Under the pieces are notes generated by a model. It was given only the letters and a program-made list of their open reading frames with translations. It ran no database searches and was not told the origin of the DNA. From an uncultured Gemmatimonadales bacterium (lineage in GTDB: Bacteria; Gemmatimonadota; Gemmatimonadetes; Gemmatimonadales; GWC2-71-9): a DNA stretch of 64,000 nt. Location: assembly GCA_963842945.1 (NCBI GenBank), contig CAWJIM010000019.1:1-64000 (forward strand), written 5' to 3'. The position numbers were made by a program, and so were the translations under genes. This document shows positions 1 through 64,000 of this stretch, piece by piece (position 1 is the stretch's first letter; each line of letters begins with the position of its first letter).

Positions 1-81
1 CAGACGGTAGCGATCGGGGTCGGCCTGATCATTAGACCACAGACCACTCACTTACGGTATCGCCCAGCCGATTGGGCTCGT

Positions 82-624
82 TCAGTACCCCAGTGCCCCA
101 TCGAGAGTCAGCTCGCCCGCACCTGACCCCGTGATCAGATTGAGTCGTGTCGTGCCCACCACCTCCGCTGTGCCGTCCGCTGCCGCGAAGCGGCCGGTCC
201 CGCCAGTTAGATCCTGGACGGCCTCGAACGTCACCGTGGCGTCGGTGGGGTCCGTGAAGCTCAGCTCGGCGGTTCCGGTAAAGGTGAAGGCGAGCTCATC
301 GCCGTTCGCGGCCACGTACACGCCCGTGCCGCTGAGTGCACCAGTAGTCACGTCGACCGTTTGCGTCAGCACCGCCTGGGTAAGTCCGAGGTGCGAGAGG
401 TGGCAGGTGAGCTCGAAGTGCTGCACCTCGATCGGAGGAGGGACCAGCCTGGACACCGCGGTGGTGCAGGTGCCCGACAGCGGTCTCGCGGCCGAACTCG
501 AGGCCGGTGTGACACCAGAACCGGAGATGGCCAGGCCTTCAGAGGACGGGCCGGTACTCCGGTCGGCGGACGAGCAGGCAGCGAGGGCGGCCAGGAACAG
601 AGCCGTAGAGCGTGGGCGGCGCAT
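82..624 (-). CDS. Secreted lipoprotein, hypothetical
   Basis: ATG at 624 after GGAG; signal peptide with lipobox LAAC (MRRPRSTALFLAALAACSS); beta-rich C-terminus (ITGGTGRF-like). Confidence 0.7.
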   Translation of the reverse strand: MRRPRSTALFLAALAACSSADRSTGPSSEGLAISGSGVTPASSSAARPLSGTCTTAVSRLVPPPIEVQHFELTCHLSHLGLTQAVLTQTVDVTTGALSGTGVYVAANGDELAFTFTGTAELSFTDPTDATVTFEAVQDLTGGTGRFAAADGTAEVVGTTRLNLITGSGAGELTLDGALGY

Positions 625-936
625 GATGTGCTCCAAGGGAAGAAAGCAACAACATACGATCTGGTACAAGGCGGTGCCACAACCAGCACACCCACGCTAA
701 CGTCCGACATCGTCCGAGTGACCGGACTCTAGCCCCTTGGGCCAGCTACTTACCTGTGACACGGACCGGGGTCTGAAGAAGACAATGGAGGTGCCGTGCT
801 CTTGCTGGCCATATCATGAGCGCTCACGGACTAGGTATCGCAGCCATGACACACAGTTATTGCTAGGTTATACGGAGCCCTATTTTCGCCACTGATGGCT
901 GGGTCTCCGACGAACGATCTTAGACGGGAAGGCACT

Positions 937-1449
937 ATGCGCACTGGCACAACGACGCTGGTTATCCCCTTCATTTTGGTAGTCGTTGCATGCAGGAGCC
1001 CCCGTGACACCACGGCGGTCCGGGACAGTGTGGGCACTGGAGCCGCCAACAGCGTGGATAAACAAGGCGAGGAGCAGAAGATCCGCGGCCTGGAACAGCG
1101 CTGGCGTGAGGCCCTTGCAGCCAAAGACAGCGCGGCCGTGGGGCGATTCTATACTGAGGGAGGATTCTACTTGCCGCAGGGTAGCAACGGCTACAACGGA
1201 CCAGACCGCATCCGGAGCCGCTGGGCCCGCGAGTTCAGCGGCAGGGAATTCGATCTGGAACGAGAGCCTAGAAAGGTGGAGGTGGCTGACGCTGGCGACA
1301 TGGCCTACGAGGTGGGCACCTACAAGGTGAGCTGGGACAAGCCACAGAAGGGTCAAGGCGCGGGCAATTACGTAACGGTTTGGAAGAAGGAGAATGGGGA
1401 GTGGAAGACCGCTGCCTATATCTGGAATCGCGGCGAGGAACGGCCCTGA
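937..1449 (+). CDS. DUF4440/YybH (NTF2/SnoaL-like) lipoprotein
   Basis: Lipobox VVAC; motifs GDMAYEVGTY, GNYVTVWKK..GEWK. Confidence 0.8.
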   Translation: MRTGTTTLVIPFILVVVACRSPRDTTAVRDSVGTGAANSVDKQGEEQKIRGLEQRWREALAAKDSAAVGRFYTEGGFYLPQGSNGYNGPDRIRSRWAREFSGREFDLEREPRKVEVADAGDMAYEVGTYKVSWDKPQKGQGAGNYVTVWKKENGEWKTAAYIWNRGEERP

Positions 1450-1980
1450 GTTTGGGATCAGCAACAGCCTTCTGAGCCGAAGTTTTAAACGTGTTTAGAT
1501 CGAACACAGCCGCGGAAAGCTTTGCTCCCAACGACGCAACTTACGGGCACATTCGGCTTGTCGATGCCTAAGCCTTACCCCTGCCCCGTTGTGAACAACC
1601 TGCACGTTTTCATAGGGAAAGATGTGCAGGCTGCACGCGCCGAACCCCCAAAATGTGCAGGATGTTCAGATCAAGTTGGCACAAAAGTTCGCACAGCGGC
1701 CACGCTGAGCACCTCGCCTCGGGGAACCGCGCGCGACTGCCCTGTGGCTCGGGGGCCGCTTTTTGAGCCTTCCACTCGTGAGCCGGGGGGGGAGCCCATG
1801 CGCGGGGCGCTGCGGGCGGGTCGCGGGGCGGTCGTCGCCGGCAACTGCGCCGGAGTCGCCGCCTTCGCAGGCGATGATGTTAGGCCGGCGGCATTGGCCG
1901 GAAGGTGTGGCCAGTTCAGTAAGCCGCCGGATAGTCGCGACTGCGGCGGTGTTGTGACGGAGAGCAAGAGGCGGTAAGGG

Positions 1981-2913
1981 TCACTTCGCTGCCGCCCGCC
2001 GATAGACGCCATCCTCGAAACCGTCGAGTCCCATGATAAAGTTGTAGTCGACGCTCAAGGAATTGCCATTGATGGTGCCCGTTGCCTTCCATTGTGGCCG
2101 GTTTGCATCGAAATCGAAATTGATGGTCGAGTTCGTGTTCCCCCACGAATATCTTCCTCTAAGCTCGCCAGTGAAGTCCCCACCGTACTGCAGGGCGAAC
2201 GTGCCATCCTCGTACAAAAGATATTGGTCGAATCCGCCGTACGGATAGCCGAAAGGCATAACCCTGACGTACAGCCTCGGGTAGGTGCCGAGCTCGAAGA
2301 GGGTGACCTGCTGGGAGGCGGACCCCGCCTCCGCCAGGTTGTCGGTAACAGTGAGCGTGACCGTGTAGGTGCCTTCGTCCGTGTACTCGTGGACGGGATT
2401 CGCTTCGGTGCTGGTCCCGCCATCCCCGAAGTTCCAGGTATACGATGCCACCGAGTCACCGAAGTTGACGTCCGAGCTCCCATCGGTGAAAGTGCAGGTG
2501 AGATCGACGCAGGAGACCGAGAAATACGCCGTCGGGGGGACATTGGGTTCGTTTACCTCCACTTCTCTGCTGGCGGTCGCCGTTTCGCCATCGTCGTCGG
2601 TCACGGTGAGCGTGACGGTGAACAGGCCGCCGGGCGCGGCGTACGCGTGGGTTGCCTGCCTGGTGCTCGCATGGACACTGTTGTCGCCGAAGTCCCAGGC
2701 GTAGATGTCGATGGTGCCGTCGGTGTCGGTGCTGGTGTTGACGAAATTGCACTTGAGTGGCGCAGGTCCGCACTGGGCCGTAAATGCCGCGGTCGGTGCA
2801 ACATTCGATGGACCGTTGCCTGATGGACCATTGCCGAGACTGCTGGTATCGTCACCGCAGGCCGACAGAAGCCCGGTCACGATGATCAGGGGGAAAGCCG
2901 GCGCGAAGCGCAT
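1981..2913 (-). CDS. PKD-domain lipoprotein (two PKD repeats)
   Basis: Lipobox LSAC; two WDFGD/WNFGD...VTLTVTD PKD motifs. Confidence 0.9.
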   Translation of the reverse strand: MRFAPAFPLIIVTGLLSACGDDTSSLGNGPSGNGPSNVAPTAAFTAQCGPAPLKCNFVNTSTDTDGTIDIYAWDFGDNSVHASTRQATHAYAAPGGLFTVTLTVTDDDGETATASREVEVNEPNVPPTAYFSVSCVDLTCTFTDGSSDVNFGDSVASYTWNFGDGGTSTEANPVHEYTDEGTYTVTLTVTDNLAEAGSASQQVTLFELGTYPRLYVRVMPFGYPYGGFDQYLLYEDGTFALQYGGDFTGELRGRYSWGNTNSTINFDFDANRPQWKATGTINGNSLSVDYNFIMGLDGFEDGVYRRAAAK

Positions 2914-3188
2914 TGTGCTATCCTGGGCGAGAGGGAGCTACGGTCACGACAAGGTGGGCCTGAGATCGTTAAAATGTCGTGAATGGGCCCAGGATGCCTT
3001 CAGGCCAATCGTGTCGAGTCCCTGGGCTGGCCTGACTGAGGACAACCGCCAGCAGGACTAGATACTTCCCATAGAAAAGGTCACCTCCCAAGGTGACCCG
3101 GTTTGGGCCAGCTCTGCCTCGAAGGCGAGCATCTGGAGCCGCATCGGGGAGAGACCCGTCGGCGCAAAGGGGCAGCCTCGAGGGTGCC

Positions 3189-3455
3189 CTATAGACGGCT
3201 TGAGGGATCGGTTACACGCGAGCGCACGCCCGTCCAGGAAGACCCTCTCGCAGTCCCGCCCTGGAACTCAAAGTGCTCATCCGGGAGAGTGCGATTGCTC
3301 AGCATGTAGCCAGGGCTGGGCTGCACCGCGTGGTGCGCCAAGAGCCTGGCCGCAAGCTCAGTGGCTGTTTGCCAGACCATGGGGTCGAGGCCGGGGTAGA
3401 GGCTGGCGAACTCGGGCCGCAGCCGCACCAGACGAATCCTGCTATTGATCTGCAC
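3189..3455 (-). CDS. Small hypothetical protein
   Basis: GTG start after GAGGA; plausible protein (VRLRPEFASLYPGL...LPDEHFEF). Confidence 0.55.
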   Translation of the reverse strand: MQINSRIRLVRLRPEFASLYPGLDPMVWQTATELAARLLAHHAVQPSPGYMLSNRTLPDEHFEFQGGTARGSSWTGVRSRVTDPSSRL

Positions 3456-3517
3456 CGCTACTTCCTCAAGCCGTAGTGCTCGGTTGAAGCTTGTCGCGTC
3501 TGGCGTTCCTCACATCC

Positions 3518-3937
3518 CTAATTAGTCACTGTCACCGTCTGGCTTCCCCAGGAGGGCACACCCCGGCTCGTGGTAGCGGTCAGGACGACCGTACCGGTTC
3601 CCGGAGAACCCGTGTGGTAGGAAACAGATGTGGCCTGGGATGTGCCGGACGGCAGTATCATGCTTTGTGGAGTCCGTGCATTGATTCTAGTAATCGCACC
3701 GGTGCGCGAAGCCGTCAGAGTCAGCGTGAGCTTTACCCCGCAGTTGTTCTTTACCGTGAAGTTGGCTGTAAAATCCGAGTTCTTGGTTCTCGCCACTGCA
3801 ACAAGGTTGGGAATGGTGGCTCTCGGTGGACTGCACATCACTGCGAACTGTGGCTTGACATCTGTCGACGTAATGTCGGTTCCTGAACAGGCGAGTACGA
3901 CGGGCAATAGTAAGTAGAGCTTTGAGCGAGTTTGCAT
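3518..3937 (-). CDS. Lipoprotein with Ig-like domain
   Basis: GAGGA RBS; lipobox VLAC; Thr/Val-rich beta strands. Confidence 0.7.
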   Translation of the reverse strand: MQTRSKLYLLLPVVLACSGTDITSTDVKPQFAVMCSPPRATIPNLVAVARTKNSDFTANFTVKNNCGVKLTLTLTASRTGAITRINARTPQSMILPSGTSQATSVSYHTGSPGTGTVVLTATTSRGVPSWGSQTVTVTN

Positions 3938-4204
3938 CGTTAATCCTCGGTTTGAGGCCCGTTTGGACTTTCTGGGAGGAGCACCGAGGCTCGACCAAGG
4001 GGACCAGTGGCCGAAAGAGAGTAGAACTTCCTGGCAGTTGGCATAGCACCCAACCTAGGCTGTTGGCCCAGCTTGCACTAGGTCCTGTTTGGGAGATTGC
4101 AGGCCGCCTCTGATGGCGAACTTGGTGAGAACGACTGAATCAAATTGTTGGCTGACCACCAGCCGAGCCTCTGGAAAGGCGACCCCATTTTCCCACAGGG
4201 TACC

Positions 4205-4614
4205 TCATCCTCGAACAACCTTCTGGAGCTCCTCGCAAAGTTGGGGATTGGTCGGCCTCAGCTTACCCAGTCTGGCAATAGCCTCGCGATCCTTGCCATG
4301 GGGATCGCTTCGAAAGTTGATGATGCCGTCCCGGGCGAATGCAGTGAAGTAGACGATGTAGACCGGCAGCGGTTGCTCCAGGTAGTGCGAGGGTCTTAGC
4401 TGCGATCGCCCCAGCCAAGTCCGATGCGGCCGCCAAGACTACTTGCCGCTTTCCCAAGAGCGAGGCCTTCGGGACTGTGTATCGTAGAGGAGCCCGCTGA
4501 TGAGGACGTGGAGGTTTCCATAAAGCTAGGCTCAGGGGTGCACCCTGACAGCAGAAGTGCAGCGTAGAACGCTACAGCCGCCCTAATGTTCAGCTTCATG
4601 ATGATATCTCTCAT
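4205..4614 (-). pseudogene. L,D-transpeptidase (YcbB/LdtD-like) C-terminal remnant preceded by a lipoprotein 5' fragment
   Basis: 4387-4205 translates LEQPLPVYIVYFTAFARDGIINFRSDPHGKD..., resembling the YcbB C-terminus; out-of-frame signal peptide (LSGC) at 4396-4614. Confidence 0.6.
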
Positions 4615-4846
4615 TCTGGTTTAGTGGCCTGGTAACGGTAGCCCCTGAATCAGGGGAAGTCCCACCCGACTCATCATGACAAGGCGATCATAGGTCTCCT
4701 CGAGGAGCGAGAGTCGCCTGCCTGTTCCAACGATGCCTACGAATTCGTGACTGTAGCTCGCGTCGGAAGTCGCGCGTACCTATGAGATCGACCCTTGTGC
4801 GCTAGTGTCTCAAACGCTTCGATTGGGGGATCCATCGGCAGTCCGG

Positions 4847-5248
4847 TTAATCAGGTTCAGGGAAGCAGACTCCGGCTATTGTAACGCACAGCACCCCAAA
4901 GGTCGCCGCTGCGATACCCAGACCTACCAACGCAGTGTTCGTACCATTCACCCGGGGTACTTCCACATGGTCCACGTCCGATACAGCGACCGCGGTGCGC
5001 GGTTCTCGTTGCATTCCATAGTCGCCAACTGTGCCGTACAATGTGTCGCCCGAAATCTCGGGCTTCTGTAGCGTTATTCGGGAGCTATCCGACCGCGTAA
5101 CCCGCACGGCATTGGGATGCTGATTTTCAAGAACATCTGCTGGACTAGCTGATTGGACTTCCCAGGTACTACATCCGGGAAGGAAGGTGACCAGCTGCAC
5201 GAGAGCGAAGAATCTCTTTGCCGAACTGGAACGACAGAGCGGAGCCAT
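4847..5248 (-). CDS. Small lipoprotein with C-terminal TM helix
   Basis: GAGG RBS; lipobox LPGC; hydrophobic C-terminus. Confidence 0.65.
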   Translation of the reverse strand: MAPLCRSSSAKRFFALVQLVTFLPGCSTWEVQSASPADVLENQHPNAVRVTRSDSSRITLQKPEISGDTLYGTVGDYGMQREPRTAVAVSDVDHVEVPRVNGTNTALVGLGIAAATFGVLCVTIAGVCFPEPD

Positions 5249-5370
5249 GGGTTACCTCGGGTCGGGGTGCGGGCTGGTACCTGTTCTAGCGTACTGAGTA
5301 GGGAAATCGTGGGATGGGGCGGACTACCAATAAGTGATCTACGATCTCTTCATTCTCACCTACGCGGAGA

Positions 5371-5658
5371 TCACCCTCTCCCTCGCTGATGCCGAGAGAA
5401 TCTGCGGTATTGAGAACCAGGTGTCCTTCCTTCAAGGCAGTAGCCGTTTGAAGACGACCCTGGCCGAGTTCCTCCAACCACCTCTAGTGAGGATTGGCCA
5501 TTCACGGCTACACGGGCCGCGCCGGCCCCTCTACGGGCTGTAGGAATTGCCTGCCGTGTTGTCCACGTGTGAGTGCTTGGCGTGTAAACCAGCATGGTCT
5601 GTAGCACAGCCGCACCAGCCAGGAGAGGGAGCAGGATCAGGAGATTGCGATATGACAT
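5371..5658 (-). pseudogene. Kelch-repeat protein remnant (signal peptide joined to last repeat)
   Basis: Signal-like start, then VYTPSTHTWTTRQAIPTARRG...LEVVGG, a single Kelch-like unit. Confidence 0.5.
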
Positions 5659-5781
5659 GATCTCCCCGCCGAGAGTTAGTCCTGCATCCGCAGGAAGATG
5701 CGGTGTGCTTAGCCATATCTAGATCCGGATTGGATAGCTGTTCAAGAACAGCAGCCTACACCGTAAGGTTCTGCCACGCAG

Positions 5782-6363
5782 TCAGCCTCCGAGCGGCGTT
5801 ATGCTGACTCTCAGGTGTCGAACATCGGCGTTACCATTGCGGTCAATGGTGGTCCGGAAACTTCCACGCACCTTGAAGCCCCCCCTCGGCCCAGACGCAG
5901 TGCCCACCAGATTGGTCCCAAAGCTGTTGGTCCGCTTGAGACTTGCAAAGACGTCATTGTCGGTCCCGGTCATGTGTGCGCGACCAGTGGCGAGTGGTGT
6001 GGCGTCTGCAAGCTCGCAGAGGTCGTCGGAGATCTCGGCTGCTGAGTAGACAATCACACGAGGTGTCCCATGGTACGTGATCTTTGCCGTCCCGTCGGGT
6101 CGGATGACTTCCACAAATCTGACTTGATCCACAGCGACGTCCCCACCGTGGCAGAAGGCGGGAAACTGCTCGGGCCCAAGGCCGACAATCGCCACTAAGC
6201 CCCGTGATTCGTCTATCCAGTAGTCAAAGAATGGAACCGTGAATTGGCTGGCACTGAATGAGGGGGAGGGGACCTCAGCGGCCGGCGTCGGGCTTGTATT
6301 GTCGTTGCACGCCAGCGTGAGTGTACTCGCGAGCGTAGCGCATCCGAGAAGAAAAAACCGCAT
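5782..6363 (-). CDS. Secreted lipoprotein, hypothetical
   Basis: GGAGG RBS, ATG 6363; lipobox TLAC. Confidence 0.7.
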   Translation of the reverse strand: MRFFLLGCATLASTLTLACNDNTSPTPAAEVPSPSFSASQFTVPFFDYWIDESRGLVAIVGLGPEQFPAFCHGGDVAVDQVRFVEVIRPDGTAKITYHGTPRVIVYSAAEISDDLCELADATPLATGRAHMTGTDNDVFASLKRTNSFGTNLVGTASGPRGGFKVRGSFRTTIDRNGNADVRHLRVSITPLGG

Positions 6364-6990
6364 TTGGCCTCCGGCAGGGTTGGTCATCCGCATCCGAGGA
6401 CCAAGGGACGGACACTGGCTCCCCTTTCGGTAGCTCGGGGAATCGTGGGGTCCCCTCGTGGCGTGTTAGGCGTCGCGAGCTATTACAACTAGTTCCTTCT
6501 ACACCACTCACGCCCACTCGTGGCCCCCATACCAGGCGAGGCTGGCGATAGGCAAGTGCTCCCGGGAAGTCCCGGAGTGCCCTAGGTTCCTCCGCGAATT
6601 ATTTGAGTATGGGAGGATTAACTACAGGACAGTACTGACAACATACGAACGAAAATGGTCTGCACTGGCAAGAAATCGGTGGAGCGCAGTAGAATCCAGT
6701 TCGTTCTCCAAAGTATTTGAACTGCAACAATATACGCTATGTGTCAAGACTCGCAGTGCGCGGTGATTCAGAGCGCAATCACCGCGTATTGCGGAACACT
6801 TCAGGTGCGCGAGTTCCACCTGCACGTTGGCACGTTGTGTTGTGTATAGCCGAGGGTGGCATCCGGGAGGTTCGAATTGATGTCTGATGATGCTGCCGTA
6901 GGAGGCTGAGGCTATGCTAGAGGCTGACCCTTACGCTGCCCGAATCCGGATCCGATGATCAGGACCTTGTAACCTCACGACGCTTGGCGT

Positions 6991-8262
6991 TCAAATCACG
7001 AGATCCTCTATTGGGCGATACCACTCGAACCCGGGCTCGTGGTTCAGCAATTCTGCTGAGCCAGTGAGCGTTCTCCCTTTGTTTATCCATTTTTCCTTGA
7101 GCAGTTTCTGACCATTCTCGTCCACGTACGTGACGACGAGTTGCTCTGATCGAAACTCCAGCAGGGCAAACCCACAAAAACCTAGCCTGGTCCCATCGGC
7201 AGTTGCGGCGGCCTGTCGTTGATCCGAGAAGACGGCTGGATTGGGCTCTTTGTGCTTCCAGCCAATCTCGATCGGCATGCCGCCATGGCCGATACACCGA
7301 GCTCTCACCTTGGTACCTCTCGGTGAGAAGGCCGTGTAGCCGGCGAACCGATGCTCATGTCCCCAGAACCAGAGAGCGACTCGATCCAGATATGGTTGGA
7401 GCTGTTCGCCTATTGTGGGGTAGTCTCGGTCATCAAATGCGCTGAACCACTGATGATGGCTGAGAAGAATGGTTGGCCTGCGGTCTGCCGGATCTCGGAA
7501 GACAACGCGTTCGAGCCAGGTAAGATTCGCTGAGTCGAGCCTGGTCCTGTCGCCGAAGATGAAGGAAAGGACCTTCTTCAGTCCACGGGTGCAGTGGTAG
7601 CCCGTGTCGACCGCGACGATACGCCAGTAATCGTTCTCGAGGCAGAAATAACTGGTCTCTTGCTGCAGACCAGGGAGAGCGACATCGAAGTATCCGCGGC
7701 CGCCGCTGTACATCTCGTGGTTGGCGTTCAGAACATAGGTGCCACTTGCTGCATTAGTGCCACCTTGGTTGAGCTTTCCACGGGGCCAGCAGCCTGGGGC
7801 CATGAAGTAAGTCTGGTACTCCTCCTCGGTTCCGGAGTAGTACACATCGCCCAGATGAACAGTGACGTCCGGTTCCACCATGACAATCTGGTCTGCGACT
7901 TTATAGGCACTCGGAGTTCCCGTTCCCCAGTCAGAAGCAATTGCGACCAGAACGTCATTGGGGAGGCGATAGACTCCGGTGTGGCCCGTGCGGTATGCCG
8001 GGAGTGGGCGGCGGCTCTGAAAAATGTGCTTCAGGTACTCGTCCGCCCACCTGAGAATCGCGTGTCGGAGAAAAGCCACGCGCTCCCGGATGGTGCGCGC
8101 TGCAGGCTCGGTGGGCGCCAGCTCCACCGGTGGGCGAACTGGCCCATGTACGGCAACCTGTTCCTTGGCTGTACGCCAGAGGGAGCGTGCCGGTCCACGG
8201 GGGACGTTTTTTACTTCCTCAACGGATCGGACTCGCTGGCCGCTCGGCTCTTGAACTGGCAT
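6991..8262 (-). CDS. Calcineurin-like metallophosphoesterase
   Basis: Motifs SDWG, HLGDVYY, NHE, SHH, WGHEH. Confidence 0.88.
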   Translation of the reverse strand: MPVQEPSGQRVRSVEEVKNVPRGPARSLWRTAKEQVAVHGPVRPPVELAPTEPAARTIRERVAFLRHAILRWADEYLKHIFQSRRPLPAYRTGHTGVYRLPNDVLVAIASDWGTGTPSAYKVADQIVMVEPDVTVHLGDVYYSGTEEEYQTYFMAPGCWPRGKLNQGGTNAASGTYVLNANHEMYSGGRGYFDVALPGLQQETSYFCLENDYWRIVAVDTGYHCTRGLKKVLSFIFGDRTRLDSANLTWLERVVFRDPADRRPTILLSHHQWFSAFDDRDYPTIGEQLQPYLDRVALWFWGHEHRFAGYTAFSPRGTKVRARCIGHGGMPIEIGWKHKEPNPAVFSDQRQAAATADGTRLGFCGFALLEFRSEQLVVTYVDENGQKLLKEKWINKGRTLTGSAELLNHEPGFEWYRPIEDLVI

Positions 8263-8567
8263 TCGGCTGCTCGTGTCGGGGCTCCCATGACATTACTCGG
8301 CAAGCGACCACAGAATAGGACTGAATTGCGACAATGAGGGCCCGATTTGCGACAAGTGACTGTCACATTGTGAGATGGGCTGCGTTCATTCGCCGAAAGG
8401 GGAAGGGGAGCGCTTTCTCTGACAAGCGACTACCCATGGTCAACCAAGACGAGCAGTTCGTGTATCTGGTGGCTTGCGACCTCGGCAGTCCTTCGGTTAG
8501 AAGCCATGTTTACTCAGTTCCCATCGAAGAGATGGCGCGAATCAGCTAGTGGAACTTGGAGACAGGG

Positions 8568-8936
8568 CTAGTTTCGCTTCGGCAGCTCCTGAAGCGACCA
8601 CTTGTTGCCGTCGGGGTCGGTGATAGAAACGAAGCGGCCCCAGGGCTGCTCGTTGACCTCGCTGGCATCAATGCCGCGGCTGATCAGCTCGTTGCGAGCG
8701 GCATCGGCGTTGGCTACGACGAGAACGATCATATCGATCGAGCCGGGCTTGAGTTGAGTCAGGCCTTTGCCGATGCAGATTGAGCAAGCAGAGCCTGGCG
8801 GCGTCAATTGGACGAAACGCAGGTCCTCGCTGACGGTGTGATCGTGGTCGGGATTGAATCCTACCTTTTCATAATATGCCTTGGCGCGGTCTACATCCGT
8901 TACCGGTATCGCAATCAGTTCCAGTTTAAGATCCAT
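8568..8936 (-). CDS. VOC/glyoxalase family protein
   Basis: GGAGG RBS; IPVTDVDRAKAYY, VQLTPPGS, DPDGNKWSLQE. Confidence 0.9.
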   Translation of the reverse strand: MDLKLELIAIPVTDVDRAKAYYEKVGFNPDHDHTVSEDLRFVQLTPPGSACSICIGKGLTQLKPGSIDMIVLVVANADAARNELISRGIDASEVNEQPWGRFVSITDPDGNKWSLQELPKRN

Positions 8937-9074
8937 ATCTCCTCCCCGTATATGCCCTCGGCAAAGTATGCAACGACAAGTCCGGCGTAACAAACCGTAG
9001 CGAGCAGTCGCACAAGTAGAGAAGTCGCCCGATGAGCCGACGCGGTAGATTCTGAGAACCACACTGCGGAGTCG

Positions 9075-9101
9075 CCGCAGCTGATGCGCGGTACGTTAGG
9101 T
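9075..9101 (+). mobile_element. attC-like site, right half (ends GTTAGGT)
   Basis: CCGCAGCTGATGCGCGGTACGTTAGGT; GTTRRRY core at 9095-9101. Confidence 0.65.
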
Positions 9102-9143
9102 GGACGCAGAACATCTCGTGCGCACGACGCAGAAGGAAATCAC

Positions 9144-9581
9144 ATGCATATTCCGCACTCCGCCGTTCTCCCTTTGGTAGTTGCAGCCAGTGTCGCCTGT
9201 GCTAAGGAGCTCTCACAGCCAAAGCAGTCAGCCGCCGACACATATCAAGCAACACTCGTGGCTCGGCAGGCGGATGCGTATAACAGTCGGGATCTCGACG
9301 CATTCGTGGCCACATACAGTCCAGATATTGAGATGCGGACCCTAGGCAGCGATAGCGTGGAGGTGCGGGGGCACAAGGCACTACGTGAGGCCTACAAGTT
9401 TCTCCTGACAATGCCGAAAGAGTTCCATGCCACGACAGTACAGCGAATCGTCAGTGGACCGTTCGTGATAGATCGTGAGCACCTGGAGGGGCTCGCCGAA
9501 CCCGTTGCGTTCGACCCAGTGGTAATTTACGAGGTTCGCGACAGCCTCATCCGACGCGTTTGGTTTACTCCAAGTAAGTAA
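9144..9581 (+). CDS. NTF2/SnoaL-like lipoprotein (probable integron gene cassette)
   Basis: RQADAYNSRDLDAFVATYS...VIDREH...IYEVRDSLIRRVWF; lipobox SVAC; flanked by attC halves. Confidence 0.85.
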   Translation: MHIPHSAVLPLVVAASVACAKELSQPKQSAADTYQATLVARQADAYNSRDLDAFVATYSPDIEMRTLGSDSVEVRGHKALREAYKFLLTMPKEFHATTVQRIVSGPFVIDREHLEGLAEPVAFDPVVIYEVRDSLIRRVWFTPSK

Positions 9582-9593
9582 ATCTCTGTGGCC

Positions 9594-9619
9594 GACTAAC
9601 AAGCGCATGCAGCTGACGG
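9594..9619 (+). mobile_element. attC-like site, left half (truncated)
   Basis: GACTAACAAGCGCATGCAGCTGACGG, complementary to 9075-9101 with two bulged bases. Confidence 0.65.
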
Positions 9620-9935
9620 TATGACTTGGAAGCCCAGGGAGGACGTTGACCAGAGTGGCCGCGAGTGGATGAAGGCCAGAGGGCTGGGAGGTCACCCGCG
9701 CCAACTATGACTTCGAGCGGAAGGGCCCACGGGTGGCGGCACCATGTTCGGGGTGGCCCTCCCCTACCGGATCAGCCGCCGCGTGCTTGAGGATTATCCC
9801 GCGTTCATTTATTCTGACATGCCGAATGTCAACCAACCATCAACATTCCGCCGTGTCTTCGGGGCAAGCGGATTCACGGAACTTTCACGATGGCCACTAA
9901 GCTTGCGACGTGTCCCTAACCCGCAGGAGGATCAA

Positions 9936-10112
9936 ATGGATAAGCAGAAGCGTGTCGCGATTCAACTGACTGAGGCGCAGAAGGCGCAGGTCAGGGTCGC
10001 CACTGGCAAGGATGCTGAAACGGTTGAATTAAGTGTTGAGGAACTCGAAGAGCGCATTGCGCCGTCCAAGCAGAGTGTCACACCGAGAATCGGCCCTCGA
10101 GGCGGTCTCTGA
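9936..10112 (+). CDS. 58-aa RiPP-precursor-like peptide (ELSVEELEERIAP motif)
   Basis: AGGAGG at 9925-9930, ATG 9936; MDKQKRVAIQLTEAQKAQVRVATGKDAETVELSVEELEERIAPSKQSVTPRIGPRGGL. Confidence 0.75.
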   Translation: MDKQKRVAIQLTEAQKAQVRVATGKDAETVELSVEELEERIAPSKQSVTPRIGPRGGL

Positions 10113-10658
10113 CACAACTCGCATCGCGATCCCCGTCTTCGGCGGGTCTTGGACGGGCTCAAGGTCGCTCGAGCGATACGGAGCCGGCCTGATGCTCGGT
10201 TAGTTGTGGTGCAGGATGGCTCTAGCGTGAGTCTGCGAAAGATGCAGCCGCATGTCGAGAAGTGACCACCCGCTCCGCTTCGCGCCGAGCAGGCGCGAAG
10301 CAGCGGAGTGCCCCAGTAGCGCCTGAACCCCTGAGCCGCCGCCATGTCCCGGGGCGTAATCTTGGCCGCTGCGACGAGCTCCGCTTCAAGGGCCGAGTAC
10401 GTAGCGTGTTCCAGCCCCACCGAGTCCCTCCCCGATCTGCCCCGCGATGTAATTATGGATTTCATGTCCAGGTGGCTCCCGAGACGCCCGGGACTTGTCT
10501 GGAAGAGCCCAACGCTCAACATTGCGCTGCTGAGTAGCACCGGGCTATCGCCCACCAATGAACCCGAACAGCACCGCTGTGGCCGTCCTGACCTCTGTCT
10601 GGGGTAACCTCCCCGTGGGCTCCGGATGTGGAAGCAGCAGGACTGAGGAGCCCTACCG

Positions 10659-11555
10659 ATGATCCGCATCTCAGAACGAGCGTCTCTGCTCGCCCTTTTC
10701 CTCTTAGCCGGCCTCGGCTGCGAGAATTCCGATCGCCTGAGTTCCCCTACCACAGACGACGGACTTGCTGCCGCCAGAGGCCCGACTGGCTCCCCAGGCA
10801 TTCCCTTCGGCATGTTCGCCCAGCCGATCAGCCTGTACGGCCCCACGTATACCGGTGGGCACCTGAACCCGGTGAGGCCCGAGTCTCTGCTGACCCGACT
10901 CGCGGCCATCAAAGCCGCCAAGGGCCGGGTGGTGCTGGCTCTGGCGGGCGGTCCTGCCGGTTATACCAACGCCGACGGGACCTTCAACTTCGAGCTCTGG
11001 AAGTCGCGGGTTTCCCGATACACCGTGGACTTCAGCTCCTACATCAGCGACAGCACCATCCTGGGCAACTATGTGATCGACGAGCCTAGCTGCGGCAGCT
11101 GTTGGGGCGGGCAGCCGATCCCACAGGGCACGGTCGAGGCGATGGCACAGTACAGCAAATCACTCTGGCCCAACATGAAGACCATCGCCCGGGCCGACCC
11201 GACCTGGCTGGCGGCGTTCAGCGGTCAGTACGTCTATCTCGATGCCGGCTGGGCCCAGTACGTGATGCGGAAGGGTGACGTGAATACCTACCTGTCGCAG
11301 AATGTCGCGGCCGCTCAGTCGAAGGGCCTGGGTCTGGTCGTCGGGCTGAATCTGCTCGGTGGTGGTCTCAATGGGGAGCGCCTCACCTCGACTCAGCTTA
11401 AGGACTTCGGCTCGGTTTTACTGAGCAGCTCCAAAGCCTGCGCCTTCATCTCCTGGCAATACAACGCCGACTACCTCGCGCTGTCGGACATCCAGTCCGC
11501 CATGGCGCTGCTGAGCAAGAAGGCAGCGCGTCACGTCCGAACTCCCTGCACCTAG
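10659..11555 (+). CDS. Lipoprotein, possibly glycoside-hydrolase-like barrel
   Basis: GAGGAG RBS; lipobox GLGC; IDEP and DAGWAQY motifs; fold is inference. Confidence 0.7.
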   Translation: MIRISERASLLALFLLAGLGCENSDRLSSPTTDDGLAAARGPTGSPGIPFGMFAQPISLYGPTYTGGHLNPVRPESLLTRLAAIKAAKGRVVLALAGGPAGYTNADGTFNFELWKSRVSRYTVDFSSYISDSTILGNYVIDEPSCGSCWGGQPIPQGTVEAMAQYSKSLWPNMKTIARADPTWLAAFSGQYVYLDAGWAQYVMRKGDVNTYLSQNVAAAQSKGLGLVVGLNLLGGGLNGERLTSTQLKDFGSVLLSSSKACAFISWQYNADYLALSDIQSAMALLSKKAARHVRTPCT

Positions 11556-11645
11556 TAGCCGCTTCGGGTTGACTGTTTCTCCTAGCTTGGCAGCATGGCT
11601 GAAGAGAGTGGCCCATCCACGGGCCTCTAGTCCAAATGCCGACCG

Positions 11646-11831
11646 GGCGTTGGCGACCGCTATGGTTCGCTCGAGGTGGGGAAGGTGGCAAACGTGGTGG
11701 TCTGGACCGGCGATCCCCTGGAGTTCTCCAGCCGGGTGAATCACCTGTTCATCCGAGGAAAAGAGATCCCCTTGGTGAGCCGGCAAACCGAGCTGCTGAA
11801 CCGGTATCGGAGCTTGCCACCCAGGTACTGA
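11646..11831 (+). pseudogene. Orphan 3' end of an amidohydrolase gene
   Basis: GVGDRYGSLEVGKVANVVVWTGDPLEFSSRVNHLFIRG... with no 5' part. Confidence 0.8.
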
Positions 11832-11832
11832 A

Positions 11833-11873
11833 GGAGGGTGGGCCGGGTTGGCCGGGTTGATGCCCACCCTCCC
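11833..11873. terminator. Hairpin between convergent genes
   Basis: GGAGGGTGGGC ... GCCCACCCTCC inverted repeat. Confidence 0.5.
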
Positions 11874-11884
11874 GTGGTTTCGGC

Positions 11885-12166
11885 TTACTGCGGCTTCGTG
11901 GTGTCTGCCTTGATCACGCCTGCATCACCGACGTGTGTGGTATCCGCCTTAACCGAGGTATCGGCCACGATGGTGGTATCCACCTTGACGGTCGTATCGG
12001 CAGCTACGGTGGTCTCCTTCTTCACTACCATCGTGTCTACAACCTGCTTGGTCTCGACCAGGGTGTCGGTCGCGACCTTGGTGCTTTCATCGGCGGATTC
12101 CTCACTCCGGCCTGCGCACGCCGCCAAACCAGCCAGCAGTATCAGGCTTCCAGGTCTGACTTTCAT
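11885..12166 (-). CDS. Small lipoprotein with DT(T/S)V repeats
   Basis: GGAG RBS; lipobox LAAC; low-complexity DTT repeats. Confidence 0.75.
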   Translation of the reverse strand: MKVRPGSLILLAGLAACAGRSEESADESTKVATDTLVETKQVVDTMVVKKETTVAADTTVKVDTTIVADTSVKADTTHVGDAGVIKADTTKPQ

Positions 12167-12415
12167 CGTCGCTCCATGTTGATGTCCATGTACCCGAGCC
12201 GGCCGGCAGGAGCCGCTGGAACACCAAACTTTTGCCCTCTCGGTGCGGTGAGCGAAGTCACTCCGGGCATGGGTATTCGGACTTGCGAGGTCGGGGAGGG
12301 TTCTGGCAAATTGTGACCTGCATCACACTCCATCACATTCGCAGAGCTCGAACGTCGGTTCGTTGGTATCTGCTCGACCGGGCTGCCGGACGGCCGCCCT
12401 TGAGGGTTTAGAACT

Positions 12416-12622
12416 ATGATTGCGATTGTCCTCGCCGTTCTGTACCTGCTGCTCGGCTTCCTCGCTTCATCGCTGCTCCGCAAGGGTCGTCCCGAGGACT
12501 GGGACGAAAGCCTCCTGGCGTCGGTCGTCGCCCTGCCCATGGTCGCGCTGATCGCGGTGGCCATACTGGCCAGGCGCGCTCGGCACCTGTTGGACAGCGG
12601 CTCGGGCCCCGCGGCCGCCTGA
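12416..12622 (+). CDS. Small two-TM membrane protein
   Basis: Two hydrophobic helices; GAGG upstream. Confidence 0.55.
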   Translation: MIAIVLAVLYLLLGFLASSLLRKGRPEDWDESLLASVVALPMVALIAVAILARRARHLLDSGSGPAAA

Positions 12623-12743
12623 TCCAGCCCAGGAAATGAGCTTCTGCTCCGCCTCGAGCAGTAGCAGCTCACACTCGTTTTTCGGGGAGTTGCATCACGA
12701 GCCGCAGTGATCCTGGCTGCGGCCCGTGCGGAGTTCCTGAGGC

Positions 12744-13634
12744 CTAGGACTCGAAGCTGAAGCCGGGCTCCCGCCCGCACCCGTTCCAGCGCACCACCAC
12801 ACTGCCATTCGTCTCACCGCCATCTTCATTCGCAAAGGCGCCGGTGAGCCGCATCTCTCCGCCGTCGAACCGCTGCACCGTGTCGGTACAGCCGTTGTTG
12901 TAGTGCAGCGGCGTGGGGGTGGTCACGGTGAGCACGTAGTGCTCGGTGCCGCGGGTCCAGTCCAGCGTCCCGGCAAAGTCCAGGGTCCCGCCGGGGACTG
13001 CGGTGTTGATCTGGAGAGACTGCTCCGGCGTGAAGGTCAGGGTCCACTGCTGGTCGATCGCGGCGTCGGGCTTGCCGGCAAAGGTGCGGATCACCTGGAG
13101 GTCGGTGGACAGCAGCAGGGAGGACACCGAGCCGCTGAGCACCCGGGTGCCGTTCCGGGTCACGTCGTAAATGACCTTGTTATCGGAGGTAGTGAAGCGG
13201 GTGCGAAGCCCGGTCAGGGTGCCCTCGTAGCCGAAGCCCGCCTGAGCGGGGGCCGGGTCCTGGACCCGGAGCTGGCCTACTATATCCAGGGTTCCGCCCC
13301 GCCAGCCGGTGAAGCGGCAGGGAGGAGCGGTGAACAGGTAGATGGCGTCGTCGGGCACGCCGTCTCCATCTGAGTCGGCCGGTGTTGACGGAGTGACACA
13401 GCCCGGTGAGTACGCGGTCGGGGCCTGGGCGGTGCCCAGGGGGTCGACCGAGCTGGGGAGGGTGAGGGCGCTGACGGCGGCCTCCACCTCGTCCCGGGCG
13501 GTGGCGCCGATATCGTCGGCGGCTCCGTTGGGCAGAACCGAGTTGCCGCTGCTCAGGCTGTCACCGCAAGCTGTAGTGATCAAGGCAGTTAGGATTGCTG
13601 CGCCGAGCTGCGAGCGGGTCCAGCGTGGGGCCAT
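12744..13634 (-). CDS. Lipoprotein, hypothetical
   Basis: Lipobox TTAC; DSDGDGVPDD Ca-binding-like motif; strong GC3 bias. Confidence 0.8.
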   Translation of the reverse strand: MAPRWTRSQLGAAILTALITTACGDSLSSGNSVLPNGAADDIGATARDEVEAAVSALTLPSSVDPLGTAQAPTAYSPGCVTPSTPADSDGDGVPDDAIYLFTAPPCRFTGWRGGTLDIVGQLRVQDPAPAQAGFGYEGTLTGLRTRFTTSDNKVIYDVTRNGTRVLSGSVSSLLLSTDLQVIRTFAGKPDAAIDQQWTLTFTPEQSLQINTAVPGGTLDFAGTLDWTRGTEHYVLTVTTPTPLHYNNGCTDTVQRFDGGEMRLTGAFANEDGGETNGSVVVRWNGCGREPGFSFES

Positions 13635-13838
13635 GGTCCTGCGTCTCCTTGGGTGTAGAAGCCGGTGCGGCCGAACCAGCGGCCGACGTCATGCGAGTCC
13701 GGCGCGGGATCGGTCTTCCGTCTCTGAGCATAACCCGGGCCTGAGCGTCGGAACAACCGGGCCGGGTTCCTGTCCTGGAGCTTATCGCCCCCGAGATTAC
13801 AGAAGCTCAACCTCTCCAAGCCATCTAGCCGCAAGTTG

Positions 13839-13867
13839 TTGACGGTTGGTTGTACGGCCGGCATACT
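13839..13867 (+). promoter_or_regulatory. sigma70-like promoter for the BTAD regulator
   Basis: TTGACG-N17-CATACT, 28 nt before ATG 13896. Confidence 0.45.
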
Positions 13868-13895
13868 CTTGCTATCCCGCTTTCAGTGAGACCCA

Positions 13896-16800
13896 ATGGA
13901 GCCGCAACGGTACCTCCGTTGCCTGGGTCAGCCCGCCCTCTTCACCGCCACCGGTGAGCCGATCCGGTTTCGCACCCGGAAGCATCTCGCCCTGTTGGTT
14001 TACCTGGCAGTCGAGCAGCGAACTCAGCGGCGTGACCGTCTGGCCGAGCTGCTCTGGCCCCGCGTCTCCGCCACCGAGGCTCGCCATTCCCTGGCAACGG
14101 CGCTCTCGGTCCTCCGGCCCCGAGTAGGCATCGATGCTCTGGAGACCAGCCGGGATCAGGTGCGGCTGGTGCCGGGGCGAGTGACGCTGGATCTGGAGCG
14201 ACTCCGGGCGGGAGACATCCTGGGAACGGAGGTCACCGGACCGCTGGCGGTAGCGGCCTTCCTCGACGGCTTCGACATCAACGACTCGGCGGAGTTCACC
14301 CACTGGAAGGACCAGCAGCAGGCGCGGTTGCTCCCGGTCATCAAGGACGCAATGCTGGTCTTGATCGATCGCTGCCGCCGGACGGGAGACACTCGGCAGA
14401 TCGAGCAGGTCGCCGACCGGATGCTGGCGCTGGACGAGCTGAGCGAAGAGGCAATCCGCGCCAAGATGGAGGCTCGAGCCTTCGCCGGAGACCGGCTGAC
14501 CGCGCTGGAGATCTTCGAGGCCTGGAAGAAGCAGCTGGCGGAGGAGCTCCAAGCCGTGCCGTCGGAGCTGGTGGAAGGGATGGCGCTGCGTTTGCGCCGG
14601 CGTGGTTGGGAGCGGACTACCCTAGCAAACGTGCCCAATGTGCCCACCGATCAGTGGCGTGACCGGCCTTTCGTAGGGCGCGCTGCAGAGTACAAAGTCC
14701 TATACGAGCAATGGGAGGCGACAAAACAAGGGCTTTCAGGACACGCGTTGATACTTGGTGACTCTGGAGTTGGCAAAACAACATTGGTCCAGCGGCTCAC
14801 AACCGCAGCGGGATTGGAAGGCGCAGCTATCAGCCGAGTGCAGTGTTACGATCTCGAAAGGGACATCCCGTATTCGACTTTGAGCGGCCTTGTGCTGGGG
14901 TTACTAGATCGTCCAGGCGTATCCGCAACCTCACCCGAAGCGCTGGCCGAGATTTCCAGAACTGTTCTCGAAGTGAGCCACCGCTTCCCTTATCTCCCAG
15001 CTGTTAGTGAGACACGAGGCGAGACAGCACGCATCCGACTAACGGAGGCCTTCCTCCAACTGCTGCAGGCAATTGCTGAGGAGCACCCCGTGATCTTGGT
15101 GCTGGACGACCTACATCTAGCTGACGAAGTGAGCCTAGCAGTACTCCATCTCATCATGCGCCGAGCGCACGGCACACCAATGATGGTAGTTATGATTGCT
15201 CGTGCGGGGGAGTTGAGTCAGTCCTCCCAGGCAATGCGCCTCAGGGAGAGCGTTGTTCCTCTGAGCATCCGAGAAATAGAGCTTCAGCCTCTAGACAACA
15301 GTGAGAGCCATGAGTTACTCCGCTCGCTCATTGTCTCCGATGACTCAAAGCCGACAGACGGTGTGCAGAAGTGGATAGTGCGGGCCGCTGCAGGTTACCC
15401 TATGGTGATTGAGCTGTTAATCCAAGATTGGAGGATTAGCCAAGAAGACTCCCTTGGCTTGGCAATGGGCGCCATGACTACTAGCCTGCGAAGTCAAGGA
15501 TCAGCTCACCTAGCCTATCGTCACATCCTCGATCGGATCTACAGATCGCTTGACAATACGACACAAAACGTTCTGAATCTCGCTGCCGTTCTGGGTCCTC
15601 GCCTGAATGATGTCGGGATGTATGCACTCGTTGACTTGAGCGTCGGTCACACAATGACTGGGATGGCCGAGCTTGTTCACCGTCGGGTTCTGCGGGATGG
15701 TGCATACGGTCTGGAATTCGTGAACGAGTTGGTGCGCGCAGCAGTATACCTGGATATATCCCCATCAGTCAGACGAATTCTTCACAGCAACATCGCTGAT
15801 CGCTTTATCCACGAGCAATCGGGGAGCAGAGAAGACATGGAGCTTGAGATCGCTTGGCATTGCACAAGAGCAGGGCGCCTTGTCGAGGCAACTCCGCATC
15901 TACTGGCTGGAGCTCGCACCGCCATCTTGGCCGGCGCACCATATGAAGCCGAGCGGGGTATTGCCACAGCTCTCGGACAGCTGGTTGGGGGCGACAGAAG
16001 TGAAGCGCTGCTGTTGCTTGCCGAAGCCCTTCAAGAGCAAAGCAAGTGGACAGAATCCTTACAAGTTCTGGATGGTGAGGAGGTCCGACTATCCTCGTTT
16101 GGGGCGGAGATCTTTATACTCAGAACACGAGCTCGTCGGCGCTTAGGGTTCATTGACATTTCAGAGCATCCCGCACTAGCACAAGAACTGCTGAACCTGA
16201 TGCGATCCACCGCGGAGCCTGTCAGCAAGATTCGCGCAGGTGTGGAAGGCGCGTCCGTTCTTGAGACGATGCGCTGCAATTCATTTGCCCCTGCCATGCT
16301 GGACTGCCTGGCGGAGTTGAATGCTGACAAGCTTGGTCTCGATGACACTGCGCACCTGCTGCTCGCGCGCTCCATGCTGCTTTACCAGATGAGGGACTTA
16401 GCGGGGAGTCTCGAGTGTGCGCGGGAGGGAGTAGATCTTCTCGAGAAGAACAATCACCCAAACTCCGTTCTTGCGATGCTTCAGAACGGGGTGGGGGCGA
16501 TATTGGCTAAGCAAGGATTCTATGAAAGATCGATACCGGAATACCTAAAGTGCTATCACACGTCCACTCGAGTGGGAAACGACTGGATATATGTCCAGGC
16601 GAGTGCCAACCTGTCGTTGAGTTTCATGAGGGTAGGTGAGTATGAAAAAGCGATTTCATGGGGTGAGCTCTCTCTAAGACATGGGACAATGCAAAGGCAC
16701 TATGGTTTTGCCCTACAAGGAGCCCAGGGAACGGTCCTCTCCTATGCTATGACGGGACAGAATAGAAGCCGTGTCGAGGAACTAATTGTTGAGACCACCT

Positions 16801-17240
16801 CTGAATTGGCCAAGCGCGCGCCCTCTGGGATATCACAGGCATGGACTTTGATTGCTGCAGATGCGTACGCCCTCATGGGACAGCATACCGACGCAGAGAT
16901 CCGGGCTCGCCAAGCTCTTCAGCTTGAGCGCACACCACTGGACTTCTTTGCAGGACCGTATGCTCGCTGGCTGGCTAAAACCAGCTTCACAGATTATGAG
17001 AAGAAAGAAGCTTACCGCAAAATCGGATCCCTGCTAGAAACATTAGCTCGATATGATGCTCTCGATCAGGCAGATATCCTCACTGCCAAGTGTTGGCTGG
17101 ACAATAGGCAGCGACGATTCGTCCTCGGTGATTTTCGAACAATGCAAGAACATCTGGAGGCGTTGCCGCGAGCAGCGCGGGAACAGCTTGAAAAATTAGG
17201 GATGCTAGACTGTATCGATCACCCTGGAAGGTCAACCTGA
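13896..17240 (+). CDS. SARP/BTAD transcriptional activator with AAA (STAND-type) ATPase and TPR-like C-terminus
   Basis: LALLVYLA..RDRLAELLWP (wHTH), BTAD region, Walker A GDSGVGKT, Walker B LVLDDLH, helical repeats. Confidence 0.9.
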   Translation: MEPQRYLRCLGQPALFTATGEPIRFRTRKHLALLVYLAVEQRTQRRDRLAELLWPRVSATEARHSLATALSVLRPRVGIDALETSRDQVRLVPGRVTLDLERLRAGDILGTEVTGPLAVAAFLDGFDINDSAEFTHWKDQQQARLLPVIKDAMLVLIDRCRRTGDTRQIEQVADRMLALDELSEEAIRAKMEARAFAGDRLTALEIFEAWKKQLAEELQAVPSELVEGMALRLRRRGWERTTLANVPNVPTDQWRDRPFVGRAAEYKVLYEQWEATKQGLSGHALILGDSGVGKTTLVQRLTTAAGLEGAAISRVQCYDLERDIPYSTLSGLVLGLLDRPGVSATSPEALAEISRTVLEVSHRFPYLPAVSETRGETARIRLTEAFLQLLQAIAEEHPVILVLDDLHLADEVSLAVLHLIMRRAHGTPMMVVMIARAGELSQSSQAMRLRESVVPLSIREIELQPLDNSESHELLRSLIVSDDSKPTDGVQKWIVRAAAGYPMVIELLIQDWRISQEDSLGLAMGAMTTSLRSQGSAHLAYRHILDRIYRSLDNTTQNVLNLAAVLGPRLNDVGMYALVDLSVGHTMTGMAELVHRRVLRDGAYGLEFVNELVRAAVYLDISPSVRRILHSNIADRFIHEQSGSREDMELEIAWHCTRAGRLVEATPHLLAGARTAILAGAPYEAERGIATALGQLVGGDRSEALLLLAEALQEQSKWTESLQVLDGEEVRLSSFGAEIFILRTRARRRLGFIDISEHPALAQELLNLMRSTAEPVSKIRAGVEGASVLETMRCNSFAPAMLDCLAELNADKLGLDDTAHLLLARSMLLYQMRDLAGSLECAREGVDLLEKNNHPNSVLAMLQNGVGAILAKQGFYERSIPEYLKCYHTSTRVGNDWIYVQASANLSLSFMRVGEYEKAISWGELSLRHGTMQRHYGFALQGAQGTVLSYAMTGQNRSRVEELIVETTSELAKRAPSGISQAWTLIAADAYALMGQHTDAEIRARQALQLERTPLDFFAGPYARWLAKTSFTDYEKKEAYRKIGSLLETLARYDALDQADILTAKCWLDNRQRRFVLGDFRTMQEHLEALPRAAREQLEKLGMLDCIDHPGRST

Positions 17241-17289
17241 CTTTGTCGTAGTTGCGGCAGTAGTGGTGCTACTACTTATCAGCGCTAGA

Positions 17290-18675
17290 CTACGCCCGAC
17301 GCTTCCACAGCCCTGAACTCGGCCAATTTACGCGCCTCGAACGGTGAGGCTCGGTACTTGGCAATGGGAACGAGGCGCCCTCAATGAGCCGGCGAACCAC
17401 AACGGAGGCGACGACTACGTCCACTAGTTGTGGATCGAACTGCGTTCCTTTGCACTTTTGGAGTTCAGCAATCACAACCTCCAAGGGAAGGCGTTTTCTA
17501 TACGGTCGATCGGTTGTCATGGCGTCTACAGTATCTGCGATCAGAATTATCCTAGCGCCTAAGGGAATGTTCTTGCCTGCGACCCCGTCCGGGTAGCCCT
17601 GCCCATCCCACCGTTCATGGTGATGTCTCACGGAATCTTGGATGAAGCCGTGAAACTTGGAGATAATTCCGACCAGAGCAGAACTCTTGGCAGAATGGGT
17701 CTGCATCAGAGCGGTTTCTTCGTCCGTTAAGCGGCCTTCCTTTCGCAGCAGTGGTGCAAACTCCTCGTGAATTTTTCCTACATCATGCAAGAGAGCGGCA
17801 GTTTCAACTTGCTCTATAATTCTAGCCGACAATCCAAGTTCCACGGCAACGGCCCGGGACATCTCGCTGACTCGAACAGAGTGCCCAGAAGTGTAAGGGT
17901 CGCGGGCTTCTATAGCCTTAACCATTACTTGTAGGAGTTCCTGACCACTATGTTCTAGTTGATGATAGAGACTGTAAACGTGGCGCACCGCAGTGATCGG
18001 AACAATTACGCCTAGTAGCCCTAGTGATCCGAATCCGATCCATCGATCAACTGACGCATATAGGATGGCGATAAGAATTGCGATTAGGCTCGCGCCTAGG
18101 TCATATCCCAGTACTCCACGAGTATTCAGGCTCCAGATCTCACGAAAAGCCCGTTCTGAGCTCAGCGAAACGGCAAGGCTTACCAGAACAGAATTGACCA
18201 GTAGATAGCTGACGGCCAAGACCAAGAACAGGCCTAAGTCGGCCTGAAGGATTCTAGAATTCAGGTGCAGTTCGGGAGCCAGGTAAGACGGCGGAAGATT
18301 GCCGCCGATGCCGGAGTAGATTGTGGCGCCTACGACAACCGCCAAAATCCTTTGAGAAACATTGAAGAGTACCTTTAGTGGTCGGGTGCCGGAGGAAACT
18401 TGGCTGAGGCATGTTGCCGTGCCTGCCATAAGACCTGCCCAGAATCCTCCGAAAAGCAGGCATCCCGCGAGGTGCATCAAGAATGAGGTGGAGCCTTTCG
18501 CCCCAACCCTTAAGTCAGTGTGGAGGGTGTCTAGTATGAAGGCTACGAAAACGAACGTGCCGAGAGGCCACCACCCTGGGGAGGGAAGAGAAAAAGAAGA
18601 GGCGGCCCCGAGCGCCAAAAGTGCGACGGCGCTAGTGGCGACGACGAATGCAGCTGTCCGTATCTGATTAGACAT
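17290..18675 (-). CDS. Membrane HD-GYP phosphodiesterase (multi-TM N-terminal sensor)
   Basis: About 7 hydrophobic segments, then EARDPYTSGHS, LHDVGK, HHHERWDGQGYP, ADTVDAMTTDRPYR. Confidence 0.93.
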   Translation of the reverse strand: MSNQIRTAAFVVATSAVALLALGAASSFSLPSPGWWPLGTFVFVAFILDTLHTDLRVGAKGSTSFLMHLAGCLLFGGFWAGLMAGTATCLSQVSSGTRPLKVLFNVSQRILAVVVGATIYSGIGGNLPPSYLAPELHLNSRILQADLGLFLVLAVSYLLVNSVLVSLAVSLSSERAFREIWSLNTRGVLGYDLGASLIAILIAILYASVDRWIGFGSLGLLGVIVPITAVRHVYSLYHQLEHSGQELLQVMVKAIEARDPYTSGHSVRVSEMSRAVAVELGLSARIIEQVETAALLHDVGKIHEEFAPLLRKEGRLTDEETALMQTHSAKSSALVGIISKFHGFIQDSVRHHHERWDGQGYPDGVAGKNIPLGARIILIADTVDAMTTDRPYRKRLPLEVVIAELQKCKGTQFDPQLVDVVVASVVVRRLIEGASFPLPSTEPHRSRRVNWPSSGLWKRRA

Positions 18676-18705
18676 TATGGAGGATGGGGACCCCGGCCAA
18701 AGTTG

Positions 18706-18789
18706 TTACTTCCAGTCCTGCCCTTCACCTCCGCCGATCAATCTGGCGAAGAAGGCACTTACTCTAGCGATCAAACTGCCTTTCAACAT
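18706..18789 (-). CDS. 27-aa peptide MLKGSLIARVSAFFARLIGGGEGQDWK (not in ORF track)
   Basis: GGGAGGTGA Shine-Dalgarno 5 nt before ATG; stop 30 nt upstream of the HD-GYP start. Confidence 0.75.
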   Translation of the reverse strand: MLKGSLIARVSAFFARLIGGGEGQDWK

Positions 18790-19242
18790 GAGCGTCACCT
18801 CCCTTCGAGACTAAAGACCTCGGGAAGTGGCAAGCCTCGCTATGGCCTACCAGACGCTCCGCTCGACAGCCGCTCGCTCGTCTCCGCTAGTCCCACACCT
18901 GCATACCTGCGAAGACCGGGATCCCCTTTCCTTTTTCCTTTCTGTCTAGGGTCCAACCACCGACAAACCCCTACCGCAACCGTCATACTCCATCGCCTAG
19001 AGTTTCGGCATATGCCCGCATTCCGATGAGCCCACGCCGCAACCCCGCCTGGAGCGGTCGCGAGGGCTGCCTGAGTTGTTTCCTAATGAAAAGGATCCGG
19101 ACGACAGGGGGTGACGTCCGCCCTACAAACTACTGCGCGCAACCGGTCTTGGCTAGACCCCTAAACTGCCCATGGTCGGTCGGTCAGCCGGTCGGAACAG
19201 CATGGCTCAGCATGCCCCGCTGACCCGCCTGACCACCGCCGA

Positions 19243-19989
19243 CTACTCCGGTCTCCGGGTCTCCGTCCACCGGTTGGTCGCATCCAGCACCGCGAACACC
19301 GCCGCCCGCTCGGCGCTCTCCTTGATCTCCGCCGTGCCGCTCAGCAGCAGCGTCTCCCGCCCGCCCAGCCCCTGCACCGCCACGAAGGCGAACTCCCGGT
19401 CGAACCCCTCCACGATCTTGGCCCCCTCCAGCGCCAGGCTCGAGTCCTTGAGCAGCCGGTCCATCACCGCCACCGCCGCCTTGGCCGCCGCCTCCACCCG
19501 GCTCCGGGGAGTGTCCGACGCCTCCTCTTCCGCCGTCTCGGTCTGCCCCCGATACGACAGGGTCACCGAGATCGAGATCCGGTGCGGCCGCCGGCTGGGC
19601 CCCGCGGTCAGGTTCTCGAACAGCACCGTCCGCTGGAGCACCTTTTCCCGGACCGATTCGCGCTCCAGCGCCTCGATCGGCTTCACCTCGGCGGTCTGGG
19701 CGATGCTGATCTTCCGGTGATCGATCTTGAGGCCGAGCTGGGCCAGAAGCGCCGACTCGATGTTGCGCACCAGCTGCTTGGGAGCGAGGCCGGCCTGGGC
19801 CAGCACGTGGACCTCACTCACCTCGCCCAGCGGGGTGGTCACCACCCGGGCGGAAAGAATCCCCTCCAGGCTGGTGAGCAGGTTCTCCGCCCGGCGCACC
19901 CCCCAGGGATCGGGGAGGGCGTCGGCCGCGGAACTCCGCCCCGGCGGGGGCGGGCCTGGCTGCTTGGCACTCCACGTGGGTTCGGTCAT
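19243..19989 (-). CDS. Conserved hypothetical protein with LeuA-allosteric-like C-terminus
   Basis: EVHVL..PKQLVRNIESAL..DHRKISIAQ; C-terminal AAVFAVLDATNR; high GC3. Confidence 0.8.
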   Translation of the reverse strand: MTEPTWSAKQPGPPPPGRSSAADALPDPWGVRRAENLLTSLEGILSARVVTTPLGEVSEVHVLAQAGLAPKQLVRNIESALLAQLGLKIDHRKISIAQTAEVKPIEALERESVREKVLQRTVLFENLTAGPSRRPHRISISVTLSYRGQTETAEEEASDTPRSRVEAAAKAAVAVMDRLLKDSSLALEGAKIVEGFDREFAFVAVQGLGGRETLLLSGTAEIKESAERAAVFAVLDATNRWTETRRPE

Positions 19990-19996
19990 GGTGTGT

Positions 19997-20166
19997 AGTC
20001 GCGAGTCGTGAGTCGCGAGTCAAGCGAAGCGACTCGAAACTCGGTATTCCGGTTGACCTCTAGGCAAACCTTCATCTCAATCGAATCCTGACCTTTGACT
20101 CGTGACTCGTGACTCGTGACTCGTGACTCGTGACTCATGACTCGTGACTCGCGACTCGCGACTCGT
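19997..20166. repeat. Inverted heptamer tandem repeats
   Basis: 10 x GACTCG(T/C) (one GACTCAT) at 20097-20166; about 3.5 complementary G(C/T)GAGTC units at 19997-20021. Confidence 0.9.
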
Positions 20167-20168
20167 CC

Positions 20169-21854
20169 TTACGCCACCGCATTCCGTCCCGCCGCCTTGG
20201 CCCGGTACAGCGCCCGGTCCGCCGTCACCAGCAGGTCATCCTCCGGCTGGCGGCTGTCGAACTCGGAGAGGCCGATGCTCACGGTGATCAGTCCGGCCGG
20301 ATAGCCCAGCCGGCGGCCGATCCCTTCGATCCCTGCCCGGAGCGCCTCGGCCACCCGCATCCCGCCCTGCAGCTCGGTGCGGGTGAGGATAACCACGAAC
20401 TCGTCGCCGCCATACCGCGCCGCCACGTCCGACGCTCGGATCGCGTGGCGGATCTCCTCGGCCACCGCCTTCAGGATCTCGTTGCCCACCTCATGGCCGT
20501 AGCTGTCGTTCACGTCCTTGAAGCGATCCAGATCCATGAACAACACGGCGAAGCCCTCGTTGCTCCGCTTGCAGCGCTCGATCTCGAACACCAGCCGGTC
20601 CCGAAGCACCCGGTAGGTCGAGAGGCCGGTCAGGGAGTCCACCGCGGCCTGGCGCTGCGCCTCTTCCGCCCGCCGCTCCTGGTACGGCGCGCACTGCCGG
20701 AGCGACGCCCTTCCCACCACCGCGGCTTCGGCGAACCGCTGGCAGGTGGTGAAGCCGCAGGCCCCGCAGTCCCAGGGAGTCCCGTTGGGGCTCAGGCCGA
20801 TCTGGTTGATGATCGCCGCCACCGCCGCCTGATCGGGCCGCACCGGCCGCTGCCGGATGGCGAACGCTGCCCCGACACTCGCTACCACCGCGCTGTCCAC
20901 CACCGGCGAAGCGCTCCGAGGCGGCTCGGTGCTGGCCAGCAGCTCCCGCCGCCAGAACAGCTCCTCCCGGGGACCCGAGAGCGGATGATCCAGCGACCCC
21001 TCGGTCGACAGGATGTCCACGAAGCCCAGATCCAGCCGGTCCACCGCCACCGCCCGCGCCACCGACTTGAGCGCCTCCAGCCCCCGCAGCTTCCGGAAGC
21101 GGCGGCTGGAGTAGCGCGCCTCCTCCAGCAGCGCCAGCGGCAGGCCGCCGGCTGCACTGAGATGCCGTCGCCGCTCCTGCGGCACCCGCTCGAAGAAGGT
21201 CGGCTGGGTGAGGAGGTTCACCCCTTGGACCCGGAAGATCTGATCCAGGTCGCTGAAGGTGATCGCGGCGTCGAGCTCGGTAGTGCTGACTGGGGGACAG
21301 ATGCCAGCGTAGGCAATCTTGAGGCCAGGGCCGTATTGGCCCCGGAGATAGCGGGCCTCCGCCACCGCCGGCAGGGTGACCGGAGCGAGGTAGGGCAGCA
21401 GCTCGGGGAACTGGTAGCGCACCGTCTCCACCACCACCGGGTCGGTGGAGCGGATCAGGGTACCCCACGGCTCCTCGTGCCATAGCTTAAGGTATTCAGC
21501 GGCAACGAGTTCATCGCCGATGACACCCCGGGTGACGGCCCGGAAGCCGACCTCGTGGCAGGCGTTGATGACCTGTTCAGGAGTGGCGGGATAGAAGTGG
21601 GCGACGGACTCGGGGCTGAGGATGAGTACGCCGTCTCCCCCCGTGGCGATGGCAAGAGCCCGCCCGATTTCGCCGTTTACCTTGACAGCGCCATGGGGAC
21701 ACACAGCCAGGCACTGACCGGAGCGGATGCACGTCTCATTGTCGATGACAGGCAACAACGGCTCGTCCACCGGCACCGCGATGGCATCGGTGGGGCAGAC
21801 GCGGACGCAGGCCAAGCACGAGACGCAGAGCTCGGCGTCAATGACGAAATTCAA
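20169..21854 (-). CDS. Diguanylate cyclase with ferredoxin and [FeFe]-hydrogenase-like sensor domains
   Basis: CVSCLACVRVCP, CIRSGQCLAVCP, DCGACGFTTC; RASD I-site and intact GGDEF. Confidence 0.9.
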   Translation of the reverse strand: MNFVIDAELCVSCLACVRVCPTDAIAVPVDEPLLPVIDNETCIRSGQCLAVCPHGAVKVNGEIGRALAIATGGDGVLILSPESVAHFYPATPEQVINACHEVGFRAVTRGVIGDELVAAEYLKLWHEEPWGTLIRSTDPVVVETVRYQFPELLPYLAPVTLPAVAEARYLRGQYGPGLKIAYAGICPPVSTTELDAAITFSDLDQIFRVQGVNLLTQPTFFERVPQERRRHLSAAGGLPLALLEEARYSSRRFRKLRGLEALKSVARAVAVDRLDLGFVDILSTEGSLDHPLSGPREELFWRRELLASTEPPRSASPVVDSAVVASVGAAFAIRQRPVRPDQAAVAAIINQIGLSPNGTPWDCGACGFTTCQRFAEAAVVGRASLRQCAPYQERRAEEAQRQAAVDSLTGLSTYRVLRDRLVFEIERCKRSNEGFAVLFMDLDRFKDVNDSYGHEVGNEILKAVAEEIRHAIRASDVAARYGGDEFVVILTRTELQGGMRVAEALRAGIEGIGRRLGYPAGLITVSIGLSEFDSRQPEDDLLVTADRALYRAKAAGRNAVA

Positions 21855-22103
21855 AGACCTGATCCGTCAGGGGGAGGGAGAATTTGCAATTTGACGGTCC
21901 GGTGCCACAGTGTCAAGCCGTTAGTAGCTGCAAATTATTTGTACAGTTACAGTTAGCGAGATGCATCGGTTTGCAATCAGTCCGGAGCCAGGAGTCGAGA
22001 GTCGCGAGCTATGGGCGTACTAAGTCGATCCGGTTAGTCACGGTTCTCAGCTCTCAAGCATCTGAGCGTCCTGGCGGCTGAGCTCCAGACTCGCGACTCA
22101 GGA

Positions 22104-23621
22104 CTACTCCAACCGATACGCCTTGATCTTCCGGTACAGCGTCCGCTCTCCGATACCGAGCACTTCGGCGGCCCGCCGCCGGTTGCCCTTGTACTCCCGC
22201 AACGCTGCCTCGATGGTGGCCCGCTCCACCTCGGCCATGGTCATACCCGGCCGGTAGAGCACCGGCTGTTCCCCGTCGCCATCCACTTCCGACATCACGT
22301 CGGTAACCTGCGCATGGTTTCCCAGGTCGATGACCTGGACCCGCTGGGGATGCTCGTCGATCCGGCGCCGCATCTCCTCGATCTGGAGCCGGAGATCCAC
22401 CAGGCTCCGCAGAATGAACTCCAGCTCTTGCAGCCCCGCTGCCCCGCTGCCCATCTGCCCCGCCGTTCCCAGCCGCATGGGGAGGAGCGTGCCCGCACCC
22501 TCGAGCACGTCCACCGGAATGTCGGTCGCCCGGATCTCCGCGCCGGGAGCCAGCACCACCATCGACTCGATCAGGTTGCGCAGCTGGCGCACGTTGCCGG
22601 GCCAGGGCGCGCTCACCAGCCGCTGCATGGCCTCGGGAGCGATTCCCCGGAACTGCCGGTCGTGCGCCTTGGCGAACTCCCGGATGAACCGGCGGACCAG
22701 GAGTGGGATGTCGCCCCGGCGCTCGCGCAGGGGCGGAAGATAGATGTTGAGGACGTTCAGCCGATAGTAGAGGTCGTCGCGAAACTCGCCCAGCGCCACG
22801 GCATCGCGAAGCGCCCGGTTGGTGGCGGCGATGACCCGGACGCTGACCTTGATCGCCTGGGTCCCGCCCACTCGAAAGAAGGTCCGGCTCTCCAGCACCC
22901 GAAGCAGCTTGACCTGGGTGGAGAGCGGAATCTCTCCGATCTCGTCGAGGAAGATGGTCCCGCCGTCGGCCAGCTCGAACCGGCCCAGCCGCCGCTCGGC
23001 CGCCCCGGTAAAGGCGCCTTTCTCGTGGCCGAACAGCTCCGACTCCAGCAGCGTATCCGGCAGGGCGGCGCAGTTCACCGTGATGAACGCCCCGCCTCGC
23101 CGAGGCGAGAGGTCATGCAGGGCCTTGGCGACCAGCTCCTTGCCGGTGCCGCTCTCTCCCTGGATCAGGACCGTGCTGGAGACCGGCGCCATCTGCTCGA
23201 TCTTGACCAGCACCTCCTGGATCGGGGCGCTCTCGCCCACGATCCCGGTGCGCTCCTGCAGATGCCGCCGCTCGATCAGCCGCCGAGCGGTGGCCACCGC
23301 GTCGTCGGGCTGAACCGGCTTGGTCATCACCTCGGTGGCGTGGAGCCGTTCCACCCGCTCGGTGCGCTCCGAGTCGGTGGGCTCCAGCAGCGCCAGGGTG
23401 GAGATCTCCGCGTCGTGGGCCAGCGCCGCGAGCTGCTGCGCGTGCGGCTCGTGCACCGCCCCGGTGAGGATCACCAGATCCGGGTTCTCCCGGCGGACGG
23501 TGCCGCGGGCGTCGTCCAGGCTGGAGAACATGGTGGTGGAGAACTGGGCCGCCTCGAGCGCGGCGTTGAGCCGGACCGCGGTCTCGAGATCGTCCATGGT
23601 GATGAGGATCTGTGAAGCCAT
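22104..23621 (-). CDS. Sigma-54-dependent activator (NtrC family) with atypical receiver
   Basis: GESGTGKE, GAFTGA, FLDEIGE, WPGNVRQL, C-terminal Fis HTH. Confidence 0.93.
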   Translation of the reverse strand: MASQILITMDDLETAVRLNAALEAAQFSTTMFSSLDDARGTVRRENPDLVILTGAVHEPHAQQLAALAHDAEISTLALLEPTDSERTERVERLHATEVMTKPVQPDDAVATARRLIERRHLQERTGIVGESAPIQEVLVKIEQMAPVSSTVLIQGESGTGKELVAKALHDLSPRRGGAFITVNCAALPDTLLESELFGHEKGAFTGAAERRLGRFELADGGTIFLDEIGEIPLSTQVKLLRVLESRTFFRVGGTQAIKVSVRVIAATNRALRDAVALGEFRDDLYYRLNVLNIYLPPLRERRGDIPLLVRRFIREFAKAHDRQFRGIAPEAMQRLVSAPWPGNVRQLRNLIESMVVLAPGAEIRATDIPVDVLEGAGTLLPMRLGTAGQMGSGAAGLQELEFILRSLVDLRLQIEEMRRRIDEHPQRVQVIDLGNHAQVTDVMSEVDGDGEQPVLYRPGMTMAEVERATIEAALREYKGNRRRAAEVLGIGERTLYRKIKAYRLE

Positions 23622-23724
23622 GGCGTAAAAACTAATGGGTGGGACGGGAGAGAGTCGTCAGTCGTCTTGCCAAAGCCGGCACACCGCACTAAGTCCCAGC
23701 CATCCCGCAACAATCGATACCGCT

Positions 23725-24321
23725 ATGAGAAGCTCTGCGATGGTCCTGGGACTTACGCTTCTCCGGGCCGCTGATCTCGCTGCCCAGACCGAGGCCGAAA
23801 CCCAGCGTGCCACTCTTGCCGGTCTAAGAAGCTTTGGGGTCCACGCCAGCGTGCAGCTTTCTCAGGGTGCGACGCTGGAACGGATTGAGGAGAAGGTGCT
23901 GCGCGACAGAATCGGGGATGCACTCCGTCGGGAGGGCATCATGATCCAGACCCGCAGCGACGTGCGGGACGGCTCGCAGGCGAGCCTGGACCTTCTCTAT
24001 GTGGTCATGCAGACCAAAGACACTGCCGGCCACGCGCTCGGGTTTGCGGCGTCATCCTGTCTGCAGGCATCGCAGATGGTGAGGATCCCTCGCCTGACCA
24101 CGCCGAAGCACATCGCCTACGCCGTGGTCTCCACCTGGCGAAGCTGCGGCCTGCTGGTGGGAGACAGCGCATCGTTCGGCCGCACGATGCTCCAGAATGC
24201 GGACCAACAGCTCGCCCGGTTTCTCGAGGCGTGGCGCCGGGTCAATCTCCCTCCGCCGGCACCGGCGTCTCAGGTCAGTCCCCAGACCCGCGTGTCGATG
24301 GAGTTGAGCCTCGATCGGTGA
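23725..24321 (+). CDS. Secreted hypothetical protein
   Basis: Signal-peptide-like N-terminus; coherent ORF. Confidence 0.6.
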   Translation: MRSSAMVLGLTLLRAADLAAQTEAETQRATLAGLRSFGVHASVQLSQGATLERIEEKVLRDRIGDALRREGIMIQTRSDVRDGSQASLDLLYVVMQTKDTAGHALGFAASSCLQASQMVRIPRLTTPKHIAYAVVSTWRSCGLLVGDSASFGRTMLQNADQQLARFLEAWRRVNLPPPAPASQVSPQTRVSMELSLDR

Positions 24322-24330
24322 CCCGGTGCC

Positions 24331-25486
24331 CTAATGCGACCACGACGGGTGGCTGTCGGCAGCTGGATCGGTGGTCAGCTGGATGAGGCCGGACCCGTCG
24401 GCGTTGACCACGAAGATGTCCTGCTCCGCGCTGTCCTCGGCGCCCCGGCTGAAGGCGATCTGGCTCCCGTCGGGCGACCAGGTCGGCGCGTGATCGTCTC
24501 CGGTGGTCAGCCGGGTAATGACTCGGAGCTCCACTACCCAGCGTCGAACTATGAAGATTCCCGGGCCCATCCGCCTGCGACGGGCTGTCGAAGGCGAGCC
24601 GGTTGCTGTCAACCGGCGAGAAGGCCGGGTTGTGGGCTTCGCGGCGACGAGCGGTGACGGATCCGAGCCGTCGGCGCTCATCGCCATGATGGCGCCATCG
24701 CTCTCGAAGGCCAGCGATAATCCATCGGGTGACCAGGCGGGCCGCCCGGCGGCGCTCCCCCCGAACAGGATGCGAGGGTCGCTGCCGTCCGCATTCATAG
24801 CCACGCTCAATGGTGGTCCGGGTCGGAGACAAACGCGATTCGGCTGGCGTCGGGCGACCAGGAAGGATCGGTCTCGAGCGCCGGTCTCCGTCAGATTGGT
24901 CTCTTCCGAGCCGTCGGCGCCGACGATGAAGATATCGTTGGCGTCCTCCGACGACTGCACGAACGCGATGGTTTGGCCGTCGGGCGCGAACGAGGGGCTC
25001 ATGTCGACCAGCTCATCCTCGGTGACGCGGGTCTGCCCGCTCCCGTCGGGGTCCATCGGTATAGATCTCGGTAAATCCGTCCCGGTCGCTCTGGAACGCA
25101 ATCAGGTTGGTCCCGGTCAGAGGCGGAGCGGTGCAGGTGACCGGGTAGGCGAGCGGCTGGGTCTGCCCGCCGAGGACGGTCAGGGGCTGAGTGGGGTCGT
25201 TCAGCAGGGTGCAGTTGGCAGCCACATCCTCGATCACGAATGTGTGATCGCCGATCGGGACACCGCCGAAATCGGCCTGTCCAGTGACCGGCAACTCCTG
25301 GGTCAGAGCAGTGGGAGTCCCGGGATCGAGAGTAACGAGGTAGCCGTTGCTGTCCAAGCCGAGGCCGAGGGTGGGAGCGGTCACCCGCACGAACCCCACA
25401 TCGGGCGTTTCATTGGTCGGCTCTTGATCGTCGCCGCTGCAGGCTGCGATCGAGAGGGAGAGCAGCAGTATCAGGCGCGAGCGCAC
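24331..25486 (-). CDS. TolB-like/PD40 beta-propeller lipoprotein (frameshifted)
   Basis: GGAGG RBS; lipobox IAAC; repeated P(S/A/T)WSPDG motifs split over several frames. Confidence 0.8.
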
Positions 25487-25549
25487 GTGACCTCCGCCGG
25501 GTCGCTGTTGGGAAGAGACGTAGATGGGATGAGGTACGGCAGCGAGACC

Positions 25550-26017
25550 TTACCGGCCCGAACCTGTGATGTCAAGAATGGGAGTCGAGGGCTGTGGCAA
25601 CGGCTTCAGGTCGGGGTCGTTCCATACCCGCCGAGCCGCAACCGACATCAGCAGTTCCCTGGAGTAGTACTCCAGCAGCGCGTTCTTGTGGGCCAGCGGG
25701 CTGGCCAGCAGAGCTCCCACCCGATGGGCAAGCGTACCCTCCCGCTGTTCTGAGAGGAACTCCGCAATCAGATGGGCGTAGGCGCGGGTGATGGTCTCGT
25801 GGTATCCACTCGAATCAGTGTTGGCGGTGCCGTGCGAGTCATTGAGAGCCCGGATACCCTGGCGCAGCCGATTCACCGCCTCCTCCACGCCGTACCGGTG
25901 CACGTGCCAGGCGCCTACCGACAGATGGGCGGCATGGGTCCATTCGGACTTGGGCAGCGTCCGCTCCCGGAATCGAGCCACGAAGTCGTCGAGCTGGGCA
26001 TCACTGGTCCAGGTCAT
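25550..26017 (-). CDS. Conserved hypothetical protein
   Basis: WTHAAHL...GYHETIT...YYSRELL...W..PD pattern. Confidence 0.75.
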   Translation of the reverse strand: MTWTSDAQLDDFVARFRERTLPKSEWTHAAHLSVGAWHVHRYGVEEAVNRLRQGIRALNDSHGTANTDSSGYHETITRAYAHLIAEFLSEQREGTLAHRVGALLASPLAHKNALLEYYSRELLMSVAARRVWNDPDLKPLPQPSTPILDITGSGR

Positions 26018-26054
26018 GGCTCAATCTGGTTCCGGAGGATGGGTCAGTAGGACT

Positions 26055-26714
26055 TTACTCTCCGGTCTTGCTATGGGGGCTGGCTACCGGCTTGGACTCC
26101 GGGGACCCGCGCTGGCGCAGAAAGATCGACAACACCACCATGCTGCCGATCGCCAGAAACTCACTCTGCCAGTTCTGGAGCGACTCAAACCAGAAATGTG
26201 CGGTGCCGGCGTATTGGAGCGCAGAGAGCTTCCCGGGTTCTCCATGCTCTGTCTGCTCCTGGTTGTACGCCGCGGCTCCGGTTGCGGCGTGCGTCGCGAT
26301 GCTGATCAGGAAGAAGAGGAGGAACGCGAGGGAGAGTGAGTTCTCATACAGCTTGAGGGCCACTCCCCCTTTCCGCACCGGCCAGGGCGCCTCCGGCTCA
26401 CCCTCTCGCGGATGCTGGTCGACCGGGTCCCGCTTCTCAGGGTCCTTCGACTCGGCCGAGCCTCTCTGGAACAGGATGGCGGTCAGGATCACGTAGCCGA
26501 ACATCTGCAGGAACTCGCTCTCCCAGTTCTCCGAGGTCGCTTCCCAGAAGTGCGCCGAACGGAGGTAGGAGCTGAAGCCGATCTCGGCCTGCCCGTGCTC
26601 CCGTTGCTCGTTGTTGTGCTCCCGGTATCCCGCGAGACTCTGACCGGCCCAGAAGATCAGGAACAGCGCGGTCAGGACGATGCTCAACCCGTTGTCACGG
26701 AAGAACCGGCGCAT
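26055..26714 (-). CDS. DUF6766-like membrane protein
   Basis: Duplicated ENWESEFLQ/QNWQSEFLA and QRGS.ESK motifs. Confidence 0.85.
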   Translation of the reverse strand: MRRFFRDNGLSIVLTALFLIFWAGQSLAGYREHNNEQREHGQAEIGFSSYLRSAHFWEATSENWESEFLQMFGYVILTAILFQRGSAESKDPEKRDPVDQHPREGEPEAPWPVRKGGVALKLYENSLSLAFLLFFLISIATHAATGAAAYNQEQTEHGEPGKLSALQYAGTAHFWFESLQNWQSEFLAIGSMVVLSIFLRQRGSPESKPVASPHSKTGE

Positions 26715-26771
26715 CAGGTCACCTCGAAGTAAGTGCTGTTAGCCGCTGGCAACAAACCGCCTGAGGCGGGC

Positions 26772-27257
26772 TCAATGCTCCGTCTTCACTCCGCGCACCA
26801 GCTCGACGGCATGCTCCACCAGGCTGGTCAACACCTGAAGGCCGTCGCGCACGCCGCCCGGACTCCCCGGCAGATTCACGATCAGCGTCTTGCTCCGGAC
26901 TCCGGCGGTCCCGCGCGACAGAGCCGCGCGAGGAAATCGGGGAAACGAGGTCATCCGGAGCGCCTCGGCGATCCCCGGCGCCTCCTTCTCCAGGATGGCA
27001 CGCGTAGCTTCGGGCGTAACATCGCGCTCGGTGAGTCCGGTGCCGCCGGTGGTGAGAATGAGATCGGCCCGGTCAGTGTCGGCCCATTCAGCCAGGGTGG
27101 CCGAGATGCGCACGGAGTCATCGGGAATGAGCGCGCGCTCCGCGATGGCGTACTGCCGCTCCCGGGCCCACGAGGCGATGAGGTCGCCCGAAGAGTCGGC
27201 CCGCTCGCCTCGGCTGCCCGCGTCCGAGATAGTGAGAATGGCCAGGCGGAGTGCCAT
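26772..27257 (-). CDS. mog: Molybdopterin adenylyltransferase (MogA/MoaB family)
   Basis: ILTISD, TTGGTGLTERDVTPEAT, LSRG.AG, NLPGSP. Confidence 0.9.
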   Translation of the reverse strand: MALRLAILTISDAGSRGERADSSGDLIASWARERQYAIAERALIPDDSVRISATLAEWADTDRADLILTTGGTGLTERDVTPEATRAILEKEAPGIAEALRMTSFPRFPRAALSRGTAGVRSKTLIVNLPGSPGGVRDGLQVLTSLVEHAVELVRGVKTEH

Positions 27258-27459
27258 GGGCCAAGAAGATAAGCTTGTCAGGGGGCAGGCGCGGCGCGGC
27301 AGGGTGTCACACTTGAGATGTGGCGACACTCCAACGCGCCGGATCCTGTGATCATGTCGGGTGCGGCAAAGTCGCGGTCAACCGGGTTTTGCCTGCCCTC
27401 TTCGGGATTATTGGCCAGGCATGAAGTTTGAGGCTGTTCCCAATCCCCACCCACCCTGA

Positions 27460-27897
27460 GTGAAGTTTCTGAGCCAGCCACTGATATCCACTGACGAGCC
27501 CCGTGTTGTCCTGGTGGTCGAGGACGAAGACATGGTTCGCCGGACCCTCACCCGGGTCCTCAATCAAGCCGGTTACCGTACCCTGGAAGCGCACCATGGC
27601 AGCGAGGCGCTGAGCATGGTCGCCCTGGCATATCCTTACCTCCACCTCGTCATCACCGACGTGCTGATGCCGGAGCTGGATGGACGAGCCCTGGGCCAGC
27701 GGCTGCGCGAGCGCTACCCCGCGCTCCCCGTGCTCTACGTCTCAGCCTATCAGCCGGACGACCTGTTCCATCGGGGCGCTCCGACCTCCCACGCGCCATT
27801 CCTTCAGAAGCCGATCGATGCGGAGGAGCTCCGTCGGGTCGTCCAGCATCTCCTGGTGCCGCTGCGCCTGGAGGGCTCCCAAGTCGCGGGGCCCTAA
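27460..27897 (+). CDS. Single-domain response regulator
   Basis: VLVVEDE, LVITDVLMP, FLQKP. Confidence 0.88.
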   Translation: MKFLSQPLISTDEPRVVLVVEDEDMVRRTLTRVLNQAGYRTLEAHHGSEALSMVALAYPYLHLVITDVLMPELDGRALGQRLRERYPALPVLYVSAYQPDDLFHRGAPTSHAPFLQKPIDAEELRRVVQHLLVPLRLEGSQVAGP

Positions 27898-27900
27898 GCC

Positions 27901-27934
27901 ACTTGACCGGCGCTTGACTGGCGCAGGATATCAC
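27901..27934 (+). promoter_or_regulatory. SARP-type direct-repeat box
   Basis: TTGACCG-N4-TTGACTG-N8-TATCAC. Confidence 0.6.
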
Positions 27935-28000
27935 ATGCGCCATAGCCTGTCGGCCGTCCGCGGCCAGGTGTCAGGCGATTCCCGGGACCAGGAGAATCCG

Positions 28001-28174
28001 ATGAAACAGGTTCGATCCGCGTTGGCGCCGTCCTGGTCGCGACCATCGCGGGATGCGGCGAGCAGCCCCAGTCTCCTACCACCCGCTATCTCCCAAGATC
28101 CGCTCAACGCCGTGAGGACTGCGGCCGCCCCTCTGGCTTCCCGCCAGCTCTCCGCGGTGATCGGGGCGGAGTAA
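28001..28174 (+). pseudogene. Truncated RCC1-lipoprotein paralog (5' end only)
   Basis: GGAG RBS; frameshifted VLVATIAGCGEQPQSPTT...AAPLASRQLSA matches the start of the paralogs. Confidence 0.65.
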
Positions 28175-28247
28175 GGTGAGCGGTCGCGAGCGTCGATCGA
28201 TATGAACGAAGGCTACTGAAACTAAGGTCTGCCTTAAGGAGGTCACT

Positions 28248-29369
28248 GTGTCGCGGTTTACGTCTTCGATTCTGGTCGGTATAGGTCTGGTGCTGTCGGG
28301 CTGCGGCGAGGACGCCAATGCTCCGACCGCCCCGGAAACCGCGCCGGAGCTGGTGGTCAGCTCGGCCGCGGCGGCGCTCACATTTAGCGCGATAGCCGCC
28401 GGAGGGTTCCACACCTGCGGCGTAGCCTCGGATAACCGGGCGTTCTGCTGGGGGCTGAACGACAACGGCCAGCTGGGCGACGGCACCACGAAGCAGCGCT
28501 GGCGGCCCACTCTGGTGGCGCGCGGGCTCCGGTGGGCCCAGGTCGACGGCGGCCTCTACTACAGTTGCGGAGTCACCACCGGCAACGTGGCTTACTGCTG
28601 GGGCCTCAACGATTACGGCCAGCTGGGCTTCGGCGGCCTGAGCAGCCGGGTGCGGCCGGTGCCGGTGGCGGGCGGCCTCAAATTTCGCCAGGTGAGCACG
28701 GGACCGCTCCACAGCTGCGGGGTGACCACCGACGACAAGGCCTACTGCTGGGGCGCCAACTTCGACGGACAGGTGGGAGATGGTACCACTACCGAACGGC
28801 ACTCCCCGGTCCCGGTCGCGGGTGGGCTTCGGTTCCGCCGGATCAGGGCATCGGGCTATACCTGCGGGGTGACCACCGACGACAAGGCTTACTGCTGGGG
28901 CGGCGACCATCACGTCCCGACCCTGATTCCGGGCGGGATCAGCTTCCGCCAGGTGAACGCCGGGTGCGGGCTGACCGCAGACCACAAGGGGTACTGCTGG
29001 GAGTCGTATGGCCAACCAGTGCTGGTCTCGGGCTTCAGCTTCAACCAGCTGGTTCGATCGGGACGGATCTGCGGGGTCACGACCCTCAACAAGGCGTACT
29101 GTTGGGGCGACAACTTCACCGGCGCCCTGGGCGACGGCACCGAAACCAATCGAACCAGCCCGACGGCAGTCCTGGGTGGCCTCTCGTTCAGCGGAGTGAG
29201 CGTGGGCGAGGGCTACCATACCTGCGGCGTGACCACGAGCGGCAAAGCCTATTGCTGGGGTCACAACCCCTACGGCCAGCTCGGTCTCGGCAGCAACACC
29301 GGCCCGGAGACGTGCAACTTCGAGCTCGCGTGCAGCAGGAGACCGAGGGCGGTGGTGGGACCGCTGTGA
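28248..29369 (+). CDS. RCC1-repeat (BLIP-II-like) lipoprotein 1
   Basis: Lipobox LSGC; HTCG..AYCWG.N..GQLGDG repeats. Confidence 0.92.
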   Translation: MSRFTSSILVGIGLVLSGCGEDANAPTAPETAPELVVSSAAAALTFSAIAAGGFHTCGVASDNRAFCWGLNDNGQLGDGTTKQRWRPTLVARGLRWAQVDGGLYYSCGVTTGNVAYCWGLNDYGQLGFGGLSSRVRPVPVAGGLKFRQVSTGPLHSCGVTTDDKAYCWGANFDGQVGDGTTTERHSPVPVAGGLRFRRIRASGYTCGVTTDDKAYCWGGDHHVPTLIPGGISFRQVNAGCGLTADHKGYCWESYGQPVLVSGFSFNQLVRSGRICGVTTLNKAYCWGDNFTGALGDGTETNRTSPTAVLGGLSFSGVSVGEGYHTCGVTTSGKAYCWGHNPYGQLGLGSNTGPETCNFELACSRRPRAVVGPL

Positions 29370-29387
29370 AGATGAGAGAGGGGGTAA

Positions 29388-29410
29388 GCGGTGAGCGGTG
29401 AGCGGTGAGC
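29388..29410 (+). repeat. Heptamer repeat GCGGTGA x3
   Basis: Intergenic GCGGTGAGCGGTGAGCGGTGAGC. Confidence 0.7.
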
Positions 29411-29443
29411 AGCTTGAGTGTTACAGCGCCTAAGGAGGATCTG

Positions 29444-30634
29444 ATGATTTGTCCGTTGCGTGTTTGGGGTGTCATGCTCCTCGGGGGCATCACACTGATT
29501 GCTTGGGGCTGCGGAGAGGATGCCGAGCCACCCACTGTCCCGGAGGAAACGCCAACGCTCGCGGTAACCTCGGCTGCACCGCTGTCGTTCCGCCAACTCA
29601 GCGCCGGCGTCTATCACACCTGCGGGGTCACCACCGATGACCGGGCCTACTGCTGGGGAGAACACCGCTTTGCGCCGGCCCCGGTTTCCGGCGGGCTCCG
29701 CTTCCTCGAGGTGAATGCCGGACAGCCTGACCGGTTCGACGAGAGCATCACCTGCGGCGTCACCACCGACCTGCATGGGTACTGTTGGGAAAAAGACCTG
29801 GTGCCAAGGGAGATACCGGGCGGACGGCGGTTCCGCCAGCTGAGCGTTGGTGACCAATACATCTGTGGCGTGAATCCGTTGGACGTGGCCTTCTGCTGGG
29901 GCGTGAACAACCAGTGGGGCCAACTGGGCACCGGGGGCGGCAACATCGCCACGCCGGTGCGGGTGGCCGGCGGCCTGCGGTTCCGCCGGGTGTTTACCGC
30001 TGCGACGCATACCTGCGGTACGACCACGGACGACCGGGCCTATTGTTGGGGCTGGAACAACTTCGGTCAGCTGGGCGTCGGCCCCAACAGTACCACAATC
30101 AATCGCACCAAGCCGACCGCGGTGTTAGGCGGCCTCCGTTTTCGTCAGGTCAAGCCCGGCTCGGGCTATCCCACGGGCATACAGTTTCCTGAGGTCGACG
30201 GACCCGCCTACAGCTGCGGGCTGACCACCGACGATCGGGTCTACTGCTGGGGGGGAGGGGGTGCCCCGCTCGGTTCGGCATCCGGGGGCAGCAGCACGCC
30301 GATCCCCGTCGCCGCTGGAGGCCGCCTCTTCGACTTCGTTCACCCCGGTCTCTTGCACGCGTGCGCCCTGACGACCTTCAACAACGCGTTCTGCTGGGGC
30401 AACAACGAATTCGGCCAGCTCGGCACCGGCAGCACCAATTTCAGCACAACGCCGGTGCGAGTATCCGGCGGCCTGAAATTCGTGAGTCTGACAGTGGCTC
30501 CGACCGGTTGGCATACGTGCGGCGTGACCGCGGATCACCGGGCCTACTGCTGGGGCAGGAACTACAGTGGAGGGCTGGGCGACGGAACCCAGACCAATAG
30601 ACTCACGCCTACGGCAGTCGTGGGACCGGGGTGA
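29444..30634 (+). CDS. RCC1-repeat lipoprotein 2
   Basis: AAGGAGG RBS; lipobox AWGC; RCC1 repeats. Confidence 0.92.
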   Translation: MICPLRVWGVMLLGGITLIAWGCGEDAEPPTVPEETPTLAVTSAAPLSFRQLSAGVYHTCGVTTDDRAYCWGEHRFAPAPVSGGLRFLEVNAGQPDRFDESITCGVTTDLHGYCWEKDLVPREIPGGRRFRQLSVGDQYICGVNPLDVAFCWGVNNQWGQLGTGGGNIATPVRVAGGLRFRRVFTAATHTCGTTTDDRAYCWGWNNFGQLGVGPNSTTINRTKPTAVLGGLRFRQVKPGSGYPTGIQFPEVDGPAYSCGLTTDDRVYCWGGGGAPLGSASGGSSTPIPVAAGGRLFDFVHPGLLHACALTTFNNAFCWGNNEFGQLGTGSTNFSTTPVRVSGGLKFVSLTVAPTGWHTCGVTADHRAYCWGRNYSGGLGDGTQTNRLTPTAVVGPG

Positions 30635-30670
30635 GGTAAGAGGTGAGTTGTGGGCCATACAAGGGAGGAC

Positions 30671-31876
30671 ATGGTGATTCGTCCGATGCGGGTTCGCAGT
30701 GTCATGCTCCTCGGGAGCATTGCATTGATTGCTGGTGGCTGCGGAGACGATGCCGAGTCACCCACTGCACCAGCCGAGGTGCCGACACTTGCGGCCGCTT
30801 CAGCCCAGGCTACGCTGGTATTCACCCAGGTCAGCGCCGGTGGAGGTCACAGCTGCGGAGTGACGTCGGATCATCGAGCGTTTTGCTGGGGCGCCAACGG
30901 CGGCGGGAGGTTGGGCGACGGTACGACGGAGTTTCATTCTACACCGGTTGAGGTTACCGGAGGGCTGAGCTTCACCCAGGTCAGCGCCGGCTCGGACTAC
31001 ACCTGCGGCCTAGGCTCCGACGAACATGCGTACTGCTGGGGATCCAACTACCAGGGCCAGCTGGGCGACGGTACCAAGAGTATTCGACTCACGCCGGTGG
31101 CAGTGTCCGGGGGGCGCCGCTTCAGTCAGGTGAGCGCGGGCTCCAGCCACACCTGTGCCCTCAAGGCATCGGGCGTCGCGTTCTGCTGGGGCCACAACAG
31201 CTCCGGTGAGGTAGGCGATGGCACGGCGGCCGAGCGGCTGACCCCAGTGCGGGTAGCCGGCGGCCGCCTCTTCAGCCAGGTGACCGCGGGCTACTATCAC
31301 ACCTGCGGGCTGGGCACCAATGCGCTGGTCTACTGCTGGGGGGCCAACTTCGATGGGCAACTCGGCGACGGAAGCACGGCAGAGCGCCTGTTGCCGACTG
31401 CGATCAGGGGTGGCCGCAGCTTCCGCCAGGTCAGCGCCGGTCCCACCAATACCTGCGGGGTGACCACAAGCCACTTGGCCTACTGCTGGGGGACTAACCG
31501 GTATGGTCAGATCGGCAACGGTACATCCGGCTACGCTGCCCGGCGGGTAACCCCGACTGCGGTGCTGGGTGGACTTCTATTCAACTCGGTAAGTCCGGGC
31601 GGCGGTCACAGCTGCGGCCTGACTACGGGGAACCGGGCCTATTGCTGGGGAAACAACGTCTTCGGGCAGTTGGGCGACGGCACCAACACGAAACGCACAA
31701 CCCCGGTCCCGGTTTCCGGCGGGCGACAGTTCAGCGGCTTGAGCACCGGTTATTCGCATACATGCGGCGTGACAACGGGCGACCTGGCGTACTGCTGGGG
31801 ATCCAACAACAACGGTCAACTGGGGAATGGGAGCACCGAGGGAAGCTCGATACCGGTGGCGGTGGCCGGGCCGTAG
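30671..31876 (+). CDS. RCC1-repeat lipoprotein 3
   Basis: GGGAGG RBS; lipobox AGGC; RCC1 repeats. Confidence 0.92.
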   Translation: MVIRPMRVRSVMLLGSIALIAGGCGDDAESPTAPAEVPTLAAASAQATLVFTQVSAGGGHSCGVTSDHRAFCWGANGGGRLGDGTTEFHSTPVEVTGGLSFTQVSAGSDYTCGLGSDEHAYCWGSNYQGQLGDGTKSIRLTPVAVSGGRRFSQVSAGSSHTCALKASGVAFCWGHNSSGEVGDGTAAERLTPVRVAGGRLFSQVTAGYYHTCGLGTNALVYCWGANFDGQLGDGSTAERLLPTAIRGGRSFRQVSAGPTNTCGVTTSHLAYCWGTNRYGQIGNGTSGYAARRVTPTAVLGGLLFNSVSPGGGHSCGLTTGNRAYCWGNNVFGQLGDGTNTKRTTPVPVSGGRQFSGLSTGYSHTCGVTTGDLAYCWGSNNNGQLGNGSTEGSSIPVAVAGP

Positions 31877-31901
31877 TACTCGCAGGGGGCCGGCCCTCGG
31901 C

Positions 31902-32825
31902 TTAGAGCGGAAGCTCCCAGTTCTGTCCCACGAGCGCCTTCCCGAAACTGCGGTGGCGCTCGCTCTTTACCAGGCGGAAGCCGGCCCGCTCGTACAAATG
32001 GCGAGCGTCCACCAGCACATCGTTGGTCCACAGGGTGAGCGTCCGGTAGCCAGCCTTGCGCGCGGCGTCGATGCAGGCCTGGACCAGCCTGGTGCCGAGG
32101 CCGTGGCCTCGAGCCCAGGGCTCGACCAGCAACAGCCGGAGCCGCGCGACCTTCTTCGACGCAGGCACCAGAAACACGCAGCCGGCCCGCACGCCGTCGA
32201 TGGTGGCGATCCAGCAGCGTTGCGCCGGATCGTGCGCCGCAGCGAATTCTCCCACGATCCGGGCCACCAGGTGCTCGAATTCGGCGTTCCAACCGTACTC
32301 CTCGGCGTAGAGCTCACCGTGCCGCTGGATCACCCAGCCCAGATCCCCCGGCTCGGGTGCCCGCAAGCTCATGACCGGGGTCCTTGCTGCGTCTTTCTCG
32401 TCATCGAGCAGGGTTTCGATCATGCCGAGAGATTGGAGGAGGTGCTTCTGGTCCCTCGCCGAGAGGTCCTGCAGCATGCCGGCAATCTCCTGGGTGGCCC
32501 GGGCGTTTAGCACTCCGAACGCCTTCCGGCCCCGGGCGGTGAGCGCAAGCCGGCGCTCCCGCCGGTCGTGAGGCTCGGCGCGAGCGGAGACCAGCCCCCG
32601 CTGCCGCAGACCGCGGAGCAGCCGGCTCAGGTACCCGGGATCGAGCTGGAGGGTTTGACCGACGGTCTTGGCCGTGGGCCGTAGCTGGTGCGCGATCTCG
32701 TAGAGAACACGAACCTCGGCCAGAGAAAAGTGAGTCTGGAGGAGGCCCGGCTTCAGCAGACCCATCCTCCGAGTATAGAAACGATTGAAGCGCCGGATCC
32801 GGGTGGCGGTGCTGATGCGAGACAT
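31902..32825 (-). CDS. Bifunctional MarR HTH / GNAT acetyltransferase
   Basis: AGGAG RBS before ATG 32825; IRRFNRFYT, LDPGYLSR, ARLRLLLVEP, LWTNDVL. Confidence 0.92.
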   Translation of the reverse strand: MSRISTATRIRRFNRFYTRRMGLLKPGLLQTHFSLAEVRVLYEIAHQLRPTAKTVGQTLQLDPGYLSRLLRGLRQRGLVSARAEPHDRRERRLALTARGRKAFGVLNARATQEIAGMLQDLSARDQKHLLQSLGMIETLLDDEKDAARTPVMSLRAPEPGDLGWVIQRHGELYAEEYGWNAEFEHLVARIVGEFAAAHDPAQRCWIATIDGVRAGCVFLVPASKKVARLRLLLVEPWARGHGLGTRLVQACIDAARKAGYRTLTLWTNDVLVDARHLYERAGFRLVKSERHRSFGKALVGQNWELPL

Positions 32826-32861
32826 GGCTATCTCCTGGCAGGCTGCTCCAAGTTTCGGGAG

Positions 32862-32882
32862 ATAGTTGCTTTTGTCAACTAT
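32862..32882. promoter_or_regulatory. Palindromic operator overlapping -35 of marR-GNAT
   Basis: ATAGTTG-N7-CAACTAT; minus-strand TTGACA at 32873-32878. Confidence 0.65.
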
Positions 32883-32924
32883 TGCGGCGGTTCCAGGCGC
32901 CCTCTTCCTACTGTTGTTTTCTTG

Positions 32925-32990
32925 TTTATCTCCCGGCATCTCGATCTCGGATTTAGTTCCGACTTTTGCGGCGGGAGCAGAAAGGTAGGT
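32925..32990 (-). pseudogene. gcvT C-terminal remnant A
   Basis: TYLSAPAAKVGTKSEIEMPGDK vs Gcv[23 protein letters not shown]. Confidence 0.75.
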
Positions 32991-33225
32991 CGCCGGCCTA
33001 TTCGTCACTGGTGGGCTGGGCCTGGGGTTCTTCAGAATGGATGACAGCGGATCGGGCCCCCGACGTGGGAGCAGGAGTGGAGATCGGGATGGGCTATGAC
33101 ATCGGCCTGGTCCGGAATTTCAGCGTCACACCGTAGATCAACTGGTTTCACTTTCACACTTCGGATTCGCGCGGATCCGCTCTGGGAATCGGACTCGCCC
33201 TCTCAGTGCACTAGCCGGATCAGGC

Positions 33226-33265
33226 TCACTTGGCTTTCCTGGCGCTCCTTCTTCCACAGGCCGCT
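33226..33265 (-). pseudogene. gcvT C-terminal remnant B (degenerate)
   Basis: Reads RP-WKK-SARKAK* with small deletions vs Gcv[15 protein letters not shown]. Confidence 0.55.
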
Positions 33266-33293
33266 CGCGTCCGACAACAAGTCTTTGGTCGCC

Positions 33294-33327
33294 GCTTGAC
33301 CCTGGCTTGACCGGCGGAGGATAGAGT
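33294..33327 (+). promoter_or_regulatory. SARP-type direct-repeat box
   Basis: TTGACCC-N4-TTGACCG-N8-TAGAGT. Confidence 0.65.
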
Positions 33328-33357
33328 GGCGTCGAACCCCTGAACGAGGAGACTCGG

Positions 33358-34608
33358 ATGTTCCAGCCGTCGCGCGTTCTCACCTCAATCCTCTTGGCCG
33401 GCACTGAGATAGCTGTGGGCGGGTGCGGAGACAATACGGCCTCGCCCACATCCCCGGAGGCCGCCGGCCCAGCAGCGGCCGCGGCGGCCGCGGCCGCGCT
33501 CTCCTTTACCCGGGTAAGCGTTGGCGGCTATCACACTTGCGGCCTCGCCTCCGGCGGGGGGATCTATTGCTGGGGTAGTAACGAGTACGGTCAGCTCGGC
33601 GACGGGACTCATAGCCGCCGCACGGTTCCAACGCCGGTCTCGGGCGGGCTGGTCTTTGTCCAGGTGAGCGCAGGCACCAACCATACCTGCGGAGTAACGG
33701 CCCAGAACCGCGTCTACTGCTGGGGGAACAATGAAGGCGGGAGGCTGGGCGATGGGACCGCTCTGGAACGCAGTGTGCCCACGGCAGTCGGCGGTGGACG
33801 CCCCTTCGTGGAGGTACGCGCCGGAACCCTTCACACCTGCGCCGTCAACCAGTTCAACGTAGGCTTTTGCTGGGGCAGTTCGCGCTTCGGTGAGCTCGGC
33901 ACCGATCCAACCACTCAGCAGCCCCTGCCGGCTCGGGTTGTGGGGGGCCACGCTTTTCGGCGTGTAGTCGCCGGAGGGGGCTTCACCTGCGGGGTGACCA
34001 CGGCGGACAAAGCGTACTGCTGGGGCTACAACCTCGACGCGGAGCTAGGTGACGGTACCTACACAAACCGGTCGAAGCCGGTGCCGGTCTCGGGAGGGCT
34101 CAGCTTCAGGCAGGTTGTCGCCGGGGGGGGCGACATCTCGGACGCGCAGGGAGACGAGGTGGATCCGGGCCATGCCTGCGGAGTGACCACGGATCGCCGG
34201 GCCTATTGCTGGGGCTACAGCAGCTCCGGCCAGCTCGGCAATGGGGTCAGAGACGGCGGCGTGCGGAGCCCGGTAGCGGTCGGGGGCGGGCTGCGATGGA
34301 ACCAGGTGATCGCCGGCCTCAATCACACCTGCGGCGTCACCACGACCAACCTTGCTTACTGCTGGGGGCTGAACGGCTCTGGCGAGCTCGGAATCTCGGG
34401 TGGCCCGGGCCCCGGCGTCGCATCGCCGACCAGAGTGGCCGGCGGCCTCCTATTCAGCGGCGTGACCACCGGCCCCGGGGGAGCGCATACCTGCGGAATC
34501 ACTACCGGGAACCGGATCTACTGCTGGGGCTACAACGCCTTCGGCCAGCTGGGCGACGGGACCCTCACGAATCGCTCAACCCCGGTCAAGGTGGTGGGAC
34601 AGTCGTGA
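33358..34608 (+). CDS. RCC1-repeat lipoprotein 4
   Basis: GAGGAG RBS; lipobox VGGC; RCC1 repeats. Confidence 0.92.
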   Translation: MFQPSRVLTSILLAGTEIAVGGCGDNTASPTSPEAAGPAAAAAAAAALSFTRVSVGGYHTCGLASGGGIYCWGSNEYGQLGDGTHSRRTVPTPVSGGLVFVQVSAGTNHTCGVTAQNRVYCWGNNEGGRLGDGTALERSVPTAVGGGRPFVEVRAGTLHTCAVNQFNVGFCWGSSRFGELGTDPTTQQPLPARVVGGHAFRRVVAGGGFTCGVTTADKAYCWGYNLDAELGDGTYTNRSKPVPVSGGLSFRQVVAGGGDISDAQGDEVDPGHACGVTTDRRAYCWGYSSSGQLGNGVRDGGVRSPVAVGGGLRWNQVIAGLNHTCGVTTTNLAYCWGLNGSGELGISGGPGPGVASPTRVAGGLLFSGVTTGPGGAHTCGITTGNRIYCWGYNAFGQLGDGTLTNRSTPVKVVGQS

Positions 34609-34618
34609 GAGCTTGAGT

Positions 34619-34684
34619 TCATAATCCTTTCTTCGCGCTTCCTTTCTTCCAGAATGGCCGGCTGACGACCTCAGCCGGCACCCT
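34619..34684 (-). pseudogene. gcvT C-terminal remnant C
   Basis: [20 protein letters not shown] vs Gcv[22 protein letters not shown]. Confidence 0.85.
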
Positions 34685-34685
34685 A

Positions 34686-34719
34686 GCTTGACTCCTGCTT
34701 GACCCAACGCGGCAATCGT
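34686..34719 (+). promoter_or_regulatory. SARP-type direct-repeat box
   Basis: TTGACTC-N4-TTGACCC-N8-AATCGT. Confidence 0.65.
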
Positions 34720-34761
34720 CCGTACCACTGAAACAGACCGGTTTCTTCATCTGGAGTTCCC

Positions 34762-35919
34762 ATGCGAAGCTTCTGCACCAGGTCTTTAATCCTCTTGGCC
34801 GCCATGGCGGCCATCTCAGGATGCCAGCAGGACCCGATGTCCCCCTCAGACCTGGAAGCACCGGCGCTTGCCGCCAGCGCAACGCAGGCGACGTCGTTCC
34901 TGAACGTAAGCTCCAATTCATTCCGGAGTTGCGGGGTAACCCAGGACAACCGGATCTACTGCTGGGGTACGACCAGCGGGTTCGTTCCGGGCTCGCTTCG
35001 CTTCCAGCTGGTCAGCGTCGGCGGCGATCATACCTGCGGCGTCACCACCGACAAGGTGGCCTACTGCTGGGGCGCCAACTTTTTCGGCGAGCTGGGTGAC
35101 GGAACCTTGACCTCACGCTCGGCACCCACCCCGGTTTTGGGCGGCCGCAGATGGAATCTGGTGCGCGCCGGCGGTTACCACACCTGCGGGGTGACCACGG
35201 ACAACCGGGCGTTCTGCTGGGGGCGTGACAGCGAAGGGCAGGTCGGGGATGGCACCCCCGACAATTCCTGGCGGCTGCGTCCGGTACTGGTCGCCGGCGG
35301 GCTAAGCTGGCGTCAGGTCATTCCCGGGCACTTCCACACCTGCGGTGTGACCACGGGCAATAAGGGATACTGCTGGGGGGCCGGTGATGGCGGCCGGATC
35401 GGCGACGGCAAGACCGTCGAGCGACACGCGCCGGTGGCTGTCGCTGGGGGGCGGAGCTATCGCCAGGTTGCCGCCGGTGACATGCACAGCTGCGGTGTCA
35501 CCACGGACAATCGGGCCTTCTGCTGGGGATATAATGCTGAGGGGCGCCTGGGCGACGGAACCACCACCGACCGCCTGAAGCCGGTGGCGGTGGCCGGCGG
35601 ACTCCAGTTTAACCGCGTGGGCATCAACCGTGTGACCTGCGGCGTGACGACCAGCGGCAAAGGCTACTGCTGGGGCTTGAATGCCACGGGACAGTTGGGC
35701 GATGGCACCACGACGAACCGCTCCCGGCCGGCAGCGGTCTCCGGTGGGCTTCAGTTCAGAGAGATAAGCCCGGGAAACGGCGCCGACACCGCCGATCACA
35801 CCTGCGGTCTCACCACCGGCGGTAAGGTCTACTGCTGGGGCGAGAACGGTTTCGGCCAATTGGGTGACGGAACGACCGACAACAGCTCCAGACCCGTGCC
35901 GATAGACGATCCGGCGTAA
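34762..35919 (+). CDS. RCC1-repeat lipoprotein 5
   Basis: GGAG RBS; lipobox ISGC; RCC1 repeats. Confidence 0.92.
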
Positions 35920-35942
35920 CCGACTGCGGGGGGCGGGGAGGG

Positions 35943-37059
35943 CTACTGCCCCGCCTTGCGAACGCTACCCTTCTTCCAGAACGGCCGGCTGACCACCTCA
36001 GCCGGCATTCTCTCGCCCCGCATCTCGACCTCGAATTTGGTGCCGACCTTGGCGGCCGCCGCGGGCAGATAGGTGGTGCCGATGGGCACCCCGAGCGAGG
36101 GACTCATTGTGCCACTCCGCACGATGTCCACTTCCCGGTCGGAGGAGTAGACCGAGTATCCGTGCCGGGGAAAGCCTCGCCCCTGGAGCTGAAAGCCGAC
36201 CAGCTTCCGGGTGACGCCTCTACGCTTCTGGGCGTTGAGCGCAGAGTCGCCGGTGAAGGGACAACCCTTGTCCAGCTTCACGATCCAGCCGAGTCCCGCC
36301 TCCAGCGGGGTGGTGGTATCGTCGATCTCATTTCCGTAGAGGGCATAGCCCATCTCCAGCCGCAATGAGTCCCGCGCTCCCAACCCGATCGGCTTGGCGC
36401 CGGCCCGAATCACAGCCTCCCAGATCTCGGGAGTCTCCCGCTCTCGGCAATACAGCTCGAAGCCGTCCTCGCCGGTGTAGCCGGTGCGGGAGATGAAACA
36501 TTCGGCGTTGGCCACCCGGCCGGAGGCGAAATGGTAGTAGCCGATGTCGCTCAATATCGTTCCGGTGAGCGGCTGCAGCAGCGACTCGGCCTGCGGGCCC
36601 TGTACCGCGAGGAGGCCGACCTCGCTGGAGATATCCTTCAGCCGCACGTTGGCGCCGCCCTTCAGGGCCACCATGTGCTCCCAGGCCCTGGCCGTGTTCG
36701 AGGCGTTCACCACGATCATCAGCTTGTCCTCGAACCGATACACCGTGCAGTCGTCCACGAAGGTGCCTTGGGGCGTGAGTATGCCCGAGTACTGAACCGC
36801 GCCCGGCTTGAGCGCGCCTACGTCATTGCAAGTGATCCGATTGACGAAGGCATTCCGGTCCGGACCGGTGATCTCGAACTCGCCCATGTGCGACACATCG
36901 AAGATGCCGGCGGTCGTGCGGACGGCGTGATGCTCGGCCAGGATTCCGCTGGGGTACTGCACCGGCATCTCCCAGCCCGCAAACGGGACGATTTTGGCGC
37001 CCAATACTTCGATGCGCCTCGAACAAAGCGGTACGTCGGAGTGTCTGGGTAGTTGTCAT
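35943..37059 (-). CDS. gcvT: Glycine cleavage system T protein (frameshift near 37005, likely error)
   Basis: [42 protein letters not shown]-terminus [10 protein letters not shown] in adjacent frame. Confidence 0.95.
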
Positions 37060-37115
37060 GTCTTCACCAAAAAGCGTGAGCGGGGAGAAAACAACGTGAG
37101 CGGTGCAGCGGGACA

Positions 37116-38144
37116 TCATGACCTGCGAGCTTTCCTGCTTGCGCTCCCCGCTTTCCCGCTTACGCTTTTCTTTTCCCGCTCACCGCTTACGCTGTCTCCC
37201 ATCAGCATCGCCATAATCGCTTTCTGAACATGGAGCCGGTTCTCCGCCTCTTCCCACACCCGGGATTGCGGCCCCTCGATCACGTCTTCCGACACTTCCT
37301 CGCCTCGATGAGCCGGGAGGCAGTGGAGGAAGATGGCCCCTCGATCCGCCAGCTTCATCAGATCGCCATTCACTATGTATCCCTGGAATGCCCGGGCCCG
37401 CTGCTCCTGCTCTTCTTCCTGTCCCATGGAGGCCCAGACATCGGTGTTGATCACATGCGCTCCGTGGACCGCCTCTTCCGGTTCGGTTGTGAGGGTGATC
37501 CGCGCCTTGCTCCGGTTGCGCTCCAGGATCTCGGCATTCGGCCCGTAGCCCTTGGGGCAGGCCAGGCGGAGCTCGAAGCCGAGGCTCCCCGCCGCGTTGA
37601 TCCAGCTGTTGGCCATGTTGTTGCCGTCGCCCACCCAGGCGACCACTTTGCCCTCCCAGCCTCCCAGAGCCTCCCGGACGGTGAGCAGGTCGGCCATCAC
37701 CTGGCAGGGATGCAGCAGGTCGGTAAGGCCGTTGATGACCGGAATGCTGCCGAAGCGGGCGAGCTCCTCCACATCGCCATGATCGAAGGTGCGGATCATG
37801 ATCCCGTCGAGGTACCGGGAGAGGACCCGCGCAGTGTCCCGGATCGGCTCGCCCCGGCCCAGCTGAATGTCGCGGGATGAGAGGAAGAGCGCGTGCCCGC
37901 CGAGCTGAAACGCGCCGACCTCGAAGGACACCCGAGTTCGGGTGGAGCTCTTGGCGAAGATCATCCCCAGCGTCTTCCCGGCGAGCGGCTTCTCCTTGTA
38001 GTCGCCTCGCTTCATTCGCTCAGCGAGAGCGAAGACGGCGAGGAGCTCTGGTTGGGAGAAGTCGGGGATGGAGAGGAAGTGGCGCGACAAGGTATCCGGG
38101 AGTCTGAGGTCTGGCGTCTGGCGTCTGGCAACTGACGCAGCCAA
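37116..38144 (-). CDS. argF: Ornithine carbamoyltransferase (true start probably TTG ~38090)
   Basis: KSSTRTR, HPCQ, GDGNN, DVWASMG, HCLP, AENR. Confidence 0.95.
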   Translation of the reverse strand: MAASVARRQTPDLRLPDTLSRHFLSIPDFSQPELLAVFALAERMKRGDYKEKPLAGKTLGMIFAKSSTRTRVSFEVGAFQLGGHALFLSSRDIQLGRGEPIRDTARVLSRYLDGIMIRTFDHGDVEELARFGSIPVINGLTDLLHPCQVMADLLTVREALGGWEGKVVAWVGDGNNMANSWINAAGSLGFELRLACPKGYGPNAEILERNRSKARITLTTEPEEAVHGAHVINTDVWASMGQEEEQEQRARAFQGYIVNGDLMKLADRGAIFLHCLPAHRGEEVSEDVIEGPQSRVWEEAENRLHVQKAIMAMLMGDSVSGEREKKSVSGKAGSASRKARRS

Positions 38145-38163
38145 TGGTACCCACCACCTGCTG

Positions 38164-39695
38164 CTATGGCAATCGGAGCCGTTTCACCAGGCGGGCGTAG
38201 CGGGGATCGGCGCGAAGTTGATCCAGCCGGGGGTCGATCCGAAGGTACGGCAGCAGCTCGGACCGCTCCTCCATCGCCTGTTCCAGTGAGGCAAACGCTT
38301 TGCTGCGCTGTCCCAGCGCCGCCTGCATCGCGGCCTCGCAGATAGGGTGGCACCGCGGTTGGCCAGAATGGAGACCGCAAACCTTGCATCATGACCCGAG
38401 CCGAATCGGACTGGCCGGCCAGAGCCAGAACTGAGCCGCAGCAACTCGGTGCCAGCCGAAGCGGCGCGCGGCGCGCGGCATTCTCAGAGTGGGTCCTCGC
38501 CCGGCCGTAGTTGGCGGCAGCACAACTCCAGCAAACCGAGATCGAAGTGGGGCCGCCAGGCTGATCGAGTCCAGCTGAATTGCCCGGGCAAGTACCTCGC
38601 GCGCCCGGTCGAAGTCGCGGGTATGCAGGTACAGCCAGCCCAGCTGCTCCTGCGCGCCAGGTGAAAGCGGACTCAGCTCGACCGCCCGCCGGCTCATGGC
38701 GAGCGACCATCAGCCCGGCCCATCGCCAGCAGGAACCTGGCGTATGCCGCGTAGCCATCAGGCGATTTCGGGGCCAGCTCGATCGCGCGTTGGAACTCTG
38801 TGTCGGCGCCGGGCCAGTCGCGATAATAGCCCATTCGGATCTCGCCCAGAACGCGATGCGGTAGCGCCAGCGTGCTGTCGAGCTGCAGGGCCCGGCGGGC
38901 GGCGGTTTCGGCGGTGAGCAGGGTGAGGCGAGGCGGGAGCTCCTGCTGAACCCCGGGCATCTGAGCCTCCGCCAGTGCCGCATGGGCCAGGGCAAAGCCC
39001 GAGTCGAGCTGGATTGCCTGACTGAAATAAGCCGGTCACCGTCTGTGCGGCGTCCCGGCTGTCGCCCGGGCCAGGAGATATTTCCCGGCGATGTAGGCGT
39101 CATATGCCTCTGTGCTCGACGTGGGACCACGCCGGGCTCCGAGAACGGAATCGGCACCGGGAACTCGCAGGGTCAGCGCGATGCGCCCGGGTGATCTCGT
39201 TCTGGACTTGCAGCAGATCGGAGGCGGCTGACTCGTAGGTCTCCGACCAGAGATCGAAGCCTTCGCCCACATCCACCAGCTGAGCCGTCACCCGAATGCG
39301 CCCGCCGGCTCGGCGGATGTGCCCTGGAGAACGGTCCCAACGCCCAACGCCTTTCCCACCTCGACCGGGTTGGCCTGACTGCCGTTGTCGCGTGGCCACG
39401 GCGGCTCCGCCACGCTGAGATGGCGCATGCTGGCTCAGCAGCCCGGGTCAGCTCGGTGCCCATCCCGTAGCCGAGGTAGTTGTCGGAGGAGTCGGGGTTG
39501 GTATTGAGGAACGGAAGAACGGCGATCGAGCTGGGCCGGGCCTTGACGATCACCGGGCTGCGGAACCGGTGGAGCGTTGAACCGGAGCCAAAGACTCACC
39601 AGCAGGAGTCCGGACACGGCGACGCCGAACAGCCGCCAGTGGGGCGGAATCCGGCTGAAACCCTCGCCGGGTCGTGCTAACGAGCTCTCGGCCAT
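38164..39695 (-). CDS. Membrane-anchored TolB-like plus TPR protein, no kinase (multiple frameshifts)
   Basis: TM helix, SIAVLPFLN, RIRVTAQLVD, ARRALQLD, FQRAIELAP pieces over several frames. Confidence 0.75.
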
Positions 39696-39775
39696 GTTCG
39701 AGTATAGACCGGCACGCGTATGTGAGCCACGAGACGTCATGATTGACGGTCCCTGCGTCGGAGGTACCTTAGCGC

Positions 39776-41038
39776 ATGCCTTTCCTAAAACTGCTGGCTT
39801 CATTCTCGCTGCTGCTGGCGGGTTCTCTCGCCGCGCAACAACAGCCCATAGTGGTTCGCGCCGCGCGAATGGTGGACGTGAGCCGGGGTCAACTGGTCGC
39901 GCCGGCCGTTGTCGTTGTATCCGGAGGCAAGATCCGAAGCATCGGTGCTTCCGACGTTCCTGCCGGGGCCCGCACCATCGACCTGGGTGATCTCACCCTG
40001 CTGCCGGGCCTGATCGATGCGCACACCCATCTGACCATGGACATCTCGGGCGACTGGGTGACCCGGTCCGTCCGGGAGCTCCCGGCCGACGCTGCGTTGC
40101 GCGGGGCCCATAACGCGCGGCTCACTCTGCTCGCCGGATTCACCACGGTACGAGACGTGGGCGCGGGAGGCTTCGCCGACATCTCGCTGATGAACGCGAT
40201 CGATGCCGGCATGGTGATCGGCCCCCGGATGATCCCTTCCGCCCACGCGATCGGCATCACCGGCGGTCACTGCGACGAAACCGGGTGGGCGCCGGGGGTA
40301 AACGAGCTGAGCTGGAAAGAAGGCGTCGCCGACGGGGTGGACGAGGTGGTGAAGGCGGTCCGATACCAGATCAAGCACGGCGCCAAGGTGATCAAGGTGT
40401 GCGCGACGGCCGGGGTGTTGTCATTCGACGCCACCCTCGGCGCCCAGCAGCTGAGCGACGAGGAGCTGCGTGCCATCGTGCAGGAGGCAAACCGCCACGG
40501 GTTGAAGGTCGCGGCTCACGCCCACGGGACCGAAGGCATCAAGGCGGCAGTGCGAGCGGGGGTCGCTTCGATCGAGCACGGCTCCATGCTCGACGACCAG
40601 GCAATCGAGCTCATGAAGCGAAGCGGAACCTACCTGGTTCCTACCGCCTACTTGTTCAGCACCTTCCACTTCGACAGCATGCCGCCCGCCATAGCCGCCA
40701 AGGCTCGGCAGGCCATACCGCTGGCCCAGGAGAGCCATCGGCGAGCGATTCGTGCCGGGGTCAAGATCGCGCTGGGTACCGATGCGGCAGTCTATCCGCA
40801 TGGCGACAATGCCCGCGAGCTGGCCACCTATGTGGACTACGGAATGCGGCCTGCCGATGCACTCCGCGCCGCCACGGTGAACGCGGCCGATCTGCTGGGA
40901 GTCACCGACCGGGCCGTCATCGCCGCGGGGAAGCTGGCCGATCTGATTGCGGTGCGGGGGAACCCGCTGGAGGACGTGCGAGTGCTGGAGCAGGTGCGGT
41001 GGGTAATGAAAGCCGGCGAGGTGGTGAAAGGGCCATGA
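39776..41038 (+). CDS. Secreted metal-dependent amidohydrolase (prolidase-like)
   Basis: PGLIDAHTH, GFTTVRD, AAHAHG, IEHG, GTDA, GKLADL. Confidence 0.92.
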   Translation: MPFLKLLASFSLLLAGSLAAQQQPIVVRAARMVDVSRGQLVAPAVVVVSGGKIRSIGASDVPAGARTIDLGDLTLLPGLIDAHTHLTMDISGDWVTRSVRELPADAALRGAHNARLTLLAGFTTVRDVGAGGFADISLMNAIDAGMVIGPRMIPSAHAIGITGGHCDETGWAPGVNELSWKEGVADGVDEVVKAVRYQIKHGAKVIKVCATAGVLSFDATLGAQQLSDEELRAIVQEANRHGLKVAAHAHGTEGIKAAVRAGVASIEHGSMLDDQAIELMKRSGTYLVPTAYLFSTFHFDSMPPAIAAKARQAIPLAQESHRRAIRAGVKIALGTDAAVYPHGDNARELATYVDYGMRPADALRAATVNAADLLGVTDRAVIAAGKLADLIAVRGNPLEDVRVLEQVRWVMKAGEVVKGP

Positions 41039-41088
41039 GAGGTCGCTGGCACGACATGACTCTCTGTCAGCAAGCCATCACGTTGCGG

Positions 41089-44022
41089 TTATCTGGGTTC
41101 GTCTACCAGCCGCGCCAGTTCCGCGCGCACCCGGTCCACCTCCGGTTTAACCGCAGTCTCAGGGTTGTAGCGCAGCGCGAGGTAATGGCTGTACGCCTTG
41201 ATCGCGCCCTCGCGGTCCCCCACGAGCGCCGCGAGGCGGCCCTGCTCCCGCAGGCCATACGCGAGGTTCAATATTGGGAAATATTTCGAGAGCAGCCGAG
41301 TTGCCCGGAGCGCACCCTGCAAGTCACCCTGGGCCTCGCGCCACCGTGCAACTTCCATGGCCCAGCCCGGCACTCCTCCACCTGCACGGAGAAGTGAGTC
41401 CAGCCGGCCAAACGCAGCTCCTGCGTCGGGCCGGTGCTCCGCGGCGGCCAGTAGCGCCTCCAACAAGAAGCCGCACCCCCAAGCATTCCCCGCCGCCAGT
41501 CGCGCGATCGCCGATCGGGCGGTCCGGGTGTTGCCATGGGCCAGTCGCCACCACTCCACGGGGCACATAGCCTCATATTGTTGCTTTCGGGCCGCCGAGT
41601 CTCGCGCCACCGGGCCATCAGCATATGGCGCGAGGCGGGCCAAGGCTTCCACGCCTGCCGTGGTGTCGACGTTCCCGTAGTACCCGTATATCGTGTGGAC
41701 GATGATGTACCCCTGCAGGAGGCGCGCAGCCCGTTCGCGGCGCATGAGTGTCGGGATGGCCTCCTTTGGACCCAACTGGGCGACCGCGGCCGTCGCTGCG
41801 GCAGGCCGACCCAACTGTTGATAGAAAACGAAAATGTCGAGGACCCCCCAGAAGCCACCCGGTCCCGGCCTCGACCGCCTCAGGTACAGCGCCGCACTGC
41901 GCTCGGCTTCCTGCATGGCGATTCCGAACAACTCTGCGTCGAGCAGCAGCTGATCAATGCCGTTGCCGGTGCTGTCGAACTCCTGCCGAGCCGCGATGAG
42001 CATCGCGCTATCGCCCAAGACCGCGCCGGCCTGTAGCCGACGCAAGGCGCTCCTGGGCTCATCCTTGGGAAGGCGGTTGATCAGCCGCCGCACCACGGCG
42101 GTGTCCCGCTCCATTTCGGCGATCTCCAGCAGGTGAATCATGGGCTCGACGTTGAGCGTCGAATCCAGCGCGAGCGCGCGGTTGAGCGCCTCCGCGGCGC
42201 GGCGGAGCGGCTCCTCGACGTCGGCCACGCCGCCGTCGTGGAAGTACGCGTCTCCCAGCTGGATCCACAGATCGGGGTCATCGGGCACCTGCCGCACCGC
42301 CTTTTCCCACGCCTGTATCCGCTCGGTGGATGACGGGGGATCAGGGTACCGGGGGCCCTCCAGCGCCTCGAGGAACACCTGCTCCCGTGGACCCAGCCGA
42401 TCACGGTAAGTCCGGGTGAGCCGCATGGCGCGCGTATCCCCCCCGCCTGTATTCTCGGTCCAACCCGCCGATTGGAGATATCCGAGCGCGGCACGGGCAA
42501 AGGTAGAGTCGAGCTCGAGCGCGCGGCCGAAGTGCCGGACGGCCGTATCGTACTGGCCGGCACGATAGGCCGCGTTGCCGGCGAGATAGGCGTACAAAGC
42601 GGAGAGCGACGTGCTCGTCAGACTCGCGAGGCGATCCGCCGGCACGCCCGCTCCCTGCGCCGCGAGCTGGGCGGCAAAGTGATCGACCAGCGAGTGGAGA
42701 CTGTCGGGCGTCCCTTCGACCTTGGCCTCGGCCCGTACCCGGCCGTCCTCGGTGTCGAGCAGCGACCCATTCAAGATCAGGCGTCCGGGCGTGGCCACGA
42801 TGGTGCCCAGCACCAGGGCGCCGGCTCCAAGCCGGCGCGCCACCTCGCGGGCGTCGTCCTGGGTAAGATCTTGACCCCGCGGTCCAACGGCTATGGTGCC
42901 ACGCGGCCAGGGCGGTCCGCGCCGGGACGACCCGGGCGCCGCCGGCGCCGGAGAACTCGACCTCCAGGAAGTCCACCATCCCTTCGCGCAGGGCGTTGGA
43001 ACTCGTGTCGGTGCCAGTGAGCCTGAAGGGAAAGACTGCCATGAGGCCGGGATCAAGTTTCGCTGATGGCGAGCGTCGGGCAAGGATCAGCGTTACGCCC
43101 AGGAGTACCGCGAGCAGTCCCGCCGCAGCAACGATCCAGCCCTGCGCTGGGGTGCATGGGCGCGTAGGCCGCGCTCACGCGCTACTGGCGCATTGGGCTG
43201 GGCAAGAGCCTCTGCAAACCGACCCACCGTTGCGAAGCGATCGGCAGGCGATTTCGACAGCGCCCGGTTGATCGCCTGCTCGACATGGAAGGGTACCGAC
43301 TCGCGCACGGTTCGGAGCGGCGGCACCGGTTCCGTCAGCCGCCGGGCCAGGATTGCCTGCGCGGTACGTCCGGTGAAGGGCGGTTCTCCGGCCAGCATCT
43401 CATACAGGACGCAACCCAGCGCGTACTGGTCGCTCCGCCCGTCCATGTTTTCGCCGGCCCCCTGCTCCGGGCTCATGTACAGTGGAGTGCCGAGGCTGAG
43501 CCCGGTCTCGGTCAGCGCCTCCGAGCTAGCCACAGTGATCGCCTTGGCGATCCCGAAATCCGCCACCACTGCGTGCCCGTTCTCCAGGAGGATGTTCCCC
43601 GGCTTGATGTCCCGGTGGATCACGCCGTAGGTGTGGGCGTAGTCCAGCGCGTCCGCCACCTCGCGCGCGATCTGCAGGGCGTCGTCGAGCGGCAGCTGCT
43701 TCTCGCGCCCCATTCGCTCGCGGAGGGACTCGCCCTCCACGAGGGGCATAACATAGAAAAGGAATTCGTCCGCCTCGCCGGAATCGAAGAGCGGGAGGAT
43801 GTGGGGGTGGCGCAGGTTGGCTGTGGTGGTGACCTCACGCAGGAAGCGATCCCGGCCCAGGGCGGCGGCGAGCTCGGGGCGGAGCACCTTGATGGCGACC
43901 TGGCGCCGGTGCTTCAGGTCCTGGGCCAGGTAGACGATCGCCATCCCACCCGAGCCGAGCTCGCGCTCGAGGTGATACCGATCGGCGAGGGCGGCCCGAA
44001 GCCGCGTGAGGATGTCGGACAG
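41089..44022 (-). CDS. Ser/Thr kinase-TM-TolB-like-TPR protein A (frameshifted; no canonical start codon seen)
   Basis: ELGSGGMA, HRDIKPGN, DFG, GTPLYMSPE; AVFPF and TPR C-terminus. Confidence 0.85.
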
Positions 44023-44286
44023 GTTACAGGTCTGTGAGGGTGCTTGAAGATGGGCGACGCTTGCAGTGACTGGCTAGTCAAGCAGCCGCTCCAGTCCTGG
44101 AGCGAGCAGTACAGCAAACTCCACTCATCATGGGTTCTAGCGGTGAGTCGACCAGCAAGCAACGGGAGTACTAAGGCTAGAGGGGATCTGGATGAACGCA
44201 GCGGAGCCGCCGCCGGGGCGGTATATTTAGGTAGTTGTCCCTCCGCTGCGTGACACTCCCGGATCGGTCCCGGGTCCAAGGCCCCC

Positions 44287-47200
44287 ATGAGTGCTTCCAC
44301 GTCGGCGACGTCCGATCAGCCGCTCGGATTTTCGTCGAGTGAGATCCCCCCGCGACTGGCGGCCGCTCTAGCGGACCGCTACGTGCTGGAGCGCGAGCTG
44401 GGCCGCGGGGGCATGGCCACGGTGTACCTGGCCCAGGACCTCCGGCACCACGCGCTCGGTCGCGCTCAAGGTGCTGCATCCCGCCCTGGCTCAGGCGCTG
44501 GGGCCGGAGCGCTTCCTTCGCGAAATCCAGATCGCCGCCCGGCTCCAGCACGCCCACATCCTGCCGCTGTTCGACTCGGGCACCGCCGACGGGCTGCCCT
44601 ACTACGCCATGCCCTACATCGAGGGCGAGTCGCTCCGGGCCCGGATGACCCGGGAGCGGCAGCTCGACCTCCCCGAGGCGCTGCGGATCAGCCGGGAGAT
44701 CGCCGCCGCGCTGGGCCACGCCCATGCCCAGGGGATCGTGCACCGCGACATCAAGCCGGAGAACATCCTGCTCACCCGGGAGGGGAGTGTGCTGGTGGCC
44801 GACTTCGGCATCGCCCGGGCGGTCGGCCGCCGCCGGGGTCGAGAAGCTGACCGAGACCGGGCTCTCGCTGGGCACGCCGGCCTACATGAGCCCGGAGCAG
44901 GCCGCGGGGGACGACCAGCTGGATGGCCGCAGCGACCTCTACGCCCTGGGCTGTGTGCTCTACGAGATGCTGGCGGGCCAGCCCCCCTTCACCGGACGCA
45001 CCGCCCAGGCGATCCTGGCCCGGCACGCCATCGATCCGGTGCCCAGCCTCCGCACGGTGCGCTCGACCGTCCCCCTGGCCCTGGACCACGCCATCAGCAC
45101 GCCACTGGCCAAGGTGCCGGCCGACCGGTTCGCCACCGCGGGCGCATTCGTCAGCGCGCTGGACCAAGCAGCGAGTGTGACGGCGCCTTCGCGTCCCGGC
45201 CTTCGGATACGCAAGACACTGCTTCTGGGTTTGATTGTCGCGATCGTGGCAGTGGGGGTCGGCTACCTGATCAGGCGCTCACCGAGCACCGCCGCGTCGA
45301 GCCCGAAACTCGTGGCCATCCTCCCGTTCCGCACCTCGGGAGCAAGCCCCGAGCTCGCCTGGGTGCGCGAGGGTATGGTCGATCTACTCGCCATCGCGCT
45401 CGGCAGCGAGGGCGATCTTAGAGCTGTCGAGCCGCGGGCAGTACTCAGCGCCTGGAGCCGGGTGGCGGGAGCACACGACCAGGAGATCACTCCCGAGGCG
45501 GCACGCGATCTGGCGCAAAGTGTAGGGGCCGGGCGCGTTATTGACGGCGGCGTGGTCGGCACTGCCCAGTCACCTGACGCTGAGCGCCGCTTTGCTGGGC
45601 TACCCTGGGGCGCCGGGCAGGGGCCGCGCGAGCGTGGAGGGCCCGGTCGACAGCCTATCAATGTTGGTCAATCGACTGGCCGGACAACTGTTGATCCTAG
45701 AGGCCGGCACAGAAGCCTCCCGGCCCTCTCCGCTCACCACCACATCAATGCCGGCAATCCGCGCCTACCTTGCTGGGCGCGCGGCCTTCCGCAAGGGTCT
45801 CCCCTACGACGCAGCCCGCCATTATCGCGAGGCAACGGTTCTGGATTCCACCTTCGCGCTGGCGGCGCTGGAGCTGGTGCATGCGTCGAACTGGACCGGC
45901 GATTCGGAGGAAGATGCCGAGCGCGGCAAGCGGCTGGCCTTGGCTGGTAGAGGGCGGCTCGGTGCCAGCGATCAGGCGTTGCTGGATGTCTGGGCCGTGC
46001 CGCTGCCTACCATCCCCGACCGGCTGCGGCGATGGCACGCGGCTGCGCGCGCGTACCCCGACCGTCCGGAAATCTGGTACGGACTCGGAGATACCTACTA
46101 CCACGTCGGCATGAAAGGCGGGGTGGACGATCCCCTGCGACTCGCGGCTGGGGCATTTCAACGGGGCTGGGAGCTCGAATCGGCGAGTGAGACCGATTCC
46201 CTAGCCGCTGCGCGGTCGCCCATCTTCGCCGAGCCGCTGGCGCACATGGTCGAGATCGCACAGGTGAAAGGCGATACCGCGTCGGTGCGTGGCCTCGTCG
46301 CTTTAGGGTTGGCCGCCGACTCGACGAACCGGGGTGGATGGTACCTGCGCTGGCATCGGGCGGTCGCGTTGGGGGACTCGGCCCGGCGCGCCTACTGGGC
46401 CGAAGCCCAGCGGATCCAGCTGGGGCCATTTCCGTTCGATTTGATCTATCGGTTCACCGCCTCATCGGGCATCGGAATGCAGGACTACGCTCGCGTGGCC
46501 GACTCGATGTTCCGGCTATGGAAGGCCGGCAACCCCGAACAGGCGGCCTTCCACCAAAGCGTGCACGAGCTGAATGGGGGCCATCCCCGCAACGCCGCAC
46601 GCCTGCTGCTTAAAATCCCCGACGCGTCAGGTCTGAGCTTAGGCTTTCCCATTCGCCTCGCGCTGTATTGGGGAGGGGACACCAGCGCGGCAGTCGAGGG
46701 CGCCAGGCAGTTGCTGCCATACGCTACCTCCAGACTTGCCCGCGGTGAAGCCGGACAGGACCAGTTGCAGAGCGTCTGTGCTCTAGCCACATGGCGTCTT
46801 GCCCGCGGAGACTACCGATACGCCGAGGCAGCGATCCGACGGCTTCGTGGTACCGTGGTGACGGGGCTCCTCCCGGGTGATTCAATCGCCGTCAGCCAAT
46901 ACACAACCCTATGTGGTGCGTTGCTCGAGGCCTCACGGGCTGAGGGACTCCACTTGCCAAACGCCCGGGCCGCGCTCGCATTGGCCGATACCGCCGCTCG
47001 GACTTATGACGTGGGAGCATCGCTTGGTGCGAACCTCGTAGTCGCCCGTATTGCCGAGGCTCAAGCCAACCTCCCGTTGGCCATCAGGGCGGTGCGCCGG
47101 CGCGCCGGCAGCTATGATCTGCTTCCCACCTATTATCTCTCCACCTTCTTGCACGAGGAGGGGCGCCTCGCCGCGCTCACCGGCGACACGGCCGGTGCTG

Positions 47201-47319
47201 TTCGGGCATACCAGCACTACCTCGCCCTTCGACCGGATCCAGAACCGGAGGTAAAGCCGGAAGTCGAGCGGGTGCGGGAAGAGCTCGCGCGAATGGTGGG
47301 AGAGCACCCAGGGCAGTAG
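44287..47319 (+). CDS. Ser/Thr kinase-TM-TolB-like-TPR protein B (frameshifted)
   Basis: ELGRGGMA, HRDIKPEN, DFG, GTPAYMSPE across frames. Confidence 0.88.
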
Positions 47320-47346
47320 CCAAAGTGCATCGCCTGTGCGGGTCGA

Positions 47347-50300
47347 TTATTCCGCGAAGTTCACCACGGTGAAGCGCCCGACCCGACGAGCATCGCCGGC
47401 CTCGATGTGGTAGAAATAAACCCCGCTCGCCACCACCTGATTATTGCGACTCCGGACGTCCCAGGTCTCCGCGCCCCCAAACGTGCTCGAGTGATGCTCC
47501 AGCAGGGTGACGAGAACCCCGCTGGAGGAATAGATCCTGATGATGGCATCGGCCGGCAGATTGACGAACTGGATCACCTTGCCCTGGGAGGTGCGTTCGA
47601 ACTGACTGGTGACATAGTAGGGATCGGGCACCGTGTGCACCCGGGCCAGATCCTGTGATGTGGACGCTGCGAGTGCATTCGTGGCGCTGAAGGTGAGGTT
47701 TACCTGGGCCCCGAGTGCCGAGAAGGTCCGCGGCACTCCCGTGAAGCTGTATGGTCCCAGCGATCCCGCGGCACCGTTCCCCCCGTTCACATATCCGATG
47801 TAGCTGCGCATGGTCCAGATGGTGCCTGGGGCCGGCACACCAGCGCCGGGTGCGAGCTCGAACATGAAGATGTCGCCCGCCAGGTACATCGAAAAACCGG
47901 GGTTGGGACGAGCCGGAGCCGCAGCGATCTCAGCCGCTCCCCCACCGGAGATCACGGTCGATCCGGGGACGGCTGTGTTGCTCAAGGTGTACGCGACTGT
48001 ACAATTGGACGCTCCGTTGCTGAACGCAAAAGGTTGGTCGGGCTGGCGGCTGGGATCATTCAGCGGGAACACGCAGCCATAGTCCAGCACGGTGAGATTG
48101 GCGGGGCGCGCATCCGCCGAGCCGGCCGCGCTGGTATTGGCCTGATTGAGGAATCCCCAGCCCCCACCCAGGCTCTCGGCGATGAACGGCACCGGAACGT
48201 TGTGGGTCAGGTCGATGACCGAATCAACCAGTCCGCCTGCTCCCCAATAGACGTTATAGTCTGCCGCCCGGACCGCGCCGGCCAGCGCGGCCTCGATCGC
48301 CCGGAACTCGCCACCGACCTGGTGGTATGACTGCGGGTGCTGGATCGTGAGCACCCCCGGCAGCTCACCAGCGTTGTTGTTGTCCGTGGCGTCGCCGCTG
48401 CCGGCCACGTTTCCCGCATTCGGGTCAGCCCTGGTTTCGTTAGACCCCGAGAACCAGCGGGGCCCATTGTAGGTGCAGTTGCCCCCGAACAGGTCGTCGA
48501 TGTGGCAGCCCCGCCCATATGCCTCCGTGAACTGATACCCAACCAGGCCCTGAGTGACCTGCCCGTTCTGCACGAAGCCGGCAGGGACTCCGAACTTGGC
48601 GGCGAGAGACGGGTCCGCTGTTGCCGCCGGGACCGGCCCGCTCAGCATCTGCGGATTGGCCGTGTCCACCGGCTGGGCGATGGCGATGGCGATGGTATCC
48701 AGCACACCAGAGGCCGAGCTGGTCTCATAGGTATAGGTGACCGGGATACTGTTTCGGGAGTCGCCCAGGCCGAGCCCAAGCAGCCTGGCGCTGAAGGTGC
48801 CGGTTCCGCTGAAAATCGTGGCAGCCAGACCGCCGGAGAATCCGAGTTGAATGTTGTCGGCCGGGGGCTGCTTGCCGCTGAACCGGCCCGTGGTCGGCTC
48901 TATCGTCGGAATGGTTGCGCCCACGCTGAGATTCACGCCACGACCCTCGATTGATTGCGTCAGCGTGGCTGTGCTCTGGAAGTTCGCCGCCGGGGCCTGG
49001 GGCACCACCGGCTTGGTATTGCGCACGGACTCGTTGGTGGACGGGCCCGATTGAAGCGAATTCACGTCGAAGGCTGTCACCGAATAGAAGTAACGCAGGT
49101 TGCTGCGCACACCGGTGTCCAGGAAGGTGAACGGCACCCCGTTGTCGGACAGCTCGGGGGTGTTGCCCGACTCCGAGCCGGTGAAAGCGGTATCCGCTTG
49201 CAGGAGGATCGCCTCTCCGGTCGCAAGCTTGGTGCGTCCGCCGCGCTTTACCTGGATGATGGGTCCGACCAGGGGAACATCGATGCTGACGGTCGGCGCC
49301 ACACCCACCACCAGCGAGTCGAAGTCCACCGGACAACCGAACGTTGTGTCGGAGAGGGCCGGATCATCCGGGGTCGGGCCGATGGTGACAGTGTTGATGC
49401 CCAACTCCGGGGCGCATCCCGGCGACGGATTGACCTGACCCTGGAAGTCGCTGATGCTGGTACCGGCATAGTCGAACTGCGCCACCAGGGAAAGCTCGTT
49501 CGGAGAATCCACCCGGCCTCGATAGACCCGGTATCCCTCGACGTCGAACTGCCGATAGTTCGGGTCGTACAGCGGATTGGGCACCGGAGCACCGCCACCT
49601 GGGGCCGGGACAGTGGGAGGACTGGCGCTGGCGAAGAACGGGTCTCCCGTGTTCTCGGTGGGACTGGACTGCCAGAGAACCGTTACCTGGTTGTCTCCTG
49701 GAATCAAATAGAACGGCGGTGGGTCTGGAGGGAACGGAAGCAGAAATCCTTCATCGAACACGGCCTGAGCTACCCGCGCCTTCCCCAACAGCGAGCCTGG
49801 CACTACCCGGAATTCCTCCTGCTCGACCCGGCCATTCCCGTTGGCATCGGTGAATCCACGGTATCCGGTGAGACGATCAATTGGGTTCACCCCAGCATCC
49901 ATGCGCACCGGGTCACCGAGAATGGTGGCGTCCTCGGGACGGATATCGCACGGTGGAGTGCAGACCGGATCCTGCACTGGAGCGGCGAAGATATACGCCA
50001 CCACGATAGAGCCGAACTCGCCTGGGTTCAGGGTCATCGGCCCGGAGGACTGGAAAAAGCGGATGTCGGCGGGTTGGGCATTATTGATGAAGCAGATATG
50101 GGTGACTCTGGGGTCGCCGTTGTTGCATTGGCTGTCACCCAGTGCCGGGTCCAGGGTGGCGGAGAGATAGCGGTAGAGCTGTTGGGCGGTGGACGGATCG
50201 TTAAAGGAGCCCCCATTGAGGGTGTTGCCGAACACCGTGAGCCCCACCTCCTGACCCTCGGAGTTCAGTGGGCTCCGCAGATACTTCACCCCGGCAAAGC

Positions 50301-51284
50301 CGGTTCCGGCGAAGAAGGGAGGGCCGAAGATTGCCGGGTCGTAGGTCCAATCCTCGCGCTGGCCGAAGCTGTGGTCGTAGGTGTAGCCCAGGGCAAAGGG
50401 AAGGTTCACCGAGGAATAATTCTGCCCCGCGTCGGCGACATCCATGTCGGCGGCGAACGCAACGTAGACCTCGCGGATGGGATATCCTCGCTCCGGAAGC
50501 GCCACGTTATACGCCGCATTGTTGAGCTGCTGGAAGTCTCTGGCCTTCTCCAGCAGGATCTCCCGCATGGCCGGCCGCACATTGGAATAATCCGCAACGT
50601 CGGTAGACGTGATATTGTAGATGGTATAGATGAAGTAGAGGATATCCTCGTTGCCGGCTGGGAAAGTTCCAGCCCATTCCCCGCTGCTCGAGCAGAACAC
50701 CCAGTGGATGCGGCCGCGGCGCGCGGCCGGTGATAGCCGGGTTCCCCTCCCAGGTGAGCCACCAGACGTCGCCCGGATGAGGCTGACGCCCGCCCCCGAA
50801 GAATCGGGTTGAAGAGCTCCTCTGAGGCATCACCGGCCGGGACATAGGCGGCCGCCGGCCAGTCAGCCAGATCCACCGGGTTGTTAGAGTTAAAGATCGG
50901 ACGCACCGGCTCGCCGTCGCCTGCCCCGACCGGGTTATAAAAGGTCGCGCTGCTGGTGTCCCCCGCCCACGGGTTGGCAGGCGCGCCACCCACTATACCG
51001 GCGAGCTGGAATCCCGAGGCGAAGATGTACTGATCGGCGGTTCCTTTGGGCCAGAAACCGCCACCCACAGCACCCGAGCCGGTGCTATCCACGCAGATTT
51101 GTCCGACGGCCACCAATCCGCAGTAGACCCGGTTGATGGTCAGCGCCCCCGTGGCACGTGCCAGCAGGCGAAAGCCTGTCTGGATATCCCCGGCCTCGGA
51201 CGCACCGAACCAGCGGCCAGGAACTGGGGGTAGCCCTACGAGCCCGGCCATCATCGCGAGATTCACCAGGCAGGCTCTGCTCAA
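47347..51284 (-). CDS. Large secreted protein with T9SS-CTD-like C-terminus (frameshifts ~50.7 kb)
   Basis: DVEGYRVYR, YFYSVTAFD; C-terminal VPDPY...IRIYSSSG...WD..VASGVYFYHIE. Confidence 0.8.
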
Positions 51285-54200
51285 AACGATACCTCGATTC
51301 CCAGTCGCAGCCGGCGGGGATCGCCGGTGAGATTATGGCGGCCTCGGGCAAAGAAGGTGCGAGGTCCGGCCCACCGCCGCATAGAGGGCATCGGAGGCAC
51401 GGCGCTGCTCGTCCAGATCGAACACGTGGTCCCCGTTTCCGTAGCGCTCCTCGGCCCGAATGAGGTAGACGCAGTTGGGCGCAGCCGGCAGTCCTCCCCC
51501 GCTGAGCCACTCCCGCGCATCCGGAGGCGCCCGCGCCTCCGAATTGAAGGTCCAGGGACCCGTCGCCGAGGTAGACTCCCGACGCATGTCCCCGCGGCCG
51601 CATAGTCGGAACTGTCGGTGGACCAGCGGTTCTGCCGGTCCGCCGAATTGACAATGTCGCCGGTGGTGCTGAAGACCCGTAGGGTGTTCACAAAGTTGAA
51701 CAGGTTCCGGACGTCCAGGTACGCGGTGAGTCCAGCCGAGCCGATGCCGAACTCCTTCGTGAGCCTGAGATCGAACTGCCGCCAGGCGGGCAACCTGGCA
51801 GCCGTTGATGCCGCCGGCGCCCTGGCTGCAGCCGTCACCGGAAAGCCGGTCCTCATTGCCCTGGGCGGCCGAGCAGGTGGTATAGGGCGTGCCGCTGGCG
51901 TAACGGAAGACCGCAAAAAGTCCCAGGTTGCGCAACAGCGTCCCGGGGAAGGTTCCCCGCTTCCAATCGGGGGGAAATGTGATGGCGACGGCGCCGGCAA
52001 GATTGTGGGGACGACTGAAGTTCGTGGGCAGGATGGCTTGAGGGGGTGGCCCAATGGCTCCCCCGAGTCCTTCGAGGGCAACCACACCGGCATTTTGGTT
52101 ACTGAATGGATCCGAGCCGGTGCTCTTGGCGTTCTGATAGGTGTAGGAGATGGTGCCGTTCAGCAGGCTTCCGATCCGCCGGTCAAGCCGGACATCGATC
52201 CCACGCGTGTTCCCGTAGTCGGCGTTGGTGAACTTGCCCTGGACACCGCCGGCGCCGGTGAATGGATCAGTCACCGGAAAGGTGCGGGCCGCCGCCACCG
52301 CGAGATTGTCCTTGTTGTACGCCGCGATGTCCAGCACCATGTCGTCACTGAATGCGTGTCGGACCCCGAACTCGAACAGGATCGTCTTCCCGAAATCCAG
52401 ATCAGTCCCCGTCCCGCCGAAGTTGACGCCATCGAGCACCAGGCCGAAGTCTGGAGGTTGTACCTGATGGGCGTAGGACAGACGGAAGTTGGTGCGAGTG
52501 GTGACCGGAAATGAGACCTGAATATGGGGACTCAGGTATCCATGGCCGCCGTCGGGCCGCGTGGTGACCAATGGTCTGCCATCTGCTGAATTGCCGCCCG
52601 CTCCATACTGCGCCGCATTCCCGGTCGCGAGGTATTCTCCGAAGGTGGGGCTCCCCGCGATCGTATCGAGAAGGAGATCGCGACTGGCCCTGGAGGCATA
52701 CGCGTCGAAGCGCACCCCTCCCACCAGTACCACATCACCCAGGTCGAGCCGATCCTCCAGGAAAAGATTCCAGCGTATGGGCCGCTCGAGGTAGGCATCG
52801 CTGAAGTCGCTCGCCTGCAGTTCGGTCACGTACCGATCGAGAGAATACTGAGTGAACTCACCCCCGCTCCGAAGCCGGTTGTAGCGATCGACCTGCCAGT
52901 CCAGATTGGCCTTGGCCAGGTAGCGTCTCTCCCGAACCAGCCGAAATGCCGCCGCTGGGGCCCCCGGACTCCCACCATCCCGGGAGACCGTAGGCATCAT
53001 TGCTGAACTGATCTACCAGGCTGTACTGGCCGGTGTTTTCCTGGTCGTAAGGACTCCGCCCGGGCAGCTTCTTCTGCAGATTGTGCACCAGCTCGTCATT
53101 GATCGGGAAGTTGTCGAAATCGAAGAGGAAACCGAGTGGTGCGAGCATGAAGCCGCCAAAGGGGTGCCGGGTGGCCCGCTCAGTCTCCGGCGTGAGCGGG
53201 CCCTCGATTTGGCGGTCCTCCTGGTACGACAGATACGTCTCCAGTGCGAGCGCGCGATCGGCAGTGCGCCGCAGGTTTGGCGTCCAGCTCAGGCTCAGGA
53301 TGTTGCTCCAGTGACGCCAGCCCTCCGTATCCGCCGAGTTGTACAGATTGGAGTAGTCGAAGACACGTCCCTGGTTTTGGCTGCCCAGGTAACTCAGCGC
53401 GATCCGAGACCCGCGACCATAGGTGTAATTCAGCTTGCCCTGAAGCTCGTAGCTCGAGGTACCACTCAACGGCGTGCGGATGCCCTGGCAGGCGAGTCCG
53501 TAGTTGGTGCGGATCCCCTCGTTGGCGCTGCCCGCGAATGCGTCGCACTGGCCCCGGTAAATGGCCAATCGGTACACCGGGACATAGACGTATCGGCGAA
53601 CGGATCCCCCGCTTCGCTGGGCACGGCCACCGTGGTGTCCACCCCCGCCGATACGAAGATGGGCGCCTTCTCGGCGTCGAAGCCGGTCCGCGCTGACTGC
53701 TGTCCTTCCAGCACGCCGGAGAAAAAAAGGCTGAGGTGCCGAGCGACCGGTACGCTGAGCGTGGCCTGGAGCCGGTTGAAGCCGAGGCTGTGATTCACAC
53801 CAAACGGCTCATCCGTCTCGTAGGCGAGAGATCCGGCCAGCTGATCGCCGGTCCGGGTCTGAATGGAGACGACCCCGGACAGTGCATTGCCGAACTCGGC
53901 CGATGCGGCCCCGGTCGTCAGTGAGGCCTCTTCCACGCCGTTGCTCCCGACGCTGATCTCGGTACCTGGAGGATCGCCATAGCCCACCGACCGATACCCT
54001 GGAGTTACCGGTACTCCATCGATATAGGTGACCGCCTCGTCCGGGCGGCCGCCACGGATTGATAGTGGCGGGCTGCCGCGGCCGTCGTCGTCCACGCCGG
54101 CCACGACCCCCGGCTGCAGGGCGAGTACGCCCGCGGAGCCGATCGACCGGTAACTCGTCGGCGAACTCCCCATTCACCCGTTGCTTGCTGGTGACTTCGT

Positions 54201-54591
54201 CGCGGGGGACCAGGAGGTTCTCCGCGATGACGGTGATGAGCTCCTGTAGCTGAACCGGCGCAGGCTCCAATACGAAGTCCTGGGTGATAGTCTGCCCGGC
54301 CAGGACTCGGAGATTCCGCAGCTCGACGGGACGATGGCCGATCAGCGCGACCCTCATGGCGATGGTGCCGGCGGGTATGTTGTTGATGAAGTAGTGGCCG
54401 CGAGGATCGGTCAGCGCGGAATACGTGGTGCCGACGATGTAAACTTGCGCTTCCACCAGAGGGCTGCCGTCGGGAGAACGCACCCCACCATCGATCTTGC
54501 CGGTCGGTGCCTGTGCCTCGAGTCGTCCCACGGCCAGCATAACCGATAAAAACAGAATGGCCACACGTTCACTGGGCGGGGCACGCTGCAC
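51281..54591 (-). CDS. TonB-dependent receptor (frameshifted)
   Basis: Carboxypeptidase-regulatory-like N-terminus, SIRGGR..YIDGVPV plug, terminal RLGIEVSF. Confidence 0.85.
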
Positions 54592-54631
54592 GCGATTACT
54601 CCGGGGCTACAGAGGCGAGGAGAGCAGGGTT

Positions 54632-54663
54632 ACTCTAAGCGGCGTTCGTGAAAAGGCCGTAAA
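54632..54663 (-). promoter_or_regulatory. Degenerate SARP-type box upstream of the TonB operon
   Basis: Minus strand TTTACGG-N4-TTCACGA-N8-TAGAGT. Confidence 0.4.
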
Positions 54664-54900
54664 TCGGACGGGCAGGACGCGGGTCCGAGTTGCGACCGCA
54701 ACCAGACTTCAAGATTAGCTGAGAGAAGAAAGGGCGAGCCGCTCAAACCTGTGGCGCGGTCCATTAGGCCGCAAGTGGACAGCGAGGTTGTGGGATTACT
54801 CGGTCACCTTCAGCGTAGCCACGGCCGCGGCGGTATACTCAAGGTAGTTGACCCTCCGCTGCGTGCACACTCCCGGATCGGTCCCGGGTCCAAGGCTCCC

Positions 54901-57900
54901 ATGAGTGCTCCCCCGTCGGCGATCTCTGATCACCAGCTCGGACTCGTCGTCGAGGCGATCTCCCCCCGCGACTGGCGGCCGCTCTCGCGGACCGCTACGT
55001 GCTGGAGCGCGAGCTGGGCCGCGGGGGCATGGCCACGGTGTACCTGGCCCAGGATCTTCGCCACCAGCGCGCGGTCGCGCTCAAGGTGCTGCATCCCGCC
55101 TTGGCTCAGGCGCTGGGGCCGGAGCGCTTCCTTCGCGAAATCCAGATCGCCGCCCGGCTCCAGCACGCCCACATCCTGCCGCTGTTCGACTCGGGCACCG
55201 CCGACGGGCTGCCCTACTACGCCATGCCCTACATCGAAGGCGAGTCGCTCCGGGCCCGGATGACCCGGGAGCGGCAGCTCGACCTCCCCGAGGCGCTGCG
55301 GATCAGCCGGGAGATCGCCGCCGCGCTGGGCCACGCCCATGCCCAGGGGATCGTGCACCGCGACATCAAGCCGGAGAATATCCTGCTCACCCGGGAGGGG
55401 AGCGTGCGGGTGGCCGACTTCGGCATCGCCCGGGCCGCGGCCGCCGCCGGGGTCGAGAAGCTGACCGAGACCGGGCTCTCGCTGGGCACGCCGGCCTACA
55501 TGAGCCCGGAGCAGGCCGCGGGGGACGACCAGCTGGATGGCCGCAGCGACCTCTACGCCCTGGGCTGTGTGCTCTACGAGATGCTGGCGGGCCAGCCCCC
55601 CTTCACCGGACGCACCGCGCAGGCGATCCTGGCCCGGCACGCCATCGATCCGGTGCCCAGCCTGCGCACGGTGCGCTCGACCGTCCCCCTGGCCCTGGAC
55701 CACGCCATCAGCACCGCCCTGGCCAAGGTGCCGGCCGACCGGTTCGCCACCGCGGGCGCGTTCGTCAAGGCACTGTCGGCAAACGGAGCCACCGCGACTA
55801 CCACACTGGTCACGCCGGCAACCCGCCGCTCCACCCTACGCCGAGCCAGGGTACCGGTGGCGGCCGCGGTCCTGCTCGGAGTTGGAGCCGGTCGTGATCG
55901 GCGTACTGCAGTCTCGCCGAGGCGGGCCGACCGTCGTTCCATCCGCATCCACGATGGCGGTTCTGCCGTTTTCCCCTACGACCAGCGACAGCGCTCTGGT
56001 CCGGCTCGGGCGGGACCTCGCCAGTACAGTCAGCGCCAGCCTCGACGGGGTGGGCGAGATCCGCACCGTGGATCGCCTCACCGTCCTGGCCCAAGCTCCC
56101 GAAGGTGGGGCCACCCTCACCCTGAGCGAAGCCGCGGCGCTGGCCCGCCGGCTTGGCGCCACGAGTGTCGTGCACGGCAGCCTGGCCCGAGACGGTGCGC
56201 GAGTCCGGCTGGACGTGGGCCTCTTCACCACCGATAGCCTGGTGATGCTCGCCCGGCAGTCCGTTCTTGCGGCCCCGGAGAGCTTGAGCGCGCTCACCGA
56301 CTCCCTCGTGTGGAAGCTGCTCGGCGATATCTGGCGGCACGGCCGGCCGCCCACGCCGACGCTGGGAGCGATCACCACCCGGTCGGTGGACGCGCTCCGG
56401 GCCTATCTGGACGGCGAGCGCGAGTCGGTGAGGGGTAACCTCGAGGAGGCCCGTGCCGATTATGGCCGTGCCATCGCCGCCGACTCCAGCTTTTGGTTCG
56501 CCTACTTTCGCCAAGGCAACGTCGCCGGATGGGCCGAGGGAGACGTTGATTCGGCCACGGAGCATGCGTATTGGACCCACCGGCACTTGCTTCCTCAGCG
56601 CGAGCGAATGCTGATCGAGGCCGCCCGGCTGGACAGCGGCCTTTTCCGTCAGCGCGCACGGCTCGAAGATATCGTGCAACGGTACCCGGATTACTGGCCT
56701 GCCTGGTGGATGCTGGGCGATGCCCTGTCACATGTCTACGGGCACATCGGATCCAATGCTGCCGATACCCGAAGGGCGCTGGAGCGCGTGGTGGAGCTGA
56801 ATCCCAAGATGGTGTTGGCCTGGGAGCATCTTGCGTGGCTGGCCAGCGCGGTGGGGGACACCACGACAGAGGCCCGCGCGCTCGACATGCTCGAACGGTT
56901 GAGGTCAGGTCCGACGTTCTTAAAGAATGTGGGGAGAGACCAACTTTTGGGGTGGCGGACGACCCTCGCGCTCCAGCGACGAAGCCCCGCGGCTCGCCTA
57001 ATGCTCGACAGCCTGTACCAGGATATGGTGAAGCCAGATCGCGACCTGTTTGAGTCGGGGGTCATGATCCAAGCTGCCGGCTACCCGGCGGACCAGATCG
57101 AGATGAACCGCCGCTTGCTGCGTCACGGGGTTCCTCCGGAGGGGGCGCGCATCCTCACCTATCTGAACGCGATAGCCTGGGCCTCCCGCGGCGCCTGGGA
57201 CTCTGCGCTGGCCACGCGGGAACAGCTGGTGCGATCGCTAACGGACACGGTCGGGCTGCTCGACGTTTACCGCACAGCGGTGCTGGCGACGACGGTCGGC
57301 GCCTTGCCGGCGGATATAGCAGCCCGGAGGCGACCCGCCGCAGCGCGCCTGCTTCTGCTCAACGGCCCGGCATATCGGGCGGAGCTGGCCTGGCTGGATG
57401 GCGTGCTCGCCGCGGCGACTCTGGATACCGCGGGCCTCGTCGCCACGCGCGTCAGGCTTCGAGCGACAGGCGCCAAGTGGAGCGCGAGCCTCGACCGGTC
57501 GCTTGGCGCATTTGAATCGGCGTTGCGAGGGCATCGACGCTCCGCCGCCACGGCGATGGCGGCGCTCGAATGGGAGCTCGCCGATGGGAGTCCTTGGTTC
57601 GCCCGGGACCCTGAGACCCCGCATAAACTGCTCCGCGGCATCGACCGGATGGCCGCGGCCAAGTGGTTGTTGGCAGAGGGAGACAGCGCTCAGGCGGTGC
57701 GCCTGCTCTCCTGGTGCGAGACCTTTCCGCCTCTCGACGACAAAGTCCCGCTGGCTCCGCTGGCCTACCTGCTGCGTGCGAGCATCGAAGATGGCCATGG
57801 CGATGTGGCCGCAGCGCGCCGCGACTACGAGCAAGTTTCTGATGCTTTACGACATGCCGCCGCCCGCGCACCGCCACCTGGTCACGGAAGCACGGGCGGC

Positions 57901-57946
57901 GGTCGCCCGCCTTGGAGCCATACCGGTTCCTGCCCCAGAACGTTGA
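54901..57946 (+). CDS. Ser/Thr kinase-TM-TolB-like-TPR protein C (frameshifted)
   Basis: Kinase nearly identical to B and D; distinct ectodomain starting MAVLPF. Confidence 0.88.
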
Positions 57947-58077
57947 CGGGTGCTGGGCGGTTTCACGCACGAGAGAATTAGGTCTCCCTTCAACGGAGCC
58001 ACCGCCAAGACGGTATACTCCGGTACTACCCTTCCGCTGTGTGCCACTCCCGGATCAGTCCCGGGTCCAAGGTTCCC

Positions 58078-61000
58078 ATGAGTGCTCCCCCTTCGGGGAT
58101 CTCTGATCACCAGCTCCAATCGTCGTCGGGGGATCTCCCCCCGCGGCTGGCGGCCGCTCTCGCGGACCGCTACCTGCTGGAGCGCGAGCTGGGCCGGGGG
58201 GGCATGGCCACGGTGTACCTGGCCCAGGATCTTCGCCACCAGCGCGCGGTGGCGCTCAAGGTGCTCCATCCCGCCTTGGCTCAGGCGTTGGGGTCGGAGC
58301 GCTTCCTTCGCGAAATCCAAATCGCCGCCCGGCTCCAGCACGCCCACATCCTGCCGCTGTTCGACTCGGGCACCGCCGACGGGCTGCCCTACTACGCCAT
58401 GCCCTACATCGAAGGCGAGTCGCTCCGGGCCCGGATGACCCGGGAGCGGCAGCTCGACCTCCCCGAGGCGCTGCGGATCAGCCGGGAGATCGCCGCCGCG
58501 CTGGGCCACGCCCATGCCCAGGGGATCGTGCACCGCGACATCAAGCCGGAGAATATCCTGCTCACCCGGGAGGGGAGCGTGCGGGTGGCCGACTTCGGCA
58601 TCGCCCGGGCCGCGGCCGCCGCCGGGGTCGAGAAGCTGACCGAGACCGGGCTCTCGCTGGGCACGCCGGCCTACATGAGCCCGGAGCAGGCCGCGGGGGA
58701 CGACCAGCTGGATGGCCGCAGCGACCTCTACGCCCTGGGCTGTGTGCTCTACGAGATGCTGGCGGGCCAGCCCCCCTTCACCGGACGCACCGCGCAGGCG
58801 ATCCTGGCCCGGCACGCCATCGATCCGGTGCCCAGCCTGCGCACGGTGCGCTCGACCGTCCCCCTGGGCCTGGACCACGCCATCAGCACCGCCCTGGCCA
58901 AGGTGCCGGCCGACCGGTTCGCCACCGCGGGCGCATTCGTCAGCGCACTCGACCAAGCCGCGAGTGCCGCGCCAGCTCCACGTCCAAGTTCTCGATCACG
59001 TCCGCGGGGCCTCTTCGCGGGAGTGGCTGCAGCGGTCATTCTGGCGGTTGTCATCGGACTGGTGATGATGCGCCGGTCGCCAGCCTCAACTCGGTCAAAC
59101 CCGAAACTGGTGGTGGTCCTCCCGTTCCGGACCTCGGGAGCAAGCCCTGAGCTGGGCTGGCTGCACGAGGGCCTGGTGGACCTTCTGGCGGCCAAGCTCG
59201 AGGGCGGCGGAGAACTGCGCGCGGCTGAACCGACCTCGGTCCTGGGTGCATGGCGTCGAGTGGGTGGATCGGAAAGCACAGCGGTCCCCCAGGATGCCGC
59301 GCTCGAGATCGCGCGTAGCCTCGGTGCCGGTCGCCTGATCGATGGAAGCGTGGTGGGGACACCCGCACACCTGACGATCACGGCCTCACTGCTCACCACC
59401 TCTGGCGGACAGAGCGGTTCCCGCGCGAGCGCCGACGGGCCAGTTGATAGTCTCACGGTGTTGGTCGATCGGCTTGCGGGGCGCTTGCTCAGCCTCGATG
59501 CGGGAGTGGATCTCGCTCGACTTTCTACGACGAGCTCATCGCTCCCGGCGACCCGGGCTTTCCTGGCGGGCCGCGCGGCTTTTCGCAAGGGCGACATGGA
59601 TCAAGCCTTTCGGAGCTTCCGCGAAGCGACGGTTCTCGATTCGACCTTCGCGCTGGCTGCGCTCGAGCTGGTGCATGCGTCAGTGTGGGTCGGCGGGGCG
59701 TGGAGCGAGGATGCTCAGCGCGGCAAGCGCCTGGCGCAAGCCGGCCGGGACCGGCTCGGCCCCGGTGACCGGGCGTTGCTCGACGCGTGGGACATGGACG
59801 ACATCACCGGCCCCGGATGGATTCAGGCATGGCAGGCGGCCGCACAGGCTAATCCCGAGCGCGCCGAGACCTGGTACGAGCTCGGCGACGCGTACTTCCA
59901 TAATGCGGCGCTGGTCGGCCTGGACAACCCCTGCGGCTGGCGGCCGAGGCCTTCCAGCGAGGTTGGGCGATAGATTCGGCAAATGGCAGCGATGCTCTTG
60001 CGTCCGGAGAATTCGCCCATCGTCGCCGAGCCAGTCGCGCATATGGTGGAGATCGCGCAGATCAGGGGCGATAGCTGCGTCGGTGCGCCGGCTCGTGGCG
60101 CTACGGCTGGGCGCGGACTCGACCAGCGTGAACGGATGGTACCTGCGCTGGCATCGGGCGGTAGCGCTGGGGGACTCGGCGCGGCGCGCGTTCTGGGCCG
60201 ATTCCCAGAAAGTCGATCCACTCGCGTGGGGCCATATCTATGCGTTCATGACCTGGACCGGCGTGGGAACCCAGGATTTGCTTCGCGTGACGGACCAGGA
60301 CACTCGACACGTGGAGGCGGGTCACCCGGGCGACGATTTCGTCGTCCCATGCCTTGGCCCTCCTGAATGGTGGCCGGCCTCGGCGACGCGCGCCGACTCC
60401 TGACATACAGACGACACCTCCATGGAGAACCTCACTGGCGGGATTCACGAGTGCGCTCTACTGGGAAGGGGACACCACCGCGGCGGTTGATGCCGCCCGG
60501 CGGCTGGCGCCTGTCGCTGCCGGCCGCTCGCACGCCGTGGCCAAGCCAGGACGACCACAGATCCGGGCCATCTGCGCGCTCGGCGCCTGGCATGCCGCAC
60601 ATGGCGACTACGACTATGTTCAGGCAGCGATAAGAAGCCTCCGCCCGGCCAGTGACGCCGGGCTCTTGCCCAACGACTCCCTGCCTCCCGGCCAGTGGGC
60701 CGCGGTGACTCTGCTCTGCGCTGCTCGAGGCCACCCGAGCCAGCGCGCTCCACCTGCCCGATGCTCGCACCAAGCTCGCAAAGGCCGACGTGGCGGCCCG
60801 GACCTATATCCTCTCGGCTCCGATGGCCGCAAACCTGATCATCGCTCGCGTCGCGGAGGCCCAGGGTGACTTGGCGCTGGCGCTCCGAGCGGTGCGGCGG
60901 CGGGGAAGCGGGTTTGTGGCAAGTTTCCCGTTTTACCTCTCGACCTTCCTGCACGAGGAGGGCCGGCTCTCCGCACTCACCGGCGACACCGCCGGGGCGA

Positions 61001-61119
61001 TCCGAGCATACCAGCACTACCTTGCGCTCCGACCCAATCCCGAACCGGAAGTAAAGCCGGAAGTCGAACGCGTGCGTGGCGAGCTCGCTCATCTGGTCGG
61101 AGAACACCCGAAGAGGTAG
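58078..61119 (+). CDS. Ser/Thr kinase-TM-TolB-like-TPR protein D (frameshifted)
   Basis: Intact kinase motifs, TM helix, VVLPF; C-terminus similar to B. Confidence 0.88.
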
Positions 61120-61443
61120 TACCAGAATCTCTCGGCTTTGTGCACTCTGCCGCGAGTAGTGGGTGATCAAGGTTGGTGAAGCGAAAGTGTGGCCTGAGCC
61201 TAGGGCACTGCGTCACAACCGGATCTAGCATACGGGCGGCGCAATAGAAATCGGCTAACAGCTCCGGCTGGGAAAAGTCGGGGATGCCGAGAAGGTGCTG
61301 CAGAAAAATGCGACCATGCTTGGCTCAGGATCCCACCGCCCGAGACCGAGCTTACGGACGGACCTTCCGGTGCAGAGTGAGCGGAGCCCCCGGGCTATGG
61401 CAATCGGAGCCGGCGAGGGCCGAGCACGCGGAATTCGGTTGCT

Positions 61444-61809
61444 CTATGGGGCCCTCGCTGCGATCTCTCTCAGGTTCTCCTCGAAGTGTTCCTGTTGGAT
61501 TTCCTGCCACAACCCTTTCATCACCTCCTCGGCTCGAATGGCCATCTCTTCCCAGGAGAGAGACCCGGGGCCGGGATTGATGAACTCGTTGTCCTGGAGG
61601 ATGCGCTTCGCAAATGCTGGGTCGGCATCCGGCCAGTGTTCTCTCAGGGCCAGGCAGATGTACTTCAGCTTGCGGGAGAGGTCGAAGCAAAAAGTGGCGA
61701 GCATGTAAAACCGCTTGTCGACATCCTGCCCTACGGACTCGAGCTTCGGGGTGGCTCCCTTCGGGTGGTTATCCGTGCCGAGCGCGATGTTCGCGAGCGC
61801 TGTGGTCAT
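61444..61809 (-). CDS. Hypothetical protein
   Basis: AGGAGG RBS; coherent 121-aa ORF. Confidence 0.6.
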   Translation of the reverse strand: MTTALANIALGTDNHPKGATPKLESVGQDVDKRFYMLATFCFDLSRKLKYICLALREHWPDADPAFAKRILQDNEFINPGPGSLSWEEMAIRAEEVMKGLWQEIQQEHFEENLREIAARAP

Positions 61810-61869
61810 TGTATCCTCCTAATTGGTGTGAAGTACAACCTGGCGATTGCCGCAGTTGTTCGTAGCGGC

Positions 61870-64000
61870 TCAGGGAGCAGACCTGCGCTCCAGCCGACCC
61901 ATCCGCGCCAGGTAAAGGACGTCGGTGATGGCCCAAGAGTTGGAGAATGAGTCCCTGCCAACGTCTGGTCTGCGCTGCGTTACCTTGCCTTCCAAGAAGC
62001 TCGGCAAGCAAGTACCGCTGGGGCCCCATGGCGGTAAGCGGAAAGTTCGCCGTCCACGGCTCGGCGATGCGGGACACCGCCGTCTGCAGCAAGTCTATCG
62101 CCCGGGTGGTATCTGCGGCGAGGAGCGCCAGACGGGCGCGAAGCGAGGCTCTGAAGTGTCTCCGGTCCCGGATCAGCGGGGCTTCCTCGAGGGGCTTGCT
62201 CGATCTGCCGCAGCAGTCCGGTCACCTCGGCGGAATCGCCGGCCAAGGTGGCAGCGGTCCACCAACGCATCGAAGCTCTCGCGGACTTCGTCCCAGTACG
62301 GGCGCCGGAAATCCGGAGATCGTCTCGCCTCCACTTGGCGCCTGGCCCAGTCATACATTGGTTTCGCGAGATCTGCCGTCGGGAAGCCGGCCAGCGCCGC
62401 CTGGACTATCCAGGCATCGAATGGCTCGTCTCCGGCAACTGCCTTCCATGCGCTCACCGCATCGATCGAGCGCCCCTGTGCGGCCAAGGCGACCAGACGG
62501 TACTGAGCCCCCCTGCGTCGATCGTCCGGGGTCCGGTTGGCCCCGAGGAGGAAGCCCGCAACCGTATCGGCCAGCGCAGGGTCCCGTCCTCCATGCATAG
62601 CCGAGATGACTACCTGCGCCAGTGCAGGTCGCTCCACCGTCCCAAGGCGGCTCAAGGCGGCCGATCTCTCCTGTGCCGGACCGAACTGAATCGTGACGAG
62701 CGCCTTCCGCATAGGGCGCCAGGGATCGTCCACCCGCAAATGTCCTGAGGTACCGTTCCGCGGCACGCCCATCACCTTGCTGCAGCGCAAGCTCCAGCAG
62801 GTGGTCGTACACGGGGGCGAAGCTGCTGTCCAGGGCTGCAACCCGATCGAACGCGGCTCGGGCGTCCACCGGTGAGTGGGCGGCAAACGCACCGAAATGG
62901 AAGAGTGCCTCGCCCAGGCCATACCAGGCATCTATGTCGGTATTGTCATCGAGGACGGCGTCCTGGAAAGCTGCGATCGCACTGGCCCCATAGCCGAGTA
63001 CAAATTGTCGCTGTGCCTTCAGGCGACCGAGCGACTGCCGATCCAGGTGGCCGCCCCGCGCCAGCCCGGCGTCGACGGCAGCGAGGGCTGAGGTATCATC
63101 GTGCTGCAAGGTCTGTATTACGCTCAGACGATGGTAGGCGAGCCCACAGTTTGAATCGGCGTTGATCGCGGACCGAATCGCGGCCGCAGCGGCCTCCAGA
63201 TCGCCCAGACTGAACCGGGAATAAGCCTGCAGCAGCTGGCCGGCGGCCGTTGCCGAACTGGTGCCCGCCAAGATGGCTCTGCTGGCCCCCAAGTCGAGCC
63301 TCTCCCGGCGCACCAGCACGTTGAGTGACTGAATGGCCAGCCGTCCTACGGGGACATCCAGTGCCGTTCCGGGCGTGCTGTCTACTGCTCTCATTATCCG
63401 CTCCCCGTCAACGGCCGAGTACAGCTCGACGCTTACTCGCGTGCCGCCCACGAGTGGGATGCTAGACCCAGTGAGCAAGTAACGCCCCCCCAACTTTCTG
63501 GCACCGCGCAGAAGCTCTGGGAGGGGAACTGCCTGGGAGCCATGCCCTGCCCTTGCCAACTGACTCCCATCGATCGGCTGTAGACCAGGAATCCACTGCA
63601 GCGCATCCGCCAGGAGCAGATCAGGCGCCGGCTCACGCTTTCCCGACGGTTCGGCCGCCGGGACTCTCTGAAAAGGGATGATTACGACACCAAGCTGAGA
63701 ACGGCCGACTCACCGACCCCCGCAGGCTGACCACCAACACCACCGCCAGCAACAGGAGAGCAGCAACACCTCCGGCCACGAGCCACCGAGTTGAAGGAAG
63801 GTTCGCAATCGTTCGCCGAGTACGTGGTTCCTCTATGGTTAACGCTCGAGCGAAGTCCTGTGCTCGCTGGAAACGGTCGGCAGGAACTTTCTCCAGGGCC
63901 CGTCTGACTGCGTGCAGAACCCTGTCCGGCACATTCGGGCGTACTGTTTCCAGGCTGGGAGGAGGCTGTCGAAGATGCTTTGCGGCAACCGATTGAGCCG
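61870..64000 (-). CDS. Ser/Thr kinase-TM-TPR protein E (partial, 5' end outside window; frameshifted)
   Basis: RALEKVPADRF kinase tail, TM helix, DAWYGLGEALFH TPR. Confidence 0.8.

Follow-up and report, generated by a model that had tools for sequence, protein, structure and literature searches.

A conserved small open reading frame in a structured leader RNA upstream of a putative membrane c-di-GMP phosphodiesterase gene in the Gemmatimonadetes

In the genome of an uncultured Gemmatimonadales bacterium, a gene for a short hydrophobic peptide lies next to a conserved, structured RNA leader and directly upstream of a gene for a predicted membrane HD-GYP protein, and this small open reading frame (ORF) is conserved throughout the Gemmatimonadetes, a class of soil bacteria. 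The locus runs from a gene for a protein resembling the LeuA regulatory domain, through the leader with the small ORF, to the MASE9-HD-GYP gene, which meets head-on the gene for an AfsR-like BTAD-ATPase-TPR regulator (Table 1; positions are those of the window, the whole 64,000-nucleotide stretch of DNA analyzed from contig CAWJIM010000019.1). We explain the locus as a conserved module of the class that controls a membrane c-di-GMP phosphodiesterase, a signaling system of a hitherto undescribed kind. Taken whole, with its mechanism and the step in which the peptide partners MASE9, this explanation is tentative, its chances somewhat short of even.

Gene content of the locus

All genes, gaps, and motifs of the locus were confirmed at the coordinates in Table 1, which bear out the gene order, 30-nt spacing, strong Shine-Dalgarno sequence, and 49-nt convergent gap given by a first-pass annotation of this DNA. 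The small-ORF stop lies exactly 30 nt upstream of the HD-GYP ATG. Between the small-ORF start and the 248-amino-acid (aa) protein gene the distance is 453 nt, matching the reported gap of about 450 nt in length but not in emptiness, as it contains a near-invariant structured leader of about 150 nt.

Table 1. Features of the locus in the window
Feature	Position	Strand	Length	Basis
BTAD/AAA_16/TPR regulator, AfsR-like STAND	13896..17240	+	1114 aa	Pfam
Intergenic gap, regulator/HD-GYP, convergent	17241-17289		49 nt	
MASE9 + HD_5 (HD-GYP) protein	17290..18675	-	461 aa	Pfam
P1 3' arm (long-range helix)	18679..18699	-		RNAalifold, RNAduplex, arm test, own-sequence fold
Small ORF, MLKGSLIARVSAFFARLIGGGEGQDWK	18706..18789	-	27 codons + stop	Translation and conservation
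Structured 5' leader RNA	18790..18945	-		Alignment, pair counts
Invariant GGUGACGC	18799-18792	-		
Shine-Dalgarno GGGAGG	18803-18798	-		
Anti-Shine-Dalgarno ACUUCCC	18828-18822	-		
P4 hairpin, AUAGCGA loop	18851-18829	-		
Invariant GAGCGGAGC	18864-18856	-		
P2	18916-18880	-		
P1 5' arm, core	18926-18914	-		
LeuA-regulatory-domain-like protein	19243..19989	-	248 aa	AlphaFold2 + Foldseek
Fer4/Fe-hydrogenase-like/FeS + GGDEF diguanylate cyclase	20169..21854	-	561 aa	Pfam

The HD-GYP protein matched the Pfam families HD_5 (118.1 bits) and MASE9 (40.4 bits; cut-off, 24.3), and LLHDVGK and HHERWDGQGYP could be read in its translation, in agreement with its earlier description as a multi-transmembrane HD-GYP protein with intact motifs. 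Judged from these matches, it combines a multipass sensor domain in the membrane with a c-di-GMP phosphodiesterase domain of class II. Orthologues, searched with an N-terminal model, were present in 233 of the 401 genomes of the phylum.

For the 248-aa protein, no Pfam or NCBIfam family was found, and homologues numbered 1,529 representatives at an E value of ≤0.001. In its AlphaFold2 model (pLDDT, 88.9), an alpha-beta-beta-alpha-beta domain at the N terminus precedes a C-terminal domain of two beta-beta-beta-alpha units, and Foldseek returned LeuA (3fig, E value = 1.4e-6) and the LiCMS regulatory domain (3f6g, TM score = 0.55). The modeled C-terminal domain thus resembles the regulatory domain of LeuA/citramalate synthase, as the label "LeuA-like" had anticipated. 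The gene adjoins upstream in 27 of 30 loci, the three misses being locus ends, is also upstream in families f6 and f7, and is syntenic across the order. The adjacent cyclase matched GGDEF (E value = 3.3e-40) together with Fer4, Fe_hyd_lg_C, and FeS. It lies where first reported, just upstream, and a homologue occupied that place in 4/4 loci of the genus versus 0/3 loci of families f2 and f3; as a neighbor of the locus it is confined to the genus.

A coding small ORF behind a covarying leader

An equivalent ORF lay directly upstream of the MASE9-HD-GYP orthologue in all 29 order-level loci having upstream DNA, with position, Shine-Dalgarno sequence, and frame kept in each, and in 7/7 loci of two further families (f6 and f7); overall, it was detected in 85 of the 93 loci scanned. 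The original hypothesis had named HD-GYP loci without a conserved small ORF as its refutation; this test was run, the ORF proved to be conserved class-wide, and the hypothesis survived. GGGAGG stands 8 nt ahead of the ATG in the source locus, and the spacing is 7 to 9 nt across 85 distinct sequences. Nucleotides inside the ORF vary freely, with a peak at codon position 3 (mean pairwise difference at positions 1, 2, and 3, 0.36, 0.24, and 0.44). In frame, pN/pS is 0.44; the two shifted frames give 0.72 and 1.57 and carry 22 and 12 stops. Because the ORF occupies this position in each related locus with DNA there and has a coding substitution pattern, it goes far beyond chance, and on this comparative evidence it is shown to be a real protein-coding gene.

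The 85 peptides, all distinct in sequence, are hydrophobic, 14 to 35 aa long, and typically end in Trp or Trp-x, with Trp last or penultimate in 80 of 85 and D/E at W-4 in 51 of 81. In the general motif, (D/E)-x3-W-(x)-stop comes after a hydrophobic stretch; the ending GG..(D/N)W proposed earlier holds for the source genome only. Conservation is highest in the last 6 to 10 residues. A hydrophobic stretch like a membrane span (18-residue window, mean KD ≥ 1.6) occurs in about half of the peptides (40/79); in family f2, some peptides are amphipathic and contain acidic residues, and some peptides have just 14 to 17 aa.

The region could instead be a noncoding RNA element, the small ORF being untranslated and its open frame a by-product of RNA conservation. 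The ORF start (AUGUUGAAA) and its flanks are indeed conserved at the nucleotide level and lie in predicted pairing, and no database protein or family match was found for the peptide. This is nevertheless very improbable given the third-position peak of variation, the lowest pN/pS in this frame, and the stops in the others, as well as the class-wide retention of frame, well-spaced strong Shine-Dalgarno sequence, length range, and C-terminal Trp codon in so many distinct sequences.

The leader is near-invariant in the 15 loci of the genus. Across 45 leaders, 94.4% of cells were paired versus 39 to 54% in slid controls, and 8 pairs had changed on both sides versus 2.9 in shuffles, none of 500 shuffles reaching as many; of the 8 pairs of the P4 hairpin, 5 were compensatory. 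No covariation evidence comes from helix A or from the helix GCGGAGC/GUGACGC, both being invariant across leaders. The leader of the source locus folded with the same architecture (-115.7 kcal/mol, z = -3.5), and the small-ORF Shine-Dalgarno sequence is predicted to pair with ACUUCCC and its spacer GACGCUC with GAGCGUC. The word (G/U)AGCG occurred 4.1 times per leader versus 0.44 in shuffles. The exact leader motif occurs once in its own genome and is present in 134 of the 401 genomes of the phylum, and Rfam gave no family match at an E value of ≤1. Contigs from RNA libraries span part of the leader and carry no strand information. These comparisons show the leader to be a conserved, covarying RNA structure.

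Coupling to the HD-GYP gene and partners of the peptide

RNAalifold predicted a covarying long-range helix (P1) between the 5' end of the leader and the stretch from the peptide stop codon to the HD-GYP start. RNAduplex predicted this helix in 27/27 loci, and its 3' arm starts 0 to 9 nt past the small-ORF stop. The arms diverge between clades with complementarity kept (GGGGAUCCCGG/CCGGGAUCCCC versus CCCCCGACUCCGGC/GCCGGAGUCGGGGG). Helix energies averaged -42.0 kcal/mol for cognate arms versus -34.6 for noncognate arms, and cross-family arm pairs averaged -34.2 and -30.7 versus -43.5 and -39.8 for cognate pairs. The 3' arm is predicted to mask the HD-GYP start region, which lacks a Shine-Dalgarno sequence of its own (the sequence ahead of the ATG is CCCCATCCTCCATA), and HD-GYP synthesis is for these reasons probably coupled to translation of the peptide.

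We propose that in the resting fold the Shine-Dalgarno sequence and spacer of the small ORF are paired with upstream leader segments and, at the same time, the leader 5' end is paired with the 20 to 40 nt separating the small-ORF stop from the HD-GYP start codon. Some input (a ligand, a protein, or temperature) would free the small-ORF ribosome-binding site, and since a ribosome reaching the small-ORF stop would melt the long-range helix, HD-GYP would be translated only together with the peptide. With its hydrophobic helix, acidic residue, and near-invariant C-terminal Trp, the peptide would most likely stay with the MASE9 domain, either as a small subunit made along with it or as a ligand within the membrane, and tune the phosphodiesterase. 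This partnership is the weakest step of the mechanism.

The leader, overlooked in the first-pass annotation, would link translation of the peptide to that of HD-GYP and also allows a purely cis-acting interpretation of the peptide gene. Translating the small ORF, or stalling on it, would then open the HD-GYP start, the released peptide would be functionless, and (D/E)xxxW-(x)-stop would serve as a signal for nascent-chain arrest or slow termination in the style of tnaC, ermCL, or secM. Consistent with this, the HD-GYP start region lies inside a predicted helix that a ribosome finishing the small ORF must melt, the best-conserved residues would sit in the ribosomal tunnel at termination, known leader peptides are of similar length, and many peptides are too short for a membrane span. 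However, the N-terminal two-thirds of the peptide is hydrophobic in every clade despite sequence change, a feature that arrest does not need; all three stops are in use (TAA, 39; TAG, 29; TGA, 17), so that no particular release factor is implied; and the peptide passed, if weakly, a co-fold with MASE9. We regard this interpretation as unlikely.

In that co-fold, peptide and MASE9 scored 0.45 versus 0.00 for the best of three controls, which were unrelated 30-aa proteins rather than other hydrophobic helices; the peptide was folded with three additional N-terminal residues, contacts agreed between runs to at least 91%, and partner pLDDT was at least 60. Of 157 solved complexes, 116 pass the mark used, as do 2 of the 215 mismatched pairs, but passes with scores of ≤0.60 comprise just 18 of these solved complexes and both mismatches, and in this weak class a pass is wrong more often than it is right if the pairing was not already likely beforehand. 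The co-fold thus lends weak support to binding of the peptide to MASE9. The available text of the paper defining MASE9 suggests that the ligand of this domain binds within the membrane (10.1101/2021.11.05.467447).

The regulator comprises a BTAD domain (residues 143 to 226; 24.2 bits, Pfam cut-off 22.1), an AAA_16 ATPase domain (residues 258 to 432; 85.1 bits, cut-off 32.6), and a C-terminal TPR region, in which TPR_12 scored 26.5 bits, under the Pfam cut-off of 30.1. Directly downstream of HD-GYP, 15 loci of the genus have a convergent homologue of about 1,000 to 1,200 aa, and one is likewise found in 3/3 loci of families f2 and f3 and in 19/20 further loci of families f1 and f2. Across the order it has diverged to 24 to 27% identity with synteny retained. 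This synteny of a TPR regulator is equally compatible with a receptor other than MASE9.

The peptide might accordingly be a ligand of this regulator, either intracellular or as a quorum signal exported and reimported: the TPR region would read the acidic-Trp tail, the regulator would activate the leader/small-ORF/HD-GYP transcript, and c-di-GMP would fall. The three genes do stay together across the order, no two of the 85 loci share a peptide, C-terminal tails of peptides are frequent ligands of TPR domains, and SHP/ComS-type precursors are similarly short and hydrophobic, with acidic and aromatic residues in the active C-terminal part. Against this, the domain architecture is that of a STAND/AfsR protein, not an RRNPP receptor; about 12 weaker paralogue matches to the regulator's N-terminal part make regulators of this kind common in the source genome; adjacency shared within a clade may reflect inheritance alone; and the C-terminal motif is strongly conserved among species of the genus without a split into pherotypes. 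A signal would also have two membranes to cross in these bacteria. No evidence of secretion was found, no signal peptide or leader-cleavage pattern is common to the peptide family, and Pfam detected no exporter, processing enzyme or protease, permease, or histidine kinase in the five locus genes scanned. A role as regulator ligand is thus rather doubtful, the secreted pheromone of the first-pass annotation is not borne out, and its interpretation as a whole is partly supported.

Comparison with known systems

MgrB and SafA are small membrane proteins that modulate the sensor PhoQ. In Vibrio cholerae, the very small protein DbfQ is encoded beside the membrane sensor system DbfRS (PMC12714742, available text). 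As in these systems, a tiny protein is encoded here beside a membrane sensor and proposed to bind it and tune its output. As far as that text describes DbfQ, our locus differs from them in that the output is an HD-GYP c-di-GMP phosphodiesterase rather than a histidine kinase, the peptide gene sits inside the sensor's structured leader and is apparently translationally coupled, and many peptides fall below membrane-span length, with binding weakly suggested by the co-fold.

The regulatory leader peptides of tnaC, ermCL, secM-secA, and mifM-yidC2 are coupled to RNA structure. There, as proposed here, a short ORF lies upstream, and translating it or stalling on it remodels the mRNA structure that hides the start of the next gene; in both, conservation is highest in the C-terminal residues. 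Here, unlike there, the conserved leader also sequesters the ribosome-binding site of the small ORF, so that there are two layers of control, and the peptide keeps a hydrophobic character superfluous for arrest, stalling being only putative.

SHP/Rgg and ComS/ComR are RRNPP peptide signaling systems of streptococci, and agr and comQXP are also peptide systems. Like the SHP and ComS precursors, the peptide is short and hydrophobic and lacks a classical signal peptide; it is encoded near a TPR-containing regulator and bears an acidic residue and Trp near its C terminus. Unlike in those two, the regulator has a STAND architecture (BTAD, AAA_16, and TPR) without the RRNPP fold, and the peptide gene has the membrane HD-GYP gene, not the regulator, as its nearest conserved partner; the lack of processing or transport genes and of a histidine kinase among the locus genes scanned sets it apart from agr and comQXP as well.

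In the DSF-RpfC-RpfG pathway of Xanthomonas, the signal is a fatty acid; a hybrid kinase senses it and in turn phosphorylates a REC-HD-GYP protein. This cell-cell signaling pathway also has an HD-GYP c-di-GMP phosphodiesterase as its output; in our locus, however, the HD-GYP protein has a membrane sensor of its own (MASE9), and the role of signal would fall to a ribosomally synthesized peptide. In Clostridioides difficile, small membrane-associated proteins are encoded behind c-di-GMP riboswitches (PMC13724677, available text). There, as proposed here, a structured 5' leader governs a gene for a small membrane-associated protein in c-di-GMP signaling. Compared with what that text describes, our leader matches neither a c-di-GMP riboswitch nor another family in Rfam, and the small ORF precedes, and is probably coupled to, a phosphodiesterase gene.

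A conserved small gene upstream of the HD-GYP gene

To look for a counterpart of the 27-codon ORF, we examined 30 loci with an orthologous HD-GYP gene, drawn from 60 relatives that belong to three families of the order. The ORF was in the same place in 29 of the 29 loci that have upstream DNA (the 30th, L003, ends at a contig end), behind GGRGGTGACGC and 20 to 60 nt 5' of the HD-GYP start. After searching 401 genomes of the phylum for the motif and adding loci by targeted retrieval, we scanned 93 loci with a regular expression and recovered the ORF in 85. Six of the eight misses (L003, L039, L043, L051, L088, and L096) are cut short where the contig or locus ends; at L006 the Shine-Dalgarno sequence is a variant and the ORF is visible by other inspection, and at L100 the pattern match is distant from that genome's MASE9 gene. 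The ORF was also present in 7/7 loci of two further families of the class (f6 and f7), which were located via the MASE9 domain and not via the RNA motif. The first-pass annotation, whose gene and gap coordinates proved exact, had placed a tiny peptide gene upstream of the HD-GYP gene; that observation is confirmed and its scope much enlarged.

The 85 peptides are all distinct and measure 15 to 35 aa (median, 24 aa). A Trp closes 19 of them and is next to last in 61 (80/85 together), and D or E stands four residues ahead of that Trp in 51 of 81 peptides. In the peptide alignment (A5), the N-terminal two thirds are hydrophobic with a changing sequence, and the tail is better conserved. The ORFs start with ATG (78), GTG (6), or TTG (1) and stop with TAA (39), TAG (29), or TGA (17). 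Among 12 equal-length ORFs from the genus of the source bacterium, differences peak at third codon positions, and pN/pS was 0.44 in frame; the shifted frames, with 22 and 12 stops, gave 0.72 and 1.57. These results establish the small ORF as a genuine, conserved coding gene. Pfam and NCBIfam hold no family for the peptide, and the protein atlas gave no usable match for its 30-aa form; gene callers usually do not report genes this small, which may explain these empty results.

Features of the locus, with helices of the leader RNA (window coordinates)
Feature	Position	Strand	Details
BTAD + AAA_16 + TPR protein (regulator)	13896-17240	+	1114 aa
Gap separating the convergent regulator and HD-GYP genes	17241-17289		49 nt
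MASE9 + HD_5 protein (HD-GYP)	17290-18675	-	461 aa; translation shows LLHDVGK and HHERWDGQGYP
27-codon ORF (small ORF)	18789-18706	-	GGGAGG 8 nt 5' of ATG; stop 30 nt 5' of HD-GYP ATG
Gap 5' of the small ORF	18790-19242		453 nt
P1, long-range helix	5' arm core 18926-18914; 3' arm 18699-18679	-	3' arm between small-ORF stop and HD-GYP ATG
P2	18916-18880	-	
Helix A			GAGCGUC pairs with GACGCUC, the spacer from the Shine-Dalgarno sequence to the ATG
P4, hairpin	18851-18829	-	loop AUAGCGA
P5			ACUUCCC pairs with the Shine-Dalgarno sequence GGGAGGU
248-aa gene	19243-19989	-	without Pfam or NCBIfam family
Fer4/FeS + GGDEF gene	20169-21854	-	

Proteins and gene order of the locus

The gene that follows the small ORF encodes a predicted HD-GYP c-di-GMP phosphodiesterase. 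Pfam HD_5 (PF13487) covers residues 250 to 417 with 118.1 bits against a gathering cut-off of 27.2 (profile positions 2 to 170 of 170), and the HD-GYP catalytic motifs, HD and HHExxDGxGYP, are intact in the translation. In the N-terminal multi-pass membrane region, MASE9 (PF20972) scored 40.4 bits (cut-off, 24.3) over residues 92 to 210, and precomputed annotation places PF20972 in 120/120 homologues among the matches listed. The first reading of the sequence had called the protein a multi-TM HD-GYP with intact catalytic motifs. One genome of the genus (G032) carries two full-length MASE9-HD-GYP orthologues, on contigs C131 and C106, which are 69% and 66% identical to the query.

The convergent regulator matched BTAD (24.2 bits; cut-off, 22.1) and AAA_16 (85.1; 32.6) in Pfam, with TPR_12 (26.5 bits) and TPR_2 (22.7 bits) both below their cut-offs and no N-terminal winged-helix match listed. 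This order of BTAD, AAA_16 ATPase, and TPR is a STAND architecture. AfsR-like SARP-STAND regulators have a BTAD domain followed by a STAND ATPase and a TPR sensor region; in the protein here the first two score above their cut-offs and the TPR region is putative. With longer flanks, a convergent homologue of 1,008 to 1,273 aa follows the HD-GYP gene in 3/3 loci of families f2 and f3, and one follows it in 19 of 20 additional loci, taken from f2 and other genera of f1 (G267 is without it). We rejected a genus-limited regulator as an artefact of short flanks, which held only the divergent C-terminal part. Upstream of the small ORF, the 248-aa gene comes directly in 27 of the 30 loci, the three misses being truncated by locus ends, and it is also found in the f6 and f7 loci. 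These results show that the four-gene synteny is conserved.

The 248-aa protein belongs to a family of 1,529 representatives (E ≤ 0.001). Its sole named relatives are Gemmatimonadota hypothetical proteins, and the protein atlas gave unnamed Gemmatimonadota clusters only. By sequence it falls in no family of Pfam or NCBIfam, and a PDB search gave nothing below an E value of 1. Its AlphaFold2 model (pLDDT, 88.9) has an N-terminal alpha-beta-beta-alpha-beta domain and two beta-beta-beta-alpha units; in Foldseek searches these units matched the LeuA regulatory domain 3fig (E value = 1.4e-6, probability 1.0), and the citramalate synthase regulatory domain 3f6g gave a target-normalised TM of 0.55. 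The matched domain is regulatory and binds amino acids. The earlier label "LeuA-like" therefore holds for the fold and not for the sequence.

The GGDEF cyclase that had been pointed out just upstream adjoins the locus in 4/4 loci of the genus and in 0/3 f2 and f3 loci. Its two Fer4 motifs, an Fe-only-hydrogenase large-subunit-like region, and a putative Fe-S cluster domain suggest a redox- or iron-sulfur-sensing diguanylate cyclase. Between the GGDEF and 248-aa genes (19985-20172), about ten tandem heptads (GAGTCRC-like) are followed by their inverted complement, and the array folds into a long hairpin (-72.3 kcal/mol, z = -3.3) whose one Rfam match was a spurious, below-threshold MIR1883. The G+C content falls to 0.529 at 16001-18000, versus about 0.62 to 0.69 elsewhere in the window; the dip takes in the 3' portions of both the regulator gene, where the TPRs are encoded, and the HD-GYP gene.

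Leader RNA structure and distribution

In an alignment of 15 intergenic regions from the genus, a block of about 150 nt 5' of the small ORF was more conserved than the ORF itself. Rfam 15, which includes the c-di-GMP riboswitches, yielded nothing at E ≤ 1 for 18676-19242, and a scan of 17000-20300 at the same threshold returned just two below-threshold matches, outside the leader. The window's own leader folds at -115.7 kcal/mol (z = -3.5), and RNAalifold and the own-sequence fold concur on five elements (P1, P2, helix A, P4, and P5). We counted covariation in helix A, P4, and P5 on 45 leaders of families f1 and f3. Standard pairs filled 94.4% of cells, versus 39 to 54% with slid partners, and 8 pairs changed on both sides, versus 2.9 in shuffles (0/500 shuffles as high). 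Compensatory pairs make up five of the eight in P4; helix A, being invariant, is uninformative either way. From inspection by eye, we infer that f2 leaders have another design that still covers the Shine-Dalgarno sequence, with GCGGAGCCAACCUU opposite AAGGGAGGUGACGC and an apical hairpin between them.

The long-range helix P1 was predicted by RNAduplex in 27/27 loci (z = -0.7 to -5.0 against 30 shuffles each). Across 82 distinct loci, cognate arms averaged -42.0 kcal/mol versus -34.6 (sd, 6.4) for non-cognate arms, and cross-family combinations were weakest (-34.2 and -30.7, versus -43.5 and -39.8 for cognate arms). The arm sequences vary between clades with their complementarity kept. These results, together with those for the local helices, show that the leader is a covarying RNA structure. 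The leader is a well-supported structured RNA missing from Rfam and widespread in soil Gemmatimonadetes.

The word (G/U)AGCG occurs on average 4.1 times per leader (range, 2 to 7), versus 0.44 in shuffled leaders and 0.11 for the complementary word (82 loci). The repeat is strand specific, lies at 18810-18935 in the window, and takes in the P4 loop; it could serve as a recurrent contact site for protein or RNA. A TRAP-like array of regular (G/U)AG triplets was rejected: the triplets number 8.5 versus 5.2 expected, but chains with 2- to 3-nt spacers reach only 2 to 3 units.

The exact leader motif occurs once in the bacterium's own genome (4.3 Mb in 24 contigs) and in 134 of the 401 sampled genomes (f1, 69/166; f2, 57/93; f3, 5/5; f6, 2/30; others, 0), with 1 match for a reversed-pattern control. 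Gemmatimonadales are the nearest relatives listed for it in the protein database. A minority of matches (e.g., L037, L040, and L045) fall inside an unrelated conserved coding region with neither the HD-GYP nor the 248-aa gene nearby and appear to be chance resemblances of the two end motifs. An N-terminal MASE9 model found orthologues in 233 of the 401 genomes, including 19/70 in f7 and 8/30 in f6, and the exact motif therefore undercounts the module. These tallies take in the unpublished genomes G003, G106, and G198, and no claim depends on these alone.

Metagenome contigs often end inside or just after the leader or small ORF (e.g., the ends of G026:C104 and G005:C334 and the start of G002:C55), and many motif matches lie about 30 to 170 nt from a contig end, probably because this near-invariant stretch is common to co-occurring species. 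As a result of such breaks, the HD-GYP gene seems missing from some genomes. Co-loss of the 248-aa and HD-GYP genes across the genus was unusable as a test, the apparent absences being contigs that end at or just past the leader.

A sigma-70 promoter scan gave 0 sites, and terminator-like sites were uninformative. Only three metatranscriptome runs contained a small share (0.06) of the words searched for. One soil run yielded contigs over 18767-18919, including a 97-nt contig without differences; these show neither strand nor transcription, cover a stretch common to relatives, and are not evidence of expression level.

Proposed translational coupling and possible roles of the peptide

The P1 3' arm begins 0 to 9 nt past the small-ORF stop. 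In front of the HD-GYP ATG is a pyrimidine-rich sequence (CCCCATCCTCCATA in the window) and no Shine-Dalgarno sequence. Prediction supported by covariation places the HD-GYP start region inside a helix that a ribosome finishing the small ORF would unwind. In what we consider the likeliest mechanism, the leader would keep the ribosome-binding site of the small ORF shut and P1 would keep the HD-GYP start shut. A ribosome arriving at the small-ORF stop would have to unwind the P1 3' arm, so that HD-GYP output would be tied to peptide output and the enzyme made only when, and about as often as, the peptide. Of the new facts, two are best supported: the small gene present throughout the class and the leader RNA, absent from catalogues and predicted to tie that gene to HD-GYP translation. 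Our searches of open-access papers and bioRxiv found no description of the locus, the peptide, or the leader; should the coupling model be correct, gating the translation of a phosphodiesterase by a small ORF would be a way of controlling c-di-GMP that these searches did not find.

The small ORF may encode a purely cis-acting leader peptide. Judging from the encoded sequences, we argue that the peptide also acts as a molecule, because its hydrophobic character is constant and it carries a C-terminal Trp. The first-pass annotation had suggested sensing by the HD-GYP membrane domain. We co-folded a 30-residue form of the peptide with residues 1 to 250 of the HD-GYP protein, each partner entered as a 37-row alignment. 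The peptide/MASE9 score was 0.45, versus 0.00 for the best of three controls. This mark was attained by 116 of 157 solved complexes, against 2 of 215 mismatched pairs; at 0.60 or under, just 18 of the 157 solved complexes attained it, as did both passing mismatches. The runs share at least 91% of contacts, with a partner pLDDT of at least 60. The model gives weak support to the peptide as a binding partner of the MASE9 region. Against a membrane partner stands the make-up of the peptides: a span-length hydrophobic stretch is present in about half of them (an 18-residue window with a mean Kyte-Doolittle value of at least 1.6 in 40 of the 79 long enough; a 15-residue window reaching 1.6 in 52 of 85), and some are amphipathic or very short.

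The paper that defined MASE9 suggests ligand binding within the membrane; it names no ligand and gives a single, poorly expressed member as the sole one studied (10.1101/2021.11.05.467447). The conserved, probably co-translated peptide is a concrete, synthesisable candidate partner for this domain without a known ligand. In a joint reading that we consider improbable as a whole, the Trp-ended peptide would be a dedicated ligand of the MASE9 intramembrane pocket and/or the TPR domain of the STAND regulator, and its synthesis would be set by the (G/U)AGCG-repeat leader, a new class of riboregulator, maybe read by the adjacent protein with the LeuA-type small-molecule-binding domain. If true, it would link a metabolite to peptide production and c-di-GMP breakdown, the peptide would be the first ligand for any MASE9 domain, and the whole would form a hitherto undescribed kind of self-contained pathway that leads from a ribosomal peptide to c-di-GMP.

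The peptide may also be a secreted signal, the pheromone first proposed; nothing found supports secretion. No signal peptide is visible by eye, and in the five locus proteins scanned Pfam shows neither a transporter nor a protease. The agr and comQXP systems have a processing enzyme and a histidine-kinase receptor beside the peptide gene, whereas the five proteins here include no kinase and no AgrB- or ComQ-like domain. Alternatively, the peptide may be a ligand of the TPR regulator, the other receptor first suggested. In RRNPP signalling, the peptide is exported, processed, and re-imported, and in the cytoplasmic receptor the peptide-binding TPR domain is fused straight to one that binds DNA or acts as a phosphatase, whereas the regulator here is built as a STAND protein.
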